DNA of 38,094 nt from a virus (taxonomy: Duplodnaviria; Caudoviricetes): positions 1 to 38,094 of the IMG/VR virus record IMGVR_UViG_3300016654_000302; one strand, 5' to 3'. Of this stretch, positions 1 to 38,094 are shown piece by piece. Within the stretch, counting starts at the first letter, position 1. Each line of letters opens with the position of its first letter. The notes beneath the pieces are model-generated. The model saw only the letters and a program-made list of their open reading frames with translations. It made no database searches and was not told where the DNA came from. A program made the position numbers and the translations under genes.

Positions 1-192
1 CTAGTCCGGAATGTCCTGCTGCGGCGCGCTGAAGGCGCGTAGGACGGCGTCGGCGTCTTCCTCGACCAGGCAGCTGAAGGCCCCGTTGAGGAAGATGCGG
101 GTCCCGTCTTCGGTCGCGGCGAAGGCCAGAACCCGGCTCTCCTTCAGGTAGATGGGCTGATGTTCCGGCAGCTGGGTGAAGCGAACGAACAT
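1..192 (-). CDS. Small hypothetical protein (63 aa, MFVRFTQLPEHQPIYL...)
   Basis: ATG at 192-190 overlaps the upstream TGA (TGATG coupling); protein-like composition; the longer 148-aa extension overlaps the lipoprotein gene. Confidence 0.7.
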   Translation of the reverse strand: MFVRFTQLPEHQPIYLKESRVLAFAATEDGTRIFLNGAFSCLVEEDADAVLRAFSAPQQDIPD

Positions 193-746
193 CAGCTCGC
201 GATGACCTTGGCGATCCGGGCCGCCTGGGCGTCGGCCGCGACGCGGGCGGGCTGGCTTAAGGCGCCGCATTCGACTTCGAGATTGGAGACGTCGCCGTCG
301 ACCGCCTTCGCATGGGCCGCGTTGAGGATCACCGCGCGCCAGGCGCAGCCCTGAACGGTGTTTCGCTGGACGCCGGTACAGGTACGGGACAGGCAATAGG
401 CGACGTTCCGCTGGGCTTGATAGTCGCCACGATAGGCGCCTGCCCAATCTCTCAGGAACTTCAGCTGCTCATAGCGGCACGTCATCTCGTCTCCGGCGGC
501 CACGCCGCAGGACACCAGTTCAGGGTTGGGCAGGCCGTCGAATGCGGGTTTGCCGTCAGCTATCAGTCCCAAAAGCCTAGCTTGCTCTGCCTGATCGGCG
601 GCCGGGAACATGTCGGCGGGAACAGTGAGCTGCGAAGCGCTCGTGGGCGCTGGGCCTGCCCCCTCTGTCGGCGAGCCTGCGGGCGTTTCGGGCGGGGCTC
701 CACAGGCGCAAAGGAGCGCTGCGAACAGGGGGGCAAGGCGGCGCAT
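192..746 (-). CDS. Cys-rich lipoprotein with Sel1-like repeat
   Basis: GGGAGA RBS before ATG at 746; signal peptide MRRLAPLFAALLCAC with lipobox; GDYQAQRNVAYCL...GVQRNTVQGCAW resembles a Sel1 repeat. Confidence 0.75.
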   Translation of the reverse strand: MRRLAPLFAALLCACGAPPETPAGSPTEGAGPAPTSASQLTVPADMFPAADQAEQARLLGLIADGKPAFDGLPNPELVSCGVAAGDEMTCRYEQLKFLRDWAGAYRGDYQAQRNVAYCLSRTCTGVQRNTVQGCAWRAVILNAAHAKAVDGDVSNLEVECGALSQPARVAADAQAARIAKVIAS

Positions 747-757
747 CTTTAATCTCC

Positions 758-1411
758 CTACAGCGCCGAAGCGGCCCAACGGACCCGGCCCAGAATGGCG
801 AAGTGATCAAGCCCTTCGCCGCTAAGCGTCTCAGGCTCATACCGTGGGTTCTCGGAAATGATCGACACAGCGTCGGCGCCCAGGCGGCGGAGGCGCTTGA
901 CCCTCAGTTCGTCGCCGATCCGAAAGGCAAAGATGCCTTCCCTGAGACGCGTATCAGTCGTGTCGGCCAGAACGCGCGCACCGTCCGCAATGATCGGCTC
1001 CATCGAGTCGCCCTCGGCTTCGAGAACGACCAGACCTTCAGCCGAGCTACGCCCCAGCGACCGCAGCAGCTCCATGTCGATGGGCATCACCCCAATTTGC
1101 TGTGCAGCGTCCGATAGTGACGCAGCGCCAGCAGCCAATCGGACGTCGAGGATCGGCACTTCGACGTAGCCGGCGCCCTTGGCATTCGGCTTGCCTATCC
1201 CTGTCGCCAACCAATCGAGATTGACGCCCAGCACCTTGGCCAGACGCGCAGCCTTGAAGAGGCCGGGCTCCGATCCCTGGAACAGCTTCGACATGGTGCT
1301 GGTCGATATCCCTGCGCGCTTGGCGACCACGGCCTGCGGCGTATCCGACACAGCAGCGCGCAATCTATCCACAAATGCGGATGCGATATCGCCTTCGTCG
1401 TCCTCAGTCAT
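758..1411 (-). CDS. Phage CI-type repressor (HTH + S24 peptidase)
   Basis: N-terminal HTH QAVVAKRAGISTSTMSKL; AAG cleavage motif (RLAAGA); GDSMEP catalytic Ser, VKRL Lys, ISENPRY; divergent from ner. Confidence 0.93.
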   Translation of the reverse strand: MTEDDEGDIASAFVDRLRAAVSDTPQAVVAKRAGISTSTMSKLFQGSEPGLFKAARLAKVLGVNLDWLATGIGKPNAKGAGYVEVPILDVRLAAGAASLSDAAQQIGVMPIDMELLRSLGRSSAEGLVVLEAEGDSMEPIIADGARVLADTTDTRLREGIFAFRIGDELRVKRLRRLGADAVSIISENPRYEPETLSGEGLDHFAILGRVRWAASAL

Positions 1412-1475
1412 CTTGACGTATCCGAATAGGGGAAATAACGTCCACTAAACGGGATGCACATCCCGTCTTGTGGAT
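1367..1475. promoter_or_regulatory. Operator array, consensus RTCCAC-N4-GTGGAT (sites 1367-1382, 1440-1455, 1460-1475, weak site 1420-1435)
   Basis: ATCCACAAATGCGGAT, GTCCACTAAACGGGAT, ATCCCGTCTTGTGGAT at the repressor/ner junction; 20-bp spacing of the intergenic sites. Confidence 0.7.
1413..1441 (+). promoter_or_regulatory. Putative sigma70 early promoter
   Basis: TTGACG (1413-1418), 17-bp spacer, TAACGT (1436-1441), upstream of ner and overlapped by operator sites. Confidence 0.6.
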
Positions 1476-1496
1476 TGAACCTTGGCGGGTGATCGG

Positions 1497-1766
1497 GTGC
1501 ATAAAGAGGACATCAAGTCGGTGATCAGGAAGCAGCATGGCTCCCTGACCTCTTTCGAAAAGGCCCAAGGGCTCCCGAAAGGGTCGGTCAAGGACGTCCT
1601 GCGCGGGCGTTCGGTCGCTCGCGCAGAAGCCGCAATCGCGGAAGCTTTGAAGAAGCCGATCCAAACCCTGTTCCCACGGCGCTACGGACGGATTGAGTCG
1701 TCCACCAAAGTGGATAGTAGCGCACCCAAGCGGGACGCGCACGGTCTAACAGCGGGAGCGCGTTAG
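1497..1766 (+). CDS. ner: Ner/Nlp-family DNA-binding protein
   Basis: MHKEDIKSVIRKQHGSL...AEAAIAEAL...LFPRRY fits the Ner family; GTG start at 1497 preferred (TTG 1482 possible); divergent from the repressor as in Mu. Confidence 0.85.
   Translation: MHKEDIKSVIRKQHGSLTSFEKAQGLPKGSVKDVLRGRSVARAEAAIAEALKKPIQTLFPRRYGRIESSTKVDSSAPKRDAHGLTAGAR
1700..1715. promoter_or_regulatory. Distal operator-like site within ner
   Basis: GTCCACCAAAGTGGAT, the best match to the RTCCAC-N4-GTGGAT motif. Confidence 0.55.
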
Positions 1767-1768
1767 AC

Positions 1769-2641
1769 ATGAGGTCGGGGGACCAATCCATCATCCAGGC
1801 GGCGCTCGCCGCCGTCATCGATCCGGTCGTATCCGATCAGATCGTCATGATCCCGCTGGACCTGATCGACGCCGTCGACCGGCTCCGCGAAGTGAACGAG
1901 GCCCACGCCGAGGTCATGGCGGCGTCGTTCGCCGAGCGTGGCCAGCGGACGCCGGTCGAGGTCGTGCGTCGAGGCGACCGGTTCCGGCTGGTCTATGGCG
2001 CTCACCGCTTCCGGGCCGCGCAGATCGCGCGACTGAACGCGATCAAAGCCGTCATCACCGAAGCTGACGACGCCGAGCTGCGCCTTCGCGAGATCGATGA
2101 AAACCTGATCCGGCATGAGTTGACGGCGCTGGATCGCGCCCGGTTCCTTGCCGAGCGCAAGCGCATCTACGAGGCGCTGAACCCCGATGCGAAGCACGGG
2201 TCCAACCAGCACACCCGTGGAGTTGCCAACTTGGCAACTCCTTCCTTCGGCGAGGACATCGCCGATAAGGTCGGGCTCTCCTACCGCACCATCGCGCGGG
2301 CTGTGGCCCTCGCTGAGGCCCTCTCTCCCGACGTCATTAAGGCGGTCCAGCACACCCCTTGGGCGTCCAATCAGGCTGCGCTGGAAGCCCTCGCCAAACA
2401 CCCGGCGGCGCGTCAGCAGGCTGCTGTCGCCCAGCTGCTGGCCGTCGAGAACCCGGCGAGGTCGGTCAATGAGGCCTTCGACCGGATCGACGGCAGGGCG
2501 GTCAAGCCGACCGTCGAGAAGCACCTGTCTAAGGCGATCGATCTCTGGGGGCGGATGAACGCGAAGGACCGCAAGGCCTTCCTCGACTTCCTCGCCCATG
2601 CCGATCTGCCCAAGGGCTGCACCGTCGAGGTGGCGAAGTGA
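1769..2641 (+). CDS. ParB/Spo0J-like protein (ParB N-terminal CTPase fold + HTH)
   Basis: GQRTPVEV, LVYGAHRFRAA (GxxRxxA), EIDENLIRHELT, HTH IADKVGLSYRTIARAV. Confidence 0.88.
   Translation: MRSGDQSIIQAALAAVIDPVVSDQIVMIPLDLIDAVDRLREVNEAHAEVMAASFAERGQRTPVEVVRRGDRFRLVYGAHRFRAAQIARLNAIKAVITEADDAELRLREIDENLIRHELTALDRARFLAERKRIYEALNPDAKHGSNQHTRGVANLATPSFGEDIADKVGLSYRTIARAVALAEALSPDVIKAVQHTPWASNQAALEALAKHPAARQQAAVAQLLAVENPARSVNEAFDRIDGRAVKPTVEKHLSKAIDLWGRMNAKDRKAFLDFLAHADLPKGCTVEVAK
2219..2241. repeat. Perfect 23-bp palindrome inside the ParB-like gene (parS-like)
   Basis: GGAGTTGCCAA-C-TTGGCAACTCC, 11-bp perfect arms. Confidence 0.85.
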
Positions 2642-2880
2642 ACGCCGCCGCCTGGACCCTGCACGGCCGATTGGCCGTCCTTCGCGCCGTCGCGGCGGGC
2701 GAGAGCCCGTGGTCGGGATGGGACGACGGGATTGCCGCCAAAACCGGCGAGGCCTCGGACGCCTACGCCGAGCGTAAGTCGCTGATCACCGGCCTGCGCC
2801 GGGACGGGATGCTGACGGACAACAATCACCTGACGGCCGAGGGCCGCGCGCTGGTCGCACTGGAGCGCCAGCATGGGTAG
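2638..2880 (+). CDS. Hypothetical protein (possible winged-helix)
   Basis: GTGA overlap with the ParB-like stop; ends with LTAEGRALV, wHTH-like. Confidence 0.65.
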   Translation: MNAAAWTLHGRLAVLRAVAAGESPWSGWDDGIAAKTGEASDAYAERKSLITGLRRDGMLTDNNHLTAEGRALVALERQHG

Positions 2881-3343
2881 GCATCACAAGCGCCACCGCG
2901 AAGACCCGCGCCAGATGTCCCTGTCGTTCGACGCCCCGGCCCGGGTGACGCCGACCGAAGGCCTGCTGGCCGGGCTGGACGTCTACGTCGCCGGGCTGGT
3001 CGCCCGCATCGTTCAGGACGATCCCCGGTCGCAAAACGAGATCGCCGCCGCCCTGTCGGCGGTGCTGGGCGAGCCCGTGTCGGGCGACATGCTGTATGCC
3101 TACGCGGCCCCGGCGAAGACGACCCACAACATCAGCGTGGCGCGGTTCTTCGCCCTGATCCTCGCGACCAAGCGGTCCGACGCGCTCGACGCCCTGTCGA
3201 CCCGGATCGGCTGCCGGGTTCTGGAAGGCGAAGAGTTCGTGCTGGCCCAGCTCGGACACGTCCGCGCCGAGCGCCGCCGCTTGGACGCTCTAGAGCGAGA
3301 ACTGACCCGCAAGGCCCAGCCTTTCGAGGGGCGTTCGGCATGA
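2873..3343 (+). CDS. Phage regulatory protein (CII-like HTH)
   Basis: RSQNEIAAALSAVLGEPVSGDMLYAYAAPAK...HNIS...ALILAT pattern typical of genes preceding MuA; coupled to the transposase start. Confidence 0.65.
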   Translation: MGRHHKRHREDPRQMSLSFDAPARVTPTEGLLAGLDVYVAGLVARIVQDDPRSQNEIAAALSAVLGEPVSGDMLYAYAAPAKTTHNISVARFFALILATKRSDALDALSTRIGCRVLEGEEFVLAQLGHVRAERRRLDALERELTRKAQPFEGRSA

Positions 3344-5322
3344 AGGCGTGGTGGTCCGCACAGGAACTGGCACTTCAGACACTGCCCGGCCTGCCCGCGA
3401 CGAAGCGGAAGGTCAACGAGGTCGCCGAACAGCAGGGTTGGGCGCTGCGCGCCGACGCCAGCGGCGTGAAGCTGGCCCGCGTCCGCAAGGGCAAGGGCGG
3501 AGGAATGGAGTACCACTACACCGTCCTGCCCATGTCGGCGGTCGCGGCGCTGGTGGCGCGCGGCCTAGTCCTCAATCAGGACACCGAGGCCAAGCCCGTG
3601 GTGGCCCGGTCCGAAATCTGGGCGGCGTTCGAAGGCCTGCCCGAATGCAAGAAAGCGACGGCCCGGTTCCGTCTGGGCGTCCTTCAGGAGATCGAAGGGC
3701 TGCGCTCGGCCGGATACTCGGCGGGCGGCGCCGCCGCCCATGTCGTCGCGCTCCATGCCGTCCGTCACCGGGCCGGTGAAGGCGACGATCACAAGTTCAG
3801 CGTCCAGACCGTCTATAACTGGCAGAAGGCCGTGCGCCGTCTTGATCGGGGCGACTGGCTTCCGGCCCTGGCGCCGCAGACGCAGGGCCGCACGGCGACC
3901 GCCGACTGCGATCCCGAGGCGTGGGAGTTCCTGAAGGGCGACTATCTGCGCCTGTCGGCCCCGTCGTTCGAAAGCTGCATGGACCGGCTGGTCGACGCGG
4001 CCTCGCTGCACGGCTGGACCCTGCCCAGCGCGAAGACCCTTCAGCGGCGCCTTCAGCGCGACATTCCCGAGGCCATCCGGGTTCTGGCCCGCGAGGGCGT
4101 GGACGCCCTGACGAAAATGTATCCGCCCATGGTGCGGGACCGCAGCGAGTTCCACGCCATGCAGGCCGTCAATGCGGACGGTCACCGGTGGGACGTCTTC
4201 GTCCAGTTCCCCGGCAAGCCCAAGCCGATCCGCCCGCTCATGCTGGCCATTCAGGACCTGTATTCGGGGAAAATCCTCGCATGGCGCCTAGCCGAAAACG
4301 AGGGCGCGGACACCGTCCGTCTGGCCTTCGGCGACCTGTTCCGCGAGCATGGCGTTCCCGAGCTGGCGTGGCTCGACAACGGTCGCGGCTTCGCCTCGAA
4401 ATGGATCACTGGCGGGACGCCCAACCGCTTCCGGTTCAAGGTGAAGGCCGAGGAACCGGTGGGCGTCCTGACCGCCCTGGGCGTCAAGGTCCACTGGACC
4501 CGGCCTTACTCGGGCCAGTCCAAGCCGATCGAACGGGCCTTTGAGACCCTGTGCGACCACGGCGCCAAACACCCGGCATTCCAGGGCGCCTACACCGGCA
4601 ACTCGCCGATGGCCAAGCCCGAAGACTACGCCACGCGCGCCGTGCCGCTGCACGTCTTCAAAGCCGTGGTGACCAAGGTCATCCAGCAGCACAATGCCAA
4701 GGTCGGGCGGCGGACGCGGGTCTGCCGTGGCGTCCTGTCCTACGATCAGGCCTATGAGGCGAGCCGCGCCGGCGCCCTGATCCGCAAGGCGACGGAAGCC
4801 CAGCTGCGCATGTGCATGCTGGCCAATGAGACCGCGACGGCTGAACGCCGCTCCGGCTCGATCAGCCTGTTCGACAACGTCTATTGGTCGCCGTTCCTGA
4901 ACGAGCATCGGGGCGAGAAGCTTGTGGTCCGGTTCGATCCGGACCGGCTGCACGAAGAGCCGCTGCACGTCTACTCGCGGACCGGCGCCTACCTCGGCGC
5001 GGCCGAACTGCACGCCGCCACCGGGTTCGCCGACGCGGCCGCCGGACGCGAACATAACCGGGCGCGCGCCGCCTTCCTCAAGGCCCAGAAGGATCAGCTG
5101 GAAGTCGAGCGCCGCCTGTCGGCGAGCGACATCGCCGCCCTGCTGCCGGAGCTTTCCGAGGACGACGACACCCCGCCGGTCGCACCCCGCGCCGTGCGCA
5201 TGATTTCCGGTCTGGGGAGCGCGGCGCTGGCCGTCGCCGACCCGGATCACATCCCCTTCATCGACCGGCTCGCAGCCGCCCAGACCGCCCAGCGGGCCGA
5301 GCATCTGCGGCTGGTCGAATGA
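3340..5322 (+). CDS. Mu transposase A (DDE)
   Basis: N-terminal Mu HTH (WWSAQELA..LPGLP...GKGGGMEY); catalytic ADGH, LDNG, KPIER; C-terminal VRFDPDRLH. Confidence 0.96.
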   Translation: MKAWWSAQELALQTLPGLPATKRKVNEVAEQQGWALRADASGVKLARVRKGKGGGMEYHYTVLPMSAVAALVARGLVLNQDTEAKPVVARSEIWAAFEGLPECKKATARFRLGVLQEIEGLRSAGYSAGGAAAHVVALHAVRHRAGEGDDHKFSVQTVYNWQKAVRRLDRGDWLPALAPQTQGRTATADCDPEAWEFLKGDYLRLSAPSFESCMDRLVDAASLHGWTLPSAKTLQRRLQRDIPEAIRVLAREGVDALTKMYPPMVRDRSEFHAMQAVNADGHRWDVFVQFPGKPKPIRPLMLAIQDLYSGKILAWRLAENEGADTVRLAFGDLFREHGVPELAWLDNGRGFASKWITGGTPNRFRFKVKAEEPVGVLTALGVKVHWTRPYSGQSKPIERAFETLCDHGAKHPAFQGAYTGNSPMAKPEDYATRAVPLHVFKAVVTKVIQQHNAKVGRRTRVCRGVLSYDQAYEASRAGALIRKATEAQLRMCMLANETATAERRSGSISLFDNVYWSPFLNEHRGEKLVVRFDPDRLHEEPLHVYSRTGAYLGAAELHAATGFADAAAGREHNRARAAFLKAQKDQLEVERRLSASDIAALLPELSEDDDTPPVAPRAVRMISGLGSAALAVADPDHIPFIDRLAAAQTAQRAEHLRLVE

Positions 5323-5325
5323 GGA

Positions 5326-5359
5326 AGGGCCGGTCGGGGCGGCAACCCCGACCGGCCCT
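5326..5359 (+). other. Perfect 14-bp stem-loop between MuA and MuB
   Basis: AGGGCCGGTCGGGG-CGGCAA-CCCCGACCGGCCCT; no U-tract follows. Confidence 0.7.
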
Positions 5360-5391
5360 GATAGCCGCCTTCAATCAGAGGAACGAGTACC

Positions 5392-6354
5392 ATGACACCG
5401 AACCTAGGCAAGACCACCTTCGACGCCGCCGAGCTGACCCAGCTGCGTGCAGAAGCGACCTCCTACATCGAACGCAACGGCTGGACGAAGAAGAAATTCG
5501 CCGAGGAATGCGACGTCCCGGAGGGGACCTTCGGCCCTTGGCTGGCGGGCTCCTACGCGGGCGATAACGACAAGCCCGCCGCCAAGGTCTACCGCTTCCT
5601 TTCCGCCCGGAAGGAACAGGCCCAGCTGGCCGCCTCGATCCCGGTCGCGCCGTCGTATCAGGAAACCCCGACCTCGCGCCGCATCTTCGCGGCACTGGAG
5701 CATGCCCAGGTCTTCAACGATCTGGTGGTGGTCGGCGTAGGGCCGGGCCTCGGCAAGACCGCGACGATCAAGCAGTACAAGTCGGTCCGCCCGCGCGTCT
5801 GGCATGCGGCCATGAAGCCCTCGACGCGGGGCGTCCCCAACGCCCTGGTCGCGGTGCTGGCGGTCATGGGCGACGCCGACGCCAAAGGGACGCCGCAAGC
5901 CCTGTCGCGCCGCGTGGCGGCAAAGGCGACCGAAGGCGGCCTGCTGATCATCGACGAGGCCCAGCACCTGTCGCAGCAGGCGGTCGACGAGTTCCGCTCC
6001 ATCCATGACGAGACCGGCTGCGGTCTGGTCTTCTCCGGCGACGAGAGCGTCTTCAGCCTGTTCGATGGGACACGCCGTCAGGCGTTCGCGCAGTTCCATA
6101 GCCGGATCGGCATGCGCATCCGCCAGTCGACGCCGATGGTCGGGGACGCCGCGATCCTCGCCGCCGCCCACGGCATCACCGATCCCGGTCAGATGAAGCT
6201 GTGCGTCGAGATCGCGTCGAAGCCGGGCGCCCTGCGCGGCCTCACGAAGACCCTGCTGCTGGCAAAGCGGGCGGCGGCCCTGACCGACAGTCCCATGAGC
6301 CAGATGCTGATCCGTGAAGCGTGGGGCCAGCGCACCGCCGAGTCCGCGTCGTGA
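5392..6354 (+). CDS. MuB-like AAA+ transposition ATPase
   Basis: N-terminal HTH; Walker A GPGLGKT; Walker B LLIIDEAQHL; SRIG; GALRGL; follows MuA. Confidence 0.94.
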   Translation: MTPNLGKTTFDAAELTQLRAEATSYIERNGWTKKKFAEECDVPEGTFGPWLAGSYAGDNDKPAAKVYRFLSARKEQAQLAASIPVAPSYQETPTSRRIFAALEHAQVFNDLVVVGVGPGLGKTATIKQYKSVRPRVWHAAMKPSTRGVPNALVAVLAVMGDADAKGTPQALSRRVAAKATEGGLLIIDEAQHLSQQAVDEFRSIHDETGCGLVFSGDESVFSLFDGTRRQAFAQFHSRIGMRIRQSTPMVGDAAILAAAHGITDPGQMKLCVEIASKPGALRGLTKTLLLAKRAAALTDSPMSQMLIREAWGQRTAESAS

Positions 6355-6755
6355 GGGCCGTCGTGATCGCTCCGTCCCTGCATCCGATCGACGACATTCT
6401 GGCCGAGGTCGGGATGATGGCGCGCCGGGCCAAGTCGGGGACGCTGGTCCCGGCCGAGTTCCGGGGCATCGAACGCCGCATCCGGAGCGGCGTCGTCGGT
6501 CAGGGTGTGGATCGCAACGGGTCCGTCCGGGCTCTGCTGGACGCCCTCGTCCTCGCCGCCGACGCCCGTGACCTGACCCGCGCCCAGGTCGCGGCGACGA
6601 TGGACCGCATCCGCGACCATCTGACCCGCGCCCGCGACGCCAGCCTGCCCGTCGTGCCCAACTTCGCCGTGCTGCCCTCGGGCGTCCACGGCCGTCCCCT
6701 CCGGCCCGCTCTGACCGTGATTGACGGCGGACGGACCGACCATCCCGAAAACTGA
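6351..6755 (+). CDS. Hypothetical protein
   Basis: GTGA overlap with the MuB stop; ends with LTVIDGG, common in alphaproteobacterial phage proteins. Confidence 0.65.
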   Translation: MRAVVIAPSLHPIDDILAEVGMMARRAKSGTLVPAEFRGIERRIRSGVVGQGVDRNGSVRALLDALVLAADARDLTRAQVAATMDRIRDHLTRARDASLPVVPNFAVLPSGVHGRPLRPALTVIDGGRTDHPEN

Positions 6756-6765
6756 AGGAAAGACC

Positions 6766-7290
6766 ATGGCCAAGGCCAAGACCAAGGCGCTCGCCACCCC
6801 GGCGGCGCAGTCGAAGGAAGAGACCGAACAGCTGATCGCCCGCATGGGTGATCTGCAACGCGAGCTGCAACGACGTCAGGCCGATTACGGCGACGCTGCC
6901 GCCAAGCTGAAGGCGGACGTGGAAGAAGCCGTCCAGCCGATCAATGAGGAGATCGAGGACATCCGCGCCCGCGTCCAGGGCTGGTGCGAGGCGAACCGCA
7001 ACGCCCTCACTCGCGACGGCAAGGTGAAGTTCGCCAAGTTCGCCACCGGCGAGGTCAACTGGCGGACCCTGCCGCCCAAGGTCGGCATCCGGGGGGTCGA
7101 GAAGATGCTGGAGGAGGCCCGCCGTCTGGGCCTGCATCAGTTCATCCGGACCAAGCTGGAGCCGAACAAGGACGTCATGCTGGCCGAGCCCGCGCTGGCG
7201 AGGACCCTGCCGGGTGTGACCATCGGCAGCGAAGGCGAGGAATTCGCCATCGAGCCGTTCCAGCCCGAGATCGCGGCGGTGGCGGCATGA
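6766..7290 (+). CDS. gam: Mu Gam-like host-nuclease inhibitor
   Basis: AAGGA RBS; WCEANRNALTRDGKVKFAKFATGEVNWRTLPPKV...FIRTKLEPNKDVML...EEFAIEP. Confidence 0.92.
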   Translation: MAKAKTKALATPAAQSKEETEQLIARMGDLQRELQRRQADYGDAAAKLKADVEEAVQPINEEIEDIRARVQGWCEANRNALTRDGKVKFAKFATGEVNWRTLPPKVGIRGVEKMLEEARRLGLHQFIRTKLEPNKDVMLAEPALARTLPGVTIGSEGEEFAIEPFQPEIAAVAA

Positions 7291-7532
7291 CCGGCCTCGG
7301 CGCGCTCTCGGCGCGGGTCCGCCTTGAGCAGGCCCATGCTCTGACCTTCACTCACGGTGAAGTGCTGGCGGATTTCGAGATCCATCTGATCCGCGAGGTC
7401 CACGCCCGTTCGCGCGAGCTGGGCACGGTGAAGAACGTCACCGCCAACGAGTGGCACGTGATTGACGCCGCCCACGCGGCCATGAAATCCGCCCCTCGGC
7501 AGGACCTGACCGACATGGGTCTGGCCGCGTGA
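7287..7532 (+). CDS. Hypothetical protein (81 aa)
   Basis: ATGA coupling to gam and GTGA coupling to the next gene. Confidence 0.65.
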   Translation: MTGLGALSARVRLEQAHALTFTHGEVLADFEIHLIREVHARSRELGTVKNVTANEWHVIDAAHAAMKSAPRQDLTDMGLAA

Positions 7533-8023
7533 AAGCCCTGCCGAAGACCACGCTGGACGCCTTCGACCGGTTCTGGAAGGCCTATCCCTATCGGGCCGAG
7601 AACCCGAAGGCGCCCGCGCGCGTGGTCTTCGCCCGGCTGCTGAAAGAGGGCGTGTGCCCGGAGGCGCTGATTGCCGCCGCCGGGCGCTACGCCCGCTTCG
7701 TCGAAGAGCAGAAGATCAAGTCGATCTTCATTCCCCATGCCCGGAAGTGGCTCAACCAGGGCTACTTCGAAGACTTCATGACCGACCCGGACGTTCCGGC
7801 CTCGGCCCCGGCAGGGCCGAGCCCCGAGCACCCGTTGGCGGCGCTCTACACCCACGTCGGCGAAGGCCCGTGGGCGTCTTACTTCGCACCCCTGACCATC
7901 GAGATCAGCGAGGCCGGCGCCACCCTGACGGCGGCGACCCACTACGCGCGCACCAAGCTGGAGCGTGACTACGGCGACCTGATCGAGCGGGCTCTGGGGC
8001 CTGTCACCTGGAAGGTCCGCTGA
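7529..8023 (+). CDS. Phage replication-protein C-terminal-like domain fused to a DnaA N-terminal (domain I)-like domain
   Basis: FDRFWKAYP...FIPHARKWLNQGYFED resembles phage replisome-organiser C-termini; VGEGPWASYFAPL...ATLTAATHYARTKLERDYGDLI resembles DnaA domain I. Confidence 0.65.
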   Translation: MKALPKTTLDAFDRFWKAYPYRAENPKAPARVVFARLLKEGVCPEALIAAAGRYARFVEEQKIKSIFIPHARKWLNQGYFEDFMTDPDVPASAPAGPSPEHPLAALYTHVGEGPWASYFAPLTIEISEAGATLTAATHYARTKLERDYGDLIERALGPVTWKVR

Positions 8024-8544
8024 TGAACAACTTCGCCCTGCCATGGACACTTGAGCGATCCAGCGAGCTGCGACGCCGCTGGCTGGATGGCGAGAGCGCG
8101 GCCGAGATCGCCCGCGCCCTCGGCGGCGGCGTCACCCGCTCGGCCGTCCTCGGAAAGGCTCACCGGCTGGGTCTGTCCAACACCGGCCGGGCCGAGCCTT
8201 CAACCCCGCCCCAAACCGGCGGACGTCCGCGCGGGAACAGCCCAAAGAAGGCCCCACTGGTCGCAGCGCAGCGCCCGCCGGTGGAGCCGCGTCCCGCGCC
8301 CGCCGTTCCCGCTCTGACGGTCGTCCAGCGGCCCGCCGGGCTCCCGATTGGCGCGGGCTGCCGCTGGCCGATGGGCGATCCCCGCGCGGCCGATTTCCGG
8401 TTCTGTGATGACGCTCCGGTGCAGGGCCGCATCTATTGCGGTCCCCACTGCCGCAAGGCGGGGCAGTCCGACCAGCCCAAGGTGATGACGGTCATGGGCC
8501 GGGTCGCGCGCCCGTACCGCCTGCCGCGAGGCGCCCATGTCTGA
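8023..8544 (+). CDS. gcrA: GcrA-family cell-cycle regulator homologue
   Basis: WTLER...W.DGESAAEIARALGGGVTRSAVLGKAHRLGLS and CRWPMGDP...FRFC...YCGPHCRKA, both GcrA hallmark motifs. Confidence 0.92.
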   Translation: MNNFALPWTLERSSELRRRWLDGESAAEIARALGGGVTRSAVLGKAHRLGLSNTGRAEPSTPPQTGGRPRGNSPKKAPLVAAQRPPVEPRPAPAVPALTVVQRPAGLPIGAGCRWPMGDPRAADFRFCDDAPVQGRIYCGPHCRKAGQSDQPKVMTVMGRVARPYRLPRGAHV

Positions 8545-8794
8545 GTGCCGCTACCTGGTCGCGCCGGATGCGCATGAGTTCCGGACCGTCTCGGGCGAGC
8601 GGATCGCGTCGCCCGCGCCTCGCATGTTGTGCGCCTGGGCGATCTATCACCCCGCCTCGGCCGACAAGATGATGGACGCGCCGGACTGGCTCGCCCGCAA
8701 CGCCATGGCGGGCCACCTCTGGCGCGAGGGCGACTGCGACCGTTGCCCGTGCTTCGACGCTGGCGACGCCGTCGAGACCCCGAGGGCGGCATGA
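8537..8794 (+). CDS. Small Cys-rich hypothetical protein (85 aa)
   Basis: Overlaps both neighbours; CRY, CAW and CDRCPC motifs suggest metal binding. Confidence 0.65.
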   Translation: MSECRYLVAPDAHEFRTVSGERIASPAPRMLCAWAIYHPASADKMMDAPDWLARNAMAGHLWREGDCDRCPCFDAGDAVETPRAA

Positions 8795-9687
8795 TCAAGC
8801 TGCACCACGACGGCCTGTCACGCCCCCTTAAATCTCCCCAGCTCCGCATTCTTTCCATGGGCGCAGGAGTGCAATCGACGACGCTGGCGCTGATGGCCGA
8901 GCGTGGCGAGCTGGGCGAGAAGCCCGACCTCGCCATCTTCGCAGACACCCAAGCCGAGCCTCAGTTCGTCTACGACCATCTGGACTGGCTCGACACCGTC
9001 CTGTCGTTCCCAATCCACCGTGTAACGGTCGGCAACCTGGAAGCCGATCTGTTGGCGGGCTTCAATCGCACAGGCCAGCGCTACGCCAGCATTCCCGCTT
9101 TCCTCCTGAACGACGCCGATGATGTCGGCATGACGCGCCGCCAGTGCACTTCCGAGTACAAACTGGACGCGATCACGGCCGAGACCCGTCGCGTTCTGGG
9201 GCTGCCGAAAGGGCGGAGCATCCGCCACCACCTGAAACTCAAGCGGGCTGAACCCACCCCGCAGCTGGTAGAGGCGTGGATCGGGATTTCGACCGATGAA
9301 ATCGACCGCGTCGCCCGGTCCCAGCATGCCTACGTCCATAACCGCCATCCTCTGATCGAGGCGCGGATGTCGAGGCGGGACTGCGAAACTTGGTTGCGCG
9401 AGCGCCAATACCGAGTGCCCCGGAAGTCGGCCTGCGTCTTCTGCCCATACAAGGACAACGCCGAATGGCTGGACTTGAAGGAAAACGCCCCGGTCGAGTT
9501 CGCTCGGGCCGTCCGCATCGATCAGGTCATCCGTAATGGCAACCCTTCGAAGGGGCTGACGACCACGACTATGGCGCTGCACCGCAGCCTGAAGCCGCTT
9601 GAGAGCATCGACTTCAGAAAGCCTGACGCTCCTGATCAGCGACGCTTCGGCTTCGCCAACGACTGCCTCGGGATGTGTGGCCTATGA
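8791..9687 (+). CDS. PAPS-reductase/adenine-nucleotide alpha-hydrolase-like (PP-loop) protein with Cys clusters
   Basis: ATG at 8791 (ATGA coupling); LSMGAGVQST PP-loop variant, IFADTQAE, RQCT.EYK, IGISTDE, KSACVFCPY, terminal CLGMCGL. Confidence 0.82.
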   Translation: MIKLHHDGLSRPLKSPQLRILSMGAGVQSTTLALMAERGELGEKPDLAIFADTQAEPQFVYDHLDWLDTVLSFPIHRVTVGNLEADLLAGFNRTGQRYASIPAFLLNDADDVGMTRRQCTSEYKLDAITAETRRVLGLPKGRSIRHHLKLKRAEPTPQLVEAWIGISTDEIDRVARSQHAYVHNRHPLIEARMSRRDCETWLRERQYRVPRKSACVFCPYKDNAEWLDLKENAPVEFARAVRIDQVIRNGNPSKGLTTTTMALHRSLKPLESIDFRKPDAPDQRRFGFANDCLGMCGL

Positions 9688-10232
9688 CCGCCGCCGCTCG
9701 CAAGTTCGGCGGCGGCGTCCGCCCCGCCATCGCCAAGGTGAAGATCGCGGTCAAAGACCTCCGGATCGCCGACGACGACTATCGCGCCATGCTGTTCCGG
9801 CTGACGGGCAAGACCTCGTCGACCGATTGCACCGACGCCCAGCTGGGCCTCTTACTGGATGAGCTGAAGGCCAAGGGGTGGAAGCCGAAAGCCGGGCCTA
9901 AGGCCGCCCTCACGGGGGGCAAACGGACCCGTCAGGCGCAAAGCGCGCTGGCGATGAAGGCGCGGGCCATGTGGATTTCGCTGCACCAGCTCGGCGTGAT
10001 CGAGGACCCTTCCGAGAGCGCCCTGGAAACCTATGCGCGCCGGATGCTGAAGGTCGACCGGCTGGAATGGGCGCGACCCGAACAGGCCGCCGTCCTGATC
10101 GAGGGGCTGAAGGCCATGGCTGAGCGCGCGGGCTGGTCACAGGACGTCAGCGGCGTTCCGGCGGCCGAGCGCGTCGCCGTGCTTAAGGCCCGGCTGGCCG
10201 ATCTGATCGCTGCGCAGGGGGACGCCCGATGA
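9684..10232 (+). CDS. gemA: Mu GemA/gp16-like protein (DUF1018)
   Basis: IAKVKIAVKDLRIADDDYRAMLFRLTGKTSS...GWKP; KARAMWISL; LIEGLKAM. Confidence 0.88.
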   Translation: MTAAARKFGGGVRPAIAKVKIAVKDLRIADDDYRAMLFRLTGKTSSTDCTDAQLGLLLDELKAKGWKPKAGPKAALTGGKRTRQAQSALAMKARAMWISLHQLGVIEDPSESALETYARRMLKVDRLEWARPEQAAVLIEGLKAMAERAGWSQDVSGVPAAERVAVLKARLADLIAAQGDAR

Positions 10233-10528
10233 CCGCTCACAGTCTGTTCTGGTGGGAAGAGGCCGAAGAGATCGACCTCGCCGAGATCGAGCGCGCCGAG
10301 GCGGCCGAGCGGGATGCTCGCGCCCGGCATCGGACCGAGGTCGAGCGGGCCGCCATGGACGTCCAGCGCGCCAATGCCGCCTACGACGTGGCCCTGCGCA
10401 AGTATCGGTGCGCGCCGGACGGGATGATCCGGAGCCGCCGCAGCGATCTCAGGATGGCCAACGCGGGCATCCTGCGCGCCGAGCTGCGCCTTGCCGAGCT
10501 GGCCAAGGAAAGGCCGGATTGGGAATGA
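10229..10528 (+). CDS. Hypothetical coiled-coil protein
   Basis: ATGA coupling at both ends; helical charged composition. Confidence 0.65.
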   Translation: MTAHSLFWWEEAEEIDLAEIERAEAAERDARARHRTEVERAAMDVQRANAAYDVALRKYRCAPDGMIRSRRSDLRMANAGILRAELRLAELAKERPDWE

Positions 10529-10953
10529 GCCGTCCGGCCGGACAGGAACCGACGTGGGCCGACTGGCCCGAACTGCTTCAGCGCATCGCCGAATGCTGCG
10601 GAGCGGGCGTCGCCCTGCGTCTGGCCAGCGCCTATGGCGGCCGGGAAATCTACATCCCCACGCCGGACGCGATCGACGAGAGCCACCACCTGGCGCTGAC
10701 GCTGGGCCTTGCGTCCGCGCGGCAGATCGCGGACACGTTGCGGGTCGGCAAGATCGTGATCCCCATGGGACCGACGACGACGCGGCAGAAGCGGGCCGAC
10801 GCCATCCGTCGCATGCGGCGCGAGGGGAAATCGAACCCGCAGATCGCTCGGGCGTTGGGCATCCATCTGCGGACCGTCGAGTTGCGGCATCAGGTGGACC
10901 GCGCCATCCGGGCCGCCGCCGAGAGCGAAACCCCCGACCTCTTCGACCACTGA
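10525..10953 (+). CDS. Mor/C-family transcription activator
   Basis: LLQRIAECCGAGVALRLASAYGGREIYIP plus C-terminal HTH SNPQIARALGIHLRTV; last gene before the lysis cassette. Confidence 0.85.
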   Translation: MSRPAGQEPTWADWPELLQRIAECCGAGVALRLASAYGGREIYIPTPDAIDESHHLALTLGLASARQIADTLRVGKIVIPMGPTTTRQKRADAIRRMRREGKSNPQIARALGIHLRTVELRHQVDRAIRAAAESETPDLFDH

Positions 10954-10975
10954 CCCCGAAGTTCTTCGGGGTGTG
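10954..10975 (+). promoter_or_regulatory. Late-promoter activator site 1 (before lysis genes)
   Basis: CCCCGAAG-TT-CTTCGGGG-TGTG, identical to 18787-18808. Confidence 0.75.
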
Positions 10976-11048
10976 AGCGCCCCTCCCGTTCTGGCCTTTT
11001 GACCCTGCGTCCGCGCAGGGCGGCGCGTCAACGGGGCAACGCCACATC

Positions 11049-11753
11049 ATGACCACGGGCCAAACGACCCGCCGCCCGACGCCCGGACAAACCCGAGGCG
11101 TTCGCAACAACAATCCGGGAAACATCGACCGCGTGTCCGGCGTCAACTGGCAGGGCGCCGCCAAGGTCCAGACCGACCCGCGCTTCGTCACCTTCATTTC
11201 GGCCGAGATGGGGGTGCGCGCCCTGGTCCGGACGCTGCTGACCTACTTCAAACAGCACCAAATCCGCACCGTGCGCGGCGTCATCAACCGCTGGGCGCCG
11301 CCGAGCGAAAACAACACCGGCGCCTACATCAGCGCCGTCCTGCGCGAGATGAGCCGGGCCAAGGGCTATCCGGTCAGCGCCGACGAGACGCTGGACCTCG
11401 ACGTCTGGTCGACCATGCGTCCGCTGGTGGTGGCCATCATCGCCCATGAGAACGCGGGCTATGCCTATCCGGCCAGCGTCATCGACGCAGGCCTGCGTCT
11501 GGGCGGCATCGCCGACGCTCGACCCCGCAGCCTGCTGTCCTCGGGGGAGGTCCATGGCGCCATTGCCTCGACGCCCCTGATCGCCGTCTCGGCGGCCTCG
11601 CTGATCGAGACCTTCAGCAAGGCCCGCGACCAGCTGCTGCCGGTGGCGGGTATCTCGCCGCTGATTCAGATGCTGCTGGTTACGCTGTCCGTCGCGGGCT
11701 GCATCGCCGTGATCTGGTCGCGCTTCAGCAGCCAGCAGAAGACCCTGTCGTGA
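11049..11753 (+). CDS. Endolysin (RNNNPGNI lysozyme-like family) with hydrophobic C-terminal extension
   Basis: RGVRNNNPGNI, WAPPSENNTGAY, AIIAHEN; C-terminal ~60 aa hydrophobic. Confidence 0.82.
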   Translation: MTTGQTTRRPTPGQTRGVRNNNPGNIDRVSGVNWQGAAKVQTDPRFVTFISAEMGVRALVRTLLTYFKQHQIRTVRGVINRWAPPSENNTGAYISAVLREMSRAKGYPVSADETLDLDVWSTMRPLVVAIIAHENAGYAYPASVIDAGLRLGGIADARPRSLLSSGEVHGAIASTPLIAVSAASLIETFSKARDQLLPVAGISPLIQMLLVTLSVAGCIAVIWSRFSSQQKTLS

Positions 11754-12307
11754 GCGCGGTCGTCGCCGTGGTCGCGGCCATCCTGAAGACGCTGGTCCGT
11801 GACTGGCGCGCCTGGGCGGCTGCGGTCATCGGCGGCCTGATGCTGCATGGCTGGGTCCTGTCGGCCCAGCTGGACGCCGCCCGCAAAACCTCGGCCGCGC
11901 GAGAGGAGACTGTCGCCGCCTTGCGCGGGCGGCTCGCCACGGCCGAAGCGGGCCGCCTCGCCGCCCAGGCCGGAAAGAGCCGGGCCGAGGCGGCCCTGGG
12001 CGAGTACGCCCGCGCCACCTTCGACGCCTTCAACGCCCAGGTGGAAGCCTCCCGTCAGATGGCCGCCCAGCTGGCCGAAGCCAACCGCCGCCTGAACGCG
12101 GCCCAACAGGAGATCGCCCGTGCGGACGGTTCTTTGCGTCTTGATGACCCTCTGCCTCGCGGCCTGCGCGACGCGCTCGCCTGCGCCGGTGGCGATGCTG
12201 GAGCCTGCGCCGGCGCCACCCAAACCGATCCCGCCGGAGTGCCGTCCGGAGCTGCTGAACCGGCTGGCCCGGCCCGCGCCGCTGCCCGAGGCGATGACGG
12301 TGCGTGA
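11750..12307 (+). CDS. Rz-like inner-membrane spanin
   Basis: N-terminal TM segment, long Ala-rich coiled coil, overlapping lipoprotein ORF in another frame. Confidence 0.72.
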   Translation: MSAVVAVVAAILKTLVRDWRAWAAAVIGGLMLHGWVLSAQLDAARKTSAAREETVAALRGRLATAEAGRLAAQAGKSRAEAALGEYARATFDAFNAQVEASRQMAAQLAEANRRLNAAQQEIARADGSLRLDDPLPRGLRDALACAGGDAGACAGATQTDPAGVPSGAAEPAGPARAAARGDDGA

Positions 12308-12419
12308 CGGTCTTCAGTCCGGCGCGGCCGACCGCGCCCTTGCCCTTACCAACGCTGTGCAGGGCGACGCCCTTCAGGCCTGTATCGTGGCCCTGCTGGG
12401 CCAGAAAGTCGCTTCGTGA
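12120..12419 (+). CDS. Rz1-like outer-membrane spanin lipoprotein
   Basis: MRTVLCVLMTLCLAAC lipobox then Pro-rich segment; starts within the Rz-like gene. Confidence 0.7.
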   Translation: MRTVLCVLMTLCLAACATRSPAPVAMLEPAPAPPKPIPPECRPELLNRLARPAPLPEAMTVRDGLQSGAADRALALTNAVQGDALQACIVALLGQKVAS

Positions 12420-12721
12420 AGCTGTCTGAGTTCCTGACCCTGATCGCCTTGGGCATCTCGTCCCTGAACGCGATCCTGCTGATGCTGACCTTCATCCGCG
12501 CCGGGCGCTGGAAGGATGGCGAGGACGCCAAGGCCTTGATCAACCGCGTCAGCGCCAACGAGGGGGACATCAGCACCCTGAAGGCGCAGATGCTGAACGT
12601 CGCCACCAAGGCCGACGTGGCCAGCCTGACCGCCAAGGTCGAGGGGGTCGAGCATCAGGCCAAGACGATCGAGCGCGGGGTGGAGCGGATCGAGGGTCAT
12701 CTGATGAGGGCGGTCGCGTGA
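12416..12721 (+). CDS. Membrane-anchored coiled-coil protein (Mu gp25/DUF2730-like)
   Basis: One N-terminal TM helix then coiled coil; syntenic position before gp26. Confidence 0.65.
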   Translation: MKLSEFLTLIALGISSLNAILLMLTFIRAGRWKDGEDAKALINRVSANEGDISTLKAQMLNVATKADVASLTAKVEGVEHQAKTIERGVERIEGHLMRAVA

Positions 12722-13020
12722 GCTATCGGGACGTCGTCGACGCCGACCGGCGTCTGTGCATGCTGCGCCTGCTGCTGGAAGACGGGGGCCACGGCAACGA
12801 GAGCGTGCTGGAGAAGGGGCTTGAAGCCCTTGGTCACCGCTCCGGGCTGGAGCGGTCCGTGGTGCGCGACTACATGCGCTTCCTCGAGACCGCCGGGCTG
12901 ATCACGGTCGACTACTACCGCGACAAGATCATGGTCGCCGCGATCACCGAGCGCGGCGTGAAGGTCGCGCGCGGTCAGGTCACGGTCGACGGTGTCGCCC
13001 AGCCCTCGCTCGGCGGGTGA
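12718..13020 (+). CDS. Mu gp26-like winged-helix protein
   Basis: DRRLCMLRLL...NESVL...LETAGLI...ITERGVKVARG...GVAQPS. Confidence 0.8.
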   Translation: MSYRDVVDADRRLCMLRLLLEDGGHGNESVLEKGLEALGHRSGLERSVVRDYMRFLETAGLITVDYYRDKIMVAAITERGVKVARGQVTVDGVAQPSLGG

Positions 13021-13024
13021 TCTC

Positions 13025-13597
13025 ATGGCCGGAAAGCGGGCGCGCCATGTCGCCTCGACCATCGACAAGTTGCCGGAGGAAGTCCGCGCCCTGATCGGGC
13101 GCCTGCGTCAGGACGGCCGAACGATCGACGAGATCATGGGCAAGCTCGGCGAGCTGGACGTGGACGTGTCCCGTTCGGCCCTCGGGCGCCACGTCAAAGG
13201 CCTCGCGCAGGTCGGCGAACAGATGCGCCGGTCCCGCGAGATCGCCACCGCCCTGGTCGGCCGTTTCGGCGACGAACCGGACAACCGCATCGCCCGTCTC
13301 AACATCGAGCTGATGCACGGCGTCGTCATGTCGACCATCACGGCGGCGGCCGAGGCAGCCGAGGGCGAGAACGGCGAAGCCCAGCCGGTCACCCTCGATC
13401 CCGAACAGGTCATGTTCCTGTCGAAGTCGCTGGGTGAGCTGGCGCGCGCGCAGAAAACCGACACCGACCGCATGCTGAGGCTGCGGCAGGAGCTGGCCAA
13501 GGATGCGGCCAAGGCGGCCGAGACCGTCGGCAAGGCCAAGGGCATGACCGCCGACACCATTCAGGCGATCACACACGCGATCCTCGGCGTCGCCTGA
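13025..13597 (+). CDS. Terminase small subunit (Mu gp27/DUF3486)
   Basis: STIDKLPEEVR...VSRSALGRH; precedes the large terminase. Confidence 0.85.
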   Translation: MAGKRARHVASTIDKLPEEVRALIGRLRQDGRTIDEIMGKLGELDVDVSRSALGRHVKGLAQVGEQMRRSREIATALVGRFGDEPDNRIARLNIELMHGVVMSTITAAAEAAEGENGEAQPVTLDPEQVMFLSKSLGELARAQKTDTDRMLRLRQELAKDAAKAAETVGKAKGMTADTIQAITHAILGVA

Positions 13598-15105
13598 TGC
13601 AGCTGCGCGAACAGGGACAGGAGGCCGCTCGCGAGCGGGCCGAACAGCGCGAGCGGGAGATCGCCGACGCCGAGGCCGCCTTCGCGCGCCTGCCCAAGGG
13701 CAGCGTCCTGCTGGCCTATCAAGCCTCGGCCATCGAGCTGCTGATGTCCGGCGTCTCGCTGATCGCCATCGAGAAAAGCCGCCGGATCGGTCTGACCTGG
13801 GCGCTCGCCTCCTACGCCGTCCTGAAGGCCGCCGCCCAGAAATCGGCAGGCGGCATGAACGCCTGGTACATGGGTTACGATCAGGAGATGGCCCGCGAGT
13901 TCATCGACGTCTGCGCCATGTGGGCGCGGGCATTCGGGATGGCGGCCGAGGCCGTCGACGAGGAGGTGCTGGACGGCGACGGCGAGAAGGTTCAGGCCTT
14001 CCGGCTGAAGTTCGCCTCCGGCTTCAAGATCGTGGCCCTGCCGTCCGTGCCTCGCGCGCTTCGCGGTAAGCAGGGGCTGGTCATCATCGACGAGGCCGCC
14101 TTCCACGCCAAGCTGACCGAAGTCCTGAAGGCCGCGATCGCGCTCCTGATGTGGGGTGGTCAGGTCGTGGTGGTCTCGACCCATGACGGCGTCGCCAACC
14201 CGTTCAACCTCCTGATCGACGACATCAAGGCCAAGCGGCGCAAGGGCGAAACCCTGCGCATCACCTTTGACGACGCCATTGCGTCCGGCCTCTATGAGCG
14301 CGTCCGGATGACGGCCGAGGTCAACGGCCGCCCGATCGCGTCCAAGGAAGAATGGATCTCGGACATTCGGGACACCTACGGCGAGGACGCCGAGGAAGAG
14401 CTGGACTGTGTCCCCAAACAGGGCTCCGGCTCATGGCTGGACATCGCCGCCCTCGGGGCCTGCGAACATGGCGATGCAGGCAAGCCGGAGCTTTACACAG
14501 GCGGCCTGTTCTACATGGGGCGCGACGTCGCCCGCCGTCGCGACCTGTCGGTCATCCACGGTTTCGAAGAGGTCGGGGACGTTCTGTGGATGCGGGACCG
14601 CTGGATCGGCCGGGCCGCCACATTCCGGGAACAGGACATTGCCTTCAAGGGCATCTGGAACACGCGCCGCGTCGTGTCGGCATGGGTCGACCAGACCGGC
14701 ATGGGGGAAAAGGTCGTCGAGGACCTTCAGTGGGACCTAGGCGAAGAGCGCATCCACGGCGAGCTGCTGACGGGCCCTTCGCGCCTCGACCTTGCCACCG
14801 CCTTCAAGGAACGGGTCGAGGCCTGCCGCATCCGCATCCCGCCGCTGCCCGAGATCAGGACCGACTACCGGGCGATCAAGAAGCAAGGGTCGGTCGGCGG
14901 GACGATCCGCATCGTCGACGACGGCGAGGTCCACGCCGACGAGTTTTGGGCGACCGCGTTGGCCTGCCGCGCCGCCGACATCCCCTATCAGCCCGCCCGA
15001 TATCGCGGCGTCCCTCGCGGCGGCCTGCCGAGGGATCAGGACCGCGACAACCGTCTGCGTCGTCCCGGCGCCGCCCGATTCGGCGCCAACCGAGGAGTTC
15101 TCTAG
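13597..15105 (+). CDS. Terminase large subunit (Mu gp28-like)
   Basis: EKSRRIGLTW, VIIDEAAFH, STHDG, GRDVARRRDLS, DQTGMG, HADEFWA. Confidence 0.94.
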   Translation: MQLREQGQEAARERAEQREREIADAEAAFARLPKGSVLLAYQASAIELLMSGVSLIAIEKSRRIGLTWALASYAVLKAAAQKSAGGMNAWYMGYDQEMAREFIDVCAMWARAFGMAAEAVDEEVLDGDGEKVQAFRLKFASGFKIVALPSVPRALRGKQGLVIIDEAAFHAKLTEVLKAAIALLMWGGQVVVVSTHDGVANPFNLLIDDIKAKRRKGETLRITFDDAIASGLYERVRMTAEVNGRPIASKEEWISDIRDTYGEDAEEELDCVPKQGSGSWLDIAALGACEHGDAGKPELYTGGLFYMGRDVARRRDLSVIHGFEEVGDVLWMRDRWIGRAATFREQDIAFKGIWNTRRVVSAWVDQTGMGEKVVEDLQWDLGEERIHGELLTGPSRLDLATAFKERVEACRIRIPPLPEIRTDYRAIKKQGSVGGTIRIVDDGEVHADEFWATALACRAADIPYQPARYRGVPRGGLPRDQDRDNRLRRPGAARFGANRGVL

Positions 15106-16728
15106 ATGGCCGACACCCCCGCCCTGGTCGATATTCACGGCCGTCCGCTTCGGGCGCCGGCATCGCCCGCGCAGCTGGCCCAGATCGTGGCCCGGCCGAC
15201 GACCACCGGTGTCCGGCAGGCGTGGAACGCCGCCACCGTTGCCAGCGGCCTGACGCCCGAGCGGTTGGCCAGCATCATGATGCGCGCCAGCGAGGGCGAC
15301 GCGCACGACTACCTGACCCTCGCCGAGGAAATGGAAGAGCGGGACTGGCACTACGCCTGCGAGCTGGGCAAGCGGAAGCTGGCGGTGCTGGCGCTGGACC
15401 GGCTGGTCAAGCCCGCCTCGACCGATGCGATAGACGTCCAGATCGCCGAGGCCGTGAAGGAAGAGATCGTCCAGGACGAAGCATTCGAAGACCTCATGGC
15501 CGGGTCGCTCGACGCCCTCGGCAAGAGCTTCGCCGCCGTCGAGATCGGCTGGCAGACGGGCAAGCGCTGGGTCCCCAACGCCTACGCCTGGCGTGATCCC
15601 CGCTGGTTCCGCTGGGACCGCGAGACCGGCCGCGATCTCCGCCTGCTGGACGAGGCCGACATGGCCAACGGCATCGATCTGCCCGCCTACCAGTTCGCCA
15701 TCCACCTTCCGCAGCTGAAGATGGGCCTGCCGATCCGGGGCGGTCTGGCCCGGCTGGCGGCCTGGGCGTTCCTGTTCAAGTTCTACGACGTCAAGGATTG
15801 GGCGGCCTTCGCCGAGAGCTTCGGCCAGCCGCTGCGCCTGGGCAAATACGACGCCCGCGCCACGCCCGAGGACGTCGACATCCTCTATCGCGCCGTCGCG
15901 ATGATCGGCACGGACTGCGCGGCCGTCATCCCGAAGTCGATGGAAATCGAGTTCGTCAAGAGCGACACGACGTCGTCGACCGACCTCTATCAGCGCTTCG
16001 CGGACTGGCTGGACAAACAGGTGTCCAAGGCCGTGCTGGGGCAGGCCGGGACCGCCGACATGCAGTCGGGCGGCGGCTATGCCCAGGCCAAGGTTCTGGA
16101 CGGCGTCCGGGCCGATCTGACCGAAAGCGACGGCAAGCAGCTGGCGCGCACGATCCGCCGGGACGTCTTCGAACCCTTCGTTCGGTTCAACTACGGCCCG
16201 GACCACAAGACCCCGCTCTTCGTGCTGGAGACGCCCGAAACCGAGGACCTGAAGAACTTCGCCGAGGCCGTCACGCCCTTCATCGACCGGGGCCTGAAGG
16301 TGCGGTCATCGGAGGTCCTGGGCAAGTTCGGTCTGTCCGCGCCCGAAGCCGAGGATGAGGTGCTGACGCCCAAGCCGACCGGCGCCGGCGCACCCGGCCC
16401 GACGACCGTCGCCCTGAACCGCCGGACCTTCGGCGGGGCTTGTGGCGGGCCGGGCTGCGAAGGCGTGGCGCGGAACCGCGGCGCCCTCGATCGGGATCGT
16501 ATGGACGATCTGGCCGACGATCTGCTGGACGGCTGGACCGAAGACCTGAACCCGCTGGTCGAGCCCTTCGAACAGCTGGCGGCGAAGGCGGGCAGCTATG
16601 CTGACTTCGAAGCCGGACTGGATGCCGTCGCCGCCACGATGGACCCGACCGCGCTAGCCCGCTCGCTGGGCGCCGCTCTGTTCAAGGCCCGCGCCCAAGG
16701 CGACGTGCACGACGACCCGGCGGCCTAG
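15106..16728 (+). CDS. Portal protein (Mu gp29/DUF935)
   Basis: LAEEMEERD, GLARLAAWAFLFK, FGQPLRLGKY, SKAVLGQ. Confidence 0.93.
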   Translation: MADTPALVDIHGRPLRAPASPAQLAQIVARPTTTGVRQAWNAATVASGLTPERLASIMMRASEGDAHDYLTLAEEMEERDWHYACELGKRKLAVLALDRLVKPASTDAIDVQIAEAVKEEIVQDEAFEDLMAGSLDALGKSFAAVEIGWQTGKRWVPNAYAWRDPRWFRWDRETGRDLRLLDEADMANGIDLPAYQFAIHLPQLKMGLPIRGGLARLAAWAFLFKFYDVKDWAAFAESFGQPLRLGKYDARATPEDVDILYRAVAMIGTDCAAVIPKSMEIEFVKSDTTSSTDLYQRFADWLDKQVSKAVLGQAGTADMQSGGGYAQAKVLDGVRADLTESDGKQLARTIRRDVFEPFVRFNYGPDHKTPLFVLETPETEDLKNFAEAVTPFIDRGLKVRSSEVLGKFGLSAPEAEDEVLTPKPTGAGAPGPTTVALNRRTFGGACGGPGCEGVARNRGALDRDRMDDLADDLLDGWTEDLNPLVEPFEQLAAKAGSYADFEAGLDAVAATMDPTALARSLGAALFKARAQGDVHDDPAA

Positions 16729-17910
16729 GTGACCGCGTTCAGCTTCGGCTCCGATCCGTCGCCCGAGGTCAGCGCCTATCTTCGGCAGAAGGGCGACCGG
16801 CCCGCGTTCCGCTGGAGCGAGGTCTGGGGCGAGGAACACGCCTACGCCTTCACTGTGGCCAAGGCCGTCCAGGCCGAGGTGCTGAAGGCGATCCGCACCA
16901 GCCTGCAGAAGGCCATTGATGAGGGCGTCCCTTACGAGGCCTGGGCGCGCGACCTGAAGCCCGAGCTGCAACGCCTCGGCTGGTGGGGTGTCCAGACCGT
17001 CGCCAATCCCGAGACCGGCGAGCGCGGCCCGGCCGAGCTGGGCTCGCCCCGTCGCCTCGGGATTATCTACCGGTCGAACCTCCGCAGCGCGCGCGCGGCC
17101 GGGCAGTACGAACGATCGCAACGGACCAAGGCCGTCCTGCCGTTCTGGCTCTACGGCCTCGGCCCTTCGGTGAAGCACCGGCCGGAGCATGTCGCCAAGG
17201 AAGGTATGGTCCTGCCGGTCGACGACCCGGTCTGGTCGGTCTGGTTTCCGCCGAACGGGTGGGAGTGCAAATGCTGGGTGCGCCAGATCACGAAATCCGA
17301 GGCGTTGCGCCGGGGCGTGACCCCCAGCTTCGACACGCCGACGACGACCTTCCGCCGGACGCGCGATGACGGTTCAGTGGAGCGCGTCCAGGTCCCGGTC
17401 GGGATAGATCCCGGTTGGGCCTCCAATCCGGGCATGAACCGGGCGAAGACACTGATGACCAATATGGCTGACCGGCTGATCGCCACCGGCGAACCGGCCG
17501 CCCGCGCCCTGATGACCGATGTCTGGGCGGGCTCGACGCCCGAGGCCTTCGCGCGCCTGCCGGGCCGGTTCTTCGCCCCGGCCGCCGTGGCGCCGCGTCG
17601 TCTTCAGGAGACCTTCGCGACCGAGGCCCTGCTGGTCATGATCGGAAGCGACACCCTCCGGGGCAAGCTGGAGAAGCACGGCACGGGATCGCGCGGGTTG
17701 AAGGCGTCGGACATCGGGCGGCTTCAGGCTGTCCTCGATCGCGGCGAGCTGGTCGAGCGGGAGGGGAACCGAGCCGTCTACATCCTGAACGACGGCGACG
17801 GCTGGTATCAGGCGGTGATGAAGGTGTCGGCTTCGGGCGAGTTGATCGTGGCGTCCTTCTACCCGATCGCGGAACGGGCGGCGCGGCGCCGGTCGGCAAG
17901 GGGAGGATGA
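16729..17910 (+). CDS. MuF minor head protein with C-terminal BECR/PBECR-like nuclease domain
   Basis: HAYAFTVAK, RRLGIIYRSN, RPEH, PPNGWECKC, GIDPGWASNPG; ~130-aa extension with KLEKH...DIGRLQAVL...WYQAVMKVSASGELIVASFY. Confidence 0.85.
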   Translation: MTAFSFGSDPSPEVSAYLRQKGDRPAFRWSEVWGEEHAYAFTVAKAVQAEVLKAIRTSLQKAIDEGVPYEAWARDLKPELQRLGWWGVQTVANPETGERGPAELGSPRRLGIIYRSNLRSARAAGQYERSQRTKAVLPFWLYGLGPSVKHRPEHVAKEGMVLPVDDPVWSVWFPPNGWECKCWVRQITKSEALRRGVTPSFDTPTTTFRRTRDDGSVERVQVPVGIDPGWASNPGMNRAKTLMTNMADRLIATGEPAARALMTDVWAGSTPEAFARLPGRFFAPAAVAPRRLQETFATEALLVMIGSDTLRGKLEKHGTGSRGLKASDIGRLQAVLDRGELVEREGNRAVYILNDGDGWYQAVMKVSASGELIVASFYPIAERAARRRSARGG

Positions 17911-17912
17911 CC

Positions 17913-17978
17913 GGGCGGAGGGTCGTCAGCCCCTCACGGCGCGAACGCCGGGAAACGAATGGCTCGCCGCAGTCGCCC
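17913..17978 (+). ncRNA. Candidate structured RNA (multi-stem junction with pseudoknot) directly after the MuF stop
   Basis: GAGGG/CCCTC stem, CGGCG-CGAA-CGCCG hairpin, loop TCGT complementary to ACGA (17955-58), closing GGCG/CGCC or GGGCG/CGCCC. Confidence 0.5.
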
Positions 17979-18107
17979 TTCACATAGCGCATCGGCGGCG
18001 CAAAATCGACCCCCGCAAAAAGCGCCTCAGGAGGGCGGTGGCCATCCCGTCCGGCGCAGTGATACCGAAAACCGGCTTGAGGGCGGCCTTAGCGGCCTCA
18101 AACGGCC

Positions 18108-18755
18108 TTAGGCGGTGTCGCCGCCGTCACCTTCGAGCATCAGGCTGCCATCTTCGTCCTGGGCGATCTGGATCGAATGGAAGTTTCGCAGCAGCTCCGC
18201 GTAGTTCCATCCATCGTTCGCAAACACGAACGGCGGCAGGCCAGCATCCTCACGGAGTTGAGCTGCCAAGTTCCACGCCTCAACGCCAACCCGAGCGGCG
18301 CCGGCCGAATGGATCATAAAATATCGATCCGAGCCAAACCCAGCTGCGTTCGCTGCACCTGATATGAAGCCCTGCACGAGCGGAACGCGTGAACTGAAGT
18401 CCCCGATCTCTGCCGCTCGGACCGCCCCTAGCCTAGTCCAGGTGACGGCGGGCCATTTGGGAAAATCCGGGGTTCGCTTCACGAATTCCGAGTGACGTTG
18501 AGAGTTGTCGGATATGGCACCTGCGCAGTCCTGGGCGTAGGCCTCCAGATGTCGAGCCAAGGCCAAGCTGGTGAATGCCATTTCGCCCTTGGCGGCGATC
18601 TCCGCCGCATCTCGCGCAGCGTTTTCGCCTTCGATCCGGTCCGCCCTTTGGCGTCGATAGATTCGTTCGGCTTGACGCTGTTGCAGCCAGCCGCCCAAGA
18701 AGACGCCGAACAGAGCCAGGACGGCCGGGCCGAGAGCGGTCAGGAAAGGTGTCAT
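18108..18755 (-). CDS. Antisense moron: membrane-anchored hypothetical protein (215 aa)
   Basis: Opposite strand to head genes, visibly more AT-rich; N-terminal TM helix followed by a charged helix. Confidence 0.78.
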   Translation of the reverse strand: MTPFLTALGPAVLALFGVFLGGWLQQRQAERIYRRQRADRIEGENAARDAAEIAAKGEMAFTSLALARHLEAYAQDCAGAISDNSQRHSEFVKRTPDFPKWPAVTWTRLGAVRAAEIGDFSSRVPLVQGFISGAANAAGFGSDRYFMIHSAGAARVGVEAWNLAAQLREDAGLPPFVFANDGWNYAELLRNFHSIQIAQDEDGSLMLEGDGGDTA

Positions 18756-18786
18756 CGTTTCCCGGCGAGGCTCTTAAACTGACTGG

Positions 18787-18808
18787 CCCCGAAGTTCTTC
18801 GGGGTGTG
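18787..18808 (+). promoter_or_regulatory. Late-promoter activator site 2 (before the protease gene)
   Basis: Exact 22-bp copy of 10954-10975. Confidence 0.75.
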
Positions 18809-18839
18809 GCGACCCCTTTGCGCCCCCGATCATGGGGCC

Positions 18840-19868
18840 ATGAAGACCGCCGCGTCCAGCCCCCAAACTGACCTTCGCAACCCGACGCTCGCCGCCGGTG
18901 AAGCCGTCGCGCTGAACGTCGAGGGCGGCTCCGCCCCCGAGTGGATCGAGCTGATCCCGGCGGGCGAGGTCATCACCGGCTTCGACAACCGCAGCTGGAC
19001 CAACCCCGATCCGCAGGCCGTGGTCGACGCGACGCCGGTTGGCGTCCGGCCGCTGGTCATCGACTTCGAACACGCCACCCAGGTGCGCGGCGAACAGGGG
19101 CTGGACGCCCCGGCCGCCGCCTGGGTCGACACCCTTGAGGTCCGCGACGGCGCGATCTGGGGCCGGGTCTCCGACTGGACCGCCCGCGCCCGGCAGATGG
19201 TCGAGGCCAAGGAATACCGGCTGATCAGCCCGGTCTTCGGCTTCACCCCCGACACGCGCCGGATCACGCGCCTGATCTCGGCGGCGCTGACCAACTTCCC
19301 GAACCTGTCCCTGACCGCCCTCAATCGCGAGGACCGGCAGGGGCTTCACCGCGAGCAGGAGACCCCTTTGACACTCGCTGAACGACTGGCCGCCGCCCTC
19401 GGGCTCGCGGCCGCTGCGACTGACGACCAGATCGTCACCGCCGCCACCGAGGCCGTCGCACGCAACCGCGCCGGTCCCGACCTGTCCAGCTTCGCGCCTC
19501 GCGCCGATCTGGACGCCGCCCTGAACCGGGCGACCACGGCCGAGGCCTCGCTCAAGGTTATGCGCGAAGCCGACCAGACCCGCGCCGTCGACGCCGCCAT
19601 CTCGGCCGCCATGGACGCGGGCAAGGTCGTCCCGGCCTCCGAAGAAACCTACCGCGCCCTGTGCCGGGAGGAAGGCGGTCTGGAGCGCTTCAACGCTCTC
19701 GTCGCCACCCTGCCGGTAATCGCCGGGGCCGCCGAGACCCGCGCGGCCAACCGCGTCGAGGAGAAGACCTCGGGCGCCTCGTCCCTGACCGAGGAAGAGC
19801 GGGCGGTCTGCCGTCAGCTCGGCCAATCGGAAGAAAGCTTCGCCAAGGGCAAGGCGGGGGGTAACTGA
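18840..19868 (+). CDS. Mu gpI-like prohead protease / scaffold
   Basis: PEWIELIPAG, IDFEH, APAAAW, WTARA, EYRLISPVF, ALTNFPNL. Confidence 0.92.
   Translation: MKTAASSPQTDLRNPTLAAGEAVALNVEGGSAPEWIELIPAGEVITGFDNRSWTNPDPQAVVDATPVGVRPLVIDFEHATQVRGEQGLDAPAAAWVDTLEVRDGAIWGRVSDWTARARQMVEAKEYRLISPVFGFTPDTRRITRLISAALTNFPNLSLTALNREDRQGLHREQETPLTLAERLAAALGLAAAATDDQIVTAATEAVARNRAGPDLSSFAPRADLDAALNRATTAEASLKVMREADQTRAVDAAISAAMDAGKVVPASEETYRALCREEGGLERFNALVATLPVIAGAAETRAANRVEEKTSGASSLTEEERAVCRQLGQSEESFAKGKAGGN
19368..19868 (+). CDS. Putative in-frame scaffold protein (Mu gpZ equivalent)
   Basis: AGGAGA RBS then in-frame TTG at 19368, right after the protease domain. Confidence 0.55.
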   Translation: MTLAERLAAALGLAAAATDDQIVTAATEAVARNRAGPDLSSFAPRADLDAALNRATTAEASLKVMREADQTRAVDAAISAAMDAGKVVPASEETYRALCREEGGLERFNALVATLPVIAGAAETRAANRVEEKTSGASSLTEEERAVCRQLGQSEESFAKGKAGGN

Positions 19869-19870
19869 CC

Positions 19871-20299
19871 ATGGCGCTCAACCAACCCCGCAAGGTGCAG
19901 GAACGCGCCGGGACCAAGGCCGGTCATCGGATCAAGTCCGACTCCCCGACGATCTGGCAGGGCGCCCTGGTCGCTCTGAAGGCCGGTGAAGCCATCCCGG
20001 CCCGCGAAGGCGTCGGCGCGGACAACGCCGCCAAGGCGGCCGAGGTCGCCACCCACGTCGTCGTCGGCGTCGCCGAGGAGACGAAGACCCCCGCCGATCA
20101 GACCGTGCCGACCAAGGCCACGGTCTTGCTGCTGGACAACAAGTCCGATGACCTCGTCACCCGCAGCGAGATCGGCAAGGCCTGCTACGCCTTCGACGAC
20201 CACACGGTCTCGAAGACCTCCCCCAACAACACCCGCGCCAAGGCTGGAACGGTCATCGACGTCGAAGACGCCGGTGTCTGGGTCCGCGTCGGCTTCTGA
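19871..20299 (+). CDS. Capsid cement/decoration-like protein
   Basis: IWQGALVAL...VVGVAEE...IGKACYAFDDHTVSKT...AGTVIDVEDAGVWV; between protease and major capsid. Confidence 0.72.
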   Translation: MALNQPRKVQERAGTKAGHRIKSDSPTIWQGALVALKAGEAIPAREGVGADNAAKAAEVATHVVVGVAEETKTPADQTVPTKATVLLLDNKSDDLVTRSEIGKACYAFDDHTVSKTSPNNTRAKAGTVIDVEDAGVWVRVGF

Positions 20300-20316
20300 C
20301 CCCGGAGACCTGAAAC

Positions 20317-21195
20317 ATGCTTATCAACGCTGCGTCCCTTGCAGCCCTGGAAACGGGCCTCAGGAACGACTTCACCGAGGGCCTGACGGGTGTCGAACCT
20401 CAATGGTCCAAGGTCGCCACGGAAATCCCGTCGTCGAAGTCCAGCAACACCTACGCCTGGGCGAAGGGCTGGCCGAAGCTGCGCGAGTGGATCGGCGACC
20501 GCGTCATCCACCGCCTGCTGAAGCAGGGCTATGCCATCATCAACCGGGACTTCGAAGGCACGGTCGCTGTCGACCGCAACCATATCGAAGACGATGAGCT
20601 GGGCGTTTACGGCCCCATGTCGCAGCAGCTCGGCCAGTCGGCGACCGAGTGGCCCGACGAGCTGGTTTTCTCGCTGCTTCCGGCGGGCTTCAGCTCCGAA
20701 TGCTACGACGGCCAGAACTTCTTCGACACCGAGCATCCTGTCGGCGACGGCGAAGTCTCCAACATGCAGGCGGGCGCCGGCGAGCCCTGGTACCTGCTGG
20801 ACACTCGCCGCCCGCTGAAGCCGCTGATCTGGCAGCCCCGCAAAAAGCCGCAGTTCGTCTTCCAGGACGACCCCAAGGCTGACAACCTCTTCATGCGCAA
20901 GGAGTACGTCTACGGCGTCGATGCGCGCGGGAACGCCGGTTACGCCTTCTGGCAGCAGGCCTTCGGCTCCAAGGCGGCCTTGACGGCGGAAAACTATGAC
21001 GCGGCCGTCACCGCCATGAAGTCGCAGCGGAACGATGAAGATCGGCCGCTCAACGTCAAGCCGAACATCATCGTGGTCGGTCCCGGCAATGTCGCCGCCG
21101 CCAAGAAGCTGTTCAAGGCCATGCTGGTGAACGGCGGCGATACGAACACGCTCTACGACGACGTCGAAATCGTCGAAAGCCAGTGGGTGGTCTGA
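20317..21195 (+). CDS. Major capsid protein (Mu gpT)
   Basis: LREWIGDR, IEDDELGVY, CYDGQNFFDTEHPV, WYLLDTRRPLKPLIWQ, YGVDARGNAGY. Confidence 0.96.
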   Translation: MLINAASLAALETGLRNDFTEGLTGVEPQWSKVATEIPSSKSSNTYAWAKGWPKLREWIGDRVIHRLLKQGYAIINRDFEGTVAVDRNHIEDDELGVYGPMSQQLGQSATEWPDELVFSLLPAGFSSECYDGQNFFDTEHPVGDGEVSNMQAGAGEPWYLLDTRRPLKPLIWQPRKKPQFVFQDDPKADNLFMRKEYVYGVDARGNAGYAFWQQAFGSKAALTAENYDAAVTAMKSQRNDEDRPLNVKPNIIVVGPGNVAAAKKLFKAMLVNGGDTNTLYDDVEIVESQWVV

Positions 21196-21197
21196 TC

Positions 21198-21653
21198 ATG
21201 GGCCGCGCCAACCCGCAATCGAAGGCGGTGGCTTCGGCCGCCGCCGCAGGCAAGGCGATCGTGTCAGCCAACCCGGCGACGAGCGACGCCGCCGCGACGA
21301 CCATGCCCGACATGGCCGAGGCTCTCGCCCGGCTGGCCGACGACGCCGAGGCCGACCGGTTCAAGGTGCGTCTGACCTCGCGTCGCGCCCCCTACACGCG
21401 GGGCGGGGTGAAGTTCGTCAGCAACCGCCAGCCCGTGCTGGTCGGGCGTGAGGACGTCACCGAGGCCCAGCTGAAGGCGTTGGCCGCCGACGCGGCCATC
21501 ACGATCGAGCTGGTCAACACCGAGACGGGTGCGGCGACGGTGATGCCGTCGCACCTGATCGGCTCGTCCGATCCCGAAGACCAGCGCCAGCTCGCCGAGC
21601 TGATGGTGGCCGTCGCCTCGGGTAAAGCCGAAGCCAAGGGCGGCGACGCCTGA
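21198..21653 (+). CDS. Mu gp35/HI1506-like protein
   Basis: YTRGGVKF...VTEAQLKALAADAAITIE; follows gpT. Confidence 0.65.
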   Translation: MGRANPQSKAVASAAAAGKAIVSANPATSDAAATTMPDMAEALARLADDAEADRFKVRLTSRRAPYTRGGVKFVSNRQPVLVGREDVTEAQLKALAADAAITIELVNTETGAATVMPSHLIGSSDPEDQRQLAELMVAVASGKAEAKGGDA

Positions 21654-22075
21654 TGGACTACTGCGCGCGCGACGATCTCAACTCCGCCTTCAGCGCCGAT
21701 CTGGTCGACCGGCTGGCGATCCGTCCCGGCGACGAGGATGGATCGGAGGCCGTCGCGCGCGCCATCGCCTACGCGGGGGGCGTGATCGACGCCGCCCTGA
21801 GTGTTCGCTTCACCCTGCCGCTGCCGACCGTGCCCGCCCTGCTGCGGGACATCGCCTGTGATCTGGCCGTGCCGCGTCTGGCCTCGGCCGACGTCGCCAT
21901 GCTGACCGACGATCTGAAGCACCGCGAAAAGCAGGCTCGGGCCGACCTGAAGGCGATCTCGGAAGGCACGATGAACCTCGGCCTGCCGACCACCCAGGAG
22001 GGCCAGCGCCCGCAGCCGATCGTCTCGTCCTCGGGCGGCAAGCTCTTCACCCGCGAACGCCTGCGGGGTCTGTGA
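21653..22075 (+). CDS. Head-tail connector (Mu gp36/DUF1320)
   Basis: YCARDDL, IDAALSVRFTLPL..VPALLRDIACDLA, LKAISEG.MNLG. Confidence 0.88.
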   Translation: MDYCARDDLNSAFSADLVDRLAIRPGDEDGSEAVARAIAYAGGVIDAALSVRFTLPLPTVPALLRDIACDLAVPRLASADVAMLTDDLKHREKQARADLKAISEGTMNLGLPTTQEGQRPQPIVSSSGGKLFTRERLRGL

Positions 22076-22533
22076 TGTCGGGCGCCTTCGTTTCCACCGA
22101 CCTTGAAGGTCTGGCGCCCATGGTCGCGCGCCTGAACGCCCTGGGCGACGCCCGGCGCACGGCCGAAGGGCTGGCCAACATCGGCGGCCTCATGGAGAGC
22201 CAGACCCGCGAGCGCTTCGACACCCGCGAAACGCCTGACGGCGACGCCTGGGCGCCGTGGTCGGACGCCTACGCCCTGACCCGCAAACAGGGTCAGACCC
22301 TGCTGGTCGCCAGCGGCGCCTATCGGGACAGCTACGGCTGGGACCTGACCGGCGACAAGCTGCGCGTCGGCTCCAACATGGTGCAGGCCGCCCTGCTGAA
22401 CTGGGGCGGAACCGAGGAGATGGCGCCGGGACCGGCCGCCGTTCCCGCCCGCGAACATCTGGGCCTGTCGGACGCCAACATCCGCGACATCGAAGAGGCG
22501 ATGGGCGACTGGATCGAAGGGCTGATGCAATGA
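22075..22533 (+). CDS. Virion morphogenesis protein (Mu gpG / P2 gpS family)
   Basis: TRERFDTRETPDGDAWAP, VGSNMVQAA, VPAREHLGLS. Confidence 0.85.
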   Translation: MSGAFVSTDLEGLAPMVARLNALGDARRTAEGLANIGGLMESQTRERFDTRETPDGDAWAPWSDAYALTRKQGQTLLVASGAYRDSYGWDLTGDKLRVGSNMVQAALLNWGGTEEMAPGPAAVPAREHLGLSDANIRDIEEAMGDWIEGLMQ

Positions 22534-23117
22534 GCCAGCTGCTGCAACTGCGACAGGCCATGATCACCGGGATCAAGGCCGTCCTGCCGACCTTCAACGT
22601 CGAGGGCCACCTGGGCCGCTTCAGCGCGTCGGACCTGTCGCGTTTCCTGCTGGCCGCCCCCGCCGTCCGCGTCGCGGTTCTCGGCCTCGGGCAGGGCGAG
22701 CTGGTCTCCGACGAAGGCTTGCCGACCGCATGGGACGGCGAGGTCAAGATGGCCGTCTATGTGGTGACCAAGGATGTCGCAGGGCGGTTGACCCGCGACG
22801 AGGCCGCCACGGCCGCCGTGGAAGCCATCGTCCTGCGCGCCGCCGGAACGACGTGGGGCCTGCCGTTCGCCCGGCCCGCCCGTCCGGCAGACGGCCAGAA
22901 CCTGTTTTCCGACGAGACCCTGTCCAAGGGCGTCGCCCTGTGGGGCGTCAACGTCCCGCAGCCAGTTCGCCTGTCTCTAACCGAGGGCGCAGCGCCCGGC
23001 CCGCTGACCGCCATGTTCGTCGGCATCGCTCCCGACATCGGCGCGGCCCATCAGGACGACTACATCGGCCCGATCGACGGCGTGACCGTCACCATCATCG
23101 GAGGCGGTGATGAGTGA
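22530..23117 (+). CDS. Tail terminator-like protein (Mu gp37/DUF1834-like)
   Basis: ATG at 22530 (ATGA coupling); HLGRF, APAVRVAVLG, NLFS...KGVALWGV. Confidence 0.72.
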   Translation: MSQLLQLRQAMITGIKAVLPTFNVEGHLGRFSASDLSRFLLAAPAVRVAVLGLGQGELVSDEGLPTAWDGEVKMAVYVVTKDVAGRLTRDEAATAAVEAIVLRAAGTTWGLPFARPARPADGQNLFSDETLSKGVALWGVNVPQPVRLSLTEGAAPGPLTAMFVGIAPDIGAAHQDDYIGPIDGVTVTIIGGGDE

Positions 23118-23718
23118 CGCTTTCGCCCAGGCCGATCAGGCCAACCGTCTGAACGGCGTAGTCCGCTTCGGCGTAATCGCGGCCGTGCAGCCCGGCCCGC
23201 CGACGCTGGCCAGCGTCGAGTTCGAAGAGGGCTGGGTGTCCGACATGCTGCCGGTCATCCAGTGGGGCGCCGGCCGCGTGCGCAGCTGGTCGGCGCCCGT
23301 CGTCGGCGAACAGGTCGCGGTCCTGTCGCCCTCGGGCGAAGCGACCGTGGGCGCGGTCCTGCGCGGCCTGAACTGCGACGTCTTTGCCGAGCCCTCGGCC
23401 GAGGTCGACATGACTGTTCTGGCGTCGTGGGACGACGGCGCGGCCGACACCTACGACGAGGCGACGAAGACCCGCGCCATTGCCATCCCGGCGGGTGGTC
23501 AGCTGATCCTGACGGTCGGCGCGCTGGCGATCCGGATCGAGGATGGCGGCATCACCCTGGACGCGGGCGGCCAGCCCGTCACCGTCGCGGCCGAGACCAT
23601 CGCTCTCGACGGCAAGGTCCGGCTGGGCGGCGAGGGCGGGAAGGCCGTCGCCCGGCATGGCGACAGCGTCGTGGGCGGCAAGATCGTCGCCACAACCACT
23701 CAGGTCGAGGCGGCGTAA
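23110..23718 (+). CDS. Baseplate spike protein (P2 gpV family)
   Basis: AGRVRSWSAPVVGEQVAVLSPSGE, DGAADTYD, VARHGD. Confidence 0.9.
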   Translation: MSDAFAQADQANRLNGVVRFGVIAAVQPGPPTLASVEFEEGWVSDMLPVIQWGAGRVRSWSAPVVGEQVAVLSPSGEATVGAVLRGLNCDVFAEPSAEVDMTVLASWDDGAADTYDEATKTRAIAIPAGGQLILTVGALAIRIEDGGITLDAGGQPVTVAAETIALDGKVRLGGEGGKAVARHGDSVVGGKIVATTTQVEAA

Positions 23719-24077
23719 TGGCGACCTCGATCCGTCTTCTGACCGACTATGTCAGCGTCGACGCCGCGACCGGCGAAGCCCTGTCCGGCTTCGACCATCT
23801 GCTGGCCTCGATCCGCGACATCCTCTCGACCCGGATCGGCTCGCGTCGGATGCGGCCGACCTATGGCTGCCGCTCGGCCGACCGCCTGGGCGCGCCCCTG
23901 AACGCCTCGACCACGGCCGACCTGATCGCCGACGTCGCCGAGGCGATCTTCCAGTGGGAGCCGCGCGTGACCCTGAAGCGGGTGGTGGTCACCGCCGCCT
24001 CGGCCGCCGGGGCGCTGGCCCTCGATCTGATCTGTGAGGTCAACGGCCGCACCGTTCGTCTTGAGGGGGTCGTCTAG
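23718..24077 (+). CDS. Baseplate wedge protein (gpW/gp25 family)
   Basis: HLLASIRDILSTRIGSRRMRPTYGC...WEPRV. Confidence 0.9.
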   Translation: MATSIRLLTDYVSVDAATGEALSGFDHLLASIRDILSTRIGSRRMRPTYGCRSADRLGAPLNASTTADLIADVAEAIFQWEPRVTLKRVVVTAASAAGALALDLICEVNGRTVRLEGVV

Positions 24078-24971
24078 ATGGCGCGCACCACCATCGACCT
24101 GTCGCGTCTGCCCCCGCCCGACGCGGTCCAGGTGGTCGACTATGAGGCCATCTGGGCCGAGGTTAAGGCCGACATCGTGGCGCGGGCTCCGGAGGCCGCC
24201 CCCGCGCTGGAGCTGGAAAGCGACCTCTTCGCCCGCGTCGGGCAGGCCTTCGCCTATCGCGTCATGCTGAAGATGAGCGCGGTCAATCAGGCCGTGCGGG
24301 CCGTCATGCCCGCCCTGGCCACCGGCGGCGATCTCGACCAGATCGGCCTTCGGGCAGGCATCCAGCGGCTTGAACTGGATCCCGGTAATCCGGCCCAGAA
24401 TATCGCCCCGACCTATGAGTCCGACGATGACTTCCGCCGCCGCGTGGTGCTGGCGCCGGAGGGCTTCAGCGTGGCGGGTCCGTCCGGAGCGTATGAGTTC
24501 CACGCCCTGTCTGCGGACGGCGACGTCAAGGACGCCAGCGCCATCAGCCCGGCCGAGAGCGAAGCCGTGGTGACGGTCCTGTCGCGGACCGGCGACGGGG
24601 CGGCCTCACCCGAACTGCTGGCCACGGTCGAGGCGGCCCTGACCCCCGACGACGTCCGCCCGATGTGCGACTTCGTCACCGTCCAGTCGGCGGCCATCAC
24701 GCCCTATGTCATCACGGCGACGATCCGGACCTATGCCGGTCCCGATCCGTCCGTGGTCATGGCCGCCGCCCAGGCCGCCGCCGCCGCCTTCGTCGCGGAC
24801 GCTCACCGCCTCGGCCGGGACATCAACCGGTCGAGCCTCTACGCCGCCCTGACCGTGGAAGGGGTGATGCGCGTCGACCTGACCAGCCCGGCCGCAAACA
24901 TCGTTTGCGACGCCACCCAGGCGGCCTTCTGCACCGCGATCAACCTGACGTCAGGCGGCGTCGATGAGTGA
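24078..24971 (+). CDS. Baseplate J protein
   Basis: IDLSRLPPPD, ESDDDFRRR, SVAGPSGAYEFHALSAD, VRPMCDFVTV. Confidence 0.94.
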   Translation: MARTTIDLSRLPPPDAVQVVDYEAIWAEVKADIVARAPEAAPALELESDLFARVGQAFAYRVMLKMSAVNQAVRAVMPALATGGDLDQIGLRAGIQRLELDPGNPAQNIAPTYESDDDFRRRVVLAPEGFSVAGPSGAYEFHALSADGDVKDASAISPAESEAVVTVLSRTGDGAASPELLATVEAALTPDDVRPMCDFVTVQSAAITPYVITATIRTYAGPDPSVVMAAAQAAAAAFVADAHRLGRDINRSSLYAALTVEGVMRVDLTSPAANIVCDATQAAFCTAINLTSGGVDE

Positions 24972-25617
24972 CGTCCTGACCGTCCTGCCGCCCAACGCTT
25001 CGGTGCTGGAGAAGGCGACCGACCGCGCCTTGGCGACGCGGCTGGACGCCATTCCGGTCCCGATCCGCACGGCTTGGGACGCCGACACCATCCCGCTCGA
25101 CACCCTGCCGTGGCTGGCGTGGGGCGTCGGCCGCAAGACGTGGAACACGGCGTGGCCCGAAGAGGTCCGCCGTTCGATCGTCCGCGACGCCTATCCGATT
25201 GCCCGTCGCACCGGCACGGTCCGGGCCGTCCGTGACGCCATCGCCGTCGTCGAGAGCGCCCTGGACTATGGCGGCGAGCTGGAGATCGTCGAGTGGTGGC
25301 AGACGACGCCCCGAGGGACGCCCCGCACCTTCTATGTGAAGATCACGCTGGACCCGGAGACCGGCGCGCCGCCGCCCGCCGCCTTCGTGGAAGAGCTGGT
25401 CGACGAGATCAGCGCGGCCAAGCCGCTGACCGCCCACTTCGGTCTCGCCCAGTCGCTGGCGGTCGGCGGAGCTTTCCAGACGGTCGGTGCCCTGCGCCCG
25501 ACGACGGTCTGTCGGCTGGAGTTCGCCGAGCGTCCCCCTTCGCATCTGTCGGTCGTGACCGATGACGGCTCGCCCGTCGTCGACGGCTCCGGCGCATCTG
25601 TCTTCGTGGAGCTGTAG
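24964..25617 (+). CDS. Phage tail protein I (P2 gpI)
   Basis: LPPNASVLE, LPWLAW, GTVRAVR, IVEWWQ, AAKPLTAH. Confidence 0.92.
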   Translation: MSDVLTVLPPNASVLEKATDRALATRLDAIPVPIRTAWDADTIPLDTLPWLAWGVGRKTWNTAWPEEVRRSIVRDAYPIARRTGTVRAVRDAIAVVESALDYGGELEIVEWWQTTPRGTPRTFYVKITLDPETGAPPPAAFVEELVDEISAAKPLTAHFGLAQSLAVGGAFQTVGALRPTTVCRLEFAERPPSHLSVVTDDGSPVVDGSGASVFVEL

Positions 25618-27212
25618 TGGCAGGCCTTCCCCTTACCGTCACCGAAGCCGGGCTCGCCGCCCTGATCAACGCCCAGGCCACGGGCGCGAGCGCCGCCGTG
25701 GTCTCGCAGATCGGGATCAGCGCCGCCGCCTTCGTGCCGACCGTCCAGACCACCGCCATCCCCAACGAGATCAAGCGGCTGGGCGCGGTGTCGGGTCAGC
25801 TGGTCGATGATCGAACCATTCATGTGTCGGTGCTGGACAGCTCGGCCGACGTCTACGACATGCGGACGATCGGCCTCTACCTCGACACCGGGGTGCTGCT
25901 GGCGGTCTACAGCCAGAACGCCGTCCTGATGCAGAAGGCGTCGGTCTCCTGGGCGATCATCGACGCTGATCTGCGGCTGCTGACCAATCTGGCCGCCAAC
26001 ATCACCTTCAGCGGCGGCGGCTGGACAAACCCGCCCGCGAGCGAGACCGTCATGGGTGTCGCCAAGCTGGCCAGCGAGGCCGAGGCCCTGGGCGGCACGG
26101 ATGCGGTCCGGATCATCACGCCCAAAACGCTGGCTGCCGTCACCGCCCTGAAGGCCGATAAGGCGCGCACCGTCACCGGCGGCGGCCTGATCACCGGGGG
26201 CGGCGACCTCTCGGCCGACCGCGTCCTGACGTTGGCCGAGGCCTCGGACGCCGAGGCGCTGGCCGGGACCGATGCCGCCAAGGCGATCACGTCGCGGCGG
26301 TTGGCCACGGTCGCCGCGCTGAAGGCGGATAAGGCTCGCACCGTCACCGGCGGCGGTCTGGTCACCGGAGGCGGCGATCTGTCGGCCAACCGGGTGCTGA
26401 CGGTCACCGAAGCGACGGACGCCCAGGCGCTGGCCGGAACCGACTCCACAACCGTCATCACGCCCCGGCGTCTGGCCGCCGCCGTCGCGGCCCTGATCAA
26501 CGGAGCGCCCGGCGCGCTGGACACCCTGAACGAGCTGGCCGCCGCCCTTGGCAATGACGCCAACTTCGCCGCGACCATGACCAACGCGCTGGCGCTTAAG
26601 GCGGACAAGGCCCGCACCGTTACAGGCGGCGGTCTGGTCACCGGCGGCGGCGACCTCGCGGCCGACCGCGTTCTGACAGTCACCGAGGCGACCGACGCGG
26701 AGGCGTTGGCCGGCGCCCTTTCGACCAAGGCCATGACGCCGCGCAGGGTCAAGGCCGTGGTCGATCAGGTCCGTGAACTGTTTCGCGCCGAGCGGCGTGG
26801 CACGGTCTGCTATCTGGCCGCCGGTCCAGTCGCTGACGACGCCTATCTCTGTGATGGACGGGAGCTGTCGCGGACGGGTCCGGACGCCCCGCTGTTCGCC
26901 AAGATCGGCACGACTTACGGCGCGGGCGACGGCGTCAACACCTTCAATATCCCGCTCGCAAGCGGCGAGTTCATCCGGGTCTGGGACAACGGTCGAGGCG
27001 TAGACGCTGGCCGCGTGCTGGGCTCCTGGCAGGCGGGCATGATCGAAGCCCACGATCACGAACTGCCCTCACGCTCCGACGCCAACGCCGGGAACAACTA
27101 CGTCGAGGACTCTGACGGGACCGGCGCCACCCGCGTCGCCCGAACGGGCATGACGGGCGGCACCGAAACCCGCCCGCGCAACATCGCCATGATGGCGATC
27201 ATCTGGCGATGA
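25617..27212 (+). CDS. Tail fibre protein with internal repeats and tail-collar domain
   Basis: N-terminal VTEAGLAAL anchor; APGALDTLNELAAALGNDANFA fibre motif; CDGRELSR...LFAKIGTTYGAGDGVNTFNIP...ETRPRNIA collar domain. Confidence 0.92.
   Translation: MAGLPLTVTEAGLAALINAQATGASAAVVSQIGISAAAFVPTVQTTAIPNEIKRLGAVSGQLVDDRTIHVSVLDSSADVYDMRTIGLYLDTGVLLAVYSQNAVLMQKASVSWAIIDADLRLLTNLAANITFSGGGWTNPPASETVMGVAKLASEAEALGGTDAVRIITPKTLAAVTALKADKARTVTGGGLITGGGDLSADRVLTLAEASDAEALAGTDAAKAITSRRLATVAALKADKARTVTGGGLVTGGGDLSANRVLTVTEATDAQALAGTDSTTVITPRRLAAAVAALINGAPGALDTLNELAAALGNDANFAATMTNALALKADKARTVTGGGLVTGGGDLAADRVLTVTEATDAEALAGALSTKAMTPRRVKAVVDQVRELFRAERRGTVCYLAAGPVADDAYLCDGRELSRTGPDAPLFAKIGTTYGAGDGVNTFNIPLASGEFIRVWDNGRGVDAGRVLGSWQAGMIEAHDHELPSRSDANAGNNYVEDSDGTGATRVARTGMTGGTETRPRNIAMMAIIWR
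26145..26762 (+). repeat. Three 57-aa (171-bp) coding repeats in the tail fibre
   Basis: ALKADKARTVTGGGL(I/V)TGGGDL.A.RVLT..EA.DA.ALAG starting at 26145, 26316 and 26592. Confidence 0.88.
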
Positions 27213-27306
27213 GCGCGGCCATGACCCCTTCAACCCCATCCGGCCCCTCGGCCGAGATCACCCGGCCGGGCCTTCCGGCTGTCACCCCCAAGGAGCCCGC
27301 CTGACC

Positions 27307-28524
27307 ATGTCCGATGCATATCTGCACGGCGTTGAAGTCGTCGAACTGACCGACGGCGCCCGCACCATCACCGTCAAGGCCACGTCGATCATCGGCCTGG
27401 TCGGAACCGCCCCCTATGCCGACGCGGCCAAGTTCCCGCTCGACACGCCCGTCCTCGTCACCAGCTCGGCGCAGGCCGCCTTCCTGAAGTCAGGCCTGCC
27501 GAACGGCGCCCTGATCAACGCCGAAGGCACCCTGCCGCAGGCCTATGCCGCGATCTTCGATCAGGTGAACACGCCGATCGTCGTGATCCGCGTCGCTGCC
27601 CACGCCACGCCCGCCACCCAGCAGACGCTGGTGGTCGGCGCGGCCGACGAACGGACCGGCGTCTATGGCCTGCTCGCCGCCAAGGCGATGACCGGCGCCA
27701 AGCCCAAAATCCTGATCGCCCCCGGCTTCACCCACCAGCAGACCGGCAATGCAGCGAACCCGGTGGCCATGGCCCTGAAGGCCGTCGCCGCCAAGCTGCG
27801 CGCCGTGGTCGTGGTCGACGGCCCGAGCGACACGGACGACGCTGCTCTGGACAAGGCCGCGCTGGAGTCGGGCGAACGCATGTACCACGTCGATCCGACC
27901 GTGGGCGTTCTGGACCGCACCGGCGTCATCGCCCAGCGCCCGGCCTCGGCCCATGTCGCCGGGGTCATCGCCCTGTCGGATCAGGAACGCGGCTACTGGT
28001 GGTCGCCGTCCAACCGCACGATCAACGGCGTCGTCTCCATCGGCCGCCCGATCGAGTTCAGCCTGTCTGATCCCACCGCCAGCTCCAACCAGCTGAACGG
28101 CGGCGGCGTCGCCGTCATCGTCAACGAGGACGGCTTCCGGCTGTGGGGGAACAAGACGCCCAGCACCGGCGGGGACATCAACTTCCTGTCGCAGCGCCGC
28201 TGCCTGGACGCAGTCTTCGACGCTCTGGAGGCCGACTTCCGCTGGGCCATGGACCGTCCCTTCAGCGCCCAGCTGCTCGTCGACATCGCGGGCAATACCG
28301 AGCTGTTCCAGCGGGGCCTGAAGGCCAAGGGCGCCATGCTCGGCGGCCGGGTCTGGCTGGATGAAGAGCTGAACACCGAGGCCACCTTCAGGGCGGGCCA
28401 GTTCTTCGTGAACGTCGACGGCGAAGCGCCGGCGCCGCTCGACCGCCTGACTTTCCGCTTCTCGCGCGAGACCGGCTATTACGCCGAGCTGATCTCCGCC
28501 GCGAACCAACAGCTCGCCGCCTAA
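27307..28524 (+). CDS. Tail sheath protein (P2 FI family)
   Basis: YLHGVEVVE, IIGLVGTAP, PKILIAPGF, WWSPSNR, GFRLWGN. Confidence 0.95.
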   Translation: MSDAYLHGVEVVELTDGARTITVKATSIIGLVGTAPYADAAKFPLDTPVLVTSSAQAAFLKSGLPNGALINAEGTLPQAYAAIFDQVNTPIVVIRVAAHATPATQQTLVVGAADERTGVYGLLAAKAMTGAKPKILIAPGFTHQQTGNAANPVAMALKAVAAKLRAVVVVDGPSDTDDAALDKAALESGERMYHVDPTVGVLDRTGVIAQRPASAHVAGVIALSDQERGYWWSPSNRTINGVVSIGRPIEFSLSDPTASSNQLNGGGVAVIVNEDGFRLWGNKTPSTGGDINFLSQRRCLDAVFDALEADFRWAMDRPFSAQLLVDIAGNTELFQRGLKAKGAMLGGRVWLDEELNTEATFRAGQFFVNVDGEAPAPLDRLTFRFSRETGYYAELISAANQQLAA

Positions 28525-28539
28525 CCGGAGATCGACGCG

Positions 28540-29043
28540 ATGCGCAAACTTCCCGACACCATCAAGGGCTTCACCGCCTTCGTCGACGGCTTCGGCCAGG
28601 GCGGCGTGACCACCAGCGGCAAGCTGCCGGTCATGAAGATCAAGACCGAGGGCCACCGCGACGGCGGCATGGATGGCGAAAGCGATCTCGACCTCGGCAT
28701 GGACAAGCTGGAGGCCGAGCTGGGCTTCGCCGAACTGAGCCCCCTTCTGGCGGGCTGCGTCGGCAAGCGGGACCGGCCGATCACTCTGCGCGGCAGCCAG
28801 GAGGGCGAGAACGGCGTGAAGCGCGCCGTGATCGCCGAGTTCCGCGGCCTCGTCACCGAAGCCGATCCGGGCACGTGGGACGGCGAGACCAAGAAGACCG
28901 AGCTGAAGCTCAAAATCAGCTGCGACTACTACCGCCTGCGGATCGGGGGCGAGCTTGTCTACGAAATCGACGTCCTCGGCGGCGTTCGGATCATCGACGG
29001 CGTCGACCAGCTCGCGCTGCGTCGCGCCAACCTCGGCCTGTGA
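28540..29043 (+). CDS. Tail tube protein (P2 FII family)
   Basis: RDGGMDG...DLGMDKLE, YYRL.IGG..VYEID, GVDQLA..RANLGL. Confidence 0.93.
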   Translation: MRKLPDTIKGFTAFVDGFGQGGVTTSGKLPVMKIKTEGHRDGGMDGESDLDLGMDKLEAELGFAELSPLLAGCVGKRDRPITLRGSQEGENGVKRAVIAEFRGLVTEADPGTWDGETKKTELKLKISCDYYRLRIGGELVYEIDVLGGVRIIDGVDQLALRRANLGL

Positions 29044-29057
29044 GGAGGGCCTGAACC

Positions 29058-29321
29058 ATGGTTGACCCCAACAAGACCTTCGAACTGACCGTGCCCCTCG
29101 ACATCGGCGGCGAGAAATACGCCAAGGTCACCCTCCGCCGCCCGAAAGGCCGGGAAATCCGCGCCCTGCGCAACGCCTCGGCCAAGGGTGATCCGGTCGG
29201 CGACCTCACCGTCAAGATGATGGCCGACCTCGCCGAGGTTGAGGAAATCGTCTTCGACGAGATGGACGGCGCGGACTTCCGTACCGTTGAGAGCTGGCTG
29301 GAAGGCCTGCTGGGAAACTGA
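29058..29321 (+). CDS. Tail assembly chaperone (gpE)
   Basis: VTLRRPKGREIR, EMDGADF; ends in the slippery site G GGA AAC. Confidence 0.88.
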   Translation: MVDPNKTFELTVPLDIGGEKYAKVTLRRPKGREIRALRNASAKGDPVGDLTVKMMADLAEVEEIVFDEMDGADFRTVESWLEGLLGN

Positions 29322-29482
29322 CAGCCGGGTGGCTGGACGAGGCGCAGGAGATCATCGCCTTCGCCTACGCCTGGCCGCCCGACGTCCTCGAGGACCTGAC
29401 CCTTGACCAGCTCGAAATCTGGATGGCCCGCGCCAAGACCCGGATTGAACTGATGACCCGCAAAACCTGCCCCTTCGGATAG
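29312..29482 (+). CDS. -1 frameshift extension of the tail chaperone (gpE')
   Basis: GGGAAAC at 29312-29318 correctly phased before TGA; -1 frame gives ...IAFAYAWPPDVLEDLTLDQLEIWMARA...FG*. Confidence 0.82.
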   Translation, partial: GKLTAGWLDEAQEIIAFAYAWPPDVLEDLTLDQLEIWMARAKTRIELMTRKTCPFG

Positions 29483-29485
29483 TCC

Positions 29486-31843
29486 GTGAAGAACCTCGTC
29501 GCCGCCCTGACACTGAACCTCGTCGACCGGTTGTCCCGGCCGTCGCGGATCGCTGTGGGCGCCATCGGCCAGATCGAGCGGGCGCAGAAGATGGCGGCGG
29601 ACGGGTCGGCGCAGTGGACCCGTGGCCTCGATCGTCTGGACAGCCGCCTGAACCGCCTGGCCTCGGCCTCGCTGGTGACGGATGGGCTCGGCCGGGCGGG
29701 CGAGGCCATGATCCGTCCACTGCGGCGGGCTATTACCGAAGGCGCGGCCTTCGAACAGGCCATGACCGGGATCGGCATCACGGCGCAGATGACGGATCGG
29801 CAGCTCCAGCCCGTTCGCCGGTCGATCCTTCAGACCGCCACTGATCTGGGCGCCCTGCCCAGCGTGGTCCAGGGCGCGTTCTCTTCGGTGCTGGCCGAGG
29901 GCGTCTATCGCACCGAGGCGGAGCTGATCGCGGCCGGGCGTTCGGTCTCCCGGTTCCAACGGCTGGCGGCGACCATGAAGGACCCGATCTCGGGCGAGGA
30001 AGCTGGCGGCCTTTCGGCGGGTTTGGCCCGCTCGTTCAACATCCGCGCCGACCAGCTCGATCAGGCCAACGCGATGATCAATCGTGCGGCGCAGCGTGGC
30101 GGTGTGTCCATCGGCGTCCAGGCCCGATTCCTTCCCGCGTCGGCGGCGTCCATGCGCGGTCTGGGTGGCGCGAACGATCGGGGTCTGGCCGATGTCCTCG
30201 CCGCGACGCAGATCGCCAAGGCGAGCGCCGGTGGCAGTGAGCAGGCCGCCAACAACCTCGCCAACCTTCTGGCCGCGATCACGTCGCCGGAGACCCTGAA
30301 GAACTTCTCGAAAATGGGTGTCGATCTCGAAAAGGAGATCAAGGGCGGCATCACGCGGGGGATATCGCCTCTCGAAACGGTCGCCACCGTCACCGCCCGC
30401 CTGTCCAAGGGCGGCGACCAGTTCCGGCTGGGCCAGCTTTTCGGCGACCGGCAAGCCCGGGATGGCGCGATGGCGCTCGTCCAGAACCTCGATCAGTTCC
30501 GGCAGATCAGCGAGGACTTGCGCAGCAAGGATGCACTCTCGGCCTACATGGCGGACCTTGACCGCGCCCTTCAGGGACCGGCCGCTTCGTTCGACCGCTA
30601 TCAGTCCAGCATGGCTCGCGCGGGCATCGCGACCGGGACCATCCTCGCGCCAGCGGCAGGGCTCGCCGCCGGTCTCCTGGGCAAGGTGGCCAACTGGATG
30701 TCGCGCGCCAGCGAGAGCGGTTCGACGCTGGCCAAGGTCGCCGTCTGGGCCGTCGCCGGTGTCGCCGGGCTCGCCGTGGGCGCCGGGATGCTGGGTCATG
30801 CCGTCGTCGGCGTCCTCGGCCCGCTCTACATCATGCAGACCCTGCTGGGTAAGGACGGGCTGGGCGGCGGTGCGGCCAAACAGGCCATCGCCTGGGTGAT
30901 CGGCGGGTTCGGCCGCATGCGGATGGCCGCGCTGGCCTTCAACCTGTCGATGCTGGCCAACCCCGTGGTCCTGGGCATCGCCGCCGTGGTCGCGGCCGTC
31001 ATCATCGGGGCCGTCATCGTCCGCAAGTATTGGCAGCCGATCAGCGCCTTCTTCACCGGTGTCGGTCAGGCCTTGGGCGAGGCCTTCGGTCCGGCTCTCG
31101 GCGCCGTCGGCGGCGCGCTGCGCCCCCTGAAGCCGCTGTGGGACGGGCTGACCGGCGCGGTCGGCCGGTTCTTCGGCTGGGTCGGCCGTCTGCTGACCCC
31201 GATGCAGGCCACTCAGGGCCAGCTGACCGGCGCGACCAATGCGGGTCGCCGCTTCGGGCAGGCGTTGGTCTTCGCCTTCAACATCTCGCCGATCGGGCTC
31301 TTCATCCGGGGCATCCGGGGGCTGTTCCAGCTGGCCGGGTTCTTCAACCAGCTGGTCGCCCGCTTCCGGGGCTGGGGCGGCGACATCGTGCGCGGTCTGG
31401 TCAGCGGCCTGCTGGGCAGCCTCGGCGTCGTGGGCGGGGCTATCGGCCAGATCGCCAACGCGACCGTCAACGGTTTCCGCCAGCGCCTCGGCATCAGATC
31501 CCCGAGCCGAGTCTTCGCCGGGCTGGGCGATGACACCATGGCGGGGTTGAGCCTCGGCCTGCGTCGTGGGCAGGGCGGCCCGGTCGCGATGGTGGCGGGC
31601 GTGGCGGGCGCGATGGCCGCCACCATGGCCGCCGCGCAAGTCCCGGCCTCGACCTTCAGCCCGGCCTCAGGCGCGCCTCAGGCCGCCGTCAGCGGCATGC
31701 CCGGCCGGTCAATGACCATCGGCGACATCACCGTTCACGTCACCGTTCAGGGCGGCGCCGGCGACGCTCGTCAGCAGGGCCGTCAGGTCGGCCGAGCCGC
31801 AGCCGACGCCATCCGCGCCCGCCTCTTCGACGGGCTGGACTGA
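29486..31843 (+). CDS. Tape measure protein
   Basis: 785 aa Ala/Gly-rich; AANNLANLL, LANPVVL..AA, KYWQPISAFF, LGIRSPSRVF. Confidence 0.93.
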   Translation: MKNLVAALTLNLVDRLSRPSRIAVGAIGQIERAQKMAADGSAQWTRGLDRLDSRLNRLASASLVTDGLGRAGEAMIRPLRRAITEGAAFEQAMTGIGITAQMTDRQLQPVRRSILQTATDLGALPSVVQGAFSSVLAEGVYRTEAELIAAGRSVSRFQRLAATMKDPISGEEAGGLSAGLARSFNIRADQLDQANAMINRAAQRGGVSIGVQARFLPASAASMRGLGGANDRGLADVLAATQIAKASAGGSEQAANNLANLLAAITSPETLKNFSKMGVDLEKEIKGGITRGISPLETVATVTARLSKGGDQFRLGQLFGDRQARDGAMALVQNLDQFRQISEDLRSKDALSAYMADLDRALQGPAASFDRYQSSMARAGIATGTILAPAAGLAAGLLGKVANWMSRASESGSTLAKVAVWAVAGVAGLAVGAGMLGHAVVGVLGPLYIMQTLLGKDGLGGGAAKQAIAWVIGGFGRMRMAALAFNLSMLANPVVLGIAAVVAAVIIGAVIVRKYWQPISAFFTGVGQALGEAFGPALGAVGGALRPLKPLWDGLTGAVGRFFGWVGRLLTPMQATQGQLTGATNAGRRFGQALVFAFNISPIGLFIRGIRGLFQLAGFFNQLVARFRGWGGDIVRGLVSGLLGSLGVVGGAIGQIANATVNGFRQRLGIRSPSRVFAGLGDDTMAGLSLGLRRGQGGPVAMVAGVAGAMAATMAAAQVPASTFSPASGAPQAAVSGMPGRSMTIGDITVHVTVQGGAGDARQQGRQVGRAAADAIRARLFDGLD

Positions 31844-32238
31844 TGGCGGGCGAGGTTCTGATGACGCTGGGCGACATCCGATTTTCGGTCGCCGAGGGCG
31901 CTTACACCAACCTGTCGCGGCGGCTTGAAATGCTGGTCGCCCGTCTGCCGCGCGCGGGCAGTCAGTCGGCGCGCCAGCTGCTGGGCGAAGACGAGACGAT
32001 CGAGATCGAGGGCGTCTGCTATCCGGGGCAGCGTCATGCGGCCGACCGGGTGGAGAGCTTCCGGACGCTGGCCCGCACCTACAAGCCGGTCCTGCTGACG
32101 GACGGGACGGGCGTCGTCTGGGGCCAGTTCGTGATCGAGGGCGTCGACGAGACCGGTTCGGACTTCCTGTCCAACGGCGTGGCCCAGCGACAGGCCTTCC
32201 GGATCAGCCTCGGCGCATTCGGCGGGGTCTCGTCATGA
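31843..32238 (+). CDS. Phage tail protein (P2 gpU family)
   Basis: MTLGDIRFSV, LLTDGTGVVWGQFVIE, F.ISL. Confidence 0.87.
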   Translation: MAGEVLMTLGDIRFSVAEGAYTNLSRRLEMLVARLPRAGSQSARQLLGEDETIEIEGVCYPGQRHAADRVESFRTLARTYKPVLLTDGTGVVWGQFVIEGVDETGSDFLSNGVAQRQAFRISLGAFGGVSS

Positions 32239-32444
32239 GCCGCCAGATGACGACCCGTCAGGGCGACCTGGTCGACCAGATCGCGCTTGAGGTCTACGGC
32301 CGCACGGCCGGTGCCACCGAGGCGATCCTGAACGCCAACCCGCACCTTGAAGGCCAGCCGCCGCACCTTCCGGCTGGGCTGGTCATCGTCCTGCCCGAGA
32401 TCGATGCCCAGCCGGTGACCGCGACGGTGCGCCTGTGGGACTGA
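32235..32444 (+). CDS. Tail protein X (LysM-like)
   Basis: QGDLVDQIALEVYG...ILNANPHL...LPAGLVIVLP...VRLWD. Confidence 0.9.
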   Translation: MSRQMTTRQGDLVDQIALEVYGRTAGATEAILNANPHLEGQPPHLPAGLVIVLPEIDAQPVTATVRLWD

Positions 32445-33418
32445 AGGCGCGCCCCGACTTCAAGCTGACGATCGGCGACGCCGACGTGACCGCCCGCGTC
32501 CGCGAGAGGCTGATGTCGCTCACCCTCGTCGACAACTCCGGAGAGGAGTCGGACACGCTGGAGATCGTCCTGAACGATGCGGGCAACGTGATCGAGAGCC
32601 CGCGCAAGGGGGCGGTCCTGAACGTCTCGCTCGGCTATGTCGGGGACGGCCTCTATGCCATGGGCCGGTTCACCGTCGACGAGGTCGAGCCCTCCGGCCC
32701 GCCCGATATCCTGACCATTCGGGCCAAGGCGGCCGACATGCGCGCCAGCCTCAAGGCCCAGCGCAGCCGCGCTTTCGACGCCACCACCGTCGGGGACATC
32801 GTCGCCGACATCGCCAACGATCACGGCCTGACCCCTGCCGTCTCGGCCGGGCTGGCCGGGATCGCCATCGCCCACCGCGACCAGACCAACGAGAGCGACC
32901 TTCATTTCCTGACCCGCCTCGGCAGGGACTTCGGCGCGGTCGCGGCCCCGAAGGATGGGCGCCTGGTCTTCGCCCCGGCGTCGACCGGCCTGTCCGCCTC
33001 GGGCAAGGCGCTGGACACCGTCACCCTGAAGCGGACTGACCTGACCAGCTGGAAAGGCGTCTCGGCCGACCGCAACAATCAGGGCTCGATCCGCGCCCGC
33101 TACCGCGACAACCGAGCCGCCCGGACCCACTACGCCCGCGCAGGATCGGGCGACCCGGTCAAGACGCTGCGCAGCACCTACCGCGACGAGGCGACTGCCC
33201 AGGCGGCGGCCGACGCCGAGCTGGCGCGCAGCGGCAGGGCCGCCAACGGCATTGAGCTGACCCTCCCGGGCCGCCCCGCCATCGTCGCCCAGACGCCGAT
33301 CGAGACCACCGGCCTCCGGCCCGAACTGACCGGGCGGTGGATCGCCCGCACCGTCCAACACGCCCTCGACTTCGACAGCGCGGGCTTCGTCACCACCGTC
33401 ACCGGAACGAAAGCATGA
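32435..33418 (+). CDS. Baseplate hub / late control gpD protein
   Basis: DNSGEESDTLEI, GRFTVDEVE.SGPPD, DQTNESDLHFLTRL. Confidence 0.9.
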   Translation: MGLKARPDFKLTIGDADVTARVRERLMSLTLVDNSGEESDTLEIVLNDAGNVIESPRKGAVLNVSLGYVGDGLYAMGRFTVDEVEPSGPPDILTIRAKAADMRASLKAQRSRAFDATTVGDIVADIANDHGLTPAVSAGLAGIAIAHRDQTNESDLHFLTRLGRDFGAVAAPKDGRLVFAPASTGLSASGKALDTVTLKRTDLTSWKGVSADRNNQGSIRARYRDNRAARTHYARAGSGDPVKTLRSTYRDEATAQAAADAELARSGRAANGIELTLPGRPAIVAQTPIETTGLRPELTGRWIARTVQHALDFDSAGFVTTVTGTKA

Positions 33419-35202
33419 CCGACATCAACCTCTCGGCCGCGCTGGCGGCCCTCGGCTTGTACGACCGCACGAGCGGCCGCTGGCTGTTCGGAAAGCGCGT
33501 CCGCTCCGGTCTGATGGCCCCGAACCTCGGAATGAGCTGGGCCGTCACCGACGACGGCCTCTTCTACGCCAAGCATGCCATGCGCGTCGGAACGGCCAAC
33601 GGCCTGACCTTCAGCCGACGTGCGGACGGCTTCTATGAGTTCAGCCTGGGCGCGGTCGAGAACGTGCTGCCGCTGGGTAGTGAGGGGGCGAACATCGACA
33701 CGCGGTCGACGCTCTACATGGGCGGTCAGCGCGTCGTCTGGGGGCGTCGCGCCCCCAACGGAGGCATGGGGCTTGCCCTGACCGAGGACGGCTATCTGCG
33801 GGCCAAGCTCGGCATCCTTCAGGGGGTTTCGAACGGCCTGACGGTGACGCGGGGCAGTGACGGGTTCATCCGCTTGGCGCTGGGCGTCACCGAAGGCGTC
33901 ATGCCCCTCGGGTCCGAGGGGGGAAACATCGACACTCGCGGGACCTATTACGTCGGCGGAAAGAAGATCACTTGGGCGCGTCGGGCGCCCAACGGCGCGA
34001 TCTCGATCGCCGGGCTTGAGGACGGCTCCACCTACATCCCGAACCTGAAGACGGACAGCAACTCGTTGGCCACCGCTGACGCGCCCCTGGACACCGCCAA
34101 CTACCTCTTCTCGTCGGCGACGGTCGCCAACCGCAGCCAGCTCTTCCGGACGTCGAAATCCACCGGCGTCACCGCCCAGATCACGACGACCGGGAACAAC
34201 GTCAACCCGGCCCTGAGCGCGGACGGATCGAAGGTCATCTATTCCAGCGATCGTCAGGGCTCGGGCCGCCGGGACCTCTATTTCCAGCCGATCGGCGGCG
34301 GAGCCGAACATCCCGTGATCTCGTCGCCTATGCTGGTCTGCATCGGCGACAGTCTGACGGCCGCCCGCTATCCGGCCGACCTCGCCACGCTCATGGGCCG
34401 CAGCGCTGTCAACCTCGGCATCGGGTCGCAGAAATCGACCCAGATCGCCATGCGCCTCGGCGCACAGCCGCTAGCCCTGACAGTCTCGGGCAACCAGATC
34501 GCCGCCGGCGCCAATACCGTCACCCACATCAACGGCGTAGCACTGGCCGGGATGGCGACGGGGCAGGACCCGGATTACCGCCTTCTCTCGGCCGCCGCCG
34601 ACAACGCGGCGCGCTCAATGAAGCTCACGATCGTCGGTCAGGTCTGCACCCTCGCGCGCACTGCGACGGGAGGCCCGCCGTCAACGGCCGAGGCCTATAC
34701 GCTGACGCCCGACGTTGCCCCCGGTTCGCCCATCGCCTGTCCGGCCGGGTCGGCCGCCGTCATCGAAAACCTGGGCTATGAAGACCTGACCGCCATCATC
34801 TGGCCGGGACGGAACAACTACGGCCAGTCCGCGACGGTGAAGGCCGACATCGCCGCCCTCGTCGCCCTGCTGAAGCCCATGGTGAAGCGATACGTCGTCC
34901 TGTCGGTCCTGAACGGCGACTACGCCAGCGAATATTCCGGGCAATCGGGCTGGACCACCATCACCCAGCTGAACGCCGACTTGGCCGCTCTCTACCCGAA
35001 CAACTACCTCGACGTTCGATCCAAGCTCGTCGCCCTGGGCGCGCCGACCGGTCCGTTCCCCGACGCCACCAACTACGCCCGCGACGTGCCCCCGGCCGGG
35101 GTCCGCGCGGACAACATCCATCTGACCACCACGGCCGTGACGGGGGGCTACGCCCGCCTCGCGCAGTGGGTCGCCGATTTCCTCAACGCCAAAGGCTGGT
35201 AA
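33415..35202 (+). CDS. Multidomain SGNH/GDSL esterase (N-terminal 78-aa repeats, TolB/PD40-like repeat, SGNH domain)
   Basis: ATG at 33415 (ATGA coupling to gpD); GDSLT, NLGIGSQ, GRNN, DNIH blocks; NPALSADGSKVIYSSDR. Confidence 0.8.
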   Translation: MTDINLSAALAALGLYDRTSGRWLFGKRVRSGLMAPNLGMSWAVTDDGLFYAKHAMRVGTANGLTFSRRADGFYEFSLGAVENVLPLGSEGANIDTRSTLYMGGQRVVWGRRAPNGGMGLALTEDGYLRAKLGILQGVSNGLTVTRGSDGFIRLALGVTEGVMPLGSEGGNIDTRGTYYVGGKKITWARRAPNGAISIAGLEDGSTYIPNLKTDSNSLATADAPLDTANYLFSSATVANRSQLFRTSKSTGVTAQITTTGNNVNPALSADGSKVIYSSDRQGSGRRDLYFQPIGGGAEHPVISSPMLVCIGDSLTAARYPADLATLMGRSAVNLGIGSQKSTQIAMRLGAQPLALTVSGNQIAAGANTVTHINGVALAGMATGQDPDYRLLSAAADNAARSMKLTIVGQVCTLARTATGGPPSTAEAYTLTPDVAPGSPIACPAGSAAVIENLGYEDLTAIIWPGRNNYGQSATVKADIAALVALLKPMVKRYVVLSVLNGDYASEYSGQSGWTTITQLNADLAALYPNNYLDVRSKLVALGAPTGPFPDATNYARDVPPAGVRADNIHLTTTAVTGGYARLAQWVADFLNAKGW

Positions 35203-35207
35203 CCCTC

Positions 35208-36026
35208 ATGCCCACTTCTCAAATCTTCAACGAAGTCGCCAACTACACGGACGCGGCCCTGCCCAAGGCCTTCCGCGATCCGGTCTTGGTCAGCGGCTCG
35301 GAATTCCTCTTCGACTTCGGTGACGCGTACTGTCTGAACGGCAAGGTCGCCGGGGCGCTGGCCAACGGCGCCGTCTTCAAGAACCTCGTCGACGGCGCGC
35401 CGGACGCCGTGCTCGTTCTCTCCGCTGGGGACATCCCCTCGATCGGCGCGGGCAGCGTTGGCTATGATCTCGAAGCCAACGGCGGCGTGGGCGGAGGCAT
35501 CAGCTACCTCGGCCTCGGCGACAACTATGACCATGCGGTCGATGCCCATGCCTTCTACCGCTCGATCACCTTCCGCATTCCAGCGGCGGGCTACTCGACG
35601 GGGGCCTACACGTCCCTGTTCGGCCAGACGAACACGAACAACAACCTCGCCCAGTTCATCTTCGACACCGGCGCGGCGGGCCTGAACGCGCGGGGGTGCA
35701 TCGGCTGGACCTCTGGCGGAGCGGGGTCGCAGGATTCCGGGAACGCCATTGTGCTGACGCCGGGCACAGTGGTGACGGTCGGACTGGCGTGGTCGACCAC
35801 CGGCGGTCTGGGCACCCTCACGGCCTTCAAGGATGGCGCCCAGGTCGCGCAGGCGACGGACGCCAAGATCGCGACGCTGAACAACCCGACCGCGCCGATC
35901 CAGCTGTTCCATAAGGCCAAGCACAAGACGTGGCGGCTCTTCGGCGAGGACCTGACCGTCTCCGGCCGGACGGCTGCGGCGGCCGCCCTGGCCGACTATC
36001 AGGCTCGGGTGGCGCGGGGCTACTAA
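35208..36026 (+). CDS. Beta-sandwich protein, possibly concanavalin/LamG-like
   Basis: Gly/Thr/Ala/aromatic-rich beta composition; LFDF, VTVGLAW...LTAFKDGAQV; last phage gene. Confidence 0.6.
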   Translation: MPTSQIFNEVANYTDAALPKAFRDPVLVSGSEFLFDFGDAYCLNGKVAGALANGAVFKNLVDGAPDAVLVLSAGDIPSIGAGSVGYDLEANGGVGGGISYLGLGDNYDHAVDAHAFYRSITFRIPAAGYSTGAYTSLFGQTNTNNNLAQFIFDTGAAGLNARGCIGWTSGGAGSQDSGNAIVLTPGTVVTVGLAWSTTGGLGTLTAFKDGAQVAQATDAKIATLNNPTAPIQLFHKAKHKTWRLFGEDLTVSGRTAAAAALADYQARVARGY

Positions 36027-36034
36027 CCGGCCTT

Positions 36035-36072
36035 AGGGAGGCTTAAGGTCGGCCTCAGGCCTCCCTCATTTT
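36035..36072 (+). terminator. Putative terminator of the late operon
   Basis: AGGGAGGCTTAAGG-TCGG-CCTCAGGCCTCCCT stem followed by CATTTT. Confidence 0.55.
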
Positions 36073-36120
36073 GCTACAAAACCAAGTGTCCCGATTTCTA
36101 AAAGCAAATGGCGCGCTACA
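36071..36120. mobile_element. Prophage right end (attR) with two transposase-binding repeats
   Basis: AAAACCAAGTG (36078-88) and AAAAGCAAATG (36100-110), 9/11 identical, 22 bp apart; terminal CA at 36119-36120; AT-rich. Confidence 0.8.
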
Positions 36121-36258
36121 GAGAGGGAGGGGCCCGACGCGGAGCGGCGGGAGGGTGAGGGGTTATGCCCTCACCGGTAGGCGGCGAAACCCCTCACCCT
36201 TTCGCCTTGCCGATCGCTGCGCTCCCGGAGGCTCAAGCCCTCTCCCTGTGGGAGAGGG
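36121..36258. repeat. Host palindromic intergenic repeat (CIR/REP-like), left arm truncated by the prophage
   Basis: AGGGTGAGGGGTT (36152-64) / AACCCCTCACCCT (36188-200); terminal hairpin CCCTCTCCC-TGT-GGGAGAGGG (36238-58); left side retains only GAGAGGG. Confidence 0.78.
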
Positions 36259-36266
36259 AGAGCGAA

Positions 36267-37313
36267 CTACCCGGGGACGTGGCTCATGTCGCGGCGGGCC
36301 ATCATCTTGTCGAACTCGCCCCAGACGCCGTCGGCGCCGTGCCAGGAGCCTTGCGTGGCGGCCTTGGAGTATTCGGTGGCGCGGGCTTCGAAGAAGTTGG
36401 CGTGCTCGACGCCCGACAGCAGGGACTGCAGCCAGGGCAGGGGGTTTTCCTTGATGCCGTAGAGCTCGGGCAGCTTCAGCTGACGCAGGCGCCAGTCGGC
36501 GATGAAGCGGATGTACTGCTTGATGTCGTCCGGCGTCATGCCGTTCACGTCGCCGGCCTCGAAGGCCAGGTCGATGAACTTGTCTTCCAGACCGACCACG
36601 GTCTCGCAGCACTGGACGATGTCGTCGGCGACGGCCGGGGTGACGCAGCCCGTTTCCTTGTTGAAGGCGTGGTAGAGCTTGATGATGCCGTCGCAGTGCA
36701 GGCTTTCGTCGCGCACCGACCAGGACACGATCTGGCCCATGCCCTTCATCTTGTTCTGGCGCGGGAAGTTCATCAGCATCGCGAAGGACGCGAACAGCTG
36801 AAGTCCCTCGGTGAAGCCGCCGAACATGGCCAGGGTGCGGGCGATGTCCGCGTCGGTGTCCACCCCGAAACGGCCCATGTAGTCGTGCTTGTCCCGCATG
36901 GCCTCATATTCCATGAAGGCGCCGAACTCGCTCTCGGGCATGCCGATGGTTTCGAGCAGCAGGGCGTAGGCCGCGATGTGAATGGTCTCCATGTTCGCGA
37001 ACGAGGAGAGCATCATCTTGACCTCGGTCGGTTTGAACACCCGACCGTATTTTTCCATGTAGTTGTCCGCGACCTCGATGTCCGACTGGGTGAAGAAGCG
37101 GAAGATCTGCGTCAGCAGATTGCGCTCCTTGTCGTTCAGGTTGACGGCCCAGTCCTTCATGTCCTCGCCGAGGGGCACTTCCTCGGGCATCCAGTGGACC
37201 TGCTGCTGCTTCTTCCACATGTCGAACGCCCACGGATAGCGGAACGGCTTGTAGGCGGCCGAGGGGGTCAGCAGGCCGGGCGTACCCGGTTTGATGATGG
37301 CGTGGGCGTTCAT
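36267..37313 (-). CDS. nrdB: Ribonucleotide-diphosphate reductase class I beta subunit
   Basis: YKPFRYPWAF, FFTQSD, ETIHIAAY, EGLQLFASF, VRDESLH, NFFEARATEY; start MNAHAII at 37313. Confidence 0.96.
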   Translation of the reverse strand: MNAHAIIKPGTPGLLTPSAAYKPFRYPWAFDMWKKQQQVHWMPEEVPLGEDMKDWAVNLNDKERNLLTQIFRFFTQSDIEVADNYMEKYGRVFKPTEVKMMLSSFANMETIHIAAYALLLETIGMPESEFGAFMEYEAMRDKHDYMGRFGVDTDADIARTLAMFGGFTEGLQLFASFAMLMNFPRQNKMKGMGQIVSWSVRDESLHCDGIIKLYHAFNKETGCVTPAVADDIVQCCETVVGLEDKFIDLAFEAGDVNGMTPDDIKQYIRFIADWRLRQLKLPELYGIKENPLPWLQSLLSGVEHANFFEARATEYSKAATQGSWHGADGVWGEFDKMMARRDMSHVPG

Positions 37314-37389
37314 CGGGGAGGAGACTCTCGAACGATTCCGTGGACTGGGATTCACCATGCGGTCTGATCGAAACGGCGCCAAGACCAAA

Positions 37390-37436
37390 AGCGGCTATGT
37401 TGCGATCACTTTCGTCCTAGACGCTATATCTAGCGT
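37390..37436. promoter_or_regulatory. Tandem NrdR boxes upstream of nrdB
   Basis: ACGCTATATCTAGCGT (37421-36) fits the acaCwAtATaTwGtgt consensus; degenerate second box AGCGGCTATGTTGCGA (37390-405) 31 bp away. Confidence 0.75.
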
Positions 37437-37554
37437 GTTTATCCAAAGGTTAAGGCGATGAGCTGGGGATGGTTTCTGTCTGGCGGTGCCGCAGCAAGCT
37501 TGGCCGGAAACCTGAAAACGGGGCGCCAAACCGTGCCAAACCGTGCCAGAATCT

Positions 37555-38094
37555 TCAGAACGCATCCCCGGAGCCGGCCGCCCGGTCGCGCGCGTCATTA
37601 CGGTCCAGCCGGCGCAGATAGGCCGCGCGCAGCATCTCCAGATCGCTGAAATGCCGGGCCTCCTCGGAAATCCGGTCACCGCAATGATCGACGAGCCGGG
37701 CCAGCCGCATCCAGACCACCGCCTGCTGCGGCGCATCCGCAGCCGCCGCCTCGGCCGCCCGACAAAAAGCGAAGCGGCGCAGATGCATGGGTTCGGGATT
37801 GAACAGCAGGAAGAACTCGTCGGCCTCCCGCGCCGCCGTGACTTCATGGAGCTCGGGATTCTGCTCCAGGATATCGGCCTTCTCCCGGAGATGAGCGCTC
37901 CACGACGGGTCGAGCGCCCCGGCCCCCGCGTCCTCTCGCCGCCAGCCCTCGGCCGCCGCCCGGCGACGGACGGAGCGTTCGGAGACGGTGTAGCGCTCGG
38001 CGAGGACCGGCGCGGAGACGCCGGCGAGATAGTCGGCGCGGACGGCGGTCCAGACATCGGGGCCGTGACGAAGGGGTGTGGGGTTCTGGGTCAT
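37555..38094 (-). CDS. Host hypothetical protein with N-terminal HTH
   Basis: WTAVRADYLAGVSAPVLAERYTVSERSVRRRAAAEGW HTH-like; 179-aa intact ORF. Confidence 0.75.
   Translation of the reverse strand: MTQNPTPLRHGPDVWTAVRADYLAGVSAPVLAERYTVSERSVRRRAAAEGWRREDAGAGALDPSWSAHLREKADILEQNPELHEVTAAREADEFFLLFNPEPMHLRRFAFCRAAEAAAADAPQQAVVWMRLARLVDHCGDRISEEARHFSDLEMLRAAYLRRLDRNDARDRAAGSGDAF

What the first reader, a model, noticed from the sequence alone, without database searches (positions are those of the whole stretch)
16729..17990. MuF-PBECR nuclease followed by a pseudoknot-capable RNA instead of an immunity gene: candidate RNA-antitoxin system
Seen: MuF has a ~130-aa C-terminal extension with a BECR/PBECR-like pattern (KLEKH helix, beta meander ending ELIVASFY). 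Two nt after its stop starts a 66-nt element almost fully accounted for by pairing: GAGGG(17918-22)/CCCTC(17931-35); CGGCG-CGAA-CGCCG (17937-50); loop TCGT(17923-26) pairing with ACGA(17955-58) as a pseudoknot; closure GGCG/CGCC(17965-68) or GGGCG/CGCCC(17974-78). No convincing co-directional immunity ORF follows. Established: toxic long MuF proteins normally have a downstream protein immunity gene; type III TA RNases (ToxIN, CptIN, TenpIN) are neutralised by pseudoknotted RNAs. Inference: a virion-delivered RNase held in check by, processing, or packaged with its own 3' RNA.
Basis: partly seen in the sequence, partly recalled or inferred. Interest (0 to 1): 0.82.

Follow-up and report, generated by a model that had tools for sequence, protein, structure and literature searches.

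The report
tRNA-shaped RNA antidote to phage toxin
Behind a phage head-protein gene ending in a predicted RNA-cutting toxin domain lies, on the opposite strand, a conserved tRNA-shaped element with a predicted promoter of its own; it comes and goes with the toxin domain across many phages, also sits alone in arrays in bacterial genomes, and is likely an RNA antidote used where a protein antidote would normally be.

Summary
The element is real but was read on the wrong strand. On the minus strand (17974-17909) it folds like a tRNA without a D stem: acceptor-like stem, 5-bp T-like arm, a third hairpin and loop-loop pairing, starting about 6 nt after a predicted sigma-70 promoter whose position is conserved (33 of 38 loci). 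Stems covary strongly; a longer type B cloverleaf has a 5-bp covarying D-loop/T-loop pairing (88 of 99). The MuF tail models confidently as a BECR nuclease (K316-H317, S376). The RNA is found at 98 of 101 MuF genes with this tail and at 0 of 25 with short, non-BECR or truncated tails; all 16 separate tail-less clades lack it. It also flanks stand-alone BECR genes, and occurs as orphan arrays of different variants in bacterial genomes where no toxin domain was found, like poly-immunity loci. No conserved immunity ORF, Rfam family or paper was found. Best reading (about 0.6): a trans-acting, tRNA-mimicking RNA antitoxin for a virion-carried tRNase. It fails the type III genetic definition. Expression, toxicity and binding are untested.

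The parts
16729..17910 (+). MuF (minor head / DNA pilot) gene, 393 aa, between portal (15106-16728) and protease I (18843-19868) of a Mu-like phage
   Evidence: Pfam Phage_Mu_F aa 54-184, E 2.3e-15; Portal_Mu and Mu-like_Pro neighbours; phrog_220
17572..17901 (+). C-terminal BECR-fold domain (aa ~282-391), predicted RNase/tRNase
   Evidence: AF2 model pLDDT 91.7, pTM 0.84; the top 7 VIA hits are all BECR toxins; distant homologs hit Pfam PBECR3 below cut-off
17674..17679 (+). K316-H317, predicted catalytic helix residues
   Evidence: invariant in 14 close homologs; His in 76 of 101 tails; numbering
17854..17856 (+). S376 on the last strand, predicted second active-site residue
   Evidence: S or T in 96 of 101 tails; matches the PBECR site described in PMC5512222
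17909..17974 (-). tRNA-shaped non-coding RNA, type A (66 nt core; true 3' end unknown)
   Evidence: minus-strand MFE equals the covarying fold; model R1 50.4 bits
17965..17974 (-). 5' strand of acceptor-like stem P1 (pairs with 17909-17917; one bulged base)
   Evidence: 8 of 9 P1 pairs compensatory
17951..17964 (-). single-stranded D-arm replacement; 17958-17955 pairs with T-like loop 17926-17923
   Evidence: helix 2; own-partner pairing 3.53 nt vs 3.05 swapped, max 3.33 of 300
17937..17950 (-). hairpin P3 (anticodon-arm position; UUCG loop here, variable in homologs)
   Evidence: 5 of 5 pairs compensatory
17918..17935 (-). T-like arm, 5 bp with 8-nt loop, adjoining the 3' strand of P1
   Evidence: 4 of 5 pairs compensatory; loop 8-9 nt in 56 of 66 loci
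17909..17917 (-). 3' strand of P1; overlaps the last two bases of the MuF stop codon
   Evidence: stem ends within -4..+8 nt of the stop in 58 of 66 loci
17981..17986 (-). predicted -10 box (TATGTG) of the RNA's promoter
   Evidence: weak alone (p 0.095 vs shuffles) but in the conserved position
18004..18009 (-). predicted -35 box (TCGATT), 17-nt spacer
   Evidence: homolog consensus TTGAAW
18108..18755 (-). moron ORF, 215 aa; not part of the system
   Evidence: homologs in only 3 other of 153 loci; no Pfam or PHROG hit

Best explanation
A tRNA-shaped RNA gene lies convergent to a phage MuF gene whose tail is a predicted tRNA-cutting BECR nuclease, and the RNA likely acts in trans as a decoy antitoxin that binds and blocks its cognate nuclease. 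Shown here: the fold and its covariation, the conserved promoter position, strict gain and loss with the domain, pairing with stand-alone BECR genes, and orphan arrays of different variants. Inferred: the RNA is made from a housekeeping promoter in the lysogen and soon after DNA entry; MuF is a late protein packaged in the head and delivered with the DNA (established for MuF proteins in general, PMC5512222 passages); the tail attacks host tRNA as its structural neighbours colicin D and the CDI toxins do; the RNA offers an acceptor/T helix with a base-paired elbow and no CCA end, so the nuclease binds it unproductively; variants are toxin-specific, so bacteria and other phages collect arrays of them as stolen immunity.
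For: Fold. Type B D-loop/T-loop 5-bp pairing intact in 88 of 99 with 14 different sequence pairs, swapped-partner null 26.9, max 36 of 1000. Promoter: best sigma-70 site ends 12-16 nt before the inner end of P1 in 33 of 38 type A loci, mean score 14.0 vs 10.2 on the plus strand and 9.9 in shuffles; 12-17 nt in 81 of 97 type B loci, 12.9 vs 10.0. Strand: G-U vs A-C in stems 27:12, 38:10, 45:1; all 49 model hits are on the minus strand. Linkage: 98 of 101 main BECR tails, 12 of 17 divergent tails, 0 of 14 short MuFs, 0 of 6 non-BECR tails, 0 of 5 tails that lost the KH helix; 16 of 16 separate tail-less clades lack it. Reverse test: 13 of 15 type A and 85 of 112 type B pattern hits in viral contigs are convergent to a BECR tail. 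Stand-alone BECR genes with the RNA: L478 (96 bits) and L279. No conserved protein downstream other than the next head gene. Orphans: 5 of 14 non-seed genomes with hits carry 1-5 copies without an adjacent toxin and 4 of those 5 have no detectable domain anywhere; three of the four copies in array L407 are closest to RNAs of three different toxin loci (L121, L081, L098) whose tails are at most about 24% alike; L365 has the same site with two of the four copies. Nuclease; BECR CDI toxins are tRNases, several cutting the acceptor end (PMC9086364 passages; PMC9071432 abstract).
Against: 22 of 25 tails without the His keep the RNA, so they may be inactive and still need it (or use Lys, as some CDI toxins do). 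Over all pairs, RNA distance tracks the N-terminal MuF domain better than the toxin tail (rho 0.48 vs 0.26; partial 0.44 vs 0.12), although nearest neighbours agree better with the tail (45 vs 30 of 73). Type B orphans occur in complete phage records with neither MuF nor this domain (L245, L248, L282, L342), and 10 of 23 model-confirmed metagenome hits have no adjacent BECR gene, which also fits a role independent of the toxin. L139 keeps the RNA behind a MuF that lost its tail. The type A loop-loop pairing is mostly an invariant CG/CG (1 of 3 pairs compensatory). The window's own promoter is weak. Fold Z-scores are modest (best 7.1) and BECR proteins also cut mRNA and rRNA, so the tRNA target is inferred.
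Confidence: 0.6

Rival explanations
1. The RNA and the BECR domain are partners in one effector rather than toxin and antidote: the domain binds or matures the RNA, and the RNA itself is the weapon, for example a tRNA decoy that soaks up host tRNA-cutting defences or EF-Tu.
For: His-less tails keep the RNA (22 of 25); type B orphans in MuF-less phages often sit in sense orientation among small genes; head-to-tail copies without separate promoters in L454 would need processing.
Against: Orphans persist as arrays of different variants in bacterial genomes without the domain, which is what immunity, not a phage weapon, predicts; loss of the KH helix removes the RNA in 5 of 5 cases.
Confidence: 0.2
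2. An antisense regulator: the convergent transcript reads into the MuF 3' end and destabilises or blocks the mRNA (type I-like), the tRNA shape serving only as a stable 5' cap.
For: Convergent arrangement with the stem ending at the stop codon (58 of 66 within -4..+8 nt); no terminator is predicted at the RNA's 3' end; a C/U-rich tail with CCTC or CTCC follows in 38 of 66 (no control run).
Against: The structured core lies almost wholly outside the coding sequence; orphan and array copies keep the fold and promoter but have no toxin mRNA to pair with; in L058, L076 and L204 a whole gene is inserted between RNA and MuF.
Confidence: 0.1
3. One reading: a pseudoknot in the 3' end of the MuF mRNA on the plus strand that is processed into a type III-like antitoxin.
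For: Watson-Crick stems and the loop pairing exist on both strands; a plus-strand late transcript must pass through the element.
Against: Conserved minus-strand promoter at a fixed distance from the stem; G-U bias; the plus-strand MFE is a different fold; orphan copies carry the same promoter with them.
Confidence: 0.04
4. A DNA-level or passive feature (terminator, recombination site, decayed tRNA gene) that hitchhikes next to MuF.
For: L110 and L118 carry a canonical T loop and are called tRNA by relaxed ARAGORN, so the family may derive from tRNA; one orphan lies near a tRNA gene.
Against: Compensatory changes in every helix and in a tertiary pairing, G-U pairs, own promoter, and absence in 16 of 16 tail-less clades.
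Confidence: 0.03

Closest known systems
MuF polymorphic toxins of temperate phages (Jamet et al. 2017, PMC5576092)
   Same: MuF domain with a C-terminal toxin-like tail in the head module of a temperate phage; tails are exchanged among related MuFs.
   Different: [quoted passage not shown] The paper leaves open whether the unknown tails of proteobacterial MuFs (Ct_MAD) are toxins; whether this tail equals Ct_MAD was not tested.
PBECR domains (Iyer et al. 2017, PMC5512222; Pfam PBECR1-5, MuF_C)
   Same: [quoted passage not shown]
   Different: The window's domain hits no Pfam PBECR model; the passages read mention no RNA partner or immunity and propose mRNA or crRNA targets.
Type III toxin-antitoxin systems ToxIN, CptIN, TenpIN (PMC5086642)
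   Same: An RNase predicted to be held in check by a structured non-coding RNA; phage pseudo-ToxI mimics are a precedent for stolen RNA antitoxins.
   Different: Type III is bicistronic, with tandem repeats upstream of the toxin, a terminator between, and H-type pseudoknots; here a single tRNA-shaped RNA is downstream, on the other strand, with its own promoter, and the nuclease is BECR-fold and attached to a virion protein.
BECR tRNases of CDI systems and colicin D (CdiA-CT NC101, Kp342, EC869; PMC9086364, PMC9071432)
   Same: Nearest solved folds (Z 4.5-6.6); several cut the tRNA acceptor end, the part the RNA imitates.
   Different: All are neutralised by proteins; delivered by secretion, not in a phage head.
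Polyimmunity loci (Zhang et al. 2012, PMC3482391)
   Same: Tandem, same-orientation arrays of diverse antidotes without toxins, varying in number between relatives.
   Different: Known arrays encode proteins; these encode 65-80 nt RNAs.
tRNA mimics such as the tmRNA tRNA-like domain and bacterial Y RNA YrlA (recalled, not from a call)
   Same: Acceptor-like plus T-like helix with a reduced D arm.
   Different: No Rfam match, no CCA, non-canonical T loop, elbow closed by Watson-Crick pairs.

Membership tests
PBECR / BECR nuclease | Core of an N-terminal helix followed by a four-stranded meander | tested here: met
   top 7 hits are BECR toxins (7vd7 Z 7.1 rmsd 3.1 over 84; BrnT 6.8; CdiA-CT NC101 6.6; colicin D 5.2)
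PBECR / BECR nuclease | [quoted passage not shown] | tested here: met
   H317 and S376; definition from PMC5512222 passages
PBECR / BECR nuclease | Match to a named Pfam PBECR model over its cut-off | tested here: not met
   no hit for the window protein; homologs reach at best 28.7 bits on PBECR3, cut-off 30
PBECR / BECR nuclease | RNase activity | not testable with these tools
   needs an assay
MuF polymorphic toxin-immunity pair | MuF domain with C-terminal toxin domain in the head module of a temperate phage | tested here: met
   (portal, protease, transposase)
MuF polymorphic toxin-immunity pair | Small immunity ORF directly downstream | tested here: not met
   the two short plus-strand ORFs of the window have no homolog in 153 loci; the only widespread downstream protein in 101 loci is the next head gene
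Type III toxin-antitoxin | Bicistronic operon, antitoxin repeats upstream of the toxin, terminator between | tested here: not met
   single copy, downstream, opposite strand, own promoter; no terminator found
Type III toxin-antitoxin | Antitoxin folds as an H-type pseudoknot | tested here: not met
   three- or four-way junction with loop-loop pairing
Type III toxin-antitoxin | Toxin of the ToxN, CptN or TenpN family | tested here: inconclusive
   no Pfam hit; not among the 50 listed fold matches, which does not exclude it
Type III toxin-antitoxin | RNA neutralises the toxin protein by binding it | not testable with these tools
   needs rescue and binding assays
tRNA | 7-bp acceptor stem adjoining a 5-bp T stem | tested here: met
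   P1 7-9 bp in 54 of 66 loci; 7 + 5 consensus
tRNA | Recognised by tRNA models; D stem, canonical T loop, constant anticodon loop, CCA | tested here: not met
   ARAGORN default 0 calls in the locus regions and the window; no Rfam tRNA hit; CCA at 74-76 in 0 of 66
Convergent type I toxin-antitoxin (txpA/RatA-like; features recalled) | Small hydrophobic peptide toxin | tested here: not met
   393-aa MuF-BECR protein
Convergent type I toxin-antitoxin (txpA/RatA-like; features recalled) | Long 3' overlap of antitoxin RNA with toxin mRNA | tested here: inconclusive
   the structured core barely overlaps the CDS but the RNA's 3' end is unknown
Bacterial Y RNA (YrlA) | Match to the Rfam Y RNA models | tested here: not met
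Bacterial Y RNA (YrlA) | Neighbouring Ro60 gene | not tested
   no search was run

The most novel reading that the evidence does not exclude
A phage dead-man's switch with RNA immunity: the virion injects a tRNase together with its DNA, and the antidote is a tRNA mimic that needs only transcription, so it still works while translation is being poisoned. If the host destroys the incoming DNA the antidote is never made and the cell is punished; bacteria answer by hoarding arrays of toxin-specific antidote RNAs, an RNA counterpart of poly-immunity loci, in one case beside CRISPR-like repeats.
Probability: 0.3. Interest if true: 0.95.

Novelty: categorically new. Interest (0 to 1): 0.88.

Why it matters
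Every polymorphic-toxin immunity factor in the papers read here is a protein, and the RNA antitoxins they describe that bind proteins are type III pseudoknot repeats. A tRNA-mimicking antidote with its own promoter would be a new way to disarm a nuclease. It would explain why so many proteobacterial MuF tails have no immunity gene and were left as of unknown function, and it gives a direct test of the open question of what MuF/PBECR tails do on infection. Orphan arrays mean bacteria may carry an unannotated RNA layer of phage-toxin immunity. Natural toxin-RNA cognate pairs in many variants would also be a tractable model for protein recognition of tRNA shape.

Tried and rejected
Rfam: no hit over the element, over 11 type A/B/other loci or over the orphan copies in 10 loci. 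ARAGORN default: none. A loose DNA pattern returned 50 loci of which only 4 were true. Single-sequence folding energy is not significant. Moron as immunity protein: rejected, homologs in 3 other of 153 loci. Short plus-strand ORFs 17959-18111 and 18038-18319: no homologs. Foldseek on PDB: nothing at E <= 0.001, best BrnT 0.012. No RNA holder was listed in the sequencing-run search, so no reads were laid. blastn of one type B RNA: no match in cultured phages or E. coli genomes, one weak plasmid hit inside a gene taken as chance. Earlier scan notes: nothing relevant. Ribozyme and riboswitch readings (HDV-like, twister, pistol, xrRNA; recalled topologies) were considered and dropped: helix order differs and Rfam gave no hit. 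Stop-codon readthrough signal: dropped, since stop-to-stem distance varies from -17 to +62 and the RNA is on the other strand. Literature searches that found no description. Type B model R2 found nothing in 25 loci with short, non-BECR or shortened tails.

Full report
Setting. The window is a Mu-like phage record: transposase, terminase, portal 15106-16728, MuF 16729-17910, a minus-strand ORF 18108-18755, protease I 18843-19868. Closest named relatives are from Brevundimonas. Pfam finds only the MuF domain (aa 54-184).

The protein tail. A profile search of 1.84 billion representatives gave 51 relatives, with a conserved KH helix and a Ser/Thr on the last strand; 6 of the 50 scanned hit PBECR3 weakly, all below cut-off. 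The domain folded alone with a 90-sequence alignment gives pLDDT 91.7. Its 7 best structural matches are all BECR toxins: 7vd7 Z 7.1, BrnT 6.8, CdiA-CT NC101 6.6, then a Serratia CDI toxin, colicin D, Kp342 and O32:H37 at 5.2. These Z values are modest and Foldseek gave nothing at E <= 0.001, but the agreement of the list and the placement of H317 and S376 fit the PBECR active site described by Iyer et al. (PMC5512222, passages). Activity and target are inferred.

The element is real. One sequence does not fold better than shuffles, so I gathered MuF loci: 80 from viral contigs (best 80 of 582 confirmed), 80 from genomes (best 80 of 570), plus 4 cultured phages. A 33-sequence alignment chosen by eye shows 86.9% of cells paired vs 69.8% in shuffles, 18 of 22 pairs with compensatory change, score 0.518 vs 0.193. 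A model built from it found 49 matches in 84 further sources, a few of them duplicates of seed loci, all on the minus strand and near the MuF end; their model-fitted alignment has 97% of cells paired.

It lies on the other strand. Behind the element, read on the minus strand, is a sigma-70-type promoter (consensus TTGAAW, mostly 17 nt, TATWTT). In 33 of 38 hand-picked loci its -10 box ends 12-16 nt before the inner end of the outer stem, so transcription would start at about the first base of a 7-9 bp stem; mean score 14.0 vs 10.2 for the same DNA on the plus strand and 9.9 for shuffles. The window's own copy is weak (p 0.095) but correctly placed: -35 at 18009-18004, -10 at 17986-17981, start near 17974. 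G-U pairs outnumber A-C mismatches on the minus strand 27:12, 38:10 and 45:1 in three alignments (the second was fitted to the minus-strand model). The minus-strand MFE of 17974-17909 is the covarying fold; the plus-strand MFE is not.

Shape. Read this way the RNA is: acceptor-like stem (7-9 bp in 54 of 66), an unpaired D-arm replacement, a hairpin at the anticodon-arm position with a variable loop, one base, a 5-bp T-like arm with an 8-9 nt loop (56 of 66), then the closing strand. In type A it is short and weakly supported (1 of 3 pairs compensatory; 3.53 paired bases with the own partner vs 3.05 swapped). A longer type B is a full cloverleaf (20 of 33 pairs compensatory), and its 5-bp D-loop/T-loop pairing is intact in 88 of 99 distinct copies with 14 different sequence pairs, against 26.9 expected after swapping partners (13 of the 112 distinct pattern hits could not be parsed). 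It is not a tRNA: no CCA in 0 of 66, no default ARAGORN call, no Rfam hit. L110 and L118 carry a canonical T loop, hinting at a tRNA origin.

It follows the nuclease. Of 153 distinct loci, 7 were dropped for short context. The RNA was scored by model hit, type B pattern or a generic promoter-plus-helix detector (threshold 22.5, set from shuffles with 99th percentile 22.2 and maximum 24.0). It is present at 98 of 101 main BECR tails (3 displaced by an inserted gene; one, L107, a weak hit inside an extended ORF; the negative L186 looks positive by eye), 12 of 17 divergent tails, 2 of 2 truncated or frameshifted genes, and 0 of 14 short MuFs, 0 of 6 non-BECR tails, 0 of 5 tails that lost the KH helix and 0 of 1 gpG fusion. 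On a tree of the MuF domain these negatives fall in 16 separate clades, all without RNA. Phage Mu, whose tail is described as inactive, has gene G directly behind and no RNA. Starting from the RNA instead, 13 of 15 type A and 85 of 112 type B pattern hits face a BECR tail; of 24 leftover records searched, 7 hold the tail nearby or elsewhere. Two stand-alone BECR genes without MuF have the RNA (L478, L279). No conserved protein follows except the next head gene, and the moron occurs in 3 other loci only. Jamet et al. report a small ORF after 89.4% of MuF toxin genes and leave the unknown proteobacterial tails open (PMC5576092, passages).

Orphans and arrays. In metagenomes 25 of 89 pattern loci were confirmed by the model; 13 of 23 distinct ones face a BECR gene. 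L407 holds four different copies in a row, each behind a promoter-like site, with no toxin; three are closest to RNAs of three different toxin loci, and the related site L365, downstream of what reads as an asparaginase-like gene (label recalled), has two of the four. In two samples of 151 genomes, 14 non-seed genomes had hits: 9 beside a BECR gene and 5 with orphans, 1 to 5 copies each; 4 of the 5 have no detectable domain, though they may be incomplete. This matches the description of protein polyimmunity loci (PMC3482391, passages) and argues for action in trans through shape, since orphans have no toxin mRNA to pair with.

Mechanism. Shown: fold, covariation, promoter position, co-loss, stand-alone pairs, arrays. 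Inferred: the RNA is expressed in the lysogen and early in infection; MuF carries the nuclease in the head; the nuclease cuts tRNA like its CDI and colicin neighbours, several of which cut the acceptor end (PMC9086364 passages; PMC9071432 abstract); the CCA-less mimic binds and blocks it; variants are toxin-specific. I put this at 0.6. Against it: 22 of 25 His-less tails keep the RNA; all-pairs RNA distance follows the MuF domain better than the tail (rho 0.48 vs 0.26), although nearest neighbours follow the tail better (45 vs 30 of 73); type B orphans exist in complete MuF-less phage records. These keep a co-effector or decoy role at 0.2 and antisense control at 0.1.

Known systems. It would work like a type III antitoxin, but fails that definition: not bicistronic, not upstream, not repeated, not an H-type pseudoknot (PMC5086642, passages). 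It is a MuF polymorphic toxin without protein immunity. Ten full-text searches found no description; the 2026 BECR preprint has no mention of non-coding RNA in its main text (its supplements are closed). The library lacks most subscription papers. A survey of 10,006 candidate viral RNAs (PMC10690425, passages) could contain these models unrecognised: three of its six text files and three large files were not searched. PMC3475682 (pseudo-ToxI) was seen as a search listing only.

Verdict. A real, widespread, apparently undescribed non-coding RNA family tied to phage BECR nucleases; function predicted, not shown. Interest 0.88.

Noticed in passing
L135:2760-2870 (phage RR1-B) and L195:3766-3880: MuF tails of the PBECR2 family are also followed by a minus-strand promoter-like site and a different long hairpin with a terminator-like end, possibly a third RNA type.
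   Followed up: partly
L110:3711-3785 and L118:3694-3770, minus strand: Variant with a canonical T loop, called tRNA by relaxed ARAGORN, behind a divergent tail; the most tRNA-like members.
   Followed up: partly
L471:1500-2185 (G355:C8): Orphan array of at least three RNAs ends about 150 nt before two copies of a CRISPR-like repeat at the contig end (weak CRISPR-DR16 hit below cut-off).
   Followed up: partly
L454:1440-1672 (G216:C5): Three different RNA copies nearly head to tail without separate promoters, which would need processing from one transcript.
   Followed up: no
L076:3690-4208 and L204:3720-4234: A moron gene is inserted between RNA and MuF on the minus strand, downstream of the RNA's promoter, so it may be co-transcribed in the lysogen.
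   Followed up: no
L197:3678-3894: Two tandem RNA copies, each with a duplicated promoter, differing in the loop-loop pairing bases.
   Followed up: partly
L245, L248, L282, L342, L312: Type B RNAs in near-complete phage records without this BECR domain (L312 has a short MuF); in L311 and L312 the RNA sits directly upstream of head genes in sense orientation.
   Followed up: partly
window 18108-18755 (-): Moron of unknown function with distant homologs at the same site in L002, L004 and L139.
   Followed up: partly
window 17979-18006 (+): A plus-strand promoter-like match overlaps the RNA's minus-strand promoter; may be chance or a back-to-back promoter.
   Followed up: no
L134:2685-2761 (phage POA1180): A cultured phage carries a type A RNA in the gap its record leaves unannotated.
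   Followed up: no
L216:4835-5003: C4 antisense RNA and a weak isrK-like match in the same prophage.
   Followed up: no
L217 (G035): RNA beside a BECR-like remnant whose 5' part is replaced by what reads as an insertion-sequence transposase (label recalled).
   Followed up: no
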